From: a bacterium
Lineage (GTDB): Bacteria; Patescibacteriota; Minisyncoccia; Minisyncoccales; UBA10102
Assembly: GCA_030647485.1 (NCBI GenBank)
Contig: JAUSJT010000001.1
Coordinates: 12,947-76,946 of the forward strand
DNA: 64,000 nucleotides
Direction of reading: 5' to 3'
Positions 1-64,000 of the stretch are shown piece by piece. The notes under the pieces are model-generated. The model was not told where the DNA came from. It saw nothing but the letters and a program-made list of their open reading frames with translations, and ran no database searches. Position 1 is the stretch's first letter. The number at the start of each line of letters is the position of its first letter. Made by a program: the position numbers and the translations under genes.

Positions 1-150
1 ATCGGAGAAGTTGACGCGAAAGGCAACTGGCAAGAATACGAGTTTGTGCCGGGCAAGCAGTATGAGAAGGTGGATTTCTTTATTGCGGCTTGCACCCCGG
101 AGCTTCGGAACGATATTATTAGATATTACATGGAGCAAAAACACTCATGA
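1..150 (+). CDS. 3' end of an unidentified CDS (5'-partial at window edge)
   Basis: Frame 1 is open from nt 1 to TGA at 148-150. The stop overlaps the next ATG (ATGA at 147). No recognisable motif. Confidence 0.4.
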   Translation: MGEVDAKGNWQEYEFVPGKQYEKVDFFIAACTPELRNDIIRYYMEQKHS

Positions 151-1001
151 AAAACCTCTTGGAGCTAGAACCCATACAAAAGTTTATTGCATCCGTAGGG
201 AAAGATGTAGAAAGGTTTTTCGGGAAAGATGACGGGTGCATTGTTTATCTTCGGCCGGACGGAGCTTTCTACGGCATAGGGCTCTATGAGTGGTTAAAGA
301 GGAAGAAAAAAAATCTCACCTTGGCTACCATGGAAGACGACGGCCAAGGGTTAGAGGAGCAAAAAGTGAAAGGACGTAAGGTACTTCTCGTTGACAATGA
401 TATTATTACGGGGAAAGGATACAAGAGATCAACGGAAGCAATCCGTATACGGAAAGACCGTCTTGGCATTCAAGAAGTGAAATTTGCAGTATTTTCAGAT
501 AGAGTGGGTCTTGCTAACTTTTCTGTGGCTGAGTATTCTTCTACGCCTGTATGGGGTTTTCGGGGTGTGGATGCCCTAGATCTTAAGATTATCAAATACC
601 TATCTCAAGACGGGAGGGCTTCATTCGCAGACATAGGCAAGGGCATTAAGCTTAGTTCTGTGGCGGTAAAAAACAGGGTAGACAAGCTTATGAGAGGGGG
701 TATTCTCAGCGTGATGGGAGAATTGAATATTAATCGTTTTTACGCAATATCGGCCTGTCTGCTTATTGAAGCAACGCCAAAGGCCGTTCAGACTCTTATT
801 GAGAAACTGGGGAAAAAACCAGAAGTGTATCATGTCGCCAGGAGGTCGGGAAGGCATAACTTGGTTGTATCTATTCTCGGGCAAGACATTGAAGGCATAG
901 AAGATTTTGTTGACAAAGAGGTGCGATTGGCACCAGGAGTGAGTAGGGTAGAGGTTGTTGTTGGCGAGCTTCCCGCGGTTCCCAAGACGTTCATACCCTA
1001 G
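147..1001 (+). CDS. Fusion protein: N-terminal type-I phosphoribosyltransferase-like domain plus C-terminal Lrp/AsnC-family regulator (HTH + RAM domain)
   Basis: PRTase-like PRPP loop KVLLVDNDIITGKGY. The second half has LDLKIIKYLSQDGRASFADIGKGIKLSSVAVKNRVDKLMRGGIL, typical of an AsnC HTH, followed by a ligand-domain-like region. Confidence 0.7.
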   Translation: MKNLLELEPIQKFIASVGKDVERFFGKDDGCIVYLRPDGAFYGIGLYEWLKRKKKNLTLATMEDDGQGLEEQKVKGRKVLLVDNDIITGKGYKRSTEAIRIRKDRLGIQEVKFAVFSDRVGLANFSVAEYSSTPVWGFRGVDALDLKIIKYLSQDGRASFADIGKGIKLSSVAVKNRVDKLMRGGILSVMGELNINRFYAISACLLIEATPKAVQTLIEKLGKKPEVYHVARRSGRHNLVVSILGQDIEGIEDFVDKEVRLAPGVSRVEVVVGELPAVPKTFIP

Positions 1002-1162
1002 GAAGGTATGTGGATAACCCCCTTATTTGAGAGCATTCTTGACAACGATGTTGGGTGGGGTAAAATGATTCATAAGAAAGGAATACAAAGTAGAAGAGAA
1101 GCAATACTTTAGAATCTAAAGCGTATAGCGAAAACTGCATTAAGAAAACTAATCACTCCCTC

Positions 1163-1191
1163 TTGACAAGCTTGCTTGGGAGGAATATAAT
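1163..1191 (+). promoter_or_regulatory. Consensus sigma70-like promoter (TTGACA-17 nt-TATAAT) upstream of greA
   Basis: TTGACA at 1163-1168, 17-nt spacer, TATAAT at 1186-1191. A weaker TTGACA(1039)-16 nt-TAAAAT(1061) lies further upstream. Confidence 0.5.
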
Positions 1192-1296
1192 AAAATCCCA
1201 ATATGAGAAATAGTCATTCACCAATTCAAACATCCTGTTTTTCTTCCCAATATTGCGTCGCTGTTTTTACTACCATTACCTTGCAGAAATTGCGAG

Positions 1297-1367
1297 GCCA
1301 GATTTGCTGATTATTGGAACCGTAAACATTCAATAGCAACAAATCTGGCTCCCACAAGCCAGATTTT
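1297..1367 (+). promoter_or_regulatory. greA leader with mutually exclusive hairpins (attenuator-like)
   Basis: GCCAGATTTG (1297-1306), CAAATCTGGC (1340-1349) and GCCAGATTTT (1358-1367). The middle segment can pair with either flank. The 3' hairpin is followed by a U/A-rich run and lies 20 nt before the greA ATG. Confidence 0.4.
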
Positions 1368-1387
1368 ATAAAACAAACACCATTTTC

Positions 1388-1858
1388 ATGACAGAAAACA
1401 AGTACTATCTCACAAAAGAAGGTCTAGAAAAGATAGAGAAGGATTACGAGTCCCTCCTTGAGTTGCGCAAGACGAAAACAACGGACGACGTTCCTTCCAT
1501 TTGGCATTCAGAGGACGTGAATCCAGAGTATCTCTCTTTCCAGGAAGACATGAACGTGCTTGAGGCGCGGCTGACGGAGTATGAAGATATTCTAAAGAAT
1601 GTGGAGCTGATAAGTTTGCCTCCAAAGGAGAAGAGAACGACTGTATGTTTAGGAGCGACGGTTACTGTTGATATGGGAGAAGAGGTGGATACGTTTACCA
1701 TAGTGGGGACGTTGGAAGCGGATCCTTCTCAAAAGAAAATTTCAGATGCATCACCGCTTGGGAAAGGACTCCTCGGGACAAAAGAAGGCGACTTCGTAAA
1801 GGTAACTGCTTTTGTAGCAAACCACGATTGCAAAATTCTTAAGGTGCGGTACGTTTAA
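1388..1858 (+). CDS. greA: Transcription elongation factor GreA
   Basis: 156 aa. N-terminal coiled-coil (YLTKEGLEKIEKDYESLLELRK) and a C-terminal globular domain with the SDASPLGKGLLG motif typical of Gre factors. Confidence 0.9.
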   Translation: MTENKYYLTKEGLEKIEKDYESLLELRKTKTTDDVPSIWHSEDVNPEYLSFQEDMNVLEARLTEYEDILKNVELISLPPKEKRTTVCLGATVTVDMGEEVDTFTIVGTLEADPSQKKISDASPLGKGLLGTKEGDFVKVTAFVANHDCKILKVRYV

Positions 1859-1861
1859 TCC

Positions 1862-3223
1862 ATGTCTATACTGCGGTATTCCCCATTCAAGCCTGGGGAC
1901 CTAAGTGTTCAAGAAAGAAAGATTCTGAAAAAACTCACTGCAGCAGCAGAGAGTATTTCTTTTCTTTATGACTCGCAAAAGAACCCCAGATACGCTGGGG
2001 CAAATTTTTATCCTTCCAATGCGACGCTAGAAGAACTTGAGAAGGCTGGAAAGAGTAACCCAGAAATTTTGAGCCCCTACACGTTTGTGAAACGAGATAC
2101 CTCAGGAGGATTGATTGCAATTCCCTATAGAGTGAGATTTCAGAAAGAATTACAAAAAGTTGCAGCATTGCTCAGGGAAGCAGCCGCTCTCACGGCAGAG
2201 AAACCCTCTAAGGCGTATCTAAAAGCAAGAGCAGATGATCTTCTCATTGATCACTACGATAGGAGCAATATTGCATGGCTGAAGACAGAAAAATCCAAGG
2301 TTGGATTTATCATAGGGCCCTTTGATAGGTATATTGATAAAATCTTCTTCCAGAAACGTGCGTATATGGCATGGCTGGGGGTGCTTGATGAAAGCACAAC
2401 CCGAGAGATGGAACGTTTTAAGACAACCCTTCTTGTAAGCGAACGCAAATATCTGTCTGGAGCAAAATGGGTGAAAGTCTCAAAAGTGAATATACGTGTT
2501 GAGGACACAATCTTGTTCTCAGGGCTGGTCGCAGACTTCCCTTTTACGGGTAACACACTCCCTTCTTCTGCGGATCTCCATTTGCACAAAAAATACGGCA
2601 GCATCTTTACCATTTTTAAACCCATTGTTCGTGAAAGATTTTCTCGATGGATTTATCCGATTTTTCAGAACTTATTCTCTCAAGAGATTCAACAACGATA
2701 TCCACGAGAAAAACTTGAAGCCATGTTTTTGCAGTCGAGCGTCATCCACCATGCATGCCATTCGCTCATGCGTTATACGGATGCAACTTCTCGTCTTGGA
2801 GGATATTTCCCCTATTTTGACGAACTTTATACCGATCTTCTCGGAATAAAAGGATGCACCACCCTCCTATTAAAGGGAGCGTTTACAAACGAAGAGATAG
2901 AGATGCTGATTCTTATAACCATCTGTCATGGTCTGTACTACTACGGGGCCCTCAAGAAGTTTCCACACCTTGAACAATTTACTCAAGGGCATGCCATTCT
3001 TTTTTACTTCCTCCTAAGTGGCAAGGCTCTCCAAAAGAGTAAAAAAAGATTTCGAATAGATTTCCATCGAGCCTTGATGGTAGTCAATCAGCTTTCCTCT
3101 ATCGTTGAATACTACATGGCGCTTGGAAAGCGCAACGAAGCCAGCGAATTCTTGAAGAAATTTCCCATTCAAAAGACCTTTAGAGATTTTAACAAGTATA
3201 TCCCTAAGGGAGAGGCAGGTTGA
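1862..3223 (+). CDS. Peptidase M49 (DPP III)/NUDT3-C-terminal-like protein with degenerate metal motif (HHACH in place of HExxH)
   Basis: 453-aa ORF. GANFYP..ATLEELE and ADDLLIDHYDRSNIAWL..GPFDRYIDK resemble the bacterial M49-like family as I recall it. Assignment made by eye only. Confidence 0.45.
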   Translation: MSILRYSPFKPGDLSVQERKILKKLTAAAESISFLYDSQKNPRYAGANFYPSNATLEELEKAGKSNPEILSPYTFVKRDTSGGLIAIPYRVRFQKELQKVAALLREAAALTAEKPSKAYLKARADDLLIDHYDRSNIAWLKTEKSKVGFIIGPFDRYIDKIFFQKRAYMAWLGVLDESTTREMERFKTTLLVSERKYLSGAKWVKVSKVNIRVEDTILFSGLVADFPFTGNTLPSSADLHLHKKYGSIFTIFKPIVRERFSRWIYPIFQNLFSQEIQQRYPREKLEAMFLQSSVIHHACHSLMRYTDATSRLGGYFPYFDELYTDLLGIKGCTTLLLKGAFTNEEIEMLILITICHGLYYYGALKKFPHLEQFTQGHAILFYFLLSGKALQKSKKRFRIDFHRALMVVNQLSSIVEYYMALGKRNEASEFLKKFPIQKTFRDFNKYIPKGEAG

Positions 3224-3308
3224 CAGGAAGAAGTATATGGTGCATAATGATGTCCCAGTCAATGTAGCTCTTTAAGTCCAAGAAACGCGGAAAAGAAGGA
3301 GGTGTATC

Positions 3309-4253
3309 ATGTTGGCAATCGTAGTCCACGGCGGAGCTAGTGCGATCACCTCCTCGCCGGAACAGAAAGAGGGGGTCAGGATAGCGGGAGATAGGGGTAT
3401 GGAAAATCTCCGTGGCGGAGGACACGCGCTCGACGCGGTGCTGGCTGGGGGTACATACCTAGAAGGAACCTCGCTTTACAATGCCGGGTCTGGGTCATTG
3501 GTCAGATTTGATCCTAGGATGGGCATCTTCCGCATCCAAATGGATGCAATGATTGCAACCTCCGGTGGATTCCAAGGCGGAGTGATAGGGGTAGAAGGGG
3601 TGAAACACCCTCTTTTGCTCGCCGCAGAGGTTCCAAAGCGGACACCTCACCTCGCGATGAGTTGGGACGAGGGTTTGGAACGGATAGCAAGAGAGACTGG
3701 TCTTGACCCACATCCAGGCCCGAGCGAGTTCGCAATCAATCGCTTCCTGCAGTCGCTGTCAGGCATGACAGAGGCAGAAATCGCCGAGATGGCACCAGAC
3801 TGGACGAGGGAGAGCATTCTCAGGCGCTTGGAAGAACTGCATGGGAGTGGCAGCAAGAATCTTCTCTCTAACGGCCAGGATTGCGATACGGTGGCAGTAC
3901 TGGGGCTCGACTCCTTTGGCGAGCTCGCAGTAGGTTCTTCTACTGGCGGCATGGGTACAATGTGGATAGGTCGGGTTGGTGATGTGATTGAACGAGGCTC
4001 TGGATGGGAAATTGGTCCCTATGCCGTAGTTGCTACAACGGGGTTGGGTGAAGCGATCAAACAGGATAGAGTAGCGCAGACGGTATACCGTCGCATCGTG
4101 GAGGAAGGACGTGATCCAGATGCGGTCTGCAAAGAGTTTGTGGCCGGGTATGACCCTTCAATACCATTGGGGGTCGTTGCCCTTACCATACAGGGCAAGA
4201 TAGGCAAAGCATCAAATCGTGACATGCCTGTCTACTCCGATGTAGAGCTGTGA
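3309..4253 (+). CDS. Isoaspartyl peptidase / L-asparaginase (Ntn-hydrolase, plant-type asparaginase family)
   Basis: Starts MLAIVVHGGA. Autoprocessing/nucleophile region DTVAVLGLDSFGELAVGSSTGGM. Strong SD (AAGGAGG) 7 nt upstream. Visibly GC-richer than its neighbours. Confidence 0.85.
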   Translation: MLAIVVHGGASAITSSPEQKEGVRIAGDRGMENLRGGGHALDAVLAGGTYLEGTSLYNAGSGSLVRFDPRMGIFRIQMDAMIATSGGFQGGVIGVEGVKHPLLLAAEVPKRTPHLAMSWDEGLERIARETGLDPHPGPSEFAINRFLQSLSGMTEAEIAEMAPDWTRESILRRLEELHGSGSKNLLSNGQDCDTVAVLGLDSFGELAVGSSTGGMGTMWIGRVGDVIERGSGWEIGPYAVVATTGLGEAIKQDRVAQTVYRRIVEEGRDPDAVCKEFVAGYDPSIPLGVVALTIQGKIGKASNRDMPVYSDVEL

Positions 4254-4260
4254 GCTCAAG

Positions 4261-4306
4261 GCCTCTGTTCTCGTCTTATGGACGAGGACAGGGGTCTCTT
4301 TTTTTT
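4261..4306 (+). terminator. Rho-independent terminator after the asparaginase-like gene, followed by TGGTATAAT extended -10 (4311-4319)
   Basis: CCTCTGTTCTCGTC / GACGAGGACAGGGG stem followed by a run of 9 T. Confidence 0.7.
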
Positions 4307-4328
4307 TGGCGTGGTATAATGCGAAAAC

Positions 4329-6050
4329 ATGAAAAACCAAGAAATCGCAAAGATTTTCACCAATCTGGCAACCTATCTGTACATGGATGATGTTCCGTTC
4401 AAGCCCCAAGCGTACGAGAGGGCTGCCATGGCTTTGGAGTCTCTTTCAACAGATATTCAAGATATCTACAAGAAAGAAGGGTTAAGGGGGTTGGAGGCAA
4501 TTACTGGCATTGGGAAAGGTATTGCTTTGCGAATTGAAGAATATGTGAAGACCGGGAAGATTGGGGATTACGAGGAATACCGAAAGAAGATTCCAGTAAA
4601 TCTAGAGGAACTCACATCGGTAGAAGGTATCGGACCCAAGATGGTGCGCGATCTCTGGAAGCTCTTAAAGATCAGGGATCTTAAGGATTTAGAGAAAGCT
4701 GCAAAAGCAGGCAAGATTCAAAGGCTCCCGAACTTTGGGGAAAAGACAGAGCAGAACATTTTAGAAAGCATTGCCTTTGTGAAGCGTTCTCATGGTAGAT
4801 GGCTTCTTGGGGGTATCTATTCCCATGTTGAAGAGCTGATTGCGCTCTTGAAGTCCTCTGGGCTGGTTAAAGAAGCGGTGGCCGCAGGGTCTGTTCGGCG
4901 CATGAGAGAAACCGTTGGGGATATGGATCTTCTGGTTACTACAAAAAAGCCAAAAGAGGTTATAGACTACTTCCTTTCTAGGGTTCCTTCAGAAAAGCTC
5001 TGGGGCAGGGGTCCTACAAAAGTTTCTTTGAGGACCAGCCAAGGATTTGATATTGACGTTCGCGTTCTGCAAGAGGACGTGTTCGGCGCAGGACTGCAGT
5101 ATTTTACGGGCTCCAAAGAGCACAACGTAAAGTTGAGGACGCATGCGGCCCAGCTCGGCTTTAAGGTTTCAGAGTACGGAGTGTTTAAGGGTAAAAAGCG
5201 CATTGCGTGCAAGACAGAAGAAGACGTATATAAAGTACTGGGTATGCCATATATTGAGCCCGAACTTAGGGAAGACCAGGGAGAGATTGAGGCAGCTTTG
5301 GGACACAAACTTCCTCGTCTTATCCCGTATGACTCTCTGAAGGGAGACCTTCAAGTACAGACTGATTGGACCGACGGAAAGAACTCTATTCTAGAAATGG
5401 CAAAAGCGGCACAAAAACACGGCTTAGAATATATTGCTATTACCGATCATACAAAGGATCTTGCCATGACAGGCGGAGCTGACGAGAAAAAGCTTTTTCG
5501 CCAAATGGCAGAGATAGATAAGGTACAGAAGAAGATCCCGGGTATTACAATTCTTAAGGGGGCCGAGGTGAATATTAGGAAAGACGGAACCCTGGATATC
5601 ACAGACGAGGTTTTATCCAGGCTTGATGTGGTGGGCGCGTCTGTGCACTCAAGCTTCAAAATGACAGAAAAAGACATGACCGAGCGCATCGTGAGAGCTA
5701 TGAGAAATCCTCATGTGGATATCCTCTTTCATCCTACGGGTAGATCCATGCCCAAAAGAGATGCGTACGATCTTGATATGGAAGTTGTTATTGATGAAGC
5801 AAAGAAAACGGATACCATCCTTGAAATCAATGCGCAGCCTAGACGTCTTGATCTCAAAGATGTCCATATCCGTAAGGTAAAAGAAGCAGGAGTAAAAATG
5901 ATCATTGATTCTGATGCGCATAGTATTGAGCACTTCAAGTTTTTAAGATACGGGATAGCTCAAGCCAGAAGGGGGTGGGCAGAGGCAAAGGACATTGTGA
6001 ATACCCAGCCTCTTGAGAAATGTCTGAAATTGTTTAAGAATAGAGGATAA
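4329..6050 (+). CDS. polX: Family X DNA polymerase with C-terminal PHP phosphoesterase domain (PolX)
   Basis: 573 aa. N-terminal HhH/8-kDa domain (IAKIFTNLATYLYMDDVPFKPQAYERAA), GDMDLLV catalytic aspartates, and PHP motifs (ITDHT, HSSF, DSDAH). Confidence 0.9.
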   Translation: MKNQEIAKIFTNLATYLYMDDVPFKPQAYERAAMALESLSTDIQDIYKKEGLRGLEAITGIGKGIALRIEEYVKTGKIGDYEEYRKKIPVNLEELTSVEGIGPKMVRDLWKLLKIRDLKDLEKAAKAGKIQRLPNFGEKTEQNILESIAFVKRSHGRWLLGGIYSHVEELIALLKSSGLVKEAVAAGSVRRMRETVGDMDLLVTTKKPKEVIDYFLSRVPSEKLWGRGPTKVSLRTSQGFDIDVRVLQEDVFGAGLQYFTGSKEHNVKLRTHAAQLGFKVSEYGVFKGKKRIACKTEEDVYKVLGMPYIEPELREDQGEIEAALGHKLPRLIPYDSLKGDLQVQTDWTDGKNSILEMAKAAQKHGLEYIAITDHTKDLAMTGGADEKKLFRQMAEIDKVQKKIPGITILKGAEVNIRKDGTLDITDEVLSRLDVVGASVHSSFKMTEKDMTERIVRAMRNPHVDILFHPTGRSMPKRDAYDLDMEVVIDEAKKTDTILEINAQPRRLDLKDVHIRKVKEAGVKMIIDSDAHSIEHFKFLRYGIAQARRGWAEAKDIVNTQPLEKCLKLFKNRG

Positions 6051-6066
6051 TGTATAACAAATCGTT

Positions 6067-6528
6067 ATGGCTAAAGAATATTCCGCGGGAGCAGTGATTT
6101 TCCGCAAGGACCCTATGGGTACGCAGTATCTACTGCTCCATTACCCCTCTGGTTCAAAAACTAAAAAAGAGTATTGGGATTTTGCCAAAGGTCACCTGGA
6201 AGCAGGGGAGACGGAACTTGTTACGGCGCTGCGCGAGGTGTTTGAGGAAACGGGCCTGCGGAACGTGCGCATTGTCCCTGACTTTCGAGAGGTTATTCAG
6301 TACTACTTTAAAGCAGAAGGAAGAACAGTATTTAAGACAGTTGTTTTTTATTTAGGAGAGACAAAAGAAAAAACCATACGCATTTCTTCCGAACACCAAG
6401 GGTTTTTATGGCTCCCTTTTAAAGAAGCGATGAAGTATTTAAAGTTTGCCAATGCAAAAAAAATCCTCACAAAGACCCATGCGTTCCTTCAAGGACAGAG
6501 TGTACGAAGCGGTAAAAACCATTCCTAA
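6067..6528 (+). CDS. NUDIX hydrolase
   Basis: Nudix box GHLEAGETELVTALREVFEETGL. Confidence 0.85.
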   Translation: MAKEYSAGAVIFRKDPMGTQYLLLHYPSGSKTKKEYWDFAKGHLEAGETELVTALREVFEETGLRNVRIVPDFREVIQYYFKAEGRTVFKTVVFYLGETKEKTIRISSEHQGFLWLPFKEAMKYLKFANAKKILTKTHAFLQGQSVRSGKNHS

Positions 6529-6766
6529 GGGAAAGGTGTTCACGTACCGGGACGTTGCGTTCTTGGCAGGTTCTCTTGGGGCGTATCGCGCAGTAGGAAC
6601 CGCGCTATCAAAAAACAGGGACCCTGAGGTTCCCTGTCATAGAGTCATTCGGTCAGACGGGAAAATAGGAGGATATAACCAAGGCAGTAAAAAGAAGGAA
6701 TCTTTACTGAAAAAAGAGGGAGTTTCTATTAGCTCTTTGCCTTCTCTACGATCTTTGCAAATATAG
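6479..6766 (+). CDS. MGMT-family protein (methylated-DNA--protein-cysteine methyltransferase, DNA-binding/active-site domain only)
   Basis: PCHRVIRSDGKIGGY active-site motif with the cysteine present. I prefer the internal start MRSFKDRVYEAV (6479) over the track start 6446, which overlaps the Nudix gene. Confidence 0.75.
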   Translation: MRSFKDRVYEAVKTIPKGKVFTYRDVAFLAGSLGAYRAVGTALSKNRDPEVPCHRVIRSDGKIGGYNQGSKKKESLLKKEGVSISSLPSLRSLQI

Positions 6767-7076
6767 CTGGGTTCTTTTGGAGAATCTCGCTAAGAATCTT
6801 GCGGTCAAGCTCAATGCTATGTTTCTTGAGTAAGGGGATAAGTTTGCTATATGAAAGGCCTTGAGCCTTGGCTGCAGCTCCAATCTTGAGTTGCCAGATA
6901 GCTCTGAATACCCCTTTCTTTGCCTTGCGGTCGCGATATGCGTATTCTTGCGCATGGCGCAGCGCATCCTTTGCGGTGCGGTATTTTGATTTTCTTCCCC
7001 AACGAAACCCCTTTGTCTGGGCTAAGGTTTTTTTTCGGCGCTTGTGCGCTATTGTTCCTCGCTTTACTCGTGCCAT
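6729..7076 (-). CDS. rplT: 50S ribosomal protein L20
   Basis: MARVKRGTIAHKRRKKTLAQTKGFRWGRKSKYR is a canonical L20 N-terminus. Confidence 0.95.
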   Translation of the reverse strand: MARVKRGTIAHKRRKKTLAQTKGFRWGRKSKYRTAKDALRHAQEYAYRDRKAKKGVFRAIWQLKIGAAAKAQGLSYSKLIPLLKKHSIELDRKILSEILQKNPAIFAKIVEKAKS

Positions 7077-7082
7077 GGGTGT

Positions 7083-7277
7083 TTACGAAACCAGTATTCT
7101 TCTTATCGCTCTTGCTTCAGAGGGGTTCAACGTAACCCATTTTCTTTTCTGGCGTATCTGTTTTGACGTTTTCTTTGCACGCGAATGGTCTTGTCCGGAT
7201 AACCTTCTCAATATCTTCCCTGTACTGGTAAGCTTGAAGCGTTTTACAATAGATTTTCTTGATTTCAGTTTGCTCAT
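7083..7277 (-). CDS. rpmI: 50S ribosomal protein L35
   Basis: 64 aa, MSKLKSRKSIVKRFKLTSTGKILRR. Sits in the conserved infC-rpmI-rplT order. Confidence 0.9.
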   Translation of the reverse strand: MSKLKSRKSIVKRFKLTSTGKILRRLSGQDHSRAKKTSKQIRQKRKWVTLNPSEARAIRRILVS

Positions 7278-7783
7278 TATGCTTTAGCTACGATCATGGA
7301 TAACCCTCGTGGTTCTCTGGTCAGTGTTTTTTCTATCTTTATTGAAAGTATGGGCTGGAGAATCTCAATGAATTTTGCCATTTTTTCTCTGGCATATCCC
7401 TCCAGGGCTTTTTCTCTCCCGTGTAGGGGAAGGGTAATGCGTATGCGGTCTCCTCGTCCCAAGAATTTCTCTGCTTGGCGTACTCTCGTTTCAATGTCGT
7501 GAGGGGATATGTTAAAGGAGAGCCGCACCTCTTTCAATTCTCCGCCTTGGCGCTTTTGGACTTTTCGGTCCTTTTTTCCTTGTTGATACAAGAACTTTCC
7601 GTAGTCTCCCAGTTTGCATATAGGGGGATCTACCTTTTCTGACACCTGGATAACGTCGAGCTTGCGTTCTTTTGCAACTAAAAGTGCATCTGCAAGCGCC
7701 ATAACCCCAAGCTGTTTTCCTGCCTCGTCAATGAGGCGGACTTGGGAGGCTTTAATTTGGGTATTGATGAATACTCTATTCAA
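7277..7783 (-). CDS. infC: Translation initiation factor IF-3 (non-ATG start, TTG at 7783-7781)
   Basis: IKASQVRLIDEAGKQLGVM N-domain and C-domain LKEVRLSFNISPHDIETR. Operon context fits. Confidence 0.9.
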   Translation of the reverse strand: MNRVFINTQIKASQVRLIDEAGKQLGVMALADALLVAKERKLDVIQVSEKVDPPICKLGDYGKFLYQQGKKDRKVQKRQGGELKEVRLSFNISPHDIETRVRQAEKFLGRGDRIRITLPLHGREKALEGYAREKMAKFIEILQPILSIKIEKTLTREPRGLSMIVAKA

Positions 7784-7820
7784 TGTGTGGTGATTTGAAA
7801 AATTTTATGTAATGAAATTT

Positions 7821-7906
7821 TCAGTTTCCCCCGTGTAGGAAAACAGCGAGCGAAGCGAGCGTTAGAAACCGTGGGTTTCTAAAAGAGGGGGGTCGGGGGA
7901 AACTGT
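7821..7906 (-). promoter_or_regulatory. Large stem-enclosed structure between the tmRNA 3' end and infC (trailer/terminator or infC-operon leader)
   Basis: 12-bp inverted repeat CAGTTTCCCCCG (7821-7832) / CGGGGGAAACTG (7895-7906). It encloses an AGAAACC-GTG-GGTTTCT hairpin and a tandem GCGAGCGA repeat. Confidence 0.35.
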
Positions 7907-7915
7907 GTGATCGTG

Positions 7916-8262
7916 TGGAGGTGGGGACGGTGAAGTCCCGTGCAGAGAGATAGAACATTATAGTCTACAGGCGTGTCCCAATTAAGAAGCGAGAAGGAGA
8001 TTAAATTGGGCGAAATTCCCCATCTCTTTGATCCATTTGTTTTGGAAACTTCTCGGATTAGGGAAGCTTCCTATCTCATTGATGACGCCCTTCTCGCGTA
8101 ATGAGAATTCGCAAGAGGACGGCTGCAGCCTTAAGCTACAGCAAGAGCCCTTTGTGGGCTGAATATGTTGGCAGTTGTATGTCTTCCAAGTTCTTTTGCG
8201 AGGACCTTGGAACCTCGGCCTGCGTAGTATGTTCGTTCTCGCTGTCAAGGCAAGTCACCCCC
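7916..8262 (-). ncRNA. ssrA: tmRNA (SsrA), about 347 nt, CCA not encoded
   Basis: 5' end is GGGGGUGACUUGCCUUGACAGCGAG and 3' end is GGGACUUCACCGUCCC-CACCUCC-A. The 7-bp acceptor stem GGGGGUG/CACCUCC includes the G3:U70 alanine identity pair. Tag ORF GCC AAC ... GCU UAA lies at 8172-8131. Immediately downstream of smpB. Confidence 0.85.
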
Positions 8263-8701
8263 GTTTTAGCTCGCGCTCGATTTCGCGGTCTGCTTCCCGC
8301 TTTTTTATCTTTTCTCGTTTGTCGTATTTCTTTTGGCCCTTTGCCAAAGCGAACTCGAGCTTAATCTTGTGTTTTTGAGTATACACCTTGAGGGGCAGCA
8401 AAGTCAAGCCTCGTTCTTTGCTCTTTCCTATTAAAGAATTGAGCTCTTTCTTGTGTACCAAGAGTTTGCGGGATCGCTCTGGGTTGTACCCTGCGGGAGC
8501 GTTCTTGGGCTGGTATGGTGGCACTTGAGACCCTACCAGAAAGAGTTCTCCCTTCTGCAGCACAACATACGAGCCCGTGAGATTCATTCGTCCCAGGCGT
8601 ATGGATTTTACTTCTTGGCCATTCAATACTAAGCCCGCCTGGAAGGTTTCCAAGACGTCATAGTCAAACTTCGCCTTTCTGTTTTCAGCTAATACTCCCA
8701 T
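8255..8701 (-). CDS. smpB: SsrA-binding protein SmpB
   Basis: 148 aa. NRKAKFDYDVLETFQAGLVLNGQEVKS and the C-terminal basic tail are typical of SmpB. Confidence 0.95.
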   Translation of the reverse strand: MGVLAENRKAKFDYDVLETFQAGLVLNGQEVKSIRLGRMNLTGSYVVLQKGELFLVGSQVPPYQPKNAPAGYNPERSRKLLVHKKELNSLIGKSKERGLTLLPLKVYTQKHKIKLEFALAKGQKKYDKREKIKKREADREIERELKRG

Positions 8702-8749
8702 AGTGTTGCAGTTTCATTCTAGATGAAAATACGTTAAACTGAAAGCGTA

Positions 8750-10486
8750 ATGATCAAGGAAGAAATTAAAAATCTCGTGCGACAAGCTTGTCTGAAGTTA
8801 GGTTTTCCCGTTGAAGAAATTGTGCTCGAACATCCAGAAAACGTGGAACACGGTGATTATTCAACAAACGTTGCTTTGGTTTTGGCAAAACAGCTCGGTA
8901 AAAAACCTCGCGAAGTAGCAGAAAACATAGCAAAAACTATAAACTACAAACTAAGAACTGTAAACTCTATAGAAAAGGTTGAGGTTGCGGGCCCCGGATT
9001 CATCAATTTTTTTCTGTCGAAAGAGTATTTCTTTGACGTTCTTTCTTCTATTCTCAAGAAGAAGGGAAAATATGGTGCAGGCTCCGAAAAGAAAAAGATC
9101 ATTGTAGAATATTCAAGTCCTAATATCGCAAAGCCCTTTGGCATCGGCCATCTTCGCTCAACCCTTATTGGCCAGGCAATCTATAATCTCTATACATTCT
9201 TAGGATATAAGACTATTGGCATTAACTACCCGGGAGACTGGGGGACTCCTCATGGGAAGATTTTGTACCAGTTGAAAGAAAAACTTTTGAAAGGGAAAAC
9301 CGAAAAAGAGAAAAAAGAAATATTAGATAAAATCACTGTCCAGGATTTAGAATCTCTATACGTAGCATTCCACCAGAACACGACTCTCCAAATGGAAGAA
9401 GGGGCACGACTCTGGTTTAAGAAGCTAGAACAAAAAGATACAGAAGCACGAAGCCTTTGGGAGAAGATGAGAGAGGTGAGTTTTAGAGAATTTGAAAGGA
9501 TTTATAGTCTTCTAAATGTGAAGATCGATCATGTTATTGGAGAAAGCTTCTTTGAAGACAAGATGGAGGTTGTGGTGGAGGACTTTAAGAAGAAGGGGCT
9601 TGCACAAGAAAGCCAGGGAGCCTTGATTGTTTCTTTCCCTAATGAAATTCTTCCTCCCGCAATGCTTTTGAAATCAGATGGAGCAACTACATACTTCACA
9701 AGAGACTTGGCGAATATGGAGTACAGAATCTCAAAGTGGAAGCCAGACGCTATTGTTATTGAAACGGGAGTAGAGCAAACCTTACATTTTCAGCAGGTAT
9801 TCCTTGCTTCAAAGCTCATTGGCTACGCAAAAGATGAAGAATTGGTCCATGCCTTTCATGGGTTGTATAGAACAAAAGAAGGAAAATTCTCCACAAGGAA
9901 GGGCCAGACCATTCATTTGGAAGATGTGTTAAGAGAAGCTATAAAAAAAGCCCATGAGATTATTGAGCAATCAGAAACTGTGCGCGGATTGAGTGAGCAG
10001 GAGAAAGCAGAAGTTGCAAAAGCAGTAGGGATCGGAGGAATCAAGTACAATGATCTTTCCCAGCATCCTTCAGGGGATATCGTGTTTGACTGGGGAAAGA
10101 TTCTGAACTTGAAAGGGAATTCAGCTCCCTACCTTCAGTACACGTATGCTAGATGCAAGAGTATCCTCCGCAAGTCCAAACTTAATCCCATTAAGTTTAA
10201 ACTTAATGGAGTTAAGTCATCCCCAGAGGAGATGGCGTTGCTTCGGCTGCTGTATCGATTTGAAGAGGTGGTGCAAGAAGCAGCAGAAAAGTTTTCTCCA
10301 AATCTCGTCTGTAATTTTGTGTTTGATCTTGCTCAACGGTATAACCTGTTTTACAACACTAATCCTGTGTTGAAGGCAGAAACCAAAGAATTAAAAGACT
10401 TTCGTTTGCTACTCACTGCCGCTGTTGCGCAGATTATTAAGAATGGTTTATCCCTTTTGGGTATTGCTGCCCCTGAAAGAATGTGA
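8750..10486 (+). CDS. argS: Arginyl-tRNA synthetase
   Basis: 578 aa. HGDYSTNVAL add-1 domain, class I HIGH-like SPNIAKPFGIGHLRS, and a C-terminal DALR anticodon-binding region. Confidence 0.95.
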   Translation: MIKEEIKNLVRQACLKLGFPVEEIVLEHPENVEHGDYSTNVALVLAKQLGKKPREVAENIAKTINYKLRTVNSIEKVEVAGPGFINFFLSKEYFFDVLSSILKKKGKYGAGSEKKKIIVEYSSPNIAKPFGIGHLRSTLIGQAIYNLYTFLGYKTIGINYPGDWGTPHGKILYQLKEKLLKGKTEKEKKEILDKITVQDLESLYVAFHQNTTLQMEEGARLWFKKLEQKDTEARSLWEKMREVSFREFERIYSLLNVKIDHVIGESFFEDKMEVVVEDFKKKGLAQESQGALIVSFPNEILPPAMLLKSDGATTYFTRDLANMEYRISKWKPDAIVIETGVEQTLHFQQVFLASKLIGYAKDEELVHAFHGLYRTKEGKFSTRKGQTIHLEDVLREAIKKAHEIIEQSETVRGLSEQEKAEVAKAVGIGGIKYNDLSQHPSGDIVFDWGKILNLKGNSAPYLQYTYARCKSILRKSKLNPIKFKLNGVKSSPEEMALLRLLYRFEEVVQEAAEKFSPNLVCNFVFDLAQRYNLFYNTNPVLKAETKELKDFRLLLTAAVAQIIKNGLSLLGIAAPERM

Positions 10487-10677
10487 TAGAATAAAAGTAT
10501 GACCAAATCACCATGCTGCTAACAAATACGTTAAAAACCTGGGCAAGCTTTGCTTCGAGTGTTGTACAGACCTGACGAGAGGATAGGTTTTATGTTTTGC
10601 CAATAATATTGAAACCTGCCCTCTCGGCAGGTTTTAAGTTGCTCTTTATAAGCCGAGAAGAAGGAGTTGTGAATACT

Positions 10678-10848
10678 ATGAATGCGGATACACAAGGGCC
10701 GACTAGCAAGGATCAAGACGAGGGGTTGACGCCTAGAGATCGTTTGGCGCTCCGATTTGAACGTATGGATAAGGAGTTAAAGAATCCGAACCTGATCCCG
10801 GATGAACGATACGCGATCGTTGCCCCATTCGTACACTGGATTGAGTAA
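10678..10848 (+). CDS. Small hypothetical protein (56 aa), GC-rich cassette
   Basis: SD GAAGGAG lies 8 nt before the ATG at 10678. Followed by GGCTATC/GATAGCC hairpin plus T-run. No recognisable motif. Confidence 0.4.
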   Translation: MNADTQGPTSKDQDEGLTPRDRLALRFERMDKELKNPNLIPDERYAIVAPFVHWIE

Positions 10849-10942
10849 GTCTTCGCCCCATAGCGTAAGGGGCTATCTATAATAGGATAGCCCTTTTTCT
10901 TTGCCGTTGAAAAAAAGAAGAAAAAATGATACTTTGTAAGAT

Positions 10943-13900
10943 ATGGAGATAAATTTTCCGAAACTTGAAGAAGAAGTTTTAGAGCGCTGGAAAAAGGAAA
11001 AAGCGTTTGAAAGATCAGTTTCTCGTAGAAAGACGGGCAAGCGTTTTGTGTTTTATGAGGGTCCTCCTACTGCAAACGGAAAACCTGGTATTCATCACGT
11101 GCTTTCTCGGGCTTTTAAGGATGTGATACTTCGCTACAAGACGATGAGGGGTTTTTTTGTTGAGAGAAGGGCTGGATGGGATACTCATGGGCTTCCCGTG
11201 GAGCTTCAAATTGAAAAGAAGCTTGGGTTAAAATCAAAGAAAGACATTGAGAAGTACGGAATTGCGCAATTCAACAAAGAGTGCAAGCAATCGGTATGGG
11301 AGTACAAGAAAGAGTGGGAAAACTTAACTGAACGCATGGGGTTTTGGATTGATCTTAAAGATCCCTACGTTACGTATGAGACTTCGTATATTGAAACTTT
11401 GTGGCGGATTATACAGAAATTCTGGCAGAAGGGTTTGTTGTACAAAGGACATAAGGTGATTTTGTATTGTTCACGATGCGGAACTTCTTTGTCTTCACAC
11501 GAGGTGGCACAGGGGTATAAGACCGTTGAAGACACTTCTATATACGTGAAGTTTAAGTTAAAGCCAGGGCAGAGGATAGGTGATTGGGCAACAGATGATT
11601 CCACCTATATCCTTTCTTGGACCACAACTCCCTGGACTTTGCCTGGCAATGTTGCCTTAGCAGTGGGAGAGAAAATCCAGTACGTTCGTGTCCAGCCCAA
11701 GGACATGAATGAAACATACATTCTTGCTAAAGATTTAGTTCGTACAGTTTTTAAGGAGTTTGATGGAGAAGAAGTTAGTTCTTTTAGTGGGAAAGACTTG
11801 ATTGATTTGTCGTATGAACAACTTTTTCCTATACTATCTCTTCGCAACGAGAAATCGCATAAAATCTATGCCGCAGATTTTGTTACAACAACAGACGGCA
11901 CCGGAGTTGTGCATACTGCGGTCATGTACGGGGAGGATGACTACAATCTTGGGGTGAAGGTTGGCCTGCCTCAGCATCACACCGTTACAGAAACTGGCGC
12001 GTTCACTCAAGAGATACCAGGAGGGCTTGCGGGGTTGCCCGTCAGAGTAAAAGAAACAGACGAAAAGATATTTGCATACCTCAAGGAGCATAATATGTTT
12101 CTTGCGACTTTAACGTATTCTCATGAGTATCCTTTCTGTTGGAGATGCTCCACTCCTCTATTGTACTACGCTAAAGACAGCTGGTTTGTGAATATGCAGA
12201 AAGTGAAGCAGGCCTTGATTGCGAATAATAAAAAGATTAATTGGGTCCCCTCTCATCTCAAAGAAGGGAGAATGGGAGAGTGGCTGCGAGAGGTGAAAGA
12301 CTGGGCGTTTTCCCGCGAGCGGTATTGGGGGACTCCATTGCCGATATGGGAATGTAAAAAGTGCGAGCACAGAGAGGTCATAGGTTCCCTTGAGGAGTTG
12401 CGAGAGAAAACCAGATCTTTGAACGTCTACTATTTGCTGCGCCATGGATACTCGGAAAAGCAGAGATTACACATTTCTTCTTCTTGGCCAGAGCCAGTGC
12501 CCATGCCCTTGCTCGCTCAAGGCGTGAAAGAAGCAGAAAAAGCAGCCCGCGCATTAAAGAAGAAAAATATTGATATCATTATCTCTTCAGATCTGCTTCG
12601 CACCAAGCAAACCGCTGAAATTGTAGGGAAAGAGCTTGGCGTTAAGGTTGTTTATGACCCGCTTATTCGAGAAGAAGACGCAGGCATATTTAATGGGAAA
12701 AACATAGAGGAAACAGGCAAGTTTTATCGGAAACCAGGAGAAACGCCCCTTGAGCACTATCTAAGACGATTTGAGATTGCTCGTCCCGAAGGAGAAAGCT
12801 GGCTTGATGTGCAGAAAAGAGCGCATCAGTTCATGAAGAATCTGGAAGAGAAGTATAGGGGCAAGTCAATCCTTATTGTAAGCCATTCTTTGGTTCTTGA
12901 ATTAATTGAGTCCACTATGCTTGGGCTTTCTCGGATTGAATTTGAAAAACGATGGATCAAGACCCATATAAAAAGTGGAGAATGGCGAAAGATCGCTTAT
13001 GCCGCTTTTCCTTACAATGAGAATATGGAAGTTGATCTTCATCGTCCTTACATTGATAATGTTGTGTTTTCATGCCCCGCATGCAAGACAGGCACTATGC
13101 AACGAGTGAAAGAGGTTGCTGACGTATGGTATGATTCTGGAGCCATGCCATTCGCTCAGGCCCACTGGCCTTTCGCGAAAAATCCGAAATCCGAAATCCG
13201 AAATCCGAAACCACCCATACTTTTTCCTGCAGACTATATCGTTGAGGGCATAGACCAGACCAGGGGATGGTTCTACACACTTCTTGCGGTTTCCACACTG
13301 CTTGGATTTAGCGCTCCATACAAAAACGTTATCTCTTTCAGCCATGTTTTGGACGAGAAGGGAGAAAAGATGTCCAAGTCCAAGGACAACGTGGTTGACC
13401 CCTGGGATATGATAAAAAAGTACGGCATTGACGCGGTGCGCTGGTACTTCTTTACCATGAACAATCCTGGGGATCCCAAACTTTTTTCTGAAAAGGATAT
13501 TCAGGAAGTTCTTCGCAAGTTCATACTCACCCTCTGGAATTCTTTTGTGTTCTTGAAAACCTATTGTCCTAAGCTTCGCTTAGGAACTCCTAAGCGAAGC
13601 TTAAGCAGCAACGTCTTAGACGAATGGATTTTATCGCGGCTTGTTGGGACAACTAAAGAAATAACGGAAAAGATGGACACGTATGACGTGACAGGAGCAG
13701 GAAGGAGTTTGGAGAGTTTTGTTATCAACGATCTTTCTCTTTGGTATATTAGGAGATCAAGGACACGATTCCAGAATCCCGAAAGTGTGAAAGATTTTAA
13801 AGAAGCATCGACAACGCTTTCTTTTGTCCTCTTGCAAACATCTAAACTTGCAGCTCCTTTTGTTCCCTTTCTTAGTGAACATATCCATGATGCTTTGCAA

Positions 13901-14494
13901 GCAAAGGGAAGCGTGCACTGGGAAGATTGGCCCTTCGACTCGCCCGCCAAAGGCGGCCTCGCTCAGGACAGGCCTAAGCAAGACAAAAAACTTGAAGCAG
14001 AAATGGCGCTAGTCCGTGATCTTGTCACGAAAGCGCTTGCAGAACGCGCAAAAGCGCAGCTCAAGGTGCGACAGCCCCTGTCCATCCTTATGATCAAGGG
14101 TAGTGGCAAGGAAATCCGAAAAGACCTTTTGACATTACTCAAAGACGAAATAAATGTGAAAGTGGTTGTGTTTGATAAAAATCTCAAGAATGAGGTTGAA
14201 TTGGATACAGCACTGACCCCCCAGCTAAAAGAAGAGGGCCAGGTACGGGAGATATTGAGAAGCATCCAGGGAATGAGAAAGGAAGCAGGATACAAGCCGC
14301 AGAATAAGATTGTTCTTTGGTATTCTGGAGATCAAGAGCTTTGCGCCCTCATTTCAAAAAACGCAGTTATTTTAAAAAAGAGCGTGGGCGCAAAAACCAT
14401 AAAACAAGGCATTCCAGAAAACGGAAAATCTGAAAAAGGAAAACAGATTTTATTCGAGGGCAAATCCCTGTGGCTTAGTATTCGCAAAATTTGA
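10943..14494 (+). CDS. ileS: Isoleucyl-tRNA synthetase (type 2-like) with an inserted histidine-phosphatase (PGAM-family) domain
   Basis: 1183 aa. HIGH region PPTANGKPGIHHVLSR, WAFSRERYWGTPLPIW, DLHRPYID, DVWYDSG, and KMSKS (13369-13383 region, protein KMSKSKDN). Insert at about aa 493-696 has RHG, SSDLLRTKQTAE, GESWLDVQKR and VSHS motifs. Confidence 0.95.
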   Translation: MEINFPKLEEEVLERWKKEKAFERSVSRRKTGKRFVFYEGPPTANGKPGIHHVLSRAFKDVILRYKTMRGFFVERRAGWDTHGLPVELQIEKKLGLKSKKDIEKYGIAQFNKECKQSVWEYKKEWENLTERMGFWIDLKDPYVTYETSYIETLWRIIQKFWQKGLLYKGHKVILYCSRCGTSLSSHEVAQGYKTVEDTSIYVKFKLKPGQRIGDWATDDSTYILSWTTTPWTLPGNVALAVGEKIQYVRVQPKDMNETYILAKDLVRTVFKEFDGEEVSSFSGKDLIDLSYEQLFPILSLRNEKSHKIYAADFVTTTDGTGVVHTAVMYGEDDYNLGVKVGLPQHHTVTETGAFTQEIPGGLAGLPVRVKETDEKIFAYLKEHNMFLATLTYSHEYPFCWRCSTPLLYYAKDSWFVNMQKVKQALIANNKKINWVPSHLKEGRMGEWLREVKDWAFSRERYWGTPLPIWECKKCEHREVIGSLEELREKTRSLNVYYLLRHGYSEKQRLHISSSWPEPVPMPLLAQGVKEAEKAARALKKKNIDIIISSDLLRTKQTAEIVGKELGVKVVYDPLIREEDAGIFNGKNIEETGKFYRKPGETPLEHYLRRFEIARPEGESWLDVQKRAHQFMKNLEEKYRGKSILIVSHSLVLELIESTMLGLSRIEFEKRWIKTHIKSGEWRKIAYAAFPYNENMEVDLHRPYIDNVVFSCPACKTGTMQRVKEVADVWYDSGAMPFAQAHWPFAKNPKSEIRNPKPPILFPADYIVEGIDQTRGWFYTLLAVSTLLGFSAPYKNVISFSHVLDEKGEKMSKSKDNVVDPWDMIKKYGIDAVRWYFFTMNNPGDPKLFSEKDIQEVLRKFILTLWNSFVFLKTYCPKLRLGTPKRSLSSNVLDEWILSRLVGTTKEITEKMDTYDVTGAGRSLESFVINDLSLWYIRRSRTRFQNPESVKDFKEASTTLSFVLLQTSKLAAPFVPFLSEHIHDALQAKGSVHWEDWPFDSPAKGGLAQDRPKQDKKLEAEMALVRDLVTKALAERAKAQLKVRQPLSILMIKGSGKEIRKDLLTLLKDEINVKVVVFDKNLKNEVELDTALTPQLKEEGQVREILRSIQGMRKEAGYKPQNKIVLWYSGDQELCALISKNAVILKKSVGAKTIKQGIPENGKSEKGKQILFEGKSLWLSIRKI
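12419..13030 (+). other. Histidine phosphatase superfamily (branch 1, PGAM-like) domain embedded in IleRS
   Basis: YYLLRHGYSE (RHG at 12440-12448), IIISSDLLRTKQTAEIV, PEGESWLDVQKRAHQF, ILIVSHSLVLE (His codon at 12884-12886). Flanked on both sides by canonical IleRS sequence in the same frame. Confidence 0.75.
13180..13207 (+). repeat. Tandem heptamer AAATCCG x4 inside ileS
   Basis: Read directly from the sequence. Encodes KNPKSEIRNPKP in a surface-loop position just after the conserved AQAHWPF. Confidence 0.9.
13568..13605 (+). repeat. 38-nt double-hairpin palindromic element (CCTAAGC type) in frame in ileS
   Basis: CCTAAGCTTCGCTTAGG-AACT-CCTAAGCGAAGCTTAAG encodes PKLRLGTPKRSLS. 34/38 identical to the element in pth (47901-47940). 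Confidence 0.85.
13929..13974 (+). repeat. TTCGACT...TCGCTCAGG element (expanded copy) in frame in ileS
   Basis: GGCCCTTCGACT-CGCCCGCCAAAGGCGGCC-TCGCTCAGGACAGGCC encodes PFDSPAKGGLAQDRP. Shares its ends with the copies at 39619 and 55170 and is followed by another CCTAAGC. Confidence 0.7.
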
Positions 14495-14565
14495 TTTTTT
14501 GAGTGATTTGTGCTACCTATAATATAGTTGAGAAAGCACATTCTTGGGTAGAGGAGGAATATCTC

Positions 14566-15012
14566 ATGGCGATTTCTGTAGGCTTTGAGGATCGCGTAGC
14601 CCGGGCTCTGGTGCAGTATGGGTTCATTACTGAGGCCCAACTGGATCAGGCGCGGAAGCAGGCAGGGGATCTCCTGGAGGCGCTGGTCTCCATGGGCTTC
14701 ATAGGCCGGGAGAGCCTCATCACTGCACTCTCTCTCCATCTGCGGGTGCCTGTGGTAGACCTGAAGCAAATGGAGGTAGATCCGGAGGCGGTGAAGCTGC
14801 TGCCGGAGAAGTACGCCCGGCAGTACAAGGTGTTGCCGGTTGGATTCGCCCCGGACGGCTCTTTGAGGGTAGTGACAAAGAGTCCAAATGACTTCCTGCT
14901 ATCGTCCCAACTCTCCTCAGCGACCGGGCGCCAGGTGCGGTTTGCCCTGGCTCTGGGCGAAGGGCTGGAGGTTCTTATCGACCGGTCCTACAGCCGCCTG
15001 GGGAGTCAATAG
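14566..15012 (+). CDS. Stand-alone T2SS/T4P ATPase N-terminal (GspE_N / MshEN-like) domain protein
   Basis: 148 aa from MAISVGF with SD GAGGAGG upstream. RVARALVQYGFITEAQLDQARKQ resembles the MshEN-type motif. A second half-repeat follows (LPEKYARQYKVLPV). No ATPase domain. Confidence 0.7.
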   Translation: MAISVGFEDRVARALVQYGFITEAQLDQARKQAGDLLEALVSMGFIGRESLITALSLHLRVPVVDLKQMEVDPEAVKLLPEKYARQYKVLPVGFAPDGSLRVVTKSPNDFLLSSQLSSATGRQVRFALALGEGLEVLIDRSYSRLGSQ

Positions 15013-15030
15013 CGAGGACTGAATCTCCTT

Positions 15031-15070
15031 AGCCCCGTGTGCGCCAAGCGCCGCACGGGGCTCTTTTTTT
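15031..15070 (+). terminator. Rho-independent terminator
   Basis: AGCCCCGTG...CACGGGGCT stem followed by CTTTTTTTC. Confidence 0.7.
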
Positions 15071-15163
15071 CAATAAGTAAGACATGGTCTTCCTATGCTC
15101 TTCCTATGCACACAAAAATGACAAAGGAAAGAACATACGATATAATGAGACACGTTAAACAAT

Positions 15164-15514
15164 ATGGAGATTCGCATTATCAAAGAGCCAATCACAAGAG
15201 AAGAGCTGAAACGTATAGCGCAGGAGCGTTACGGGGATTTAGTGAAAGCTGTTGTTGATGTAGAACAGGGTATTATGGCCGTGGGTGGAGGATTCCATGC
15301 GTACGAAGAGGTGTTGTTAATGGAACAAGAGCATTCAAAGCGTGAGCATACGTGGGGTATCAATCTGTTGCCAAATATATCGGGCGAGGGATTTCTGGAG
15401 TTTGATTCCCTTGTTAACCTCAAACCGTGGCTTGGGAATCGTTCGCGAGGTGTTGAAGCTGCAACGATCCGTGAGCAGATAAAAAAGATTGTAGAAAAGT
15501 TGATTTTGCCATGA
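15164..15514 (+). CDS. Hypothetical protein (DUF5674-like by recollection)
   Basis: 116-aa ORF. Stop overlaps the next start by 4 nt. No catalytic motif recognised. Confidence 0.55.
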   Translation: MEIRIIKEPITREELKRIAQERYGDLVKAVVDVEQGIMAVGGGFHAYEEVLLMEQEHSKREHTWGINLLPNISGEGFLEFDSLVNLKPWLGNRSRGVEAATIREQIKKIVEKLILP

Positions 15515-15849
15515 CGAGAGTTTTTTGGCACAAGGAAGCAGCGGCTGGAGCATGGGCACGTTTTTCCTTAGAAGAACAGATGGCAAACATTGGAAGCGAG
15601 ATAGGAAGAGCCACAAAGTGGCAAGACGAGAATACTTCCTTGTTCCGCGGAGCAGTAGAAAGAGCATTAGAGCTTTTTGATCTAACGCTCGATGATCCAC
15701 GGTGGAAAGGCAAGAATAATGAGATTGCCCTTGCGAAAGAAGTATTTTGTGATGCGGTATTGGGTGGCAAGGAGTACAAGGAATCGCTTCCTGCATTGGA
15801 GAAATATTTTCTTCCATTCGCTTTCGCAGCCAGGAGGCATCTGACTTGA
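15511..15849 (+). CDS. Hypothetical protein
   Basis: 112-aa ORF, translationally coupled to the upstream ORF. Confidence 0.5.
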   Translation: MTRVFWHKEAAAGAWARFSLEEQMANIGSEIGRATKWQDENTSLFRGAVERALELFDLTLDDPRWKGKNNEIALAKEVFCDAVLGGKEYKESLPALEKYFLPFAFAARRHLT

Positions 15850-15855
15850 CATTTC

Positions 15856-16332
15856 ATGGCAACGCACCAGAGAACGAAAGGCATTATACTGCAGAGAAGA
15901 GACGTTGGAGAGTATGACCGAGTGATTACGGCGTACACGCAAGACTTCGGAAAACTCAAGCTTGTTGCGATTTCTGCAAGAAAGATTACATCAAAACTTC
16001 GTGGGGGGTTAGAACCCCTTTGTCTTTCAGAGTTGGAGTTTATAGAAGGCAGGTCTCGTCTTGTGGTGACAGACGCAAAATCGTATGAGCGCTATGGCAT
16101 TATACGGGGAGATCTTGCAAGATTGCAAACTGCGTTTCAGGTTTTAGATTCCGTAGACCGCCTCGTACAAGGACAGGAAGCGGATCTTAATATATGGGAG
16201 TTGCTTTCTGAAACCCTGTCTTTTCTTAATAACTCGTTGGTTATCCCTCAAGAAGCGTTATCTCAATTCAACCCCCGCTTCTTTGCTCTTCTGGGATACG
16301 GTGGTATAACAAAGAATTATGCGACTAGGTAG
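15856..16332 (+). CDS. recO: DNA repair protein RecO (short form, OB-fold N-domain)
   Basis: TKGIILQRRDVGEYDRVITAYTQDFGKLKLVAISARK is a typical RecO N-terminus. At 158 aa it is shorter than canonical RecO. Confidence 0.7.
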   Translation: MATHQRTKGIILQRRDVGEYDRVITAYTQDFGKLKLVAISARKITSKLRGGLEPLCLSELEFIEGRSRLVVTDAKSYERYGIIRGDLARLQTAFQVLDSVDRLVQGQEADLNIWELLSETLSFLNNSLVIPQEALSQFNPRFFALLGYGGITKNYATR

Positions 16333-17980
16333 ATTTACTCTTGTTTTAGCAGCAATTGCCTTGATCCTAGCTGGTCTGGGTGTTTGGTTCTGGCAGAAAA
16401 ACACCTATTCTACCGAGAATCTCAAGCTTGAGCTTTTGGCTCCCCAATCAGCTAGCATGGGAGAAGAGATTACATATACTATACGATACAAGAATAACGG
16501 GGATGCCAGACTCGAAAACGCCATGCTTATCTTTGAATACCCTTCAGGCTCCATGCCTTCTCAGGGAACGAATGGAAGATTAACACAATCCATAGAGGAT
16601 ATTTATCCCGGTCAGGAACAGAATCTTTCTTTCAAAGCCCGTCTTTTTGGTAAAGAGGGCGAGCTCAAAGAGGCAAAAGTATTGATGCAGTATACGCCAA
16701 AGAATCTGAATGCAAAGTTTGAATCAAATACGAGCGTAACCACAGGTATCTCTCAGGTTCCCCTGAACTTTGAGCTTGATCTTCCGTCTCGCACAGAAAG
16801 CTCCCAGGGCTTTACCTTTGATCTGAATTATTTCTCTAATTCAGAGTATCCGCTTTCAGATTTGAGAATTAAAATAGAGTATCCTGAAGGGTTTAAATTC
16901 CAGAGCGCCTCGCCAGTCCCTATCGGAGAAAACGAATGGAAGGTAGGCTTGCTGAACAAGGCTTCAGGAGGAAGAATTTCGGTCAAAGGCACTTTACAGG
17001 GAGAATCCCAGGAGGTAAAGATTTTTCGCGCAATCTTAGGGTCTTGGAAAGACGGAAAGTTCACCGTGTTCAAGGAAGCAGCCAAGGGTATTGAGATAAC
17101 CAATCTTAAGCTCTTGATTTCCCAGACCGTCAACGGATCTCCCAGCTATACCGCTTCTCCTGGAGATGCGCTCCATTACGTGCTTTCTTTTAAGAACGTA
17201 GATGAGAAGAGTCTGGAGAATCTGTTTCTGATTGTGAACCTTGAGGGCCGTCCCTTTGATTTGGCAAGCGTGAAGGCAGAGCAGGGAAAGTTTAAAGAAG
17301 GGGATACCTCCATTGTGTGGGAAGCAAAGGACGTTTCAAGGTTAAGATTCTTGGGAAAGGGGGAAGAAGGGAAAGTGGAGTTTTGGGTGAACGTGAAAGA
17401 AAATTGGGAAGTGTTCAGCTCACAAGACGAGAACTTCACGCTCCGCGACAAAGTCATTCTGTCTGACACAAAAGAAGAGTTTGAATTAAAGGTGAATTCC
17501 CGTCTTGTTGTAGAGCAGAGTACTCATTATCAAGACGAGGTGTTTGGCAATGCAGGCCCTCTTCCTCCGCAGGCAGGCGCTCAAACAACTTATACTGTCA
17601 TATGGCAGGTAAAGAACGTGTACAATGATGCAGAAAACGTGACGGTGCGAGCAACACTCCCTCAGGAGGTGAGTCTGACAGGAAAGATTTTTCCTGATAA
17701 CGCGCCCCTAACTCTAGATTCTGCTTCTCGCGAGATTGTGTGGAAAGTAGGAGACGTTCCAGCTGGGACAGGAACCTTTGACCCAATAACTTCCATTGCA
17801 TTCCAGGTTGCGTTTTTGCCCACCGCTTCTCAAAAGGGGAGTGTTGCACAGATTATAGGAGAAGCGAGAGTTCAGGGAAGCGATGTGTTTTCAGAACAAA
17901 CCCTTGCAGGTTCAAGCAAGCCGCTTACTACTAACCTTCCCGACGACCCTTCGGCCCAGGGAAAGGGCATTGTCCAATGA
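16319..17980 (+). CDS. Membrane-anchored extracytoplasmic protein with DUF11-like repeat (beta-sandwich) domains
   Basis: N-terminal TM helix (FTLVLAAIALILAGLGVWFW). Repeated motifs of the form ...Y.I.YKN.GDA.LENA / YVLSFKNVDEKSLENL / YTVIWQVKNVYNDAENV. Confidence 0.65.
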   Translation: MRLGRFTLVLAAIALILAGLGVWFWQKNTYSTENLKLELLAPQSASMGEEITYTIRYKNNGDARLENAMLIFEYPSGSMPSQGTNGRLTQSIEDIYPGQEQNLSFKARLFGKEGELKEAKVLMQYTPKNLNAKFESNTSVTTGISQVPLNFELDLPSRTESSQGFTFDLNYFSNSEYPLSDLRIKIEYPEGFKFQSASPVPIGENEWKVGLLNKASGGRISVKGTLQGESQEVKIFRAILGSWKDGKFTVFKEAAKGIEITNLKLLISQTVNGSPSYTASPGDALHYVLSFKNVDEKSLENLFLIVNLEGRPFDLASVKAEQGKFKEGDTSIVWEAKDVSRLRFLGKGEEGKVEFWVNVKENWEVFSSQDENFTLRDKVILSDTKEEFELKVNSRLVVEQSTHYQDEVFGNAGPLPPQAGAQTTYTVIWQVKNVYNDAENVTVRATLPQEVSLTGKIFPDNAPLTLDSASREIVWKVGDVPAGTGTFDPITSIAFQVAFLPTASQKGSVAQIIGEARVQGSDVFSEQTLAGSSKPLTTNLPDDPSAQGKGIVQ

Positions 17981-19320
17981 AAAAAAATTCAACCGTTGCG
18001 AATACTGATTTAATGCAGAACATCACTTCGCTTGCCAAGCGCAGGGGATTTATCTTTGCGGGATCTGATATCTACGGAGGGCTTGCCAATTCTTGGGATT
18101 ACGGCCCTTTGGGCGTTGAGTTAAAAAACAACATCAAGCAGGAGTGGTGGAGGCGTTTTGTCCAACAGAGAGCCGATGTAGTTGGCATTGACGCTGCTTT
18201 GTTGATGAATCCAAAAGTTTGGGAGGCGTCAGGACACCTTGCAAGCTTTACAGATCCCCTAGTTGAGTGCAAAACATGCCATGCCAGGCTTAGGGAAGAC
18301 CAACTTATTGACCGTACCTGCCTCAACTGCAAGGGTAAGGATTTTACTCCAACTAGGCAATTTAATATGATGCTCAAGACGTATCTTGGGCCTTCGGAAG
18401 AAAGCGCAAACACCGTATATTTTCGTCCTGAAACAGCGCAGGCAATGTTCGTGAACTTTAAGAATATTCTTGATACCAATCGCCCCAAGCTTCCTTTTGG
18501 CATAGCCCAGCAAGGAAAGGCGTTTCGCAACGAGATTACTCCTGGCAACTTTGTGTTCCGCATGCGGGAATTTGAGCAAATGGAGATTGAGTACTTTGTA
18601 AAAGAACGAGAATGGGAGAAGTATTTTGAACATTGGCTAGGAGAAATGAAGCAATGGTTGAAAGACCTCGGCGTTTCAGAAAAGAAGCTTCATTATGTTG
18701 ATATCCCAGACGGAGAGCGGGCCCACTATTCAAAGAGAACAGTGGATATTGAGTATGAATATCCTTTTGGTCAAAAGGAGTTGTATGGTTTGGCATACAG
18801 GGGAGATTTTGATCTCAAGAACCACATGCAAGCGAGTGGGCAAGATTTAAGGTACACGGATACTGAAACGCAAGAGAAATTCCTTCCTCACGTCATTGAA
18901 CCAACATGGGGCGTAGACCGGTCTGTATTGGTAGCTATGCTAGAAGCTTACCATGAAGAGGACGCACCCACGGCGGAAGAGGGCGAGAGCGCCAAACGTG
19001 TTGTGATGAAATTCCCTGCATGGTTAGCTCCGGTGAAGGTTGCGATTCTCCCGCTTTCCAAAAAAGAAGAATTGAGCAAAGTTGCAAAACCAATCTTTGA
19101 AACTCTGTCAAAACAATTCGTGTGCGAGTATGATGAGACCCAAAGCATTGGCAAAAGATATCGCAGACAGGACGAGATAGGGACGCCCCTTTGCATAACA
19201 GTAGATTTTGAAACTCTGCAGGATAATGCCGTCACTATTCGAGACAGAGATACAATGAAACAGGAAAGAATACTAGTGAAAGATCTAGCAGGCGAGGCCA
19301 CAAAGCGACTCCATGTTTGA
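17977..19320 (+). CDS. glyQS: Glycyl-tRNA synthetase (class II, dimeric GlyQS type)
   Basis: LAKRRGFIFAGSDIYGGLANSWDYGPLGVELKNNIK, FRNEITPGNFVFRMREFEQMEIEYF. Confidence 0.95.
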   Translation: MKKNSTVANTDLMQNITSLAKRRGFIFAGSDIYGGLANSWDYGPLGVELKNNIKQEWWRRFVQQRADVVGIDAALLMNPKVWEASGHLASFTDPLVECKTCHARLREDQLIDRTCLNCKGKDFTPTRQFNMMLKTYLGPSEESANTVYFRPETAQAMFVNFKNILDTNRPKLPFGIAQQGKAFRNEITPGNFVFRMREFEQMEIEYFVKEREWEKYFEHWLGEMKQWLKDLGVSEKKLHYVDIPDGERAHYSKRTVDIEYEYPFGQKELYGLAYRGDFDLKNHMQASGQDLRYTDTETQEKFLPHVIEPTWGVDRSVLVAMLEAYHEEDAPTAEEGESAKRVVMKFPAWLAPVKVAILPLSKKEELSKVAKPIFETLSKQFVCEYDETQSIGKRYRRQDEIGTPLCITVDFETLQDNAVTIRDRDTMKQERILVKDLAGEATKRLHV

Positions 19321-20578
19321 AAAAACAACTCTTCCGAATGGCTTGCGTGTTATCACGGTTCCCCATAAGGGCACCAAGACCGTGACGGTTTTGGCGTTGA
19401 TTGGGACAGGATCAAAGTATGAGACAAAAAAGATAAACGGGCTTTCCCACTTCCTAGAGCACATGTTTTTTAAGGGCACAAAAGGCCGTCCTTCTCAGAT
19501 AGAGGTGACAGAGCCCATTGATGCGGTAGGGGGAGTATTCAACGCATTCACGAGCGAAGATCAAACAGGATATTATATTAAGACAGACGCTAGTCATGTG
19601 AACCTGAATCTTGATATCGTTTCTGATATTTTTCTCAATTCTTTGTTTGTAGAGCAGGAAATGGCAAAAGAGAAGACCGTGGTGATAGAGGAGATACATA
19701 TGAGGAAAGATACTCCTATGATCCATGTTTGGGATCTTTGGGGGCAGCATTTGTACGGGGATCAGCCGGCAGGATGGGATATTGCAGGTACCAAGGAGAG
19801 CGTTTTGGGTCTTTCACGCAGGGATCTCTTAGAATACGTAAGTCATCAGTATGTTGCTCCCCATACTGTGCTTGTGGTTGCAGGGAACATTAATGCAAAA
19901 GAGGTTTTCAGAAAAGCAGGGAAGCTGTTTGCCAGCATGCCCGTATCTGGATTCAAAGAGAAGCAGAGGGTGAGGGAGGTACAAAAGAAGCCCGAGGCGT
20001 TCGTTGAGTACCGAAAGACCGACCAAGTGCATATTGCTCTTGGAGTTAGGGCTTTTCCCTTGTCTCATTCTTTGAGATACGCGCAAGAGCTTATGGCGCT
20101 TTTGCTTGGAGGCATGATGAGTTCTAGGCTTTTTGTAGAAGTACGAGAGAAGCTCGGCATAGCATATTCTATCAATACCGCAAACGAAACAAATCCAGAT
20201 ACAGGATCAGTCACAACCATTGCGGGCATTAAGCAAGATTCCGTTGAGATTGCGATTAAAACCATCCTGAAAGAATATAAGAGATTAACGAAAGAGATAA
20301 TTTCTCCAAGAGAACTGCGAAAAATTAAGGATCATGCTATAGGCCAATCTGTGATTGCCTTGGAATCGTCTGACGCTAATGCTTCTTTCTACGGTATGCA
20401 AGAACTCTTGGAAAACCGTATTTCCACCCCAGAAGAGGTTTATGGTAAGATACAAGCAGTGACGGCAAGCGATATGAAGCGGCTTGCCCAGGAGATTTTT
20501 CAGAACAACCGCCTCAATCTTGTGGTTTTGGGTCCTTTCAAAAAGAAGGAAGCATTTCAAAAATTGCTTCGTCTATAA
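19313..20578 (+). CDS. M16-family zinc peptidase (insulinase-like)
   Basis: HFLEHMFFKGT inverted zinc motif (HxxEH). Confidence 0.9.
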   Translation: MFEKTTLPNGLRVITVPHKGTKTVTVLALIGTGSKYETKKINGLSHFLEHMFFKGTKGRPSQIEVTEPIDAVGGVFNAFTSEDQTGYYIKTDASHVNLNLDIVSDIFLNSLFVEQEMAKEKTVVIEEIHMRKDTPMIHVWDLWGQHLYGDQPAGWDIAGTKESVLGLSRRDLLEYVSHQYVAPHTVLVVAGNINAKEVFRKAGKLFASMPVSGFKEKQRVREVQKKPEAFVEYRKTDQVHIALGVRAFPLSHSLRYAQELMALLLGGMMSSRLFVEVREKLGIAYSINTANETNPDTGSVTTIAGIKQDSVEIAIKTILKEYKRLTKEIISPRELRKIKDHAIGQSVIALESSDANASFYGMQELLENRISTPEEVYGKIQAVTASDMKRLAQEIFQNNRLNLVVLGPFKKKEAFQKLLRL

Positions 20579-20581
20579 CCT

Positions 20582-21610
20582 ATGAATAGTGAAAAGGTAT
20601 TGGATATATCCTGGGGGACTATTGTTAAAATCAGCATCACCGCGCTCGTCGTCTACATGCTCTTTTTAACCAGGGGCATTTTTGTATGGGTGCTGTTTGG
20701 CATAATTATTTCTGTTTTATTTGACCCTATTATTGATTTTCTTCAGAAAAGAAGAATCCCGCGCGTCATTAGTACGTTTGCCTTATACCTTGCGGTCTTT
20801 GGCGTAATCGCGTTTATTATCTATTCTGCGGCTCCTGTATTTATTAATGAAATACAGAGATTCTCCCAGTTGTTCCCACGATATTTTGAAACCGTTTCCC
20901 CAATCTTTAAGGGATTGGGCGTAGCCGCGTTTTCCGACATCCAGAGTTTTATTGACGCGGCTTCAGGAGGTATTGAGAAGATAGCTTCAAATGTATTTTC
21001 CGCCCTGTTTTCCATTTTCGGGGGCATATTTGCAACATTCTTCGTGCTTTCCATTGCCATATTCCTTTCCCTGGAAGACAAGGGCATTGAGAGAGCCATT
21101 AGCGTTTTGTTCCCTAAAAAGTATGAGGCATTTGCCTTAGATCTTTGGGCCAAGTCTCAAAAAAAGGTTTCCGCGTGGTTTGCGTCTAGGTTACTCGCCT
21201 CCATATTCGTTGCGGTTGCTTCGTACATTGTTCTTATTCTTTTTAATGCAAAGTACCCGTTCTCGCTGGGGTTAATATCTGGAGTATTAAACTTTATCCC
21301 CATAGTGGGGCCGTTAATCGCAGGAGGGCTCGTTGCTATGATTGTTGCTTTAGACTCGGCGATGAAAGCGGTGTTTGTTATCCTCGCCTTTGTGTTGATC
21401 CAGCAGATTGAGAACAACATTCTTACTCCTATTCTCACCAAGAAGCTTATAGGTCTTTCTCCTGTGGTCGTTTTGATTGCCTTGGCAATAGGAGGAGAAC
21501 TGTGGGGCATGGTAGGCGCAATCCTTGCCATTCCCATTGCGGGTATTCTCTTTGAATTTCTCCGTGATTTCCTCAAGAAACGCAAAGAAGAAAAGACCGA
21601 AACGTCATAA
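20582..21610 (+). CDS. AI-2E family transporter (PerM/UPF0118)
   Basis: 342 aa, multi-TM. Conserved LNFIPIVGPLIAG and PVVVLIALAIGGELWG segments. Confidence 0.85.
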   Translation: MNSEKVLDISWGTIVKISITALVVYMLFLTRGIFVWVLFGIIISVLFDPIIDFLQKRRIPRVISTFALYLAVFGVIAFIIYSAAPVFINEIQRFSQLFPRYFETVSPIFKGLGVAAFSDIQSFIDAASGGIEKIASNVFSALFSIFGGIFATFFVLSIAIFLSLEDKGIERAISVLFPKKYEAFALDLWAKSQKKVSAWFASRLLASIFVAVASYIVLILFNAKYPFSLGLISGVLNFIPIVGPLIAGGLVAMIVALDSAMKAVFVILAFVLIQQIENNILTPILTKKLIGLSPVVVLIALAIGGELWGMVGAILAIPIAGILFEFLRDFLKKRKEEKTETS

Positions 21611-21615
21611 TTTTC

Positions 21616-21689
21616 GAACTATGTATTTTCTTTGCGCTTTACCCCACCTGCTGGCGGGGCCCTACGCGTCTGCAGAAAATACATAGTTC
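21616..21689 (+). repeat. Copy A of a 72-74-nt hairpin repeat (conserved 52-nt core, variable complementary outer arms)
   Basis: Perfect 16-bp outer stem GAACTATGTATTTTCT / AGAAAATACATAGTTC around core TTGCGCTTTACCCCACCTGCTGGCGGGGCCCTACGCGTCTGC. Ends 11 nt before the rsmI ATG. Confidence 0.85.
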
Positions 21690-21700
21690 TCAATTTCATT

Positions 21701-22372
21701 ATGGGCACATTGTATATTGTTGCTACCCCCATTGGAAATTTAGGTGATATAACCCTAAGAGCGCTAGAAACGCTCAAAGAGGTTGCTTTGATTTTGTGTG
21801 AAGATACCAGGGTGACGAAGAAGCTTTTGGTACATTACAAAATAGAAAAGCCTTTGTTAAGCTATCATCAGCATAGCAAGGAAGACAAAAGACAGGAGAT
21901 CCTTGGTTTGCTTTTACAGGGCAAGAATCTTGCATTGGTGAGCGATGCTGGAACTCCTAGTATTTCAGACCCTGGGAATGAGTTGGTGGAGTTTCTTCTG
22001 GGAAAGGAGCCAGATATGCGTATTATTCCCATACCAGGCTCCTCTGCAGTTGCAACGCTTGCGAGCGTGGCGGGCATTCCCATGGATAAGTTTGTATTCC
22101 TCGGGTATCCTCCCCACAAGAAAGGAAGAAAGAAATTTTTTGAGCAAGTCGCGGGAAATCAGTACCCTGTTATTTTTTATGAGTCTCCCCATCGTATCTT
22201 GAAGACGTTGCAGGAATTGGAAGCGTTAGGTAGTAATCTGAATGTTGTCATAGGAAGAGAACTGACAAAACAATTCGAAACAATCTATCGCGGAACTATT
22301 GCTTCTATCTTAGCAAGATTAAAGAAAGAGCAGATCAGGGGTGAGTTCTCGGTGGCAGTATGGAAAGGTTGA
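21701..22372 (+). CDS. rsmI: 16S rRNA (cytidine1402-2'-O)-methyltransferase RsmI
   Basis: MGTLYIVATPIGNLGDITLRALETLK..LILCEDTR. The track ORF start at 21632 only translates the upstream repeat. Confidence 0.9.
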   Translation: MGTLYIVATPIGNLGDITLRALETLKEVALILCEDTRVTKKLLVHYKIEKPLLSYHQHSKEDKRQEILGLLLQGKNLALVSDAGTPSISDPGNELVEFLLGKEPDMRIIPIPGSSAVATLASVAGIPMDKFVFLGYPPHKKGRKKFFEQVAGNQYPVIFYESPHRILKTLQELEALGSNLNVVIGRELTKQFETIYRGTIASILARLKKEQIRGEFSVAVWKG

Positions 22373-22434
22373 CAATCAGCCCCCTAGGATCTATAAATAT
22401 CACAGAGTCATCATTAAGAAAGAGGGAGGGTAGA

Positions 22435-22620
22435 ATGCTAACAGAAGTACAGGCCAAGCAGCTTAAGAGTTCTGGACGTCGCGTAACATGGAAGCAAAGG
22501 GGCAAGCAATACCGAGGGACGTTGGGAACAATCACATCGACTCGTGCCCTTGTTCGAGGTAAAAGCGGCACAGAAGAGTTCCAGGGATGGGTTCTCCTCA
22601 GAGACCTCTCGTCCCAGTAA
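22435..22620 (+). CDS. Small hypothetical protein (61 aa), GC-richer cassette
   Basis: SD AGGGAGGG before the ATG at 22435. Basic protein. Has its own terminator at 22652-22686. Confidence 0.4.
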   Translation: MLTEVQAKQLKSSGRRVTWKQRGKQYRGTLGTITSTRALVRGKSGTEEFQGWVLLRDLSSQ

Positions 22621-22651
22621 AATACACAAGGGTTGTTGCACAAACACTCGG

Positions 22652-22686
22652 GCTCCACTGAGAGAATCTCTTCGTGGAGCTTTTTA
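22652..22686 (+). terminator. Rho-independent terminator
   Basis: GCTCCAC...GTGGAGC stem followed by TTTTTA. Confidence 0.65.
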
Positions 22687-22721
22687 TTGGAAAAAAAGGG
22701 AAAATGTGATACAAGAACCTC

Positions 22722-24191
22722 ATGACAAAGTTTTATATCACAACAGCAATCCCATATGTTAATGCCCCTCCGCATATCGGGCATGCTTTAGAGTTTGTAC
22801 AGACCGACGTCATTGCACGGTATCATCGCGAGAAGGGCGAGGAGGTTTTACTATTGTCTGGAAGCGACGAGAATGCCCTAAAGAATGTTCAGGCGGCCGA
22901 GAAAGCCGGAGTTCCCGTTCAGCAGTTTATTGATGAGAATGCCAGGTCTTTTGTTGAGTTAGCAGAAAAACTCAATATACAGTTTGATGTATTTCAGAAG
23001 GGGAGTAGCAAAGATCATCACACGTCGTCTCAGAAGCTCTGGGAGTTGTGCCAGAAAGCAGGGGACATCTACAAAAAGTCGTATGAAGGATTGTATTGCG
23101 TTGGCTGTGAAGCGTTTTATACGCCAGACGAGCTTAATAAAAATCAAGAATGCGTTGAGCATCCAGGCAGAAAGCTTGAAAGGGTTTCAGAAGAGAATTA
23201 TTTCTTTAAGCTTTCAAAGTATCAAGACAAGCTTATCAATCTCTTGGGAAAAGACGAGTTGCGCATTGTTCCCTCAACAAGGAAGAATGAAGTAATATCT
23301 TTCTTAAAACAGCCGTTGCAGGACATTAGCATTTCGCGTTCAAATGAACGAGCAAAAAACTGGGGCGTTCCAGTTCCAGGGGATGATAGTCAGAGAATAT
23401 ACGTTTGGTTTGACGCCCTCAATATTTACCAATCCGGAATTGGGTTTGGGCTCAATGAAGAAAAATACAAGAAATGGTGGCCGGCAGATGTACATGTGAT
23501 AGGGAAGGGCATCATTCGTTTCCATGCGATATACTGGCCAGCATTTCTTTTGTCTGCAGGATTGCCTTTGCCAAAAACTCTATTTGTTCATGGATATTTA
23601 ACGGTTGGCGGGCAGAAAATGTCAAAGAGTTTAGGAAATGTAGTAGATCCATTTCCTTTGATTGAAAAATACGGAGCTGACGCCGTACGGTATTTCTTGC
23701 TGCGGGAAATTCCTTCCGCAGAAGATGGAGACTTCACCGAGGAAAAATTCGTTGAGAGATACAACGCAGATTTAGCGTCGGGTCTAGGGAATTTGGTTGC
23801 GAGAGTGCTTACCTTAAGCACGAAATTCGAAATTCGAAATTCGAAATCACCGCTTCAGCGGGATCTCGTAACGGCGGGACAAATTCAAAATTCAAATCTT
23901 CAGAAACTTCTGGAAGAAACACGAGAAAAAACAGAGAAAGCTTTGGATGATTTTCAATTTAGTTCTGCGCTTGAGGCGATATGGGAAGTTATTCATTTTT
24001 GCGACAAATACATTGAAGAAAAGAAGCCTTGGACAGAATCAGAAGGTCAGAAAAATGTTCTTGGTGATTTGTTGTGTGCCCTTCAGGAGATAGCAAATTC
24101 CTTAGCCCCATTTCTCCCGGAAACTTCAGAAAAAATCAAAGTTCAGCTTTCCGGAGGAGAAAGAGTTTCTCTTTTTCCCCGTCTTGATTAA
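22722..24191 (+). CDS. metG: Methionyl-tRNA synthetase (no C-terminal tRNA-binding appendage)
   Basis: TTAIPYVNAPPHIGHALE (HIGH) and KMSKSLGN. Zinc knuckle CVGCEAFY..ECVEHPG. Confidence 0.95.
   Translation: MTKFYITTAIPYVNAPPHIGHALEFVQTDVIARYHREKGEEVLLLSGSDENALKNVQAAEKAGVPVQQFIDENARSFVELAEKLNIQFDVFQKGSSKDHHTSSQKLWELCQKAGDIYKKSYEGLYCVGCEAFYTPDELNKNQECVEHPGRKLERVSEENYFFKLSKYQDKLINLLGKDELRIVPSTRKNEVISFLKQPLQDISISRSNERAKNWGVPVPGDDSQRIYVWFDALNIYQSGIGFGLNEEKYKKWWPADVHVIGKGIIRFHAIYWPAFLLSAGLPLPKTLFVHGYLTVGGQKMSKSLGNVVDPFPLIEKYGADAVRYFLLREIPSAEDGDFTEEKFVERYNADLASGLGNLVARVLTLSTKFEIRNSKSPLQRDLVTAGQIQNSNLQKLLEETREKTEKALDDFQFSSALEAIWEVIHFCDKYIEEKKPWTESEGQKNVLGDLLCALQEIANSLAPFLPETSEKIKVQLSGGERVSLFPRLD
23823..23843 (+). 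repeat. Tandem heptamer AAATTCG x3 (plus AAATTCA x2 at about 23881-23894) inside metG
   Basis: Read directly from the sequence. Encodes FEIRNSKSP...QIQNSNLQ in the linker of the anticodon-binding domain. Confidence 0.9.
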
Positions 24192-24346
24192 ACTTAGTCT
24201 CGCTAAGTTTCCCGCAGGAGATTCTCTTGGAGTTTTTGAGGAGCGCTTGACGGAGCTAGATTTTTGTGCCAGAATCTTTACCAAACAGAGAAAATCGAAG
24301 TAGCCTTCGATTCTCTGGAATAGCACCTACAAAAAAGGAGAAAGAC

Positions 24347-25174
24347 ATGGAACAGATCGCATATCTCGGTCCAGAAGGAACATTCGGCCATGAAGCAGTC
24401 AAAATGTGGAAACCGAAAGCAGGCCACGCTCCTTTTCCTTCGCATCTCCATATCCTTGATGCGGTGGAGAGAGGAGATGTTCCAGAGGGGATCGTCGCTG
24501 TCGAAAACAGTATTGACGGTCCCGTGACGGATGTCATGGATTACTTCATACACGACGCCAAGCAGGTTCGGGTGTGTGGGGAAGTGGTGGTTCGAGTCAG
24601 CCAGTGCCTGTTTGCAAAGCCTGGGACACGCCCAGAGGATGTCCTAATGGTGATTTCCCACCCCAAGGCATTGGGACAGTGCGGGAGGAATATCTACCGT
24701 CTGTTCCCAAATGCGCGGCAGGTGCCAGCTAACTCTACTGCTGAGGCTGTCAGCATGATGTTAGCTTCAAATGATGCGGTGGCAATCGCTGGCAAGCCTG
24801 CCATGCAATCAGGAGCGGTTATACTCCAGGAAAACTTCCAGGACGTGGAGCGCAATGACACTCGCTTCTGGGCGGTGGGGCGGAAGGTAATGAAGTCCAC
24901 GGGTAACGACAAGACGTCTCTAGTCTTTGAGACGTTCGAAAACGCACCGGGAGCTCTACTCGCGGTCTACGCCATCTTTGCTGCGCGAGGCCTGAATCTT
25001 TCAAAGATAGAGTCTCGTCCCACAAGGGAGGCCCTGGGAGCATATGTGTTCCTGGTGGACGTAGAGGCTCATCAGACAGACCCTGCCCTGCGAGATGCAC
25101 TCAGGAAAGTGCGAGCTTGCACCCCGAAACTCAAGGTGTTTGGGTCCTATCCTCGATGGCAGAACGGAGCATAG
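24347..25174 (+). CDS. pheA: Prephenate dehydratase (PDT + ACT domains)
   Basis: IAYLGPEGTFGHEA, TRFWAVG, and ACT region TSLVFETFENAPGALLAVYAIFAARGLNLSKIESRP. SD AAAGGAG upstream. GC-richer than flanks. Confidence 0.85.
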   Translation: MEQIAYLGPEGTFGHEAVKMWKPKAGHAPFPSHLHILDAVERGDVPEGIVAVENSIDGPVTDVMDYFIHDAKQVRVCGEVVVRVSQCLFAKPGTRPEDVLMVISHPKALGQCGRNIYRLFPNARQVPANSTAEAVSMMLASNDAVAIAGKPAMQSGAVILQENFQDVERNDTRFWAVGRKVMKSTGNDKTSLVFETFENAPGALLAVYAIFAARGLNLSKIESRPTREALGAYVFLVDVEAHQTDPALRDALRKVRACTPKLKVFGSYPRWQNGA

Positions 25175-25204
25175 ATAGAAGGGCCGATACTAAACGGCCC
25201 CCAG

Positions 25205-25238
25205 GGAGGATCCTCGAGAGATCCTCCTTTCCTTTTCC
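25205..25238 (+). terminator. Rho-independent terminator after pheA
   Basis: GGAGGATC-CTCGAGA-GATCCTCC followed by TTTCCTTTTCC. Confidence 0.6.
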
Positions 25239-25240
25239 TC

Positions 25241-25269
25241 TTGACACGAAAACTTCATTTTGGTAGACT
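25241..25269 (+). promoter_or_regulatory. Sigma70-like promoter (TTGACA-17 nt-TAGACT)
   Basis: TTGACA at 25241-25246 and TAGACT at 25264-25269. It would drive a roughly 255-nt leader before the ORF at 25532. Confidence 0.45.
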
Positions 25270-25531
25270 AGAAAAGTTGAATATATGAGCGCATTACAAC
25301 TCTCAACCACAATCTGGAATCTCTTGAAAGTCTTGCTGATTATCCTTCCTCCAAGGTTGGGAGATTTTCGCACAAGAATACAAGAAAGAAGCTAAAAGAC
25401 ACATCAAACTTGACTTGCGAGACCTCCCAACCAAAGGGAGGTTTCTTGTTGAGCATAGCGGAAGATAATAATATTTATTTTCTCCCGTTGCGCTTAAATG
25501 CAGATAGCACAAAACAAAAGGAGGTACATCT

Positions 25532-25714
25532 GTGCAAGAGGTACGTGAGAGAACTCCACTCGAGCGGCTTCGTATCAAAGCGAGCAACATCCGCAAGCGG
25601 CTGGCTAATCTGCCTCTTTCCGCTGATGAAAGACAGAGAGCGAGCAGCCGTCTTCTCAAGACGGAACGGATAATTGGAGAGCTCCAGCTCCCAAGACCCC
25701 CGTTTTCAGGCTAA
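25532..25714 (+). CDS. Small hypothetical protein (60 aa, GTG start), GC-richer cassette
   Basis: SD AAAGGAGG lies 7 nt before the GTG. Arg-rich helical sequence. Terminator-like hairpin (AGGGCTTTCTGG..CCAGAGAGCCCT + T-run) downstream. Confidence 0.4.
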   Translation: MQEVRERTPLERLRIKASNIRKRLANLPLSADERQRASSRLLKTERIIGELQLPRPPFSG

Positions 25715-25790
25715 TCTTCTTGAGAAGATGCCCCTAGGGCTTTCTGGTTTCCAGAGAGCCCTCTTTTTCTTTGTGCTATGATAGCGATAT

Positions 25791-26696
25791 ATGCTTGTAG
25801 ATACTCATGGACATGTTAGCTTCCAGGCATTCAAAGATGATGCGGATGTTGTGTTGAAACGCGCGCTCCAGAATAATACCTGGGTCATTATGCCAGGAAC
25901 GCAGTTTTCTACCTCTCAAAAAGCGGTAGAAATGGCAGGGCACTATCCGGAAGGAGTATATGTCGCTATAGGTCTTCATCCCATTCATTTAGCAGAGAAG
26001 CGCAGGGTTGATGTGCTGGAGGTACAGTCAGAAAATGTTCAAAAGCAAGATTGGATGGTTTTTGAGACAAAGGCGGAGGAATTTGACTATGAAAAGTACA
26101 AAACTCTTGGTCAAAGTAAAAAGGTGGTGGCAATAGGGGAATTCGGCTTGGATTACTATTACGAACCCAAGAGCAAGGCACAACGGGAAGCCCAAAGAAT
26201 GCAGCAGAAAACCACGCTAGCCCTGCAGCTTAAGTTGGCTGAAGAACTGCAGTTACCCATAATTCTCCATTGCCGCAAGGCGCATGAGGATCTCCTAGAA
26301 ATACTGCAGGCAAGAAAGCAGAAGATGAGAGGGGTTGTTCATTGCTATACCGGAGATCTTAAGCAGGCAGAACAGTTTTACAACTTGGGGTTATACTTTG
26401 GATTCAATGGATTAATCTTTAAAGATGTGCCAGCGCTTCCAAATCCAGAAGAGATCATCTCGTCAATTCCTCTTGACAGGATTGTTCTTGAAACCGATTC
26501 GCCATACTTGGTCCCGCCTTTGGCTCGCCATAGTCCCGATGGAAAGAGGGACGAAGGCGGCCCACCCGTAGAACGCAATGAGCCCTTGTTTGTAAGGTAT
26601 ATTGCAGAAGAGATTGCCCGCATCAAAAAGATAAGTGTTGAGGAAGTGGCAAAAGTAACCACTCAAAACGCCAAGACTCTTTTTGGGCTTAAGTAA
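25791..26696 (+). CDS. tatD: TatD-family metal-dependent DNase/hydrolase
   Basis: MLVDTHGHV, IGEFGLDYYY, ILHCRKAHED, HCYTGD, LETDSPYL. Confidence 0.9.
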   Translation: MLVDTHGHVSFQAFKDDADVVLKRALQNNTWVIMPGTQFSTSQKAVEMAGHYPEGVYVAIGLHPIHLAEKRRVDVLEVQSENVQKQDWMVFETKAEEFDYEKYKTLGQSKKVVAIGEFGLDYYYEPKSKAQREAQRMQQKTTLALQLKLAEELQLPIILHCRKAHEDLLEILQARKQKMRGVVHCYTGDLKQAEQFYNLGLYFGFNGLIFKDVPALPNPEEIISSIPLDRIVLETDSPYLVPPLARHSPDGKRDEGGPPVERNEPLFVRYIAEEIARIKKISVEEVAKVTTQNAKTLFGLK

Positions 26697-26739
26697 AACT
26701 TAGAGTGAAACTTAACTCGGTTAAGTTTAGTAATCTTTT

Positions 26740-26761
26740 TAGCATTGCCATGGCAATGCTA
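26740..26761. repeat. 22-nt perfect palindrome TAGCATTGCCATGGCAATGCTA
   Basis: Read directly from the sequence. The core CATTGCCATGGCA(A/G)TG recurs at 47603-47618. An AAACTTAAC-TCG-GTTAAGTTT hairpin lies at 26708-26728. Confidence 0.8.
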
Positions 26762-26845
26762 GAGAGATGGGGTATTTGGGTTGATTTATGTTATATCATT
26801 TAGAATAGACAAAAAGAGGGAGATTGGGTACAATCAGATATCCAA

Positions 26846-29254
26846 ATGGAACAGTATATCCCTGAAAAAATTGAGAAGAAATGGAGGGGAGTTTGGGAGC
26901 GGAAAAAACTCTGGAAGGTTGATATAAAGAAGGCAAAACGCCCCTACTACAATCTCATGATGTTCCCGTATCCTTCGGCTGAAGGATTGCATGTGGGGAA
27001 CGTATATGCATTCACTGGCTCTGACATCCACGGAAAGTTCCAGAGGATGCAGGGTTTTGACGTATTTGAGCCCATGGGTTTTGATGCTTTTGGCATTCAT
27101 TCTGAAAACTTTGCCATTAAAAAAGGAGTGCATCCTAAGGTGCAGACCGCAAAGAACATCAAGCATTTTACCGAACAGTTAAAGCAACTAGGTTCGCTCT
27201 TTGCGTGGGATCATGCGCTGACAACTTCAGAGCCCGAGTATTATAAATGGACCCAGTGGTTGTTTTTACAACTGTATAAAGCGGGATTAGCATACAGGGC
27301 TAAGGCCCCAGTTGACTGGTGTCCCTCATGTAAGACCGTGCTTGCAGACGAGCAGGTCATCAACGGGAAATGCGAGCGATGCTCATCTGAAGTACTCCAA
27401 AAAGAAACAGAGCAGTGGTTTTTTAAGATTACCAAGTATGCAGATAGGTTATTAAAGAATTTAGAGACGATTGACTGGTCAGAACGCACCAAAATTGCCC
27501 AGAAGAATTGGATAGGAAAATCTGAAGGTGCACAACTTAAGTTTCCAGTGAAAAATTCAAACGCAAAAATTGAAGTATTCACCACGAGACCAGACACCCT
27601 CTTTGGGGCAACTTATATGGTATTGGCTCCAGAGCATAAGTTTGTAGACGAACTCAAAGCTCAAATCGTGAATTGGGGAGAGGTGCAAGTATATAGAGAT
27701 GCGGCAAAAAAGAAAAGCGAACTAGAACGCGCAGAGTTTGCAAAAGAAAAGAGCGGAGTAGAATTGAAGGGAGTGAGGGCAATTAACCCTGCTTCGAAAG
27801 AAGAAATCCCAGTGTTTATTGCGGATTATGTATTAGCTTCGTATGGGACTGGGGTTATTATGGCAGTTCCAGCTCATGACGAACGCGATTTTGAATTTGC
27901 AAAAAAGTATGGTCTTGCGATTACCATTGTTGTATGCCCGCACTATCCAGAAAAAACGTGTCCAATTCTCGATAAGGCATACGTTGGCGAGGGCCATTTG
28001 GTTGGGTCAGGGCAGTTTGACGGCATGTCTTCTGAAAAAGCACGGCAGGAGATTACAAAGTTTGTGGGAGGGGAAAAGACCGAAAGATATCACCTTCGCG
28101 ACTGGCTTATTTCCCGCCAGCGCTATTGGGGTCCTCCAATACCAATTATCTATTGCGCAAAGTGTGGAACGGTTCCGGTGCCGGAGAAAGACCTTCCAGT
28201 AAAGCTTCCTTTTGTGAAAGAATACCGTCCCGAAGGCACAGGGAAGTCTCCCTTGGCTTCCGTATCTAGTTTTGTGAATACAAAATGCCCGCAGTGCAAA
28301 GGTAAAGCTGAAAGAGAGACTGACGTATCAGACACATTCTTGGATTCTGCGTGGTATTTCTTCAGATATCCTTCTTCTGATTACAAGAAAGGGCCCTTTG
28401 ATGAGGGTATTACCAAAAAATGGCTGCCAGTGGATATGTATATTGGAGGACAAGAGCATGCAGTGTTGCACCTGCTGTATACGAGGTTTATCACCATGGT
28501 ATTGCACGACCTCGGCTTTGCCGACTTTGAAGAGCCATTCAAGAAGTTCCGCGCGCATGGCCTCTTAACAAAAGACGGAGCTAAAATGTCTAAGTCCAAG
28601 GGCAACGTGGTAAACCCGGATGAATACTTTGTAAAGTACGGAGCAGACACGGTGCGCATGTATTTAATGTTCATTGGTCCTCTGGCCGAAGCAGGAGACT
28701 GGTCAGACAAAGGCATTGTGGGCATTTTCAGATTTTTGAACAGGGTGTGGACATTAGCGCAGGAGATGAAGAGGGAGAAACCGAAGGGGAAGGGATTGGA
28801 AACGGTGCGCCACAAAACCATCAAAAAAGTCACAGAAGATATCCAGAACCTTAGGTACAACACTGCGATTGCAGTCCTCATGGAATATCTCAATGAAATC
28901 TTGGGAAAGAAAACGGAAGCTTCCTTGGAAGATCTCGAAACGCTGCTTATTCTTTTAGCTCCCTTTGCTCCGCATGTTCCAGAGGAGCTTTGGAACCAAT
29001 TAGGGCATAAAGACAGCGTGCATAACCAGCCGTGGCCTAAGTATGATCCAAAGCTTGTCCAAGAAGAAAAAATTCGCCTCGTGGTGCAAATAAATGGCAA
29101 AGTGCGGGATATTATTGAGGTTCAAGCAGGCATTTCCGAACAAGAAGCAAAAGAATTGGCTTTAAAAAATGAAAAAATCCAAAAATGGTTGCAAGGAAAG
29201 TTGCCAAAGCGTGTAATCTTTGTACCAGAGCGATTAATCAATATAGTGGCGTAA
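26846..29254 (+). CDS. leuS: Leucyl-tRNA synthetase
   Basis: 802 aa. FPYPSAEGLHVGNVYAF (HIGH-like), KMSKSKGN, and CP1 editing-domain motifs (TTRPDTLFGATYMVLAPEH). Confidence 0.95.
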   Translation: MEQYIPEKIEKKWRGVWERKKLWKVDIKKAKRPYYNLMMFPYPSAEGLHVGNVYAFTGSDIHGKFQRMQGFDVFEPMGFDAFGIHSENFAIKKGVHPKVQTAKNIKHFTEQLKQLGSLFAWDHALTTSEPEYYKWTQWLFLQLYKAGLAYRAKAPVDWCPSCKTVLADEQVINGKCERCSSEVLQKETEQWFFKITKYADRLLKNLETIDWSERTKIAQKNWIGKSEGAQLKFPVKNSNAKIEVFTTRPDTLFGATYMVLAPEHKFVDELKAQIVNWGEVQVYRDAAKKKSELERAEFAKEKSGVELKGVRAINPASKEEIPVFIADYVLASYGTGVIMAVPAHDERDFEFAKKYGLAITIVVCPHYPEKTCPILDKAYVGEGHLVGSGQFDGMSSEKARQEITKFVGGEKTERYHLRDWLISRQRYWGPPIPIIYCAKCGTVPVPEKDLPVKLPFVKEYRPEGTGKSPLASVSSFVNTKCPQCKGKAERETDVSDTFLDSAWYFFRYPSSDYKKGPFDEGITKKWLPVDMYIGGQEHAVLHLLYTRFITMVLHDLGFADFEEPFKKFRAHGLLTKDGAKMSKSKGNVVNPDEYFVKYGADTVRMYLMFIGPLAEAGDWSDKGIVGIFRFLNRVWTLAQEMKREKPKGKGLETVRHKTIKKVTEDIQNLRYNTAIAVLMEYLNEILGKKTEASLEDLETLLILLAPFAPHVPEELWNQLGHKDSVHNQPWPKYDPKLVQEEKIRLVVQINGKVRDIIEVQAGISEQEAKELALKNEKIQKWLQGKLPKRVIFVPERLINIVA

Positions 29255-29257
29255 GCT

Positions 29258-31084
29258 ATGTGCGGCATCATTGGATACATTGGGAAGGAAAACGCGACGC
29301 CCCTTCTATTTGAGGGTCTACGCAGAGAAAGCTACCGCGGGTATGACTCCTCCGGCATTGTTGTATTTGAAGAGCAGGCAACTCATTATGTGAGAGCGGT
29401 AGGGAAGTTGGAGAAATTAGAAGAGAAGTTCGCAAACAATCCTTTCTCTGGGAATATCGGAGTAGGTCACTCGAGATGGGCGACTCATGGAAACGTTACC
29501 GAAGCAAATGCGCATCCCCATGCAGACTGCAAACAAAATATTTTTGTGGTTCATAACGGCATCATTGAAAATTATGCAGCCCTCAAAGAGAAGCTTGAAA
29601 AAAAGGGACATCGTTTTACCTCTCAAACTGACACAGAAGTCCTTCCCCATCTTATAGAGCATTTCTTCAAAGGAAACCTCGAAGAGGCGGTTCAAAAAAC
29701 TCTTCAACTTGTGAAGGGAACCTATGGGCTCGCCGTCATCGCAAAAGAAGATCCCGAAAAAATCGTAGCCGCGCGCCTTTCAAGCCCCCTGGTTATTTCA
29801 GTGAATAGCGGAGGAGGTTTTGTTGCTTCAGATCCTGCGGCCCTCCTTTCTCATTCCAATAAAATGATTTTTCTCGACGACAAAGAAATTGCCGTGGTTC
29901 AGTCAGACAACTTTAGGGTGACGGACATGTACAACAAACCCAAAGAGAAGGAAATTGTAGAGCTTGAATGGACCCTGGAAGAAGCGCAGAAAGGAGGCTA
30001 TCCCTACTTCATGCTTAAAGAAATCATTGAACAGTCAGAAAGCGTCAAAAACAGCATGAGGGGAAGAATTCTTACGGAAGAAGGAAGGGCAAAACTGGGA
30101 GGGCTCCAACAGGTAGAAAAACAGCTTCGCGATATTAAGCGTCTCAACATTATTGCCTGCGGCACCTCATATCATGCAGGATTAGTGGGGGAGTATATGC
30201 TTGAAGAATACGCAGGGATCCCAACCGATGTTGATTTCGCCTCGGAATTCCGTTACCGAAAGCCCATTATTGATAAAGAGACTGCATTTGTTTTTATCTC
30301 GCAGTCGGGAGAAACAGCCGATACCTTAGCAGCGCTCAAGGAAGTCAAAGAAAAAGGCGGACTGACACTTGGCATTGTCAATGTGGTCGGTTCTTCGATT
30401 GCAAGGGAAACCGATGCCGGGGCGTACAATCACGCGGGTCCTGAAATCGGAGTTGCTTCCACCAAAGCATTTACGTCGCAGCTTACGGTCCTTTCGCTTC
30501 TTTGTTTGTTCCTTGGCAGGCAGAGACAGATGTCTTTGGTGATGGGCCAGCGCATCGCAAAAGAACTTGCAAGAATTCCCGAACTGATTCCCCAGATTCT
30601 TTCTGGCGCCGACAACATAGAAAAACTTGCTCAAAAATATCGCGATGCCAGGAACTTTTTATACGTCGGCCGGAAATATAACTATCCCGTTGCATTGGAA
30701 GGAGCGCTTAAGCTCAAAGAGATTTCATACATTCATGCCGAAGGATACGGCGCAGGAGAAATGAAGCATGGTCCTATTGCTTTGATTGACGAAAATTTTC
30801 CAACTATTGCCCTTTGTCCTTCAGACAGCGTGTACGAAAAGATGGTTTCCAATATTCAGGAAATCAAGGCAAGAAACGGGAAGGTTATTGCTATTGCAAC
30901 AGAAGGGAATGAGGACATCCGAAAGATAGCAGACGACGTTATCTATATCCCCAAAATCTTTGAGATGCTTACCCCTATTTTAACAACGATCCCCCTTCAG
31001 CTGTTCGCATACTATATAGGAGTGTTAAAGGGTAATGACGTAGATAAGCCCCGAAACCTTGCAAAAAGCGTAACCGTAGAATAA
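29258..31084 (+). CDS. glmS: Glutamine--fructose-6-phosphate aminotransferase
   Basis: MCGIIGYIG N-terminal nucleophile, two SIS domains, and the C-terminal NLAKSVTVE. Confidence 0.95.
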   Translation: MCGIIGYIGKENATPLLFEGLRRESYRGYDSSGIVVFEEQATHYVRAVGKLEKLEEKFANNPFSGNIGVGHSRWATHGNVTEANAHPHADCKQNIFVVHNGIIENYAALKEKLEKKGHRFTSQTDTEVLPHLIEHFFKGNLEEAVQKTLQLVKGTYGLAVIAKEDPEKIVAARLSSPLVISVNSGGGFVASDPAALLSHSNKMIFLDDKEIAVVQSDNFRVTDMYNKPKEKEIVELEWTLEEAQKGGYPYFMLKEIIEQSESVKNSMRGRILTEEGRAKLGGLQQVEKQLRDIKRLNIIACGTSYHAGLVGEYMLEEYAGIPTDVDFASEFRYRKPIIDKETAFVFISQSGETADTLAALKEVKEKGGLTLGIVNVVGSSIARETDAGAYNHAGPEIGVASTKAFTSQLTVLSLLCLFLGRQRQMSLVMGQRIAKELARIPELIPQILSGADNIEKLAQKYRDARNFLYVGRKYNYPVALEGALKLKEISYIHAEGYGAGEMKHGPIALIDENFPTIALCPSDSVYEKMVSNIQEIKARNGKVIAIATEGNEDIRKIADDVIYIPKIFEMLTPILTTIPLQLFAYYIGVLKGNDVDKPRNLAKSVTVE

Positions 31085-32119
31085 ATGAAACTTTTTGAAT
31101 ATCAAGGGAAGGATTTATTTAAAAAATATGGCATTCAGGTGCCACACTCTGTTCTGCTTGATAAGCCCATGGAGGGAATTTCTTTGGGTTTTCCAGTGGT
31201 GGCAAAGTCGCAGGTGCTATCCGGCGACAGGAAAAAGAAAGGAGGAATTCGAATTATTGAGACGAAAGAACAACTTCCAGGAGAACTGAATACCCTATTC
31301 AAGACAGAAATTGATGGAGCTCTTCCGGGGCACGTGCTAGTGGAAGAAAGAATTGAGTATTTAAAAGAATGGTATGTGAGTTTTACCTATGATACAGACA
31401 AGAGATGTCCTGTAATCGCTGTTTCGGGAAAAGGAGGAATGGGCGTTGATTCTGCAACGATCGTTGAGCTCCAGTGGCTGCAGGGTCACTGGGGATTGCC
31501 CTCTTTAGATGCCCCCTTTAGGGAAGTTGCCCAGAAGTTGTTAAATCTTTTTGAGCAAGAACACGCATTGCTTGCAGAGATAAACCCACTGTTTGAATTA
31601 GATAATGGCGTTTTCATAGCAGGAGACGCAAAAGTTATTTTAGACGATAACGTCGTTGATCCTTTATTTCGTCCCTTTCTGGACTTGCCAGGAGATATCG
31701 CAATCTTAGCTTCAGGAGGAGGGGCTTCCCTTATCAATTTAGACGCATTAATCTTAGCAGGAGGAAAGCCGGCAAACTATGTTGAATATTCTGGAAACCC
31801 TCCTGCTTCTATAGTAGAAGAATTGACAGTAAAAGTTTTATCAAAGCCGGGGCTAAGAGGTTGCTGGACAGTTGGGGGAACTGCTAACTTCACCGATATT
31901 TTTGAAACTCTTTCTGGGTTTGTGCGGGGGCTTCGTAGAGTAACTCCAAAGCCAACCTATCCCATTGTGATTCGTCGAGATGGCCCACGCCAAAAGGAGG
32001 CGTTTGAGATGCTTGAGCGGATTGCGAAAGAAGAAGGATATGATTTTCATATCTTTGGTCCCGAAACCCCTATGGCAGAATCCGCAAAAATTGTAGTACA
32101 GTTAGCGTACAAGTCATGA
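31085..32119 (+). CDS. Succinyl-CoA synthetase beta-like ATP-grasp subunit (citryl-CoA synthetase / ACL small-subunit-like)
   Basis: MKLFEYQGKDLFKKYGIQVP is a typical SucC/AclB N-terminus. C-terminal CoA-ligase domain. At 344 aa it is shorter than SucC. Confidence 0.8.
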   Translation: MKLFEYQGKDLFKKYGIQVPHSVLLDKPMEGISLGFPVVAKSQVLSGDRKKKGGIRIIETKEQLPGELNTLFKTEIDGALPGHVLVEERIEYLKEWYVSFTYDTDKRCPVIAVSGKGGMGVDSATIVELQWLQGHWGLPSLDAPFREVAQKLLNLFEQEHALLAEINPLFELDNGVFIAGDAKVILDDNVVDPLFRPFLDLPGDIAILASGGGASLINLDALILAGGKPANYVEYSGNPPASIVEELTVKVLSKPGLRGCWTVGGTANFTDIFETLSGFVRGLRRVTPKPTYPIVIRRDGPRQKEAFEMLERIAKEEGYDFHIFGPETPMAESAKIVVQLAYKS

Positions 32120-33015
32120 GTATTCTTATTGATGAAAATACAAAAGTTTTGATTCAGGGAATCACAGGGAAAGAGGGGTCGAGAGCCTGCAAAGAGATGA
32201 TCTCCTATGGTACAAAAGTTCTAGCTGGAGTTACGCCGGGGAAGGAGGGCATGAACACCGAAGAAGGCGTGCCTGTGTTCAATACCGTACGAGAAGCTCT
32301 TGCACAGTTTCCAGAAATCAATACCTCGCTTATTGTGGTCCCGGCTAAATTTGCGCTTTCTGCCGTAAAAGAATCAATTGATGCGCGGGTACCCCTTATA
32401 AATATTCTTACGGAGAAAGTGCCGGTAGCAGACGTTGCGGTAATGATTGCGTTTGCAAGAGAAGTTGGAGTGCGGGTTATAGGACCGAGCTCTGTGGGGA
32501 TTATATCCCCAGGGAAAGTAAAGATTGGGAGCATTGGAAGCGGGGATATTGCGAGCAGAATTTTTATTCCAGGACAGGTTGGAGTAATTTCTAAAAGCGG
32601 AGGTATGACCGCAGAACTCTCAAGAATTCTAACCGATGCAGGAGTTGGGCAAAGCACGGTGCTTGGAATTGGAGGAGACTTGCTTTGCGGTTCTGATTTT
32701 GTGGACATCGCCAAGCTTTTTGAACAAGATAGACAAACTAAAGCCGTCGTGATATTTGGAGAAGTGGGGGGAACATATGAGGAGAAACTTGCCGATGCGA
32801 TAACACAGCGGCAAATAACAAAACCAGTTATCGCGCTTATAGCAGGAAGATTCGCAGAAACCTTGCCACAGGATACCGTATTGGGCCATGCGGGTGCCAT
32901 TGTAAGTAAGGGAAGAGGATCTGCCGCTTCAAAGATTAAGGCGTTGAAAGAAGCTGGAGCCTTAATCGCCCAAACTCCAGAAGATATTCCGAATTTAGTA
33001 AAGCAAGTAGTATGA
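32116..33015 (+). CDS. Succinyl-CoA synthetase alpha-like subunit (CoA-binding + phosphohistidine loop)
   Basis: VLIQGITGKEGSRACKEM and GHAGAIVSKGRGSAASKIKAL (catalytic His loop). Confidence 0.85.
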   Translation: MSILIDENTKVLIQGITGKEGSRACKEMISYGTKVLAGVTPGKEGMNTEEGVPVFNTVREALAQFPEINTSLIVVPAKFALSAVKESIDARVPLINILTEKVPVADVAVMIAFAREVGVRVIGPSSVGIISPGKVKIGSIGSGDIASRIFIPGQVGVISKSGGMTAELSRILTDAGVGQSTVLGIGGDLLCGSDFVDIAKLFEQDRQTKAVVIFGEVGGTYEEKLADAITQRQITKPVIALIAGRFAETLPQDTVLGHAGAIVSKGRGSAASKIKALKEAGALIAQTPEDIPNLVKQVV

Positions 33016-33728
33016 AATTTAAAACAAAGATAAGCGAGACAAAGGACGGAAAACATCTCGTACGCGGGCATGATCTGATTGACCTTATCAAAACCCGCAC
33101 GTTTGTTGAAGTGATTTTTCTGTTGCTAAGGGGAGTCTTGCCTAACGAAAAAGAAAAGGTATTGTTCGATGTGATGCTGGTAGCTTCTGTAGAGAATGGC
33201 ATTGAGGCTCCTTCTGTATATGTTCCTCGTATTGTGGCGGCAAGTGGGAACAACGCCCACGTTGCTTTGGCTGCAGGCATGCTTTCCATTGGGGAGAAGC
33301 ATGGCGGAGCGGCAGAAGAGGCAGCTCAATTCTTCAAAGACCATGAGGATGAAAAAGCTGTAGATATTATAGAAGAACATAGGAATGATATTATCCCTGG
33401 CTTTGGCCATAAGATATATAAGGAAGAAGATCCTCGAGCGAAAGCACTATACGAAAAAGCAAAAGAGTTGGATTTTTCTTGCAGATATTTTGACTTGGCA
33501 TACCAGATTGGAAAAGAATTAGCTAGCAAGAAAGGCAAGGAGCTGCCTTTAAATATTGATGGAGCTATTGCATGCATTATGCTAGAACTTGGATTTGATG
33601 TAAAACTTGGCAAGTCCCTCTTTCTTATTTCCAGAATCGTAGGAATGTCTGCTCATGTATTAGAGGAAATGAATCAGAACAACAGCTACTACCGCCTTGA
33701 AGAAGGAGATGTTACCTATGAAAAATAA
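33012..33728 (+). CDS. Short citrate-synthase-like protein (citryl-CoA lyase-like)
   Basis: GFGHKIYKEEDPRAKAL citrate-synthase signature. Only 238 aa, corresponding to the citrate-synthase C-terminal region. Translationally coupled to the two upstream genes. Confidence 0.75.
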   Translation: MKFKTKISETKDGKHLVRGHDLIDLIKTRTFVEVIFLLLRGVLPNEKEKVLFDVMLVASVENGIEAPSVYVPRIVAASGNNAHVALAAGMLSIGEKHGGAAEEAAQFFKDHEDEKAVDIIEEHRNDIIPGFGHKIYKEEDPRAKALYEKAKELDFSCRYFDLAYQIGKELASKKGKELPLNIDGAIACIMLELGFDVKLGKSLFLISRIVGMSAHVLEEMNQNNSYYRLEEGDVTYEK

Positions 33729-34665
33729 GAATGTTGTGGTGATTGGAGGGGGGACTGGAACCTATACCGTGCTTTCTGGCCTAAAAAAATATCCAGTGAA
33801 TTTAACTGCCATTGTTTCTATGGCAGACGATGGCGGTTCTACAAAACTATTGAGGGAGGAATTCGGCATCTTGCCACCGGGTTCCGTTCGCCCCGCATTA
33901 ATTGCGCTTTCCAACGCCCCCCAAACGTTAGCCGAGCTTTTTAATTTCAGATTTCATAGGGGAAGTCTGAACGGGCACAACTTTGGAAATCTTTTCATTA
34001 CCGCGTTGACAGAGCATTTCGGAAGTTTTGAAAAGGCCCTTGAAGAAGCGGGAAAGATTCTCAAGATTCAGGGGCAAGTGATTCCTTCAACCCTTCAGCG
34101 AGTCCGTCTCGTTGCGGAGCTTGAAAATGGTAAGATTGTTCAGGGAGAAACAAATGTTGATGTCCCCAAGCACGATGGAACCCTGCGTATTAAAAAAATA
34201 TGGCTACAGCCTCCAGGAAAAGCAAATCCAAGGGCAGTTCGAGCATTAAAAGAAGCGCATCTTATAGTCGTAGGACCAGGAGATGTGTTTTCGAGTATTC
34301 TCCCCAATTTTTTAGTACAAGGGATGAAGGGATCTTTTCAAAGAAGTAAGGCAAAGAAAGTATACGTATGTAATATTATGACAAAGTTTGGAGAGACTAC
34401 GCATTTTCGCGCAGAAAGCTTTCTTAATACGATGGAGAAATATATTGGGGAGGGAGTTTTCGACTACATAATCTTGAATACCAAGAAGCCCCCTGTAGAA
34501 CGCGTGAAGAAATATGAAAAGGAAAAAGCAGAATTTGTTGAAGGGAACCCTAAAGAATTTAAAGGGAGAGATTTTACGATTATACGAAAGGATTTTCTGC
34601 GTAAAACAGGGTTTATTCGCCACGACCCAGATAAATTAGCAAAAGCATTAATCTCGATTTTTTAG
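33718..34665 (+). CDS. YvcK/CofD-family protein (gluconeogenesis factor / 2-phospho-L-lactate transferase-like)
   Basis: NVVVIGGGTGTYTVLSGLK, SMADDGGSTKLLR, GPGDVFSSILPNFLV. SD GAAGGAG before the ATG at 33718. Confidence 0.85.
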   Translation: MKNKNVVVIGGGTGTYTVLSGLKKYPVNLTAIVSMADDGGSTKLLREEFGILPPGSVRPALIALSNAPQTLAELFNFRFHRGSLNGHNFGNLFITALTEHFGSFEKALEEAGKILKIQGQVIPSTLQRVRLVAELENGKIVQGETNVDVPKHDGTLRIKKIWLQPPGKANPRAVRALKEAHLIVVGPGDVFSSILPNFLVQGMKGSFQRSKAKKVYVCNIMTKFGETTHFRAESFLNTMEKYIGEGVFDYIILNTKKPPVERVKKYEKEKAEFVEGNPKEFKGRDFTIIRKDFLRKTGFIRHDPDKLAKALISIF

Positions 34666-34669
34666 CAAT

Positions 34670-35878
34670 ATGCAAGCTGTAATCATTGCGGCAGGGGAAT
34701 CATCTCGATTCTGGCCCCTCAATAGAGAACACAAATCTCAAATCCGGCTTTTGGGCAGACCTATTATCTATTGGACAATAAAAGGATTAGCCGAAAGAGG
34801 CATTAAAGATATTATTGTGGTGTGCAGCAAGGACTCTACAATGCCCGCCATGCTTAAAGCAGAAAATAATCTTGGGATAAAACTTTCTTTTGCGATCCAA
34901 GAAGAACGCCAGGGAACTGGAAATGCCTTGTGGCAGGCAAAAGATTTCATCACAGAGCCCTTCTTTGTCGTGTGGCCTAGCAAGGTAACTTCAGGAGATT
35001 TGGTGCAGAAGATTCTTGAAAAACAAAAACAGGAGAGCGCAGAGATTGTACTGGTGGGGACAAAAACCTCTACCCCTTGGGATTATGGGGTAGCAAGAAT
35101 GGAGGGGGAGAATGTGAAAGAGATTGTAGAAAATCCAAAACCAGGGGAAGAGCCCTCTAACATTAAAATTATTGGATTCTATTTTCTGCAGCCAGACTTC
35201 TTTTCGTATTATGAAAAACTTCCTCGGCATCACGAAGCAGACCTTATTGATGCTTTGAATCTTTATCTTAAGGAGAAACGAGCTTCTTTGGTATCTATGG
35301 AAAAGGATATGCCCGCACTCAAATACCCATGGGAGTTATTCGGGATTTTGGATCTTCTTTTGCATCTTCAAAGCGGAAAGCAGATGATTGCGTCTTCTGC
35401 AAAGATAGGAGAAGGTACGGTGATAGAGGGGTCAGTGTATATTGGAGAGGATTGCGTGATTGGTCCCTACAATGTACTGCGAGGACCATTGAATCTTGAA
35501 CGAGGAGTAAAAACAAGAGCGTTCTGCGAAATAAAACATTCTGTTGCGCAAGAGGGAACGCATTTCCATTCAGGATATATTGGAGACTCTATTATAGGGA
35601 AAGATTGCCGTTTCGGCGCCGGGGTTATTACTGCGAATCGAAGATTAGATAGGGGAACGATTAACGCGGCCGTGAAAGAAAAGAAGGTAGATACCGGCCT
35701 TACTTCTTTGGGGGCAGTCATTGGAAACGAAGCTCAATTTGGCATTCATTCAGGAACCATGCCAGGAGTTTTTATTGGATCTCAATGCGTTATAGGTCCT
35801 GGAACTCTTGTGTTCAAGAATATGCAAGATCGCGCCCGCCTTTTTACAAAGTTCCAGAACGAGAGTTTAAACGGGTGA
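34670..35878 (+). CDS. Sugar-phosphate nucleotidyltransferase with C-terminal left-handed beta-helix (archaeal GlmU-like)
   Basis: MQAVIIAAGESSRFWPL nucleotidyltransferase motif and hexapeptide repeats in the C-terminal third. Near glmS. Confidence 0.8.
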   Translation: MQAVIIAAGESSRFWPLNREHKSQIRLLGRPIIYWTIKGLAERGIKDIIVVCSKDSTMPAMLKAENNLGIKLSFAIQEERQGTGNALWQAKDFITEPFFVVWPSKVTSGDLVQKILEKQKQESAEIVLVGTKTSTPWDYGVARMEGENVKEIVENPKPGEEPSNIKIIGFYFLQPDFFSYYEKLPRHHEADLIDALNLYLKEKRASLVSMEKDMPALKYPWELFGILDLLLHLQSGKQMIASSAKIGEGTVIEGSVYIGEDCVIGPYNVLRGPLNLERGVKTRAFCEIKHSVAQEGTHFHSGYIGDSIIGKDCRFGAGVITANRRLDRGTINAAVKEKKVDTGLTSLGAVIGNEAQFGIHSGTMPGVFIGSQCVIGPGTLVFKNMQDRARLFTKFQNESLNG

Positions 35879-36863
35879 TATTTGGGTTCAATAGCGAGGC
35901 AAGGGTTTCCTTTTTTTCTTCTGTTACTTTCATTGTTACTATGCCTTGTCCTGGTTGGCCGTAGTAAATAGTAGCTCCTAGGGGGAGTAATAATACCAAG
36001 GCAACCGCAGCTAAGTCCTCTTCACCCTGCACAAATATATGTTTTGTCCGTCCTAACAGCGCCAGCTTGAGTGATTTCGTCAGCGAACGCGAAATACTCC
36101 CTGGTCTGTTTTTTGTTATGATTTCGGGATGGATGGAATTAATAATAGGAGAGTGAGTGCTGACACGATTTATCTTTTTGTCATATATGCCCAGTTTATA
36201 TGGTAGATTATGTAAAAGAAAGAACTCAAGGGTGGCGTCGCCAACCAAGAACGCATTGCGGGCTATACTGCTGACTAGCGTTTTCTTTACTGCCCCCTGG
36301 GGTTTTGCAAGGAATTGAAGTTGAGATTGTGTAAGTAGTAGAGTCTTTTTCAGTAGAAGTTCATACACCTTACCCCTGCGATTGACAGAACCTGCTCGTA
36401 TATCTTGTGAATGGATAGGATGGCCAAGCTTGTTTAAGTAATAGCCGCATACGTGAATTGGCAGTGGTGGAAGTTTGTGTTCAATTCGTGCGCGGTTGAT
36501 GCGCTTGCTACCTGGAATCGTTTCTTTCGTAACGCAGAGAGCTTCAATGGATGAATTTTTCAGAGTTGGGCCGTAGACGTTCTGCAGAGGAATAATGGCG
36601 CAAGAGATCCTGCGTTTTTTGCAGAATGTGACAACGGCTTTTGATCGAATTTCGTAGCTTTCACACAGTTCGGCCAAAGGCTTTCTTTGAATAAGTTTTG
36701 GCGTTGTGATGCCGATCTGCAGGTGTGTGGCTAAATTTGCTGCAAAAAGGATAAATTGTTCGTGGCCCTTATGAAAATGGTCGAACGTTCCTCCGAGTCC
36801 AACTACTCGATACTGAGTGCTTGTCATAAAAAGATTATACACTGAATTACATTGCCTTGACAC
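35844..36863 (-). CDS. Fusion of archaeal-type phosphopantetheine adenylyltransferase (cytidylyltransferase fold) and DUF359 GTP-dependent dephospho-CoA kinase
   Basis: N-terminal half GLGGTFDHFHKGHEQFI. C-terminal half VGDATLEF..YDKKINR..NRPGSIS..VQGEEDLAAVALVLLLPLGATIYYGQPGQGIV, matching the DUF359 pattern. Confidence 0.7.
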   Translation of the reverse strand: MSRQCNSVYNLFMTSTQYRVVGLGGTFDHFHKGHEQFILFAANLATHLQIGITTPKLIQRKPLAELCESYEIRSKAVVTFCKKRRISCAIIPLQNVYGPTLKNSSIEALCVTKETIPGSKRINRARIEHKLPPLPIHVCGYYLNKLGHPIHSQDIRAGSVNRRGKVYELLLKKTLLLTQSQLQFLAKPQGAVKKTLVSSIARNAFLVGDATLEFFLLHNLPYKLGIYDKKINRVSTHSPIINSIHPEIITKNRPGSISRSLTKSLKLALLGRTKHIFVQGEEDLAAVALVLLLPLGATIYYGQPGQGIVTMKVTEEKKETLASLLNPNITRLNSRSGTL

Positions 36864-36925
36864 ATACCGTTCATCTTGAATGGTCGGTTTGTTTTTAAGG
36901 GAGAATTACGATAGAATAGCAACAT

Positions 36926-37516
36926 ATGAAGGTTGTAGATATTCCCAGGGTTAGCGTTTTAGAAGCATTGAGTATTGCGGCAAAGGCACTCTCTCAAGGT
37001 AAGGTGCTTGTATGCCCTACAGATACTATCTATGGATTAATAGGAGACGCAACAAACGCAAAAGCGGTTGAGAAGATCTTTTGCATAAAACGCAGAAAAA
37101 AAGAAAAACCCCTTGGTATCTTTGTAAAAGACCTTGCCATGGCAAAGAAATTCGCCAAGATAACGAGAAAACAGGAGGCATTTTTAAAGAAAGCTTGGCC
37201 GGGAAAGGTGACGGCAGTGCTCCAAGTAAAAAAGAAGTTTCCTGAAGGGGTTGGAACACAAAAAACTATTGGTATAAGGGTGCCAAAGTATTCTTTTCTA
37301 GATCTCCTTTTTGAAAAGTTCCACCATGCTCTAGCGCAAACTTCGGTAAATATATCAGACACCCCACCCATAAAAAGGGTGAAAGATATGGTGAAGGTGT
37401 TTGGTAGACGAAAGTGGAAGCCAGACTTAATTTTTGATGCAGGAATACTTTCTTCTTCACGTCCCTCAAAAGTTATTGACATGACAATGGAGAAGAGAAA
37501 AATTCTACGAAAATGA
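36926..37516 (+). CDS. tsaC: L-threonylcarbamoyladenylate synthase (TsaC/YrdC family)
   Basis: VLVCPTDTIYGLIGDATNAKAVEKIFCIKRRKKEKPL. Confidence 0.85.
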   Translation: MKVVDIPRVSVLEALSIAAKALSQGKVLVCPTDTIYGLIGDATNAKAVEKIFCIKRRKKEKPLGIFVKDLAMAKKFAKITRKQEAFLKKAWPGKVTAVLQVKKKFPEGVGTQKTIGIRVPKYSFLDLLFEKFHHALAQTSVNISDTPPIKRVKDMVKVFGRRKWKPDLIFDAGILSSSRPSKVIDMTMEKRKILRK

Positions 37517-38841
37517 AAACACCACTACAAGCATCAGACCCCAAGGTGTATGAGCTTATAGAAGCAGAGCTTCAGCGCAGGAAAAAGGGCCTGGAAATGA
37601 TTCCTTCCGAGAACCATACATCTCCTGCGGTTCTTGAGGCTCTAGGATCCATACTTACCGATAAATATTCTGAAGGATATCCTAGTAGGAGATACTACGG
37701 AGGGAATGAGTTTATAGACAAAGTAGAAAACCTTGCCATAGAACGGGCCAAGCAGGCATTTGGAGTGCCGTATGCCAATGTACAGCCGTATTCTGGATCT
37801 CCAGCAAATTTAGCGGTTCACGTCGCAGTATGCAAGCCAGGGGATGTGGTTATGGGGTTAGACCTAACTCACGGCGGGCATTTAACACATGGGTCTAAGG
37901 TAAGCGTTACGGGGCAGTACTACAAAAGCGTGCAGTATCATGTTACTCCCGAAGGGCGTATTGATATTGAAGAGGTAAGAAGGCTGGCAACAGAACACAA
38001 TCCAAGATTACTATGGGTTGGGTATACCGCATATCCTCGTGAATTCCCGTTTGAAGAATTCTCAAAAATAGCAGATGGGGTTGGAGCGTATCTTGCAGCC
38101 GACATCTCGCATATCGCAGGGTTGGTGTTAGGAGGAAGCCATGCAAGCCCAGTTCCTTTTGCGCATATCGTTACCACAACAACGCACAAGACCCTTCGGG
38201 GTCCACGAGGTGCTATTGTCATGGTAACAGAAAAAGGATTGAAGAAAAATCCTGAACTTGGAGAGAAAATAGACAAAGCGATATTCCCTGGTTTGCAGGG
38301 GGGGCCGCACAACCACCAAACCGCTGCAATCGCAGTAGCTCTTGCTGAAGCTATGAAGCCTGAGTTCAAGGATTATGCGTATCAGGTAGTGAGTAATGCA
38401 AAGGCGTTGGCCCAAGGACTTATGGAGAACGGCTTAAAGTTGGTATCTAACGGGACAGACACTCATCTCATGCTTATTGATTTAACTCCCTATGGAAAAG
38501 GAATGGGAGTGTTTGCAGAGAAAGCATTGGATCTTGCAGGCATAACACTCAACAAGAACACCATACCAGGGGATCCTTCTTCTCCTTTTTATCCAAGCGG
38601 CATACGGCTCGGCACGCCAGCCATTACAACCCGGGGCATGAAAGAAAAAGAAATGGACATGGTGGCTAGCTGGATAATCCAGGTTATAGGAGAAATCAAA
38701 GCGTATCAGCTTCCAGAATCAAAAGATGAACGCAAGCCATACATTGCTTCTTTTGAGAAAGACATGGCAAAGAACCCTGCTGTTCTAAAGGTAAGGGGTG
38801 AAATAGAGAAACTGTGTGAGGGTTTTCCCCTGCCTTACTGA
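37513..38841 (+). CDS. glyA: Serine hydroxymethyltransferase
   Basis: LEMIPSENHTSPAVLEA and TTTTHKTLRGPRG (PLP lysine). Confidence 0.95.
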   Translation: MKTPLQASDPKVYELIEAELQRRKKGLEMIPSENHTSPAVLEALGSILTDKYSEGYPSRRYYGGNEFIDKVENLAIERAKQAFGVPYANVQPYSGSPANLAVHVAVCKPGDVVMGLDLTHGGHLTHGSKVSVTGQYYKSVQYHVTPEGRIDIEEVRRLATEHNPRLLWVGYTAYPREFPFEEFSKIADGVGAYLAADISHIAGLVLGGSHASPVPFAHIVTTTTHKTLRGPRGAIVMVTEKGLKKNPELGEKIDKAIFPGLQGGPHNHQTAAIAVALAEAMKPEFKDYAYQVVSNAKALAQGLMENGLKLVSNGTDTHLMLIDLTPYGKGMGVFAEKALDLAGITLNKNTIPGDPSSPFYPSGIRLGTPAITTRGMKEKEMDMVASWIIQVIGEIKAYQLPESKDERKPYIASFEKDMAKNPAVLKVRGEIEKLCEGFPLPY

Positions 38842-38849
38842 CATGCTAC

Positions 38850-38921
38850 GACTATTTAATTTTCTTTGCGCTTTACCCCACTGCGGTGGGGCCCTACGCG
38901 TCTTCAGAAAATCAAATAGTC
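38850..38921 (+). repeat. Copy B of the 72-74-nt hairpin repeat
   Basis: Arms GACTATTTAATTTTCT / AGAAAATCAAATAGTC (15 of 16 bp). Core is identical to copy C. Ends 13 nt before the folD ATG. Confidence 0.85.
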
Positions 38922-38934
38922 TTCGCATACTTTT

Positions 38935-39792
38935 ATGAAGATTTTAGATGGGGCAAAATTAGCAGACAGAATTTTGAAGGATCTCAAAAAAAAGAAGCGG
39001 AGCAAGGATCTCTCTCTTGCGGTGGTTCAGGTTGGAAACAACCAGGCTTCTCTAAAGTATATTGCAGAAAAGGAAAAAGTGGCAAAGGACCTTGGCATTG
39101 GATTTCGTCTGATGCTGTATCCTTCAACGGTTTCCCAAGCGACACTGATGAAAGCGGTAGGGAAGATAGGGAAAGATAAAAAGATATCTGGCATGATTGT
39201 GCAACTTCCTTTGCCAAAGCACCTTGATACACAGCCCATTCTGGACGCGATTCCCCAGTATAAAGATGTTGATGTGCTTTCTTCTTTGTCCTTTGCGGAA
39301 TTTGTCTTTGGAACTTTTCCCGTATTGCCTCCGACCGTTGCAGCAATTTCTCTGCTCCTCAAGCAAGTAAAAAAGAAACTTGAAGGGACGCAGGTCGCCG
39401 TGGTGGGGGCAGGACGGTTGGTTGGGTTACCTGTTTCTTTGTGGCTGGCGCAGCAGGGGGCTATTGTTTCTTTGATACAAAAGGGGACAAGAAACGCCTC
39501 TCAGTTTATTAAAAAAGCAGATATTGTGATTTCTGGAGTTGGGAAGGCCGGGTTGATAATAGGTTCAATGATAAAAAGAGGGGCCGTAGTTATTGATGCC
39601 GGCACTTCGGTGGAATCTGGCCCTTCGACTTCGCTCAGGGTCAAGAAAATACATGGTGATGTGGATTTCAAAAGCGTTTCAAAGAAAGCAGGGTATCTTT
39701 CTCCTGTTCCCGGAGGCGTGGGGCCCTTAACCGTCGTCTGTCTTTTTCAGAATCTTTTTGAGTTGACAAGCAGGCGAGATCGTGCTATATAA
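38935..39792 (+). CDS. folD: Bifunctional methylenetetrahydrofolate dehydrogenase/cyclohydrolase
   Basis: MKILDGAKLA, VVGAGRLVGLPV, SPVPGGVGPLTV. Confidence 0.95.
   Translation: MKILDGAKLADRILKDLKKKKRSKDLSLAVVQVGNNQASLKYIAEKEKVAKDLGIGFRLMLYPSTVSQATLMKAVGKIGKDKKISGMIVQLPLPKHLDTQPILDAIPQYKDVDVLSSLSFAEFVFGTFPVLPPTVAAISLLLKQVKKKLEGTQVAVVGAGRLVGLPVSLWLAQQGAIVSLIQKGTRNASQFIKKADIVISGVGKAGLIIGSMIKRGAVVIDAGTSVESGPSTSLRVKKIHGDVDFKSVSKKAGYLSPVPGGVGPLTVVCLFQNLFELTSRRDRAI
39619..39643 (+). repeat. TTCGACTTCGCTCAGG element in frame in folD
   Basis: GGCCCTTCGACTTCGCTCAGGGTCA encodes GPSTSLRV, an extra loop relative to E. coli FolD (recalled alignment RLENGKVVGDV). Confidence 0.75.
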
Positions 39793-39875
39793 AGACTATG
39801 CGTGGCAATCTCGCTGCGTAAGCACTTAGCAGGGCCCGCTAGAAAGCGACGCCCAAAAAAGAAGGAGGACTTGCG

Positions 39876-40535
39876 ATGGAAACGGCAACCCTTAAGCAGG
39901 CAGGAAAGGTGTTGGAGTTGATTGCACAGAGCGAAAGGTCGGGTGAGTGGATACAGAACCACCTGATTGGTTCTGGAGCCCTTTCAGATCTTTTGGCTGT
40001 GGATAATCTGGCTGGAATAAGTCGGGATGCCCGTCGGCGTGTCCTTGGACTTTCGGCACTCAACCCGTCGCTCTTGGAAGAGATTGGTATTGTCACCATC
40101 CCGGCGACGGTCGAGGCATTCGTGGCACGCGAGAAATTCGTAGTTGGCAGTGCCAAAGCGAAGATTTCCTGGATCGGCAGTAACTTCGAGGCGTGGTTTC
40201 TCGGTAGGACCGAAGAACCGTCCGTTGAGACGACGCTTTGCTATGCGAAGCTCGTAAAATCCTCGGTTGACGGTCCGATCCTTGTAGAACTCGGCGACAA
40301 GGCCGAAACCGCGCTCGCCCAGATTTGGGCGCTCATGGATCTTCAGCCGAACGGCGAGGAAGGTGTGTTGCTCATCAATGGGTGGGCCAACATCTTCTAT
40401 GCCCTGGATGCAAACGGCGAGCTCCGCGCGGTGCACGTCTACTGGCTCGAGGGTGGCTGGCTCGTGCATGCGGGTCCGGTCTCGAGCCCGTACAGGTGGT
40501 CTGGTGAGCACCGGGTGTTCTCCCGCAATTCCTAA
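39876..40535 (+). CDS. DGR target (variable) protein, C-terminal VR. The N-terminal ~180 aa have no recognised domain and no signal peptide
   Basis: 219 aa, GC-rich, SD GAAGGAGG upstream. The last 37 codons are the VR (ELRAVHVYWLEGGWLVHAGPVSSPYRWSGEHRVFSRN). Confidence 0.85.
   Translation: METATLKQAGKVLELIAQSERSGEWIQNHLIGSGALSDLLAVDNLAGISRDARRRVLGLSALNPSLLEEIGIVTIPATVEAFVAREKFVVGSAKAKISWIGSNFEAWFLGRTEEPSVETTLCYAKLVKSSVDGPILVELGDKAETALAQIWALMDLQPNGEEGVLLINGWANIFYALDANGELRAVHVYWLEGGWLVHAGPVSSPYRWSGEHRVFSRNS
40419..40528 (+). repeat. DGR variable repeat (VR)
   Basis: 110-nt gapless match to 40798-40907 with 18 mismatches, all opposite a TR adenine. Confidence 0.9.
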
Positions 40536-40540
40536 AACTT

Positions 40541-40555
40541 GGGATCCTAGATCCC
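40541..40555 (+). promoter_or_regulatory. Short hairpin GGGATC-CTA-GATCCC 5 nt after the target stop (candidate DGR homing hairpin)
   Basis: Read directly from the sequence. Present downstream of the VR but absent downstream of the TR. Confidence 0.4.
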
Positions 40556-40564
40556 TAAACAAGT

Positions 40565-40603
40565 GCCCCGTGTTGGTTTACCAACACGGGGCGTTTTCTT
40601 TTC
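40565..40603 (+). terminator. Rho-independent terminator of the DGR target gene
   Basis: 12-bp stem GCCCCGTGTTGG / CCAACACGGGGC, loop TTTA, then GTTTTCTTTTCG. Confidence 0.8.
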
Positions 40604-40797
40604 GTACAATATTTGATACGATAAAATGGATTCATAAGAACGGAACGGTTACGGCTTTTCCGACGTGGATTCAGAATGCGTTGCATTCTACAAAAATACA
40701 GGAATTGGTACTGGGAGCTAGGGAGTTTTGAGACTCCGAATACGATTCAATCCTGAGAGTATTCAAAGGATGGTGGCAGAGATGGCTTCTGGTATGA

Positions 40798-40907
40798 GAG
40801 CTCCGCGCGGTGAACGTCAACTGGAACGAGGATGGCTGGAACGTGAATGCGAATCCGGTCACGAACCCGAACAGGTGGAATGATGAGAACCGGGTGTTCT
40901 CCCGAAA
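40798..40907 (+). repeat. DGR template repeat (TR)
   Basis: Non-coding copy of the VR. In the VR frame it reads ELRAVNVNWNEDGWNVNANPVTNPNRWNDENRVFSRN (AAC-rich). 18 of its 30 adenines differ in the VR. Followed by hairpin CTCCCGCT...AGCGGGAG + TTTTATTTT (about 40918-40950). Confidence 0.9.
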
Positions 40908-40927
40908 CTGCTGTATTCTCCCGCTCT

Positions 40928-41266
40928 TTATATAGCGGGAGTTTTATTTTCAAATCCTTTTCTCCATCCGCCAAGCATCCTCCCTATTTCATTTAAGTGT
41001 TCAGAAAGAGCGATATATTTTTTGCTATCTAACGCTTTTATTTCCCACGCAACCTGCAGAAAGAACTTGAGCACGTCAAGCTTAAGAAGCCCTCGTTTAA
41101 TATGCGGCAGTTTCTCTTGTTTTGAGAGATAGCTCGCGATGACTATGCTTTCTAATACTTCAACAAAGAAAGAATCAATTTTTTCTCCCAACGTGTACAG
41201 TGAGGTTTTCGGAAAATGTGGAAGGTATGCCTGCCAAAGTTTGTATGTTGCAACTAATTTTTGCAA
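40928..41266 (-). CDS. avd: Avd-like accessory protein (four-helix-bundle / 23S rRNA-intervening-sequence protein family), TTG start
   Basis: 112 aa. FPKTSLYTLGEKIDSFFVEVLESIVIA ... LSEHLNEIGRMLGGWRK is typical of this family. Lies between TR and RT but on the opposite strand. Confidence 0.7.
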   Translation of the reverse strand: MQKLVATYKLWQAYLPHFPKTSLYTLGEKIDSFFVEVLESIVIASYLSKQEKLPHIKRGLLKLDVLKFFLQVAWEIKALDSKKYIALSEHLNEIGRMLGGWRKGFENKTPAI

Positions 41267-41282
41267 AACAGATAAACCCGTT

Positions 41283-41292
41283 GGGGGGGGGG
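41283..41292. repeat. G10 homopolymer tract in the 46-nt avd-RT divergent spacer
   Basis: ttGGGGGGGGGGct read directly from the sequence, 21 nt upstream of the RT ATG. Confidence 0.9.
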
Positions 41293-41312
41293 CTTACCTG
41301 CAAAGAGTTTGT

Positions 41313-42308
41313 ATGAAAATTCAGTTGAGACATACGTTTGAAGATATTATCAGCATGGAAAACCTTTTGGAGGCATGGAAAGAGTTTGTAAAAGGCAAAA
41401 GAGGGAAGAAGGATGTGCAGGAGTTCTCTTTGCGCCTAATAGATAACATTCTATCTCTCCGCAGAGATCTTGCCAATGGCACATATAAGCATGGAGGATA
41501 TAGGGCATTTAACATTTCAGACCCCAAGCCAAGAAGTATCCATAAAGCAACTGTTCGAGATAGATTATTGCATCACGCCATCTATCGCATCCTCTACTCA
41601 TTCTTTGATAAAACTTTCATTTCGGATTCTTTTTCTTGCAGGAAAGATAAAGGAACGCACAGAGCATTGAATAGATTTCGGGGATTTGCGTATAAGGTAA
41701 GTCAAAACAATATAAGAACCTGCTGGGTGCTTAAATGCGACATCAGGAGATTCTTTGATAATATTGACCACAAAATTTTAATACAAGTTCTTGAAACATA
41801 TATTCCCGACAAAAACATTATGTGGCTTTTGAAAAACGTGATAGATAGTTTCTCAAAAAATACGCTTGGCATTGGTCTTCCACTTGGGAATTTAACCTCG
41901 CAACTGTTCGTGAATATTTATATGAACGAGTTTGATCAGTTTGTAAAATACAAACTCAAAGAAAAATATTATCTTCGTTATGCAGATGATTTCGTTCTTC
42001 TTTCAGAGAGCCGAAATTCACTAAAACAGCAAGTTGAACCAGTGCGCAATTTTTTATACGAGAAACTCGGCCTTGAGCTACATCCTCAAAAGCTCTTTAT
42101 TAAAACCTTTGCTTCTGGGGTTGATTTTCTCGGCTGGGTACATTTCTTTGGTCATCGGACGTTGCGAACCACCACAAGGAGGCGTATGATGAAAAAACTT
42201 GAGGCAAGCCAAAATCCTCAGACACTTAGTTCTTATTTAGGGCTTTTGTGCTATGGAAACACACGTAAACTCCAGAGAGAAGTTCTAAAACAATACTTTT
42301 GTGAATAG
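41313..42308 (+). CDS. DGR reverse transcriptase
   Basis: 331 aa from MKIQLRH. GLPLGNLTSQLFVNIY (GNLTSQ at 41886-41903), YLRYADDFVLL (YADD at 41979-41990), no maturase/En domains. The track start at 41139 overlaps avd antisense and was rejected. Confidence 0.9.
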   Translation: MKIQLRHTFEDIISMENLLEAWKEFVKGKRGKKDVQEFSLRLIDNILSLRRDLANGTYKHGGYRAFNISDPKPRSIHKATVRDRLLHHAIYRILYSFFDKTFISDSFSCRKDKGTHRALNRFRGFAYKVSQNNIRTCWVLKCDIRRFFDNIDHKILIQVLETYIPDKNIMWLLKNVIDSFSKNTLGIGLPLGNLTSQLFVNIYMNEFDQFVKYKLKEKYYLRYADDFVLLSESRNSLKQQVEPVRNFLYEKLGLELHPQKLFIKTFASGVDFLGWVHFFGHRTLRTTTRRRMMKKLEASQNPQTLSSYLGLLCYGNTRKLQREVLKQYFCE

Positions 42309-42774
42309 CGTCATTATTTTTTTCGCAACATATGCAGGGTACCTACTTATGGGAGGACTGCTGGTCTTTTTGCTAAAGGGCTGGAAAGAGCGCATTGTTT
42401 TGGCATTGCAGATGATTATAGCGGCAACCTTGTCTCGAGGGATTATTACAGAAGTTATACGTTTATTCTGGTATCGCACCAGGCCGTTTGTAGAGCAGAA
42501 CTTTGTTCCATTGATTCCGCATGCTGATTCTGCCTCGTTTCCTTCAGGGCACGCCACATTTCTCTTTGCCATAGGAACGGTGTTATATGCATATAACAAA
42601 AAAGCAGGAGTGGTGTTCCTGCTGGGCAGTGCTGCTATTGTTATAGCGAGAGCATTAGCCGGAGTCCATTGGCCTTCTGATATTATCTGGGGAGCTTTGA
42701 TAGGAGTTGTCTGTGGATTGGTAGTGTCAAAGTTTGCTATAATCTATAATAGGTTTAAACAGCATGCAAATTGA
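42301..42774 (+). CDS. PAP2-family phosphatase (undecaprenyl-diphosphatase-like)
   Basis: SFPSGHATFLF and GVHWPSDIIWG motifs. GTG start overlaps the RT stop. An alternative start lies at 42349. Confidence 0.8.
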   Translation: MNSVIIFFATYAGYLLMGGLLVFLLKGWKERIVLALQMIIAATLSRGIITEVIRLFWYRTRPFVEQNFVPLIPHADSASFPSGHATFLFAIGTVLYAYNKKAGVVFLLGSAAIVIARALAGVHWPSDIIWGALIGVVCGLVVSKFAIIYNRFKQHAN

Positions 42775-43177
42775 TATTGATACAATTGTAAAACTCGTAG
42801 TGTCTATTGCGGTAGGCGTTTTGATTGGCTGGGAGCGGGAAAGAAGCAAGAGGCCTGCTGGCTTGAGGACTCATGTGTTGGTTTCTCTTGGGGCGTGCTT
42901 ATTTACCATAGCCGCGTTGGAAGTAGTAGGCACACAAGCGGATGCTCTCTCACGGGTTATTCAGGGTATTGCCACTGGAGTAGGTTTTCTTGGAGCTGGG
43001 ATTATCTTCCATGACAAAGAGAAAACCATTGGCTTGACTACTGCTGCGGAAATATGGAGCTTGGCTGCCATTGGTACATTGGCAGGGTTGGGTAGCTATG
43101 CCTTAGCCATTATTGCGGCAGTGCTTATTTTGGTTGTACTTGTTCCTTTCAAGTGGCTGGAGAGAAAAGAATTGTAG
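42764..43177 (+). CDS. MgtC/SapB-family membrane protein
   Basis: 137 aa. GWERERSKRPAGLRTHVLVSLGA is the typical MgtC N-domain motif. Confidence 0.8.
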   Translation: MQIDIDTIVKLVVSIAVGVLIGWERERSKRPAGLRTHVLVSLGACLFTIAALEVVGTQADALSRVIQGIATGVGFLGAGIIFHDKEKTIGLTTAAEIWSLAAIGTLAGLGSYALAIIAAVLILVVLVPFKWLERKEL

Positions 43178-43266
43178 TGGAACGTAAGAACGTAACATTT
43201 GCTTCGCAAATTGTACGTTCAACGTTCCAACAGCGTTTAAATTTTCTTTGAAAATTTATTACGCTG

Positions 43267-43349
43267 TGCCTGGGGTGGGAGTCGAACCCACACGAGCTTG
43301 CGCTCAAAGGTTTTTGAGACCTTCGCGTAAACCATTCCGCCACCCAGGC
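43267..43349 (-). tRNA. tRNA-Leu (anticodon CAA), CCA not encoded
   Basis: Acceptor GCCTGGG/CCCAGGC, anticodon arm AAGGT-CTCAAAA-ACCTT, long variable arm GAGC-GCAA-GCTC, T arm GTGGG-TTCGACT-CCCAC. Confidence 0.9.
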
Positions 43350-43463
43350 CCCTGTCCGCCGAAGGCGGACAAGAGGTCCCGTAAACGGGACTTCTTTACT
43401 CTACTTAAGTTTTTCTTGTTTGTACACTCCCATACTATTATATTAGTTGTGGGGGTGAACTTG

Positions 43464-45527
43464 CTATTTTGAGTTTTCGCACTCCTTATTTGAGCACTTT
43501 ACCACATCTTTTCCTGTTTCTACGAGAAGAGATTCGCATACTTTGCAAGGTTCTCCCGTTGGTTTTTGCCACAATGCAAACGTGCATGCAGGGTATGTGT
43601 TGCACCCGTAGAATGTTCTTCTTGTTTTGGTGAGTTTACGTACGATTTCTCCTTTCTTGTCCCGCTGCGCGGGATCTGGCGAAGCCAGACACACAGGGCA
43701 GGGAATGCCAAGGCCTGTCTTTTCTTTCTGCATATTCTCTGTATATCTGCATTTGGGAAACGTGGAGCAAGCGTAGAACTTTCCAAACCTTCCCATGCGA
43801 ACGATAAGGGGAGAGGAGCATGTGGGGCAGGTTTTATCCGTGGTTTCTGTGATGATGTCTTTTTTTAAAACCTCTTCGTATTTCTTTGCGAGGTTTTCTT
43901 CAAAAGGCACGTAGAATTCTCTCATGGTAGGAACCCACTCTTTTTCTCCTTGGGCTATCTTATCTAACTTTTCTTCCATGTCCGCGGTAAAGGCGATATC
44001 AACGATTTGTGGAAAATGCTGTACCAGCACATCGTTGACCGTGAATCCAAGATCCGTTGGTTTAAATCTTCTTTGTTCGTCTTTTTCAATGTATCCGCGA
44101 TCTTGAATAGTAGAGAGAGTGGGGGCATAGGTGGAAGGTCTTCCAATGCCGTGTTCTTCCAATGCTTTTACCAGCGAGGCTTCTGTGAAGCGCGCAGGAG
44201 GCTGGGTAAAATGCTGGAAGGGATTTAGGGTTATGAGACTTGCCACATCATCTTTTTGAAGCTCTGGAAGTTCTTTCTCCTCAAACTTCATAGGATATAC
44301 TTTTAAGAACCCGTCAAACTTTAGTGTTTGTCCCGTGGAAGCGAAAACAGCATCTTTTGCCGAAATTTCAGCCTTGGTAAGGTCAAGAATTGCCTGGCTC
44401 ATTTGCGACGCCATAAAGCGTCTCCACACGAGGTCGTAGAGCTTGAAGCTGCGGGGGTCCAGTTTCTTTTGAACCTTCAGAGATTCTGGGGATTCTGCAG
44501 GGTACGTTGGCCGTATTGCCTCGTGCGCTTCTTGGGCGCCTTTTGACCTTCCTTTGAATATCCTCGGAGACCCTGGCCAATAATTCTCCCCATACGTGTT
44601 TGTAATATATGTGTGTGCGGCTTGAAGGGAGAATTCAGAAAGGTTGACAGAGTCTGTGCGGTGGTAGGTGATAAATCCCGTTTCATACAGGTGTTGGGCA
44701 ACAGACATGGTTGTCCTTGCGGTAAAACGCAGTTTCTTTGATGCTTCCTGTTGCAAGGTCGATGTCATAAACGGAGGAAGGGGATTATGCCGTGTTTCCC
44801 GTTTCTCTACTTTTTCTACCAGGTATTCTGCTTCCTGCAGGTCCTTCATCAAGTCGTCAGCTTCTTTCTGTGTCTTGATGGTGAGCTTGGAAATGACCTC
44901 ATCACCATTTTTAATAAGTATTGCCTGGAATTCTTTCTTGCCCTTTTCCAAGACAGCTTCTATGCTCCAGTATTCTTGTGGTTTGAATGCTTGGATTTCC
45001 CGTTCGCGGTCTGCAACAAGGCGTACTGCTACTGATTGTACGCGTCCTGCAGACAGCCCTCGCGCGATCTTTTTCCAAAGAAAAGGGGAGAGTTTATATC
45101 CCACCAGCCTATCTAAGATTCGTCGCGCTTGCTGGGCGTTCACCCTGTTCATGTCTATGGCTCTTGGGTGTTTTAACGCGTCAACAATTGCTTCCTTTGT
45201 TATCTCGTGGAATACGATGCGTTTTGGGTCTTTGAGACCGAGCACCTCTGCAATGTGCCAGGCAATAGCTTCTCCTTCTCGGTCCTCGTCGGTTGCAAGA
45301 ATGGTTTCTTCTGCTTTCTTTGCCAGTTTTTTCAGGCTGGTCACCGTCTTTCTTGCCTTTGTGGGGATGACGTAGGAAGGAGTAAAGTCATGCTCAACAT
45401 CAATGCCTATGTTTCCTTTGGGAAGATCGCGAATATGTCCCAAAGAAGATTGGACTTCATATTCTTTCCCAAGAAACTTTTTTAATGTGAGAGCCTTTGT
45501 GGGGCTTTCAACCACAATAAACTTCAT
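43464..45527 (-). CDS. topA: DNA topoisomerase I
   Basis: MKFIVVESPTKA (Toprim), ITYHRTDS active-site tyrosine region, and C-terminal Cys4 zinc fingers. Confidence 0.95.
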   Translation of the reverse strand: MKFIVVESPTKALTLKKFLGKEYEVQSSLGHIRDLPKGNIGIDVEHDFTPSYVIPTKARKTVTSLKKLAKKAEETILATDEDREGEAIAWHIAEVLGLKDPKRIVFHEITKEAIVDALKHPRAIDMNRVNAQQARRILDRLVGYKLSPFLWKKIARGLSAGRVQSVAVRLVADREREIQAFKPQEYWSIEAVLEKGKKEFQAILIKNGDEVISKLTIKTQKEADDLMKDLQEAEYLVEKVEKRETRHNPLPPFMTSTLQQEASKKLRFTARTTMSVAQHLYETGFITYHRTDSVNLSEFSLQAAHTYITNTYGENYWPGSPRIFKGRSKGAQEAHEAIRPTYPAESPESLKVQKKLDPRSFKLYDLVWRRFMASQMSQAILDLTKAEISAKDAVFASTGQTLKFDGFLKVYPMKFEEKELPELQKDDVASLITLNPFQHFTQPPARFTEASLVKALEEHGIGRPSTYAPTLSTIQDRGYIEKDEQRRFKPTDLGFTVNDVLVQHFPQIVDIAFTADMEEKLDKIAQGEKEWVPTMREFYVPFEENLAKKYEEVLKKDIITETTDKTCPTCSSPLIVRMGRFGKFYACSTFPKCRYTENMQKEKTGLGIPCPVCLASPDPAQRDKKGEIVRKLTKTRRTFYGCNTYPACTFALWQKPTGEPCKVCESLLVETGKDVVKCSNKECENSK

Positions 45528-45540
45528 GCTTTTTACTGTA

Positions 45541-47499
45541 TCACGATTTTAGTTTTTCCACCGCCTCGCTTAACATCTGACAATAAAGATTGAGACCGAC
45601 TGCGTTCACGTTTCCCGATTGTTCTTTCCCAAGAATGTTTCCTGCACCCCGTATCTCCATATCCCTCAACGCAATGCGATATCCAGACCCCAGAGCTCCA
45701 GCTTCGCTTAGGGCGTCAAGACGCAGTTTTACCTTGCCTTCTAGTTTTGCTCCGTGCAGAAAATATGCGAAAGACTCGGTGTGCGATCTCCCGACCCGCC
45801 CCCGTATCTGGTAGGCCTGGGAAAGCCCGAGTTTTGTTGCGTCTTCTACAACCAAAGTGTTTACGTTGGGAAGATCTAGGCCGTTCTCAATAATAGTGGT
45901 TGCGACCAGCACATCATACGTTCTATCTTTAAAGTCGTCCATGACGCGTATGAGTTCTCGTTCTCGTAATCTTCCATGTACTATGCCAATGCGTGCGCTG
46001 GGAACGAGTCGCTCTAGATGTTTTTTGACTAATGCAATGGTCCCAATGCGGTTATGCAGGTAATATATCTGTCCTTTACGTGCAAGCTCTTTTTCTATGG
46101 CTTCCCGTATAATCTTTTCGTTTCTCTTCTGCACTACTATGCGTACAGGAAATCTTCCCTCGGGAGGAGTTTGTATGATGCTGATGTTCTTCAAGGAAGC
46201 TAGAGACATATACAGGGTGCGGGGGATCGGAGTGGCAGATAAAGAGAGAACGTCCAGAGAGGTTTTTAATTCCCTAAGTTTTTCTTTCTGTTTTACCCCG
46301 AATCGCTGTTCGTCGTCTATAACCAGCAGGCCAAGATTCTTGAACTGTACGTCAGAAGAAAAAAGGCGATGGGTGGATACTATGAGATCTGCTTTTCCCG
46401 TGTGTATTTTTTCTAGAGCTATATGTTGCTCTTTTTGTGTTTGGAGACGAGAGAGAAAGACAACTTGCAAGGGTAGGTTTTTTAACCTCGCAGAGAAATT
46501 CTGGAAATGCTGGTATGCGAGAATGGTGGTGGGGGCCAAGAGCGCTGCCTGATACCCTTGTTCTACTGCGCGAACCATGGTTCTTAGGGCAACCTCGGTT
46601 TTCCCGAATCCAACGTCTCCGCACAAGAGCCTGTCCATGGGCTCTGTGCGCTCCAAGTCCTTATTAATTTCTTGGAGAGCCTGTATTTGATCTGGAGTTT
46701 CTTCGTACTGGAATGATGAGGCAACGTGTTCTGAAAGCAGGCTCGGTTCTTGGTAGGGAAGGCGCGAAGTGACTTCTCGCTGCGCGTATAGGTCCAAGAG
46801 CTGCTGGGCAAGTTTCTCTACTTCTTCTTTTATCTTCCGTTTTGTTTTTGACCAGAAAGGAGAGCCCAGCCTAGAGATGTGCGGCTCTCCAAAACCAACG
46901 TACCTGGATAATTTCCGTTCTAGTCCCACGGGAACAAAGAGTTTGTCTTGCCCCAGATATTCTAATGTATAGTAGAGATGTTCTGGCATGAGTTCTTGCA
47001 TGCCCGTATACTGCGCAACCCCGTGGTCTAGGTGCACAAGGTATTCCCCTTCCTTGAGGTTTTTAATGTCAGAAAATAATTTTTGGGATTTGAGACGTTT
47101 CTTTAAAATATTCTTTACTACTTCTTCGTCTGCGTTTTTCTCTAACCGTTCTATACTTTCTATCTTGTTCCCAAGGAATTCTATGCGTATGGCGTTCGAT
47201 GAATTAATGGGGAACACCTCAACGTGTCCTCCAAGATGTACGAATTCTCCGGGATCCCGTACCTCAAAAACTTTCTCATATCCCAATTCGTCTAGTTTTC
47301 TTAAAAGTTCGGATAAGGAGTGTTCCTGGTTTTTTTCTAACAAGAGCGTGTTTTCTTGAAAGAATACCTGGGTTTGCCGCGCCTCTACTATTTTTGCGAA
47401 GTTTTCTTCAAACCAAACGTTGCCCTTTTCCAGAAAATATGGGGTTATACCAACTATCAATACTCTTTCAATTGTTTTTGATGGATGTGCTATTGGCAT
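45541..47499 (-). CDS. mfd: Transcription-repair coupling factor Mfd, compact form (652 aa)
   Basis: FQYEETPDQIQALQEINKDLERTEPMDRLLCGDVGFGKTEVA, DEQRFG, and a CarD-like EGEYLVHLDHGVAQY. Appears to lack the long N- and C-terminal extensions of E. coli Mfd. Confidence 0.85.
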   Translation of the reverse strand: MPIAHPSKTIERVLIVGITPYFLEKGNVWFEENFAKIVEARQTQVFFQENTLLLEKNQEHSLSELLRKLDELGYEKVFEVRDPGEFVHLGGHVEVFPINSSNAIRIEFLGNKIESIERLEKNADEEVVKNILKKRLKSQKLFSDIKNLKEGEYLVHLDHGVAQYTGMQELMPEHLYYTLEYLGQDKLFVPVGLERKLSRYVGFGEPHISRLGSPFWSKTKRKIKEEVEKLAQQLLDLYAQREVTSRLPYQEPSLLSEHVASSFQYEETPDQIQALQEINKDLERTEPMDRLLCGDVGFGKTEVALRTMVRAVEQGYQAALLAPTTILAYQHFQNFSARLKNLPLQVVFLSRLQTQKEQHIALEKIHTGKADLIVSTHRLFSSDVQFKNLGLLVIDDEQRFGVKQKEKLRELKTSLDVLSLSATPIPRTLYMSLASLKNISIIQTPPEGRFPVRIVVQKRNEKIIREAIEKELARKGQIYYLHNRIGTIALVKKHLERLVPSARIGIVHGRLRERELIRVMDDFKDRTYDVLVATTIIENGLDLPNVNTLVVEDATKLGLSQAYQIRGRVGRSHTESFAYFLHGAKLEGKVKLRLDALSEAGALGSGYRIALRDMEIRGAGNILGKEQSGNVNAVGLNLYCQMLSEAVEKLKS

Positions 47500-47618
47500 C
47501 CGTACTCTTGTATAACAAAAACCCCCATATTTTCATAGAGGGCGTCTTGTTTCAATATGCATCAAGATTCTGCTGCAGCAAGAATTTGAGTTATCTCTTT
47601 ATCATTGCCATGGCAGTG

Positions 47619-48173
47619 TTAAGAAGATAGTTTTGCAAGCGCTTGAATTGCGTTTTGCAAAGCAGATTGCAAAAGAGGGAGCTCTGATTTTTGAAAGGGC
47701 CTTAGTACAAACTCCTCAACATTTGCTGGTTTTCCCCTTTCTGGCTGAATGCCTATCCGTATTCTTATAAAGTCCTTTGTTCCAAGAGACTGAATAATGG
47801 AGCCTACGCCTTTGTGCCCCGCAGATCCCGATCCCTTTGAGACTTTTACTTTCCCAAGCGGTATGTCAATGTCATCATGGATTACCACGAGTTCTTGTCT
47901 GCCTAAGCTTAGCTTAGGAGTACCTAAGCTAAGCTTAGGCAGAAGCGCCTTTACGGCTTTGCCGGAGTTGTTCATAAACGTCTGGGGTTTCACTAGTACT
48001 ACCTTGGCGAGACCAAGGATCCCCTCGGAGATGAGAGATGAATGTTTTTTGGAAAGTTTGAAAGGTGGAAACTCATTGGCTTTTGCAAACTCATCCAACG
48101 CCATAAACCCCATATTATGTGGGGTATTATCATATTCTTTTCCCGGATTTCCGAGTCCTACAATTAGAAACAT
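47619..48173 (-). CDS. pth: Peptidyl-tRNA hydrolase
   Basis: MFLIVGLGNPGKEYDNTPHNMGF and GSGSAGHKGVGSI. I prefer the ATG at 48173. The track start (TTG, 48182) adds MNY. Confidence 0.9.
   Translation of the reverse strand: MFLIVGLGNPGKEYDNTPHNMGFMALDEFAKANEFPPFKLSKKHSSLISEGILGLAKVVLVKPQTFMNNSGKAVKALLPKLSLGTPKLSLGRQELVVIHDDIDIPLGKVKVSKGSGSAGHKGVGSIIQSLGTKDFIRIRIGIQPERGKPANVEEFVLRPFQKSELPLLQSALQNAIQALAKLSS
47901..47940 (-). repeat. 40-nt double-hairpin palindromic element (CCTAAGC type) in frame in pth
   Basis: GCCTAAGCTTAGCTTAGG-AGTA-CCTAAGCTAAGCTTAGGC is a perfect palindrome apart from the central 4 nt. It encodes PKLSLGTPKLSLG in a loop that is variable in Pth. Confidence 0.9.
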
Positions 48174-48180
48174 ATAGTTC

Positions 48181-48252
48181 AAACTCTATCTTTTCTTTGC
48201 GCTTTACCCCACTGCGGTGGGGCCCTACGCGTCTTCAGAAAAGCCAGAGTTT
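48181..48252 (+). repeat. Copy C of the 72-74-nt hairpin repeat
   Basis: Arms AAACTCTATCTTTTCT / AGAAAAGCCAGAGTTT (14 of 16 bp). Core is identical to copy B. Lies in the divergent pth/lepB spacer, in the same orientation as lepB. Confidence 0.85.
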
Positions 48253-48308
48253 TCACTATTATATCATTTATCTTGCAAAAAGATGAAATTCTGGTATACT
48301 GGCAAAGT

Positions 48309-48854
48309 ATGAGAGGCGTTATTTCCTTTATATGGGAGTTAGCAAAGATAGGGGTTGTAGCCGCGCTTATCGTGGTTCCCCTACGAATGTACGTATTCCA
48401 GCCCTTTTTAGTAAAAGGAGATTCCATGGTTCCCAATTTCCATAACGGAGATTACCTTATCGTAGACGAGCTGTCGTATAAGTTCCGCAGCCCGGAACGT
48501 ACAGATGTCATTGTCCTAAAGTTTCCGTACGATCCCTCCCAGCGCTTTATCAAAAGAATAGTTGGGCTGCCGGGGGAAACCATTGAAATCAAAGACGGAA
48601 AGGTGGTGATATACCATGCTAGCTCACAGGAAGCGTTTGTGCTTGACGAAGCAGAATATCTTGGGGCGTTGCGAACTCCAGGATCTGTGAAGGTTCAATT
48701 GAAAGAGGGCGAATACTTTGTGCTGGGGGATAATAGGGAATTTTCTTCCGATTCTCGGTCCTGGGGCCCGCTTAACACCCAATATATTGTAGGAAGAATG
48801 CTCTGGAAGGTGTTTTCTTTAGATGCGCTTGGAGAATTAGTCAATCCACAATAA
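48309..48854 (+). CDS. lepB: Signal peptidase I
   Basis: VKGDSMVPN (catalytic Ser), RIVGLPGETIE, GDNREFSSDSRSWG. An alternative TTG start lies at 48273. Confidence 0.85.
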   Translation: MRGVISFIWELAKIGVVAALIVVPLRMYVFQPFLVKGDSMVPNFHNGDYLIVDELSYKFRSPERTDVIVLKFPYDPSQRFIKRIVGLPGETIEIKDGKVVIYHASSQEAFVLDEAEYLGALRTPGSVKVQLKEGEYFVLGDNREFSSDSRSWGPLNTQYIVGRMLWKVFSLDALGELVNPQ

Positions 48855-48857
48855 TCT

Positions 48858-50168
48858 ATGGCAAAAAAATCGAGATTGCAGGCTCCTCAAGGCATGCACG
48901 ACGTGCTTGGAGAAGACCAGCCCTATTTTAAAAGAATTTGGGACGCAGTGAATGAAATAGCCCATTTTTATGCGTTCTCAAAAATAGACACCCCTATAGC
49001 GGAGTATTCAGAACTCTATGAAAAGGGTACGGGGCTCACCACGGATATCGTAGAAAAGCAGATGTATGCCTTTAAAACCAAGGGGGGAGACGCGCTTGCC
49101 CTGCGGCCCGAGTTTACTCCGGGCATTGTACGGGCATTCATTCAGCACGGCATGTTTTCTTGGCCCCAGCCAGTAAAACTGTATACCTACGGACCCTTGT
49201 TCCGCTACGAGCATCCGCAAGCTGGCAGATACCGCCAATTCAACCAGTTTGACTTTGAGGTGTTTGGAGAACAAGCAGCCGCCATTGACGCCCAGGTAAT
49301 CCAAATCTTCTACACCATTCTTAAGGAATTGAAGTTTGGGCATTTGGTGGTTGAAGTGAACAGCATTGGCGACTACCAGTGTAGGCCCTATTACAAGAAA
49401 GTTTTGGTGAACTTTCTGCGCCCTAGGCAATATTCTTTGTGCGCGGACTGCAGGAGAAGAATAAAAGAAAATCCCTTGCGCGTCTTGGACTGCAAAGAAG
49501 AGAAGTGCCAGCGGGTAAAGTCCCAGGCGCCCCAAGTGATTGATCACTTATGCGAAGAATGCAAGACTCATTTCAAGTCTCTTTTGGAGTTTTTGGACGA
49601 GGCAGATCTGCCCTATCACTTAGATCCCTATCTTGTGCGGGGGCTGGACTATTATACCAAGACCGTGTTTGAGATTTTTTCTGAGGGTTCAATTCAGCAG
49701 GATCAAGAGGGGTCTCAGACGGTGCAACGGAGCGCGCTTGTTGGAGGGGGAAGGTATGACGCCTTAGTAAGATTAATGGGAGGGAAGGACATTCCAGCAG
49801 TTGGAGCTGCTGCCGGAGTAGAACGCATTATTGCGTTAATGAAAGAAAAACAGCTTCCCGCAGCAGAGGAACCGGCTCCCAAGGTTTTTCTTGCGCAATT
49901 GGGAGATCTTCCAAAGAAGAAATCTTTAAAGCTCTTGGAGGAATTAAGAAAAGCGAAGATTAACATCGCAGAGGCCTTGGGCAGAGATTCTTTACGGACC
50001 CAATTAGCCAGGGCAGATAAGCTTGAAGTAGCGTATACTCTTATACTTGGCCAGAGAGAAGTGCTGGACAATACCATTGTCATTCGCAAAATGGATACTG
50101 GGGAGCAGGAAACCGTGAAAATGGAGAAGGTGGTGGAGGCGTTGAAACAACGCCTTAGAAAATCCTAA
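48858..50168 (+). CDS. hisS: Histidyl-tRNA synthetase
   Basis: GMHDVLGEDQPYF, LRPEFTPGIVRAF, FRYEHPQAGRYRQFNQ, GGGRYD. Confidence 0.95.
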   Translation: MAKKSRLQAPQGMHDVLGEDQPYFKRIWDAVNEIAHFYAFSKIDTPIAEYSELYEKGTGLTTDIVEKQMYAFKTKGGDALALRPEFTPGIVRAFIQHGMFSWPQPVKLYTYGPLFRYEHPQAGRYRQFNQFDFEVFGEQAAAIDAQVIQIFYTILKELKFGHLVVEVNSIGDYQCRPYYKKVLVNFLRPRQYSLCADCRRRIKENPLRVLDCKEEKCQRVKSQAPQVIDHLCEECKTHFKSLLEFLDEADLPYHLDPYLVRGLDYYTKTVFEIFSEGSIQQDQEGSQTVQRSALVGGGRYDALVRLMGGKDIPAVGAAAGVERIIALMKEKQLPAAEEPAPKVFLAQLGDLPKKKSLKLLEELRKAKINIAEALGRDSLRTQLARADKLEVAYTLILGQREVLDNTIVIRKMDTGEQETVKMEKVVEALKQRLRKS

Positions 50169-50250
50169 TTTACGAATGTATCCGAATGCCCCGAATAATA
50201 AGTAGTATTTGTAGATTAGGATACGATTCGTAGATTCGGATTATACTCTT

Positions 50251-50571
50251 ATGGATTGCCTTTTTTGCAAAATTGTGAGAAAAGAGATTCCAGCTGACAT
50301 TGTCTTGGAAGATGAGAGGTTTCTCGTATTTCACGATATTCAGCCAAAGGCTCCCTTACACCTCCTGATTATTCCCAAGAAGCATATTCATTCCGTAGAC
50401 CACGTTGAGATTGAAGATAAGGAATTAATGGGTGAATTAATATTAACAAGCCAAAAGGTCGCGAGGATGCATAACTTGAAAGGGTACAAGCTGCAGATAA
50501 ACGTAGGCAGGGAAGGGGGGCAGGTTGTAGACCATATCCATCTCCATCTTCTGGCCGATATTGCGAAATAA
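50251..50571 (+). CDS. HIT-family (histidine triad) nucleotide hydrolase
   Basis: MDCLFCKIV and the HIHLHLL triad. Confidence 0.9.
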   Translation: MDCLFCKIVRKEIPADIVLEDERFLVFHDIQPKAPLHLLIIPKKHIHSVDHVEIEDKELMGELILTSQKVARMHNLKGYKLQINVGREGGQVVDHIHLHLLADIAK

Positions 50572-50577
50572 CAAACT

Positions 50578-50823
50578 ATGAACACGAAGTTTGAAATAAG
50601 AAAAAATGAACGAGAGACAAATCAGTCTCTCATCCGACGTTTCACGAAACGCTTGAAAGAGAGCGGCATTTTAAAAGGCGCCAAGCAGCGCATGTTTAAG
50701 AGGCGCGAGAAATCAAAGGAACTAATGCGTGCTATCACTTTGCGGAGGATTGTAAAGAATAAAGAGCTTGAAAAACAAAAGAAGCTAGGGAAAGAACCAG
50801 CATCTCGAAGAGGAAGAACTTAG
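50578..50823 (+). CDS. rpsU: 30S ribosomal protein S21 (extended C-terminus)
   Basis: ETNQSLIRRFTKRLKESGILKGAKQRMFKRREKSKE resembles the S21 core. Confidence 0.7.
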   Translation: MNTKFEIRKNERETNQSLIRRFTKRLKESGILKGAKQRMFKRREKSKELMRAITLRRIVKNKELEKQKKLGKEPASRRGRT

Positions 50824-50828
50824 TTTAC

Positions 50829-51332
50829 ATGTTTTCACGCCAAAGCATCCAAGAAGATTTAAAGCAGTCAATGCTCAAGAAAAATGAGCTCCGCACAGGA
50901 ACGTTGCGTATGCTTTTGGCTGCGGTTTCAAATAAGGAAAAAGAAAAGAGGTATAAGATGAGTAAGGCAGAGCCCAATCTTTCAGAGCAGGAACTTCAAG
51001 CAAAGAGCGAGCTTTCTCTTCAAGAAGTTCAAGATGCGGTATCTTCAGAGGTAAAAAAGAGGAGGGAAGCTGCCGAGGGTTTTGAGAAAGGAGGGAGAAA
51101 AGAGCAGGCAGAAAAAGAGAGACAAGAAATGGAGATATTGCTTCCATACCTTCCAACGCAATTGTCAGAAGATGAGATACGGCAGCTTGTGAAAGACGTG
51201 ATTGCGAAGGTCAGAGCTGCTGGCCCGCAGGATTTTGGAAAAGTTATGGGAGTATTGGCTCCGCAAACCAGGGGCAAAGCCGACGGGAATCTTGTTAGCA
51301 AAATTGTGAAAGAACTATTGACGTTACAGTAG
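50829..51332 (+). CDS. GatB/YqeY domain protein
   Basis: IQEDLKQSMLKKNELRTGTLRMLLAAV and the C-terminal GKADGNLVSKIVKELL. Confidence 0.85.
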   Translation: MFSRQSIQEDLKQSMLKKNELRTGTLRMLLAAVSNKEKEKRYKMSKAEPNLSEQELQAKSELSLQEVQDAVSSEVKKRREAAEGFEKGGRKEQAEKERQEMEILLPYLPTQLSEDEIRQLVKDVIAKVRAAGPQDFGKVMGVLAPQTRGKADGNLVSKIVKELLTLQ

Positions 51333-51340
51333 GGGGGGGG
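51332..51340. repeat. G9 homopolymer tract starting in the YqeY stop codon, about 50 nt upstream of the surface-protein gene
   Basis: taGGGGGGGGGta read directly from the sequence. Confidence 0.9.
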
Positions 51341-51389
51341 TACGATGAAATTAGTCGAGTTTTGAATAATATTTTATCATTTCTATAGT

Positions 51390-53456
51390 ATGAGTTTCAA
51401 AAAATTAGTTTTCGTTATTGCGTTTCTCGGAATTTTAGCCGGAGGATTTTTCGCAAACGCGCAACCAGCGCAGGCTGCTACTGTTGAGGAGCTTATGGCC
51501 CTGATCGCTCAATTAAAGGCGCAGATCCTTCAACTTCAGCAGCAGCTTACAACAACTCAAGGCCAGCCAGCGGCTTGGTGCCATACTTTCAACTCCAACC
51601 TGCGTTTTGGAGACAATGGAAGCGAGGTGGTTGCTCTCCAAACCGCTCTTGCAAAGGATGGCGCTTCTCAATGGGAGTTTAAAGGATATGACGGTATCTT
51701 TGATGAAATGACAGCTTCGGTTGTGGTTGGGTTTCAGCAGAAATACGCGAGCGAGATTCTTACTCCTTTTGGCTTAAAGTTTGGCACAGGGTTTGTGGGA
51801 AAAGGCACAAGAGCAAAACTCAATGCTTTATACGGATGTTCAGCATCTGCGGTTCAGCCTGTAACTTCACCTGTTACGGTGATTCCTCCAACGATTGTGA
51901 CCCAGACTAGCCCTGTGCTTACTTTGGGGACAATTATTACCCAGGGTTCTGCTATACAGGTTCCATTAACCTGGACGAATGTTCAAGGGGCCATGAAATA
52001 TAATGTGTATAATAAACATTCTCAAAACGAAGCATATGGCGCAGCAATAGCTGGAGTTGGAGGATTGAGCTATACCGCAACCGCACTCGCCACTCAAGAT
52101 AACTATTTCCAGATTCAAGCTTGCAGTTCTATCACTTGCTATCCCTCTAACGAGGTATTCGTTCAGCAGGCCCTAGGCGTAACCCAACCTTCCATCACCG
52201 TTCTTTCTCCCAACGGAGGAGAACAGTGGGCAGTTGGGAATACTTATGATGTAACTTGGAATAATTATTCCTTGCCAAGCACTTGCAATGTCAGCGTTAC
52301 GCTTTTTAACCCTTCAAATAATGGTTCTGCTTATGGCGGGAATAATACTCCCATTCCCGCTTCCTTGGGAAAATATTCTTTTTACGTATCATCAGTTATT
52401 CCCATTGGGGATAATTACAAAATCCAGGTAATAGGCGACAAGAATTGTTCTGGCACAATGGACCAAAGTGATAATTATTTCAGCATTGTTTCGGCAATAA
52501 CCCCTGTATCGTATTCCGCGCCAGAAATGGTGTATCCGGCAAATGGACAAGTTCTGAATTATGGGTATCCTCATGGCTACATGTTTAAGGTGAAGCCAAT
52601 TGTGGGGGCAACGGCCTATCGCTATCAATTCTTTCAGAACGGTTCATCGGTGCATGATAATCTTAATAGTCTAAGTTCAAATGGAGAGTTTGCGGTCTGG
52701 CCCAGCGAATCTTCTTATTCAAAATTTCAAGAGGGGAATGTATCTGTTTGGATTCGCGCCTTAGTCAACGGCCAATGGACTGAAACAAGAACAATCACAA
52801 TAATCCTTGGAAGATCAGACCTCTATCCTACGCCAATTACAACTCCGAACACTACAGGAGTCATTAAGACTGGCGATCAAGTTTTCTTTGATAGCGGAGT
52901 TGGCAACAAGGGGCCCGTCACAACGGGCATATTTAACATTAAATGGTTTGTTGACGACGTACAGACTGGCTACGGTTCTCATTCCGGGGTTTCTGGCAGT
53001 TCAACAACGATGGAGGGCAATTCGCAGTTTACCTGGACTGCTATTGAGGGTGTCCATACTATAAAGTTTGTAGTGGATGCAGATAATCACGTGAACGAAT
53101 CCGATGAAACGAAGAATACGGCTTCAACAACGGTTACGGTATCTCCAGTAGTAGCGTCTCCATCCATCACTGTTCTTTCTCCGAATGGGGGAGAAAAGCT
53201 TGTAGCTGGGCAGATATATGATATTGCTTGGAAGTTCTCGGGCTCTACCGATAAGATTGTTCAAATTGAGCTTGGGCTTCCAGATTCGGACGGGCCTATT
53301 CTTACAAATGTCGCGGTAAGTCTTCAAAGACATTCTTGGATAGTGCCCTTAGGCATTGCTTCGCGAGATGATTACAGAATTATTATCAGAGAGCCAGCTC
53401 CAACATATACACTTTTAGATAACAGTGATAACTATTTCAGCATTGTTTCTCCTTAA
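51390..53456 (+). CDS. Secreted cell-surface protein: signal peptide, peptidoglycan-binding domain, Ig-like/CARDB-like modules
   Basis: N-terminal signal (FVIAFLGILAGGFFANAQPAQA). PG_binding_1-like LRFGDNGSEVVALQTALAKDG. Duplicated module PSITVLSPNGGE(Q/K) at about 52188 and about 53167. Confidence 0.8.
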   Translation: MSFKKLVFVIAFLGILAGGFFANAQPAQAATVEELMALIAQLKAQILQLQQQLTTTQGQPAAWCHTFNSNLRFGDNGSEVVALQTALAKDGASQWEFKGYDGIFDEMTASVVVGFQQKYASEILTPFGLKFGTGFVGKGTRAKLNALYGCSASAVQPVTSPVTVIPPTIVTQTSPVLTLGTIITQGSAIQVPLTWTNVQGAMKYNVYNKHSQNEAYGAAIAGVGGLSYTATALATQDNYFQIQACSSITCYPSNEVFVQQALGVTQPSITVLSPNGGEQWAVGNTYDVTWNNYSLPSTCNVSVTLFNPSNNGSAYGGNNTPIPASLGKYSFYVSSVIPIGDNYKIQVIGDKNCSGTMDQSDNYFSIVSAITPVSYSAPEMVYPANGQVLNYGYPHGYMFKVKPIVGATAYRYQFFQNGSSVHDNLNSLSSNGEFAVWPSESSYSKFQEGNVSVWIRALVNGQWTETRTITIILGRSDLYPTPITTPNTTGVIKTGDQVFFDSGVGNKGPVTTGIFNIKWFVDDVQTGYGSHSGVSGSSTTMEGNSQFTWTAIEGVHTIKFVVDADNHVNESDETKNTASTTVTVSPVVASPSITVLSPNGGEKLVAGQIYDIAWKFSGSTDKIVQIELGLPDSDGPILTNVAVSLQRHSWIVPLGIASRDDYRIIIREPAPTYTLLDNSDNYFSIVSP

Positions 53457-53459
53457 TTT

Positions 53460-54437
53460 CTATTTGAGTTCGGGTTGGAAAAAGGAATTTAAGCGGATCA
53501 CGCGGGGAACAACCTGCGTGATTTGTTTTTCTTTCACCGTGACTTCGAGAAGCAACCCCCGCATGGTTTCTGGGGAGAATCCTTGGTCAAAGACAAGGTT
53601 TCCCAAACTCCAGGTAATCCAGCCGTTTTTGTATTGTTCAACGGGCTGAACCACGTGAGGATGGTGCCCTATAACAATATCGGCGCCAGCATCAATCGCG
53701 CTCTTTGCAATGAGTACTTGTGTCTTATTCGGCTGCGTTTGGTATTCTTCTCCAAAATGCACAGAAACAACAAGAATATCTGATTGTTGTTTCGCCGCTC
53801 GTATGCCTTCTTGAAATTTGGGAAGAGTTCCTTCGTCTACCCAAGCTATGCCAGGAGTGTTTTCTGTTGCTTGCCACAGGGGAGAACCAAGATTGGTATA
53901 CCCAAGAAACCCTATCTTTGTCCCCCTCACTTCTTTTATAACAGGAGAATAAACTCTTTCTTTATCTGCGCCTCCTCCAACATAAGCGATTTCTGCTTCT
54001 TTGAGGCGTGCCAGAGAGTCCAGAAATGCTTCTGGCCCATAATCTAAACTATGATTATTCGCAACAGAAACAACATCAAATCCAGCAAACATAAGCCCTT
54101 CAATTGCTTTGGGGTCTGCGCGGAAAGAGTATATGCTTCCAAGGTTTTGTCCTTTGTTGGAGATGACGCTTTCTAGATTTCCAAAAACAAGATCTGCTTT
54201 TTGCAAGGTGTCTGCAATGCGTAGGAACGGCCACCTCCAATCGTTATGTTGTCTGATGTAAAACTCTACGCCGCGGTCTAGCATAATGTCCCCCGCGAAT
54301 AACAAGGTTATTGCATCTCCCTCTGGGTCCAGAGGAACAAGGGACGCCTGAAATTTGCCGTGCCAGAACATAAGTGATCCCGCAAAAAGGATGCTGTATA
54401 CGGTTATTGCAGCAGTAAATAGGACGAGGCGTTCCAT
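53460..54437 (-). CDS. CapA-family (PGA_cap) metallophosphatase-like protein
   Basis: LLFAGDIMLDRGV, GNLESV, SVANNHSLDYG, HFGEEY, IIGHHPHVVQP. N-terminal TM helix. Confidence 0.85.
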   Translation of the reverse strand: MERLVLFTAAITVYSILFAGSLMFWHGKFQASLVPLDPEGDAITLLFAGDIMLDRGVEFYIRQHNDWRWPFLRIADTLQKADLVFGNLESVISNKGQNLGSIYSFRADPKAIEGLMFAGFDVVSVANNHSLDYGPEAFLDSLARLKEAEIAYVGGGADKERVYSPVIKEVRGTKIGFLGYTNLGSPLWQATENTPGIAWVDEGTLPKFQEGIRAAKQQSDILVVSVHFGEEYQTQPNKTQVLIAKSAIDAGADIVIGHHPHVVQPVEQYKNGWITWSLGNLVFDQGFSPETMRGLLLEVTVKEKQITQVVPRVIRLNSFFQPELK

Positions 54438-54464
54438 CGGCTTTAGCTTACGGAAATTCAGGAG

Positions 54465-54700
54465 AAAAGAAAAGGCCCCCTGCTTTCAGCAAGCGGGGGC
54501 TCCTTTGCGGGTTGAATGTGTGGATGTGTCATCTTCCCATGTGATGCGGAGAAGCAGACACCCTTTTCGGAAACAGCATGAGGCTACTTTGGCTCGATTC
54601 TGGCCGGATCGCCGCCCCACACGCGAAGCGTTTTATCTGGCTGACGATGGCGCGTTCTTCTGGTGTTGCTCGTCCCAAGTGGTCCTCCTCAAAAGATCAA
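54465..54700 (-). other. GC-rich intergenic island: candidate ncRNA/leader or a 49-aa ORF (54678-54529, TTG start after GAGGAGG) ending in an intrinsic terminator
   Basis: On the minus strand, GAGCCCCCGCTTGCTGAAAGCAGGGGGC followed by CTTTTCTTTTCT (about 54500-54462) sits just upstream of the capA ATG. The GC-rich body has several possible helices. No match to an RNA family that I could recognise. Confidence 0.3.
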
Positions 54701-54770
54701 ATTACTTTACCTTATTTTTTTCAAAGGAGATTGTCAAGCGGGCTTGCAGAAGATAGAATAAAGCATTGCT

Positions 54771-55172
54771 ATGATTGAGATAAAGAATCTAAGTGGAGGC
54801 CTGCAGTACGTGAACACCCTGAAAAAAATAGGGAAAACAATCCTGGGCAAAGAACGCAAGGGCCACCTTGACCTTTCTGTTGTGTTTCTTAAGGAACCTA
54901 AAATGCAAGAGCTCAATAGGGTGTATCGGGGCAAGGATAAACCAACGAATGTGCTGTCTTTTGCGCAAGAAGAGCTGGGTTTGGGAGAGCTTGTGTTGTG
55001 CCCGGCTGTCATTAGGAAAGATGCTAGAAAATATGGTATAACGTTTAAAGCGGAGTTAACTAGAATTTTTATCCATGGGCTTTTGCATCTTGTTGGGTAT
55101 GATCATGAGAAAGACGCAGATTTCAAAAAGATGTCTCAAAAAGAAGAGAAGTATCTTTCATTAGTTTCATGA
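54771..55172 (+). CDS. ybeY: rRNA maturation endoribonuclease YbeY
   Basis: HGLLHLVGYDHE zinc motif. Confidence 0.9.
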   Translation: MIEIKNLSGGLQYVNTLKKIGKTILGKERKGHLDLSVVFLKEPKMQELNRVYRGKDKPTNVLSFAQEELGLGELVLCPAVIRKDARKYGITFKAELTRIFIHGLLHLVGYDHEKDADFKKMSQKEEKYLSLVS

Positions 55173-55196
55173 CCCATTCGACTTCGCTCAGGGTCA
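55170..55196 (+). repeat. TTCGACTTCGCTCAGG element, intergenic copy (ybeY stop to ftsA)
   Basis: TGACCCATTCGACTTCGCTCAGGGTCA with terminal inverted repeat TGACCC/GGGTCA. Shares a 20-nt core with 39619-39643. Confidence 0.8.
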
Positions 55197-55215
55197 TGGT
55201 GAATATTACTGAACC

Positions 55216-56421
55216 ATGAAGCCACATACTATAGCGGCGCTAGACATTGGAACCCACTCTATCAAAATGATGGTTGCTAAAGTCCTTGAAGATTCAGGGG
55301 ACGTTGAGGTGTTGGGATTAGCCGAGCAGCGTTCAGCCGGAGTTAGAAAGGGGGCCGTTGTGAACCCCGAGGAAACCACCAAGCAGATTCTTTTTGTAAA
55401 GCAGAAAATAGAGCAGATGAGTGGTTCTCGCGTGAAAGAGGTTAGCGTCACCCTTGGAGGGAGTCATTTGTTTGTTGCCTCTTCGCACGGCATTGTTGCG
55501 GTTTCCCGGGCTGACGGCAACATTTCCCAGGAAGACGTAGATCGGGTATTGAGCGCGGCGCAAGCCTTTTCTTTGCGCTCCAACACTGAAATATTGGATA
55601 TATTCCCCCAGCAATTTATTGTAGACGGCGTAGCCGGAATCAAAGAGCCCATAGGCATGCGTGGTATACGTTTGGAAGCGGACGTTCTTGCCATATGTTG
55701 CTTTACCCCGTACCTCAAAAATCTCACCCAGGCGGTGCTTGCCGCAGACCTTGAAATAATAGATACCGTGCCCTCTCCCTTGGCAGCTGCCGCAACAGTA
55801 TTGACTCTGCAGGACAGGGAGTTGGGAGTTGCGCTTGTAGATATTGGAGCTGGAACCTGCGGCCTTGCCGTATATTCCGAAGGAGACCTTATCCATACTG
55901 CGGTGTTTCCCATTGGGTCAGACAATATTACCAACGACATTGCTATTGGGGTTAGGTGCGATCATGATGTAGCCGAGCTCATCAAAACCGAGTTTGGTTC
56001 TTGCATGGGATCTCGGGGAAAGAAAACGGAAAAAGTACAGAGGCCAGACGGGGAAACCGTGAGTTTTTCTATGTCATTTGTCACCCATATTATTGAAGCT
56101 CGGGTGAAAGAGATTCTGCAGCTCGTGAGCAAGGAACTCAAGAAGATAGGCAAACAGGGATTGCTTCCAGCAGGCCTTGTGTTTGTGGGAGGAGGGGCGA
56201 AGCTCCCTCGATTGGTGGATTTTGCAAAAAAGGAGCTTAAACTTCCTTCGCGCATGGGCGTTCCCCACGGAGTGCTCGTGTCTGAAGCAAAGCCAGAACT
56301 TCTTTCAGTCATGGGGTTGATCGTTTCCTCTGCGGATTCTGGAGGAGGAGCGCCTAGTGGTATATTTGCATCAGGATTTTGGAATAAAGTGAGAAGGGTG
56401 TTCAAAACATTCATTCCTTAG
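55216..56421 (+). CDS. ftsA: Cell division protein FtsA
   Basis: IAALDIGTHSIKMMVA and VDIGAGTCGLAVY are actin-fold phosphate motifs. Located upstream of ftsZ. Confidence 0.9.
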   Translation: MKPHTIAALDIGTHSIKMMVAKVLEDSGDVEVLGLAEQRSAGVRKGAVVNPEETTKQILFVKQKIEQMSGSRVKEVSVTLGGSHLFVASSHGIVAVSRADGNISQEDVDRVLSAAQAFSLRSNTEILDIFPQQFIVDGVAGIKEPIGMRGIRLEADVLAICCFTPYLKNLTQAVLAADLEIIDTVPSPLAAAATVLTLQDRELGVALVDIGAGTCGLAVYSEGDLIHTAVFPIGSDNITNDIAIGVRCDHDVAELIKTEFGSCMGSRGKKTEKVQRPDGETVSFSMSFVTHIIEARVKEILQLVSKELKKIGKQGLLPAGLVFVGGGAKLPRLVDFAKKELKLPSRMGVPHGVLVSEAKPELLSVMGLIVSSADSGGGAPSGIFASGFWNKVRRVFKTFIP

Positions 56422-56433
56422 TAGTATTGAAGT

Positions 56434-57369
56434 ATGAATTCCAAAACAGTCATTAAGGTTATAGGCATAGGGGGAGGGGGAGGAAACGCCATTGATCGCA
56501 TGGTGACCTGCAAGATAAAGGGTATTGAGCTTATTGCCGCCAACACCGACGCGCAGGATTTAAAGAAAATCAAGGCCCACAAGAAAATACGCATTGGGAA
56601 AGAAAGCACAAGAGGGCTGGGAGCTGGCATGAGCCCGGAGCTTGGAAGAAAGGCGGCCCTGGAAAGCAAGGAAGAATTGAGCCTCGCTCTCAAGGGAGCC
56701 GATATGGTATTTTTGGCCGCAGGACTTGGAGGGGGAACCGGAGGAGGAGCTATTCCCGTGATTGCAGACATTGCGCGCAGCCAGAAAGCCCTGACTGTTG
56801 CAGTGGTGACAAAGCCATTTTCTTTTGAGGGTGCCTGGAGAATGAGGCTGGCCGAGCGCGCGTTGCAAGAGCTTCAGGGAAAGGTAGATACGCTTTTAGT
56901 TATTTCTAACGACCAAATCGTAAAATCCACCAACGAAGAAACTTCTGTGCTTTCCGCGTTCTGGCAAGCAGACGAGATATTGCGCCAGGCAGTGCAGGGC
57001 ATAGCAGACCTTATTACGGTTCCTGGCATTATTAACGTGGATTTTGCAGACGTAAAGAACATCATGAAGTCAGCCGGGCAGGCGGTATTCGGGGTAGGAA
57101 AGGCAAAAGGGGAGAACCGTATTGAAAACGCGCTGAATGCAGCTTTGCATTCCCCTTTGCTAAATATGTCTATTAAAGGAGCTCACGGGGCGCTCTTCAA
57201 TATTGCAGGAGGAAACGACTTGAGTTTGTCTGAAGTGAATGAAGCCGCCCAGAAGATAAAAGAACAGTTGGATTCTTCTGCCGCCATTATCTTTGGAGCG
57301 GTGTATGACAGGAGCTTGAAGAAAGGCGAGGTTAAGATTACGGTTATCGCGACCGGGTTTGACAAGTAG
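56434..57369 (+). CDS. ftsZ: Cell division protein FtsZ (short, 311 aa, little C-terminal linker)
   Basis: IKVIGIGGGGGNAI and GLGGGTGGGAIPVIA tubulin signature. Confidence 0.95.
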   Translation: MNSKTVIKVIGIGGGGGNAIDRMVTCKIKGIELIAANTDAQDLKKIKAHKKIRIGKESTRGLGAGMSPELGRKAALESKEELSLALKGADMVFLAAGLGGGTGGGAIPVIADIARSQKALTVAVVTKPFSFEGAWRMRLAERALQELQGKVDTLLVISNDQIVKSTNEETSVLSAFWQADEILRQAVQGIADLITVPGIINVDFADVKNIMKSAGQAVFGVGKAKGENRIENALNAALHSPLLNMSIKGAHGALFNIAGGNDLSLSEVNEAAQKIKEQLDSSAAIIFGAVYDRSLKKGEVKITVIATGFDK

Positions 57370-57463
57370 GAGAAAATATAGTATATAGTTTCTTGAACGC
57401 GGTAAATCTTATGCCGTGTAGTACATTTTAGTCCGCCTTGAGCGGGAAAGGGAGGAACAGCTC

Positions 57464-57928
57464 ATGACGACTCATGAGATAGTCGTGCCCGTAGAAGATA
57501 AGTGGTTTGACCTTGAGATTGATAACGACAAGAATCCATTGGCTATTGTTCTTTCTGCTGGACACAGCGCCTATAACTGGGAGTATCTCGGGCCCGAGTT
57601 AAGGGGAAGACAGACGTACCAAGTGAAGCTTGTTCGTCTGGGCTATGTCTGCAATGTGGAGAGGGCGAGGCGAAAGGCCAATGCACTCGGCTACCGTCTC
57701 GTTGGGGGCCATGCGCGAGAGCCCTTTAAGGCCAAGTTCCCCAATAACGACAGAAAGGGTCCCGTGATCTTTGGCGCTTCTGAGTGGAAGGATTCGTACG
57801 ACGAAGTGGTCGTGGCCTCTCTTGATGGCTTCGAGGGCGGGTGGAACGAAAGCTTCAGCGTGTCTGGCGGTTACTTCGGCAAAGCCTGTCGTTGGTTAGT
57901 CGTCAGCAAGCAACTCTCAAACATTTGA
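57464..57928 (+). CDS. Hypothetical protein, GC-rich cassette. The C-terminus is weakly similar to the DGR target scaffold
   Basis: SD GGGAGG upstream. ...LDGFEGGWNESFSVSGGYFGKACRWLVVSK compared with ...YWLEGGWLVHAGPVSSPYRWSGEHRVFSRN. Confidence 0.6.
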   Translation: MTTHEIVVPVEDKWFDLEIDNDKNPLAIVLSAGHSAYNWEYLGPELRGRQTYQVKLVRLGYVCNVERARRKANALGYRLVGGHAREPFKAKFPNNDRKGPVIFGASEWKDSYDEVVVASLDGFEGGWNESFSVSGGYFGKACRWLVVSKQLSNI

Positions 57929-57969
57929 AAGCTTGAGAGTTCGGACTCCCAATACCTCGGCGCCTTTGA

Positions 57970-58013
57970 CCCTCGGCTTCGCATGTTTGCAAGCCGAGGG
58001 CGTTTTCTTTTTC
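57970..58013 (+). terminator. Rho-independent terminator
   Basis: 10-bp stem CCCTCGGCTT / AAGCCGAGGG followed by CGTTTTCTTTTTC. Confidence 0.8.
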
Positions 58014-58048
58014 AGCCCGGGAATATAAAATGAAAGTGGGATGTGATA

Positions 58049-58088
58049 TATACATCAAACCATTGCTGCAGCAACAAATTGATGTATA
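58049..58088 (+). promoter_or_regulatory. Hairpin/operator-like repeat, copy 1 (upstream of the PaaX-like gene)
   Basis: 10-bp stem TATACATCAA / TTGATGTATA. The loop contains the 12-bp palindrome TTGCTGCAGCAA. 23 nt are identical to copy 2. Confidence 0.5.
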
Positions 58089-58097
58089 CTAAAGACA

Positions 58098-58646
58098 ATG
58101 GCGCGAAAGGGGGAAATTATTAAGGATATTCTTTCATGGCTTGTAGTCGGGGGTATGGTTGCTATTGCTGCGACTTCACCTTATTTTTTGTATAATATTT
58201 TGCAATCGTTTTATAAAAGGAAGCAATACAATAAACAAAGCGTAGCAAATACCTTTTATCGCCTGCGCAAAGAAGGTTTAATTGTCTTTCGGGAACGCAA
58301 CAATCAACTTTACATTTCTCTCTCCGAGGGAGGAAAGACAAAAGCAGGGAAATTCCAGATTAACAGTTTGAATATTCAAAGACCGAAAAAATGGGATGGA
58401 AAATGGCGGATTATCATTTTTGATATCAGTGATCGTCATAAAGTTAAACGAGAAGCGCTTCGAGGATTTTTGAAACGACTTCAGTTTTACAAGCTTCAAG
58501 AAAGCGTATGGATTCATCCATTCGATTGCAGAGCAGAAACTGAACTTTTAAAGGATTTTTTTGGATTTACATCTAAAGAAATTCAACTGATTGTCGCCGA
58601 ACAAATAGAAAATCCGGATTTTTTGCGCACTAAATTCAAGATTTGA
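58098..58646 (+). CDS. PaaX-like (C-terminal domain) putative regulator with N-terminal hydrophobic helix
   Basis: WDGKWRIIIFDISDRHKVKREALRGFLKRLQFYKLQESVWIHP matches the PaaX_C pattern as I recall it. wHTH-like YRLRKEGLIV. Confidence 0.6.
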   Translation: MARKGEIIKDILSWLVVGGMVAIAATSPYFLYNILQSFYKRKQYNKQSVANTFYRLRKEGLIVFRERNNQLYISLSEGGKTKAGKFQINSLNIQRPKKWDGKWRIIIFDISDRHKVKREALRGFLKRLQFYKLQESVWIHPFDCRAETELLKDFFGFTSKEIQLIVAEQIENPDFLRTKFKI

Positions 58647-58649
58647 TTT

Positions 58650-58683
58650 ACATCAAACCATTGCTGCAGCATATTATTGATGT
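58650..58683 (+). promoter_or_regulatory. Hairpin/operator-like repeat, copy 2 (between the PaaX-like gene and comEC)
   Basis: Stem ACATCAA / TTGATGT. The loop ACCATTGCTGCAGCATATTA starts 4 nt after the stop codon. Confidence 0.5.
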
Positions 58684-58717
58684 GGGCTAGGGAGGGCATC
58701 AATGTTATACTAGACGC

Positions 58718-60055
58718 ATGAATTTTTCCTTGTCTCCCTCGCGCATTGTCTTGTTGTTTTGCCTGGCGTACATTGCCGGCGTTTTTGTTTTTTCTGTGGT
58801 TTGGGGGAAAGACGCGTCTAATGCATTTTTTGAAACATACGGCAAAGAAGCGGTGTTTGAGGGAAGGGTCGTGAAAGACCCCGATATTAAAGAAAAGAAT
58901 GTTCAGCTTGTGGTGCGCCCCCGGGGGGTAAAAGCAGAAAACGTGCTGGTGACCACAGAGCGTTTTTCAGAATACCAGTACGGTGATGTAGTGAGAATTG
59001 TAGGCATGTTAGATAAACCTCCTGTGTTTGATGATTTTGATTATGGCAAGTACCTTGAGGTAAAAGGAATCTATGCGTTGATGAGCTATCCTGAAATAGA
59101 GATTGTAGAAAGGGAAGAATATCCCAATATTCTTTCTCTTGTATACAGCAAGATTATAACCGTGAAACACAGGTTGAGAGAAGTTCTATTTCAACAACTT
59201 TCTCCTCCAGAAAGCATTATTCTGGGGGCTATGGTATTGGGGGATCAAAGCAGGTTAACGCAGGACATGAAAGATGCGCTTAATAAGACAGGGTTGCGCC
59301 ATATTATCGCAATTTCCGGGCAGCACGTGGTTATCTTAGTTGCTATGTTAATGTCCTTTCTTTTGGGAGTGGGGCTTTGGAGAAAGCAGGCGATACTGCT
59401 CTGTGCAATTCTTATTGCCGTATTCATCATTCTTTCTGGAGCAGAGGCGTCTGCAGTAAGGGCGGGAATTATGGGTAGCATATTGTTCCTGGGACAATAC
59501 ATGGGAAGATCACAGGATTCTTTGCGCCTTCTCGTGTTTGCCGCAACTCTTATGCTTGTGCAGAATCCACTGCTATTGCTGTATGATGTGGGGTTTCAGC
59601 TTTCTTGCCTTGCGGTTTTTGGCATTATTGTATCGTTTGGTTTCTTCAAGAAGGTTTTAGAGAAGGTTCCTGAAACATTTGGCATACGGGATATGGTGGC
59701 TATGAACTTTTCAGCCCAGGTATTTACGCTCCCCATTCTCATATACAACTTTGGGTATGTTTCCGTGGCAGGGATTTTGACAAATATTCTTGTGTTGCCT
59801 GTTATCCCCTTGCTTATTGGTTTGGGCTTCGTGTTTCTTATAGCAGGAGCAGTGGTTTCTTTCTTGGGAGTTATTCTCTCTTTTCCTGTGTTTTTTCTTC
59901 TTGCCTACTTTAATTTTATCATGGAGTTTTTTGGGAAACTTCCTTTCTCACAGCTTGTACTAGAGAATGTTTCTCCTGTGTGGCTTCTTGTCTTGTATGT
60001 TCCCTTGTTCTTTCTCTTGCGCAAGTTCAAGTCAGAGCAGGAATTTTTATTCTAA
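58718..60055 (+). CDS. comEC: ComEC/Rec2-family DNA internalisation channel (no metallo-beta-lactamase domain)
   Basis: 445 aa, multi-TM. GLRHIIAISGQHV competence-domain motif. Confidence 0.85.
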   Translation: MNFSLSPSRIVLLFCLAYIAGVFVFSVVWGKDASNAFFETYGKEAVFEGRVVKDPDIKEKNVQLVVRPRGVKAENVLVTTERFSEYQYGDVVRIVGMLDKPPVFDDFDYGKYLEVKGIYALMSYPEIEIVEREEYPNILSLVYSKIITVKHRLREVLFQQLSPPESIILGAMVLGDQSRLTQDMKDALNKTGLRHIIAISGQHVVILVAMLMSFLLGVGLWRKQAILLCAILIAVFIILSGAEASAVRAGIMGSILFLGQYMGRSQDSLRLLVFAATLMLVQNPLLLLYDVGFQLSCLAVFGIIVSFGFFKKVLEKVPETFGIRDMVAMNFSAQVFTLPILIYNFGYVSVAGILTNILVLPVIPLLIGLGFVFLIAGAVVSFLGVILSFPVFFLLAYFNFIMEFFGKLPFSQLVLENVSPVWLLVLYVPLFFLLRKFKSEQEFLF

Positions 60056-60086
60056 CCCAGAAATCATGGTATTATAATGTATACGT

Positions 60087-61412
60087 ATGGTAAGGAGAAC
60101 TCAAAAAGCGTGGGTGGTTGCGGTGGATATGGGATACGGGCACCAGAGGGCTGCTTCTGCCCTGCGGTCTTTTGCGTTCAAAAAGCGCATTGTGAATGTT
60201 GATTCGTACCCAGGTATTCCTGCGTTAGACAAGCTTCTTTGGAAGGAAATACGGACGCTCTATGAAATTGTATCGCGTTTTAAGAAGGTTCCTGTCATAG
60301 GAGACCTTGTGTTTTCGCTTTTTATTGACCAGTTCCAGGAAATCAAAGAGTTTTATCCCAAAACCCAGGGCATAGAGCCTCCCACGATGCAGTTGCGCCA
60401 GATATACCGATTGCTCCAAGAGAGAAACTGGGGCAAGCATTTTATATCTCTGCTGAATAAAAATCCCATACCCTTGGTCACTACGTTTTCTGTCATTGCG
60501 TTTATGGCAGAGCATTGGGGATACAAGGGACCTATTCTGCTTGTGGAGACAGATTCAGACGTGGCAAGGTCGTGGGCTCCTTTGCGCCCTGCAAAAAGTA
60601 AGATTGTGTATTGCGCCCCTACGGAACGGGTGGTAGAGCGCTTGAAATCCTATGGCGTGCCCTCGGCAAAGATATTTTTGACTGGATTTCCTTTGCCAGA
60701 ACGCTTGCTGGGCAAAGGATTACTAAAGGCAAAACAGAATCTTGGTTATCGCCTTTCCAGACTGGATCCAGAGCGCGCGTATCTTTCAAAGTATGCTGAT
60801 GTGGTGAAACGATATTTAGGAGCAGTTCCTCCTTTGCTCAAAAAGCCTGCCCCGTGCAGGCTGACCTTTGCGGTGGGAGGAGCCGGAGCTTATAAGGAAT
60901 TGGGGTCAGAAATTCTTGAAGGCATAGGTCCTCTGTTTGAACGCAAGGAATTTGAGCTTAATCTTGTTGCGGGAACGAGAAAGGAAGTAGCAGAATACTG
61001 GAAAAGAAATATAGAAGAGAGAGGTCTCACAAAGTTTTTGGGCAAAAGCATGCGTATCGTGTACGCCATGACCAAGCAGAAGGCATTTGAACAGTTTGAA
61101 GAAACGCTAGAGAAGACCGATATTCTCTGGACCAAGCCCTCGGAGCTTTCTTTCTACGCAGGCCTTGGCATTCCTATTCTCATAGCTCCTCCCATTGGAT
61201 CCCAGGAGGTTCAGAACAGAAAGTGGCTGCTGTATGTTGGCGCAGGGCTTGATCAGCTTTCTCCTGTTATATGCCATCAGTGGCTGGCCGATTTCGTGCG
61301 TAAGGGAATTTTTGCGGAAGCTGCCATGCAAGGATTCATTGAAATTGAGAAAGAAGGAGCCAAGAATATTGGTGCCATGATCGCGCAAGCGTTGAATAAT
61401 CATAAGCAATGA
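60087..61412 (+). CDS. Hypothetical protein, possibly GT-B-fold glycosyltransferase-like
   Basis: VVAVDMGYGHQRAASAL resembles the N-terminal G-x-GH motif of MGDG-synthase/UgtP-type enzymes. Weak assignment made by eye. Confidence 0.45.
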   Translation: MVRRTQKAWVVAVDMGYGHQRAASALRSFAFKKRIVNVDSYPGIPALDKLLWKEIRTLYEIVSRFKKVPVIGDLVFSLFIDQFQEIKEFYPKTQGIEPPTMQLRQIYRLLQERNWGKHFISLLNKNPIPLVTTFSVIAFMAEHWGYKGPILLVETDSDVARSWAPLRPAKSKIVYCAPTERVVERLKSYGVPSAKIFLTGFPLPERLLGKGLLKAKQNLGYRLSRLDPERAYLSKYADVVKRYLGAVPPLLKKPAPCRLTFAVGGAGAYKELGSEILEGIGPLFERKEFELNLVAGTRKEVAEYWKRNIEERGLTKFLGKSMRIVYAMTKQKAFEQFEETLEKTDILWTKPSELSFYAGLGIPILIAPPIGSQEVQNRKWLLYVGAGLDQLSPVICHQWLADFVRKGIFAEAAMQGFIEIEKEGAKNIGAMIAQALNNHKQ

Positions 61413-62410
61413 GCAAGAAGACCCGGTACGCTCTTTGGGGCTTTGCATCCTTTTTCTTAGCTTTTTTCTTGTTCTTGTTCGTAGGGGAAGCGCCGCGGGC
61501 ACAACGCATGACTTGGGGCGTGAACTTTTCCCAAAAGCACGCTATTAATCTTGGGTTAGATTGGAAAGAAACATACCTTGCGTTGTTAGATGACCTTGGA
61601 GCAAAATACCTGAAGATAGCGGTTCATTGGGATTTTATTGAAGGAGAGGGGCCTGGCCTGTTTTTTGATGATGTGGATTGGCAGGTGAGAGAAGCGGAGA
61701 AAAGGAACGCAAAGATTCTTTTTGCCATAGGTATGAAGACTCCGCGGTGGCCAGAGTGCCATATCCCCCAATGGGTAAAAGAACTGGGAAAGAAAGATCA
61801 CGAAATTGCGATGCTGGCAATGCTTGAGGGAATCGTGTCTCGATACAAAGATTCTGAAGCTGTGTGGGGCTGGCAAGTGGAAAACGAACCTTTCTTTCCT
61901 TTTGGGGAATGCGCTTTTGCCCATGGAGACTTCTTGAAAAAAGAAGTGAATCTAGTACGCTCATTAGATACCAGGCATCCCGTGGTTGTTTCAGAAAGCG
62001 GAGAGGGATCGTTCTGGACTGGAGCTGCAACGCATGGAGACGTTGTGGGGGTAACCTTATACCAAAAGGCATGGGTGAGTCAGTTGGGTATTTCTGTTGA
62101 TTACCCCTTGCCCCCAGTCTTTTACTGGAGAAAGGCGCAGTTCATCAGCACATTCTTTAAGAAGAACGTCATAGGAGTAGAGTTGCAGGCAGAGCCGTGG
62201 GGACCTTCCTTGCTGTATGACTTGTCCTTGGAAGAACAAGAGAAGACCATGAACCCTGAATTATTTAGAGAGAACATAGAATTTGCAAAGCGTACGGGCT
62301 TAGCCACCTTTTACCTGTGGGGAGGAGAGTGGTGGTACTGGATGAAAGAGAAGCAGGGGCGCCCCGCAATGTGGGAAGAAGTAAGAAAGATATTCGTAGA
62401 AAATCTATGA
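61409..62410 (+). CDS. Membrane-anchored TIM-barrel glycoside-hydrolase-like protein
   Basis: N-terminal TM helix. WGWQVENEPF (NEP catalytic-acid motif of clan GH-A). Confidence 0.55.
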   Translation: MSKKTRYALWGFASFFLAFFLFLFVGEAPRAQRMTWGVNFSQKHAINLGLDWKETYLALLDDLGAKYLKIAVHWDFIEGEGPGLFFDDVDWQVREAEKRNAKILFAIGMKTPRWPECHIPQWVKELGKKDHEIAMLAMLEGIVSRYKDSEAVWGWQVENEPFFPFGECAFAHGDFLKKEVNLVRSLDTRHPVVVSESGEGSFWTGAATHGDVVGVTLYQKAWVSQLGISVDYPLPPVFYWRKAQFISTFFKKNVIGVELQAEPWGPSLLYDLSLEEQEKTMNPELFRENIEFAKRTGLATFYLWGGEWWYWMKEKQGRPAMWEEVRKIFVENL

Positions 62411-63003
62411 GGGTGCCATTACTTGAGAAAATATTGAATTACGGAGGGAGGGTTTGGTGGGCGCCGCTTATCACAAAAGAATTTAAACCCTTCATTTATA
62501 CGGGAGACCGTGTGCTTGATATAGGGGCAGGGGGCGGATGGATAGGAGAGAATGTCAGTAAATCCCGGAGCGCAAGCGTTACATTGCTTGACGTTTCCGA
62601 TATGAATCGGACAAGTTTTCCTTTGCGCCTGTATGACGGTAAGCATATGCCTTTTTCTGATTCTTTCTTCGATGTTTCCCTGCTCGTGTTTGTTCTCCAC
62701 CATTGTGAAGATCAGATCCAGGTCTTGCGAGAAGCCATTAGGGTAAGCGGGAAACGGATTATCATCTTTGAAGATACGTTCCGCAATCCGTTTGAAAAAT
62801 TTCTCTGTGGACTCAACGATTGGATTGCAAACTCCCCGTTCTTTCTTGCTGATCCCCTTAAGATGAATATGCCCTTTCATTACAGGCGCGTCACAGAATG
62901 GGAAGATATTTTCAAGAAGTTTTCTCTCAAGATGACGTTCAAAAAAGAAACCAAGCATTTTATTACACGCCACGTATTATTTATTCTTGAAAAACAAGCA
63001 TGA
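62407..63003 (+). CDS. Class I SAM-dependent methyltransferase
   Basis: VLDIGAGGGWIG motif I. ATG at 62407 overlaps the upstream stop (ATGA). Confidence 0.8.
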   Translation: MRVPLLEKILNYGGRVWWAPLITKEFKPFIYTGDRVLDIGAGGGWIGENVSKSRSASVTLLDVSDMNRTSFPLRLYDGKHMPFSDSFFDVSLLVFVLHHCEDQIQVLREAIRVSGKRIIIFEDTFRNPFEKFLCGLNDWIANSPFFLADPLKMNMPFHYRRVTEWEDIFKKFSLKMTFKKETKHFITRHVLFILEKQA

Positions 63004-63734
63004 TAAGCATTGTCATACCTACGCTTAATGAGGAAGAATATCTTCCTAAGTTATTGGAATCTATCCATAGCCAGAAGTTCAAAGACATGGAGATTATTGT
63101 TGCAGATGCAGGTTCCAAAGACAGGACAGTGCAGATTGCAAAGGCGCACGGGTGCAAGGTTACTCCAGGCGGGCTGCCCGGTAAGGGAAGAAACGAGGGG
63201 GCCAAGGTGGCAAAAGGAGATGTGCTGTTTTTTGTAGATTCCGATGCGTTGCTGCCCCCGCATTTTGTGGAGCGCTTCTTGCGCGAGTTCGACAGGAGAA
63301 AGCTTGACGTTGCAGGGTGCGCCATGAAACTCCCGGGCAAGAAAAAAATATACCGAGTTTTTGAAAAGCTGTATACTTTGTACTTCAAGGCAACAGAACG
63401 GTTCTACCCTCACGCAACGAACTGCATTGTTATAAAGCGCGCGCTCCATGAAAAGATAGGAGGGTTTGACGAAACTATGAAATTAGGGGAAGATCTCTTT
63501 TACGTGAGGGCTGCCGCAAAGGAGGGAAAATTCGGATTTATTCCCTCTCTGTATTTTTATGCTTCTCCCAGGCGCGCAGAAGAGGACATGAAGAAAATCA
63601 TAACGCAATATTTCTTGGCAGAAATGTATATGACTTTTATTGGTCCCATTAGGACGGATTTATTCAAATATCGTTTTGACCACCTCGCTAATAAGAAAAA
63701 GGGGAAATCTCATGAAAAAAAGGATTTATCTTGA
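63000..63734 (+). CDS. Family 2 glycosyltransferase
   Basis: ISIVIPTLNEEEYLPKLLESI and the DAGSKDRT..FVDSD (DxD) motifs. Confidence 0.85.
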   Translation: MISIVIPTLNEEEYLPKLLESIHSQKFKDMEIIVADAGSKDRTVQIAKAHGCKVTPGGLPGKGRNEGAKVAKGDVLFFVDSDALLPPHFVERFLREFDRRKLDVAGCAMKLPGKKKIYRVFEKLYTLYFKATERFYPHATNCIVIKRALHEKIGGFDETMKLGEDLFYVRAAAKEGKFGFIPSLYFYASPRRAEEDMKKIITQYFLAEMYMTFIGPIRTDLFKYRFDHLANKKKGKSHEKKDLS

Positions 63735-64000
63735 TTACGCATCATCTACGCCCATTGACCGCAAGGTGTTAGCGGCAATGATGCCGTATTTTAAGAACGC
63801 GTTTGGAAACGCATCCTCGGCGCATTCTTTTGGGCAGTTTGCACGAGTGGCAATAGAAGAGGCGCGAGGGATTGTCTCATCTTTTCTGAATGCGCGGCCA
63901 CAGGAGATTGTCTTCACCTCAGGAGCAACCGAAGCGAATAACCTTGCTATTCAAGGTTTGGTGCGGGCTTTGGCAGGGAGTAAGAAAAAAGAGAGGGTTC
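63712..64000 (+). CDS. Cysteine desulfurase (NifS/IscS family), 3'-partial at window edge
   Basis: MKKRIYLDYASSTPIDRKVLAAMMPYFKNAFGNASSAHSFG..FTSGATEANNLAI. Confidence 0.85.
   Translation, partial: MKKRIYLDYASSTPIDRKVLAAMMPYFKNAFGNASSAHSFGQFARVAIEEARGIVSSFLNARPQEIVFTSGATEANNLAIQGLVRALAGSKKKERV

Follow-up and report, generated by a model that had tools for sequence, protein, structure and literature searches.

Conserved RNA elements around the TR of a Patescibacteria DGR with an inverted avd gene

Introduction

Among the DGRs of CPR bacteria, the architecture designated B3, with the core order TR-(avd)-RT, accounts for 90% of the set in Wu et al. 2018 (NAR 46:11, PMC5758913), and that paper states that DGR parts on different strands require at least two transcripts. 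In the Bordetella phage BPP-1 (Handa et al. 2018, PMC6182149; bioRxiv 10.1101/2023.10.23.563531), the avd gene is located upstream in the same orientation, and the final 20 nt of avd belong to the DGR RNA; the primer A56, the stop strand, the thumb ring, and the RT-binding stem are located in a 140-nt spacer downstream of the TR. The Avd-binding stem-loop of this phage comes first after the TR, and the priming and stop strands follow 50 to 70 nt downstream. For CPR elements, Table S3 of Handa et al. lists hairpins (e.g., CUCUCCCUAUCUUACGGGAGAG) as putative Avd-binding stem-loops and predicts stop duplexes 48 to 57 nt downstream of the TR; this hairpin class is read there only as Avd binding, with further RNA elements predicted downstream. 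Two RNA motifs found beside bacterial RT genes, RT-9 (RF03080) and RT-10, are included in Rfam, and RT-10 corresponds to the BPP-1 TR-RT spacer (Weinberg et al. 2017, PMC5737381).

Here, we describe a DGR in a 64,000-nt stretch of a Patescibacteria genome (contig JAUSJT010000001.1 of assembly GCA_030647485.1; hereafter the window) and compare it with related loci. A previous sequence-only reading had drawn attention to the inverted avd gene that separates the TR from the RT gene; the sequence features that it listed are all present, with small corrections to coordinates.

Results

The DGR comprises the following parts.

39876-40535, plus strand: DGR target gene from the ORF list, 219 aa, with the VR at its 3′ end
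40419-40528, plus strand: VR, an ungapped match to the TR that covers the last codons of the target ORF
40561-40596, both strands: GC-rich hairpin 3′ of the VR with a T-run; perfect 13-bp core at 40565-40592 (inverted repeat I9)
40798-40907, plus strand: TR, aligned without gaps to the VR; last adenine-specific difference at 40905
40928-41266, minus strand: avd, encoding 112 aa from a TTG start; matches Pfam bAvd and NCBIfam DivGenRetAVD
41267-41312: divergent avd-RT spacer, 46 nt
41283-41292, no strand assigned: poly-G tract (G10) inside the avd-RT spacer
41313-42308, plus strand: DGR RT, 331 aa, with an RVT_1 match

The order of target(+), TR(+), avd(-), and RT(+) given by the sequence-only reading agrees with the ORF coordinates and the TR/VR alignment, and the 46-nt length of the avd-RT spacer was likewise correct. 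All 18 mismatches between the TR and the VR fall at TR adenines, between 40813 and 40905, and 45 related loci together display 792 adenine versus 73 non-adenine mismatches. The avd product matches Pfam bAvd (E value, 2.4e-13; 50.9 bits) above the gathering score of 40, and NCBIfam DivGenRetAVD (E value, 1e-19; 70.6 bits) just under the cut-off of 80. The best solved relative of the RT is 8ub7_A (328-aa chain; E value, 1e-42), which we take to be the Bordetella phage bRT, and the RT carries LGNLTSQ, which fits the DGR signature [I/L/V]GxxxSQ. At least 8,000 RT homologues were found, and those with a source name belong to CPR bacteria or unclassified metagenome-assembled genomes. The 219-aa target protein has no Pfam or NCBIfam match. 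An adenine-specific TR/VR repeat, a DGR-clade RT beside the TR, a VR inside a coding target gene, and Avd are thus all present, and the core reads TR-(avd)-RT, in which avd is on the reverse strand and is the sole accessory gene. The locus is a complete chromosomal DGR of the standard CPR/Patescibacteria kind, with architecture B3 and probably with the TR inside a dedicated RNA gene. The element is apparently active, as judged indirectly from the trace left by the adenine-specific TR/VR pattern.

Loci encoding RTs that are 59 to 73% identical to that of the window, drawn from many studies and assemblers, were used for comparison. An inverted avd gene directly upstream of the RT gene was found in 141 of the 144 related loci with enough upstream sequence, and the order VR(+)...TR(+)-(avd)-RT(+) was recorded in 58 loci. 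Spacings between the DGR parts are tightly conserved, with medians in these 58 loci of 333 nt from VR to TR, 12 nt from TR to the avd stop, and 50 nt from the avd start to the RT start. The layout had been called atypical; given its conservation among relatives and its publication as B3 in 90% of the CPR set (PMC5758913), this description does not hold. The B3 DGRs of Wu et al. share with this locus the core order, the target gene upstream on the RT strand, the CPR/Patescibacteria host, and a VR in the 3′-terminal part of a small target gene whose function is unknown, with no difference in layout. The arrangement itself adds nothing new, and the locus is one more member of a published group. 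The elements that are not described in the available part of that paper are the structure of the leader RNA, a long-range helix (P0), and the poly-G tract.

The TR sits in what looks like its own non-coding RNA gene of ∼320 nt, extending roughly from 40629 to 40950, with the following parts.

40614-40622, plus strand: extended -10-like box TGATACGAT, which may be the TR RNA promoter, with a start predicted near 40629
40641-40662, plus strand: 5′ stem-loop with a UACG tetraloop (CGGAACGGT-TACG-GCTTTTCCG)
40673-40689, plus strand: small hairpin AGAATGC-GTT-GCATTCT
40692-40696, plus strand: conserved A-run that precedes and overlaps the P0 5′ strand
40695-40701, plus strand: P0 5′ strand (AATACAG), from RNAalifold on the full-RNA alignment
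40708-40795, plus strand: three-way junction, which stops 2 nt before the TR
40708-40719/40784-40795, plus strand: P1, closing stem of the three-way junction
40722-40727/40732-40737, plus strand: P2, stem in the three-way junction
40750-40758/40763-40771, plus strand: P3, stem in the three-way junction
40911-40917, plus strand: P0 3′ strand (CTGTATT), directly after the TR
40918-40950, plus strand: 8-bp hairpin and T-run, terminator-like on the plus strand only (terminator scan)

In 5′-to-3′ order, the conserved parts are the -10-like box, one or two UACG stem-loops, the A-run, the P0 5′ strand, and the three-way junction, followed by the TR, the P0 3′ strand, and the GC-rich hairpin with its U-tract. 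Of 46 related leaders, 26 have a TGnTAnnnT box at a constant position (0.06 expected), which suggests, at the level of the consensus, that it is the promoter of the TR RNA; a generic promoter scan did not flag the box at 40614-40622. In 32 of the 46 relatives, one or two constant positions are taken by UACG-capped hairpins whose outer stems covary. The small hairpin AGAATGC-GTT-GCATTCT, lying one base from where the sequence-only reading had placed it, occupies the spot at which many relatives have a second UACG hairpin. Downstream of the A-run, A40703 is invariant in a 43-sequence alignment and at least 90% conserved in a 58-sequence alignment.

The three-way junction is supported by double-sided changes in 20 of the 22 pairs that RNAalifold predicts for P1 to P3. 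Across the alignment, 95.7% of the cells are paired, versus 72.8% in shuffles (0/500) and 36 to 50% when the partners are slid. With a profile hidden Markov model of this region, the leader was detected in 101 of 102 loci; it was on the strand of the RT gene in every case, and its end lay upstream of the RT start at a median distance of 530 nt. Folding of the RNA had been proposed as a check by the sequence-only reading; run on 40628-40952 as a single sequence, it gives z = -2.9 and reproduces the hairpins and P2, together with a long stem that closes the P1 region and pairing between the leader and the post-TR sequence.

The helix P0 encloses both the three-way junction and the TR. Compensatory changes occur at all 7 of its pairs, and cognate strands form more stable duplexes than non-cognate strands (-6.1 versus -3.4 kcal/mol; 0/20,000 permutations, P < 5e-5). 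Its 3′ strand begins at a median of 0 nt from the end of TR/VR homology (45 loci), and its upstream strand lies ∼100 nt before the TR rather than adjoining it. We hypothesize, by analogy with retrons, that P0 supplies a possible primer strand upstream of the template.

Several other relationships of the leader were considered. The window UACG hairpin resembles the hairpin of RT-9, and the match to RF03080 reaches 29.3 bits against a gathering score of 46.1 and is not reproduced in relatives, so membership in this family was rejected. Rfam families were not matched in the leaders of 30 related loci, and neither the three-way junction nor P0 is in Rfam 15; the conserved folded RNA around the TR looks undescribed. 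The idea that the leader derives from the 3′ end of an ancestral avd gene was also rejected, as the Avd profile hit translated leaders only at E values above 0.2; a few weak matches cluster toward the C terminus of the profile. When the leader A-run region was paired with the U-rich tail that follows the hairpin, cognate combinations did no better than non-cognate ones (permutation P = 0.97); both segments are nearly invariant, so the result speaks neither for nor against this pairing.

The hairpin after the TR consists of the arms CTCCCGCT (40918-40925) and AGCGGGAG (40934-40941) followed by TTTTATTTT (40942-40950), and the avd stop codon (40928-40930) lies in its loop, which confirms the overlap reported by the sequence-only reading. 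A hairpin with a T-run is found at this place in 47 of 58 loci, compared with 3.1% of equal-sized background windows. Of the 11 loci failing this strict test, at least 5 (L020, L036, L041, L068, and L070) still carry a hairpin by eye; the feature was judged by enrichment and stem statistics because its 5′ arms misalign in MAFFT and RNAalifold. There are 43 distinct stems among the loci. Relative to avd, the T-run is found in each of the three reading frames and is therefore not kept by avd coding. With a GC-rich stem-loop followed by a U-tract, the element has the form of an intrinsic (Rho-independent) terminator on the plus strand, and the consensus suggests that it is the end of the TR RNA. 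The base of the stem, CTC...GAG, is conserved in 27 of the 47 loci, which suggests a role beyond termination. Located 11 to 34 nt after the TR, the hairpin belongs to the class that Table S3 of Handa et al. gives as putative Avd-binding stem-loops. A triple repeat in the window, GT[GA]TTCTCCCG[CA] (family D3), had raised the idea that the hairpin 3′ arm pairs with the TR 3′ end; this pairing is not conserved in relatives, and cognate combinations of the TR 3′ end and the tail gave P = 0.80.

A Bordetella-like read-through RNA is the alternative with the most in its favor, and we regard it as unlikely. Here, the hairpin would serve for Avd binding only, and the RNA would run on through antisense avd, which would provide the primer strand, stop duplex, and RT-binding stem, possibly continuing into the RT mRNA. 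The TR and RT share a strand, a promoter scan found no clear RT promoter in the 46-nt spacer, and both the BPP-1 arrangement and the stop duplexes and downstream elements that Handa et al. predict for CPR hairpins of this class agree with such a transcript. However, the U-tract is kept regardless of the avd frame, and the transcript would collide head-on with avd transcription. The predicted stop duplex, in which antisense avd would pair with the 40 nt that precede the TR, was rejected, as cognate pairs are no better than non-cognate pairs (P = 0.23) or shuffled sequence (-21.6 versus -21.1 kcal/mol), and its upstream strand is already taken by the strongly covarying P3 and P1. By eye, synonymous sites of avd GGW codons do not track the leader. 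Partial read-through from the TR into the RT gene may nevertheless occur, since the two have the same orientation and no more than the 46-nt spacer precedes the RT gene.

The sequence-only reading had the hairpin end both the TR RNA and the avd mRNA as a bidirectional terminator, for which its overlap with the avd stop and a stem that reads the same on both strands would speak. This proposal is very unlikely to hold: the T-run is on the plus strand only, so the hairpin is not bidirectional, and the terminator scan agrees. On the avd strand, the window continues with AATACAGCAG and lacks a U-tract, and relatives continue with the A-rich complement of the P0 3′ strand. The post-VR hairpin (40561-40596), which the scan found to be terminator-like on both strands, is likely the target-gene terminator and could end avd transcripts too; in position, it corresponds to the GC-rich inverted repeat that follows the IMH. 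That the inverted avd instead arose as an artefact of assembly or binning, or by a single rearrangement of a cassette with the canonical order avd-TR-RT, has next to no chance: apart from the source being a metagenome-assembled genome, no supporting evidence was found. The comparative sequence data already refute it, since 141 of 144 independent loci, obtained in many studies and with many assemblers, have this order and orientation, the spacings are conserved, and the arrangement is published as B3 (PMC5758913).

The spacer between the divergent avd and RT genes carries a run of G7 or longer at the same place in 121 of 141 loci. Elsewhere in these loci, 469 kb of sequence contains a single further run of at least 8 G or C. 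No link between DGRs and poly-G tracts appeared among the ten best-ranked of 3,138 literature matches.

Discussion

The conserved anatomy of the locus, the covariation, and the adenine-specific TR/VR pattern are observed directly, and we propose the following as the most likely course of events. The TR RNA is plausibly a separate transcript, as the sequence-only reading had supposed; the -10-like box upstream and the hairpin with its U-tract downstream support this idea. The hairpin and U-tract would terminate the TR transcript, and the hairpin would remain as the 3′-terminal stem-loop of the RNA and bind a protein, for which Avd is the candidate. P0 may mark the 3′ edge of the template and P1 the 5′ edge, where cDNA synthesis would presumably start and stop. 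The avd and RT genes would be expressed separately from the short divergent spacer. RT-Avd would then copy the TR RNA with adenine-specific errors, and the cDNA would replace the VR.

Several features of this RNA are shared with that of BPP-1, including the RT and Avd, adenine-specific transfer from TR to VR, a stem-loop immediately after the TR, a duplex of sequences upstream and downstream of the TR (here P0), and a helix abutting the TR 5′ edge. In contrast to BPP-1, avd is inverted, a large conserved structure lies upstream of the TR, and only ∼45 nt separate the TR from the U-tract, beyond which antisense avd shows no detectable specific pairing. Where BPP-1 has its ∼140-nt downstream spacer, the TR is followed only by the P0 3′ strand, one hairpin, and the U-tract. 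Priming determinants thus appear to differ from those of the Bordetella layout, with conserved elements upstream of the TR and P0 joining the leader to the TR 3′ flank, which bears out the spirit of an expectation already voiced in the sequence-only reading.

In the msr/msd RNA of retrons, the 5′ leader and the sequence flanking the template on its 3′ side are paired through an inverted repeat. The window RNA has a similar inverted repeat, with structured stem-loops between the 5′ strand and the template, and the 5′ strand would end beside the first templated base with a conserved unpaired purine near. The RT, however, is far closer to 8ub7_A (E value, 1e-42) than to the retron-type 5hhl_A (E value, 3.4e-21), its match to NCBIfam retron_St85_RT scores 52.7 bits against a cut-off of 235, and the locus has Avd and a VR target with adenine mutagenesis. 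The resemblance is one of RNA topology only and not of membership.

We tentatively suggest, as a possibility that we favor less than its alternatives taken together, that the template RNA of B3 DGRs corresponds to the Bordetella DGR RNA in a permuted, retron-like form. The P0 5′ strand and A40703 in the leader, and not a downstream spacer, might position and prime the cDNA, and the three-way junction might act as the stop and RT-binding module of a self-contained, terminator-bounded small RNA that acts in trans. In addition, the conserved poly-G tract of variable length in the promoter spacer of avd and RT might turn the element on and off.

These results provide a concrete, covariation-supported RNA model for the largest natural group of DGRs, to which the Bordetella rule (avd tail, TR, and 140-nt spacer) cannot be applied in its present form. 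Because the model specifies individual bases as targets for mutation, the question becomes directly testable. If P0 and A40703 do prime synthesis, DGR RNAs would exist in at least two topologies, one of them retron-like. Such a finding would bear on the evolution of these elements from group II intron-like RTs and would aid the design of compact trans-acting templates for DGR-based mutagenesis tools.

Cassette anatomy and genomic neighborhood

The window carries a complete diversity-generating retroelement (DGR) at the place where the sequence-only reading had put it. The template repeat (TR), variable repeat (VR), accessory gene avd, reverse transcriptase (RT) gene, hairpin after the TR, and 46-nt spacer between avd and the RT were all found.

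Features of the DGR cassette and its non-coding leader, the stretch between VR and TR (window positions)
39876-40535, + strand: target ORF, with the VR at its end
40419-40528, + strand: VR, aligned to the TR without gaps
40614-40622: extended -10-like box, TGATACGAT
40641-40662: UACG-capped stem-loop
40673-40689: small hairpin, AGAATGC-GTT-GCATTCT
40695-40701 with 40911-40917: long-range helix P0, AATACAG with CTGTATT, the 3' strand being the seven bases straight after the TR
40708-40719 with 40784-40795: junction stem P1, ending 2 nt before the TR
40722-40727 with 40732-40737: junction stem P2
40750-40758 with 40763-40771: junction stem P3
40798-40907, + strand: TR, aligned to the VR without gaps
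40918-40941, + strand: hairpin after the TR, arms CTCCCGCT/AGCGGGAG
40942-40950, + strand: T-rich run 3' of the hairpin, TTTTATTTT
40928-41266, - strand: avd, matching Pfam bAvd and NCBIfam DivGenRetAVD
41313-42308, + strand: RT (RVT_1)

All 18 differences between TR and VR fall at TR adenines, within 40813-40905. The avd product exceeds the gathering score of Pfam bAvd (E value, 2.4e-13) and matches NCBIfam DivGenRetAVD at an E value of 1e-19 and 70.6 bits, slightly under the cut-off of 80. The nearest solved structure to the RT is 8ub7_A (328-aa chain; E value, 1e-42), which is probably the Bordetella phage bRT. Housekeeping genes surround the cassette (window positions 36900-45600), with Pfam placing folD directly upstream and a PAP2 phosphatase directly downstream; judging from ORF translations, the further neighbors are presumably glyA upstream and topA and mfd downstream. 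No recognizable phage genes occur in the ORF listing for 36-46 kb, which together with the housekeeping neighborhood fits a chromosomal, cell-encoded DGR.

A perfect 13-bp GC-rich inverted repeat (40565-40592, within 40561-40596) lies about 35 nt past the VR, in the same place as the GC-rich repeat downstream of the IMH in other DGRs. It is terminator-like on both strands and could end the target mRNA as well as avd transcripts running antisense over the TR RNA gene.

The inverted avd among related loci

The sequence-only reading regarded this layout as atypical, a view that the literature and the relatives both refute. Architecture B3, written "TR-(avd)-RT" with parentheses marking the reverse strand, is defined by Wu et al. 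2018 (PMC5758913), who also state that at least two transcription units are needed where DGR parts occupy different strands. The RT has at least 8000 homologs at E<1e-20, and the named sources among the best 120 of these are CPR/Patescibacteria or unclassified MAGs. The comparison drew 80 loci each from species-representative genomes and from metagenomes. Of these, 144 extend 150 nt or more upstream of the RT, and in 141 of them the gene next to the RT on that side is avd, on the opposite strand. Two of the three exceptions have just 150-159 nt upstream; in the third, the Doudnabacteria locus L079 (PLYC01000019.1), avd (2140-2448, + strand) and the RT (at 4001) share a strand about 1.5 kb apart. 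Order and strands are identical to those of the window in the 58 loci with a detectable TR/VR pair (median spacings: VR to TR, 333 nt; TR end to avd stop, 12 nt; avd start to RT start, 50 nt). The agreement within these two sets excludes an assembly artifact, and the arrangement of the window is the norm for this clade.

The spacer between the divergent avd and RT starts contains a run of ten G (41283-41292). Of 141 loci, 121 have a run of at least seven G at this position, most often 9-10 long, and just one other run of at least eight G or C is present elsewhere in 469 kb of sequence from these loci. Among six pairs of near-identical loci, two show a length difference of one G, which could be real slippage or sequencing error, and one locus (L041) has (GA)n in place of the tract. 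The tract might act as a length-variable (phase-variable) promoter spacer or form part of both 5' leaders; a literature search linking DGRs and poly-G returned no DGR term among its ten best-ranked matches. A second long run, of nine G (51332-51340), is intergenic; it immediately follows the stop of ORF 50829-51332, precedes a 688-aa ORF (51390-53456) by about 50 nt, and is followed by TACGAT, as in some DGR spacers.

A covarying RNA structure encloses the TR

The spacers between VR and TR are strongly conserved, and RNAalifold predicted a three-way junction (P1 to P3) from 58 leaders, with 20 of its 22 pairs retaining pairing through two-sided changes. P0 emerged when RNAalifold was applied to the whole-RNA alignment of 43 sequences, with compensatory changes at all seven pairs; most relatives carry AUGAAGA/UCUUCAU and others AACGAAGA/UCUUCGUU. 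Across P0 to P3, 95.7% of cells are paired versus 72.8% in column shuffles (0/500 reach the observed value), and sliding the 3' partners by 1-3 columns lowers pairing to 36-50%. Cognate P0 strands pair at -6.1 kcal/mol versus -3.4 kcal/mol for non-cognate strands (0/20,000 permutations). The median distance from the end of TR/VR homology to the P0 3' strand is 0 nt, and 42 of 45 loci have their last adenine-specific site upstream of that strand. A40703, two bases past the P0 5' strand, shows no variation among the 43 aligned whole-RNA sequences and is at least 90% conserved among the 58 aligned leaders. Its own profile HMM detected the leader in 101 of the 102 loci that have 1 kb or more of upstream sequence, on the RT strand in every case; the median distance from the end of the leader to the RT start is 530 nt.

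Insertions in P3 (columns 116-156 of alignment A3) affect the loop in loci L016, L040, L059, L063, and L071 and the 5' arm in L041. Some resemble a small extra hairpin, as is typical of variable peripheral elements in structured RNAs.

Upstream of the junction, 32 of 46 loci have UACG-capped stem-loops with covarying outer stems, at either one or two fixed positions. The small hairpin that had been noted in the leader is confirmed at 40673-40689, at the site of the second UACG hairpin in many relatives. An extended -10-like box (TGnTAnnnT) is present at a constant position in 26 of the 46 leaders, where 0.06 would be expected. Searches with Rfam 15 gave no family at threshold on this region in the window and 30 relatives. 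A sub-threshold match to RT-9 (RF03080) at 40638-40709 (29.3 bits against a gathering score of 46.1) is driven by the UACG hairpin and was not reproduced in 30 related loci, and membership was rejected. The ideas that the leader is a relic of an avd 3' end, or that its A-run pairs with the U-tail, gained no support.

A one-directional terminator-like hairpin follows the TR

At the post-TR position, 47 of 58 loci have a GC-containing hairpin with at least five T in the nine bases after it, against 3.1% of 12,929 background windows of equal size drawn from these loci; of the 11 that fail this strict test, at least five (L020, L036, L041, L068, and L070) show a hairpin by eye. The 47 hairpins have 43 distinct 5' arms and stems of 6-11 bp, and 27 share a CTC...GAG stem base. 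As had been noted, the hairpin overlaps the avd stop codon (40928-40930), which lies in its loop. Among loci the position of the stop varies, from 14 nt ahead of the hairpin to 22 nt inside it, and all three avd reading frames are represented among the T-runs, indicating that the element is kept at the nucleotide level and not by avd coding. The proposed bidirectional terminator is not supported, as the avd strand shows no T-run after the hairpin in the window or its relatives; the element is terminator-like in one direction.

For Bordetella, Handa et al. (bioRxiv 10.1101/2023.10.23.563531) showed an Avd-binding stem-loop as the first element past the TR, and Table S3 of that work gives CPR hairpins as putative Avd-binding stem-loops, e.g., CUCUCCCUAUCUUACGGGAGAG from an Azambacteria genome. 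The post-TR hairpin is exactly of this type. The two putative roles are compatible, since a terminator hairpin is retained in the completed transcript, where a protein can still bind it.

Three copies of a 12-mer, GT[GA]TTCTCCCG[CA], are present: where the VR ends (40515-40526), where the TR ends (40894-40905), and across the 5' arm of the post-TR hairpin (40913-40924). In principle, the 3' arm of that hairpin could therefore base-pair with the end of the TR. Neither the hairpin arm nor the tail was supported as a pairing partner of the TR 3' end; the arm/TR pairing potential is not kept in relatives.

A putative separate TR RNA and its possible priming

The TR appears to occupy a dedicated RNA gene about 320 nt long, delimited by the promoter-like box and the terminator-like hairpin, which supports the earlier proposal that the TR RNA is separate from the RT mRNA. 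The main alternative is that the RNA reads through into antisense avd, which would supply spacer elements like those of the Bordetella phage. However, the 40 nt upstream of the TR pair with antisense avd no better in cognate than in non-cognate combinations (p = 0.23) and no better than shuffled sequences (-21.6 versus -21.1 kcal/mol), and the upstream strand of the predicted read-through duplex is already taken by the covarying P3 and P1. Partial read-through is possible.

P0 has the geometry required of a cis-primer: the leader strand points its 3' end at the start of the template, just 5' of 40911, and a conserved adenosine lies next to it. P1 sits at the far template end, the site of the Bordetella "stop" duplex. 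Retron RNAs have the same topology, with a primer strand upstream, then structured stem-loops, the template, and the complementary strand, whereas the topology of the Bordetella DGR RNA is unlike that of the TR RNA here. A priming role for P0 is a hypothesis that we consider possible but less likely than not. The earlier suggestion of a separate TR transcript with different priming determinants is plausible on the covariation-supported RNA model, the transcript itself being predicted. This model is specific and testable, and it appears to be undescribed so far.
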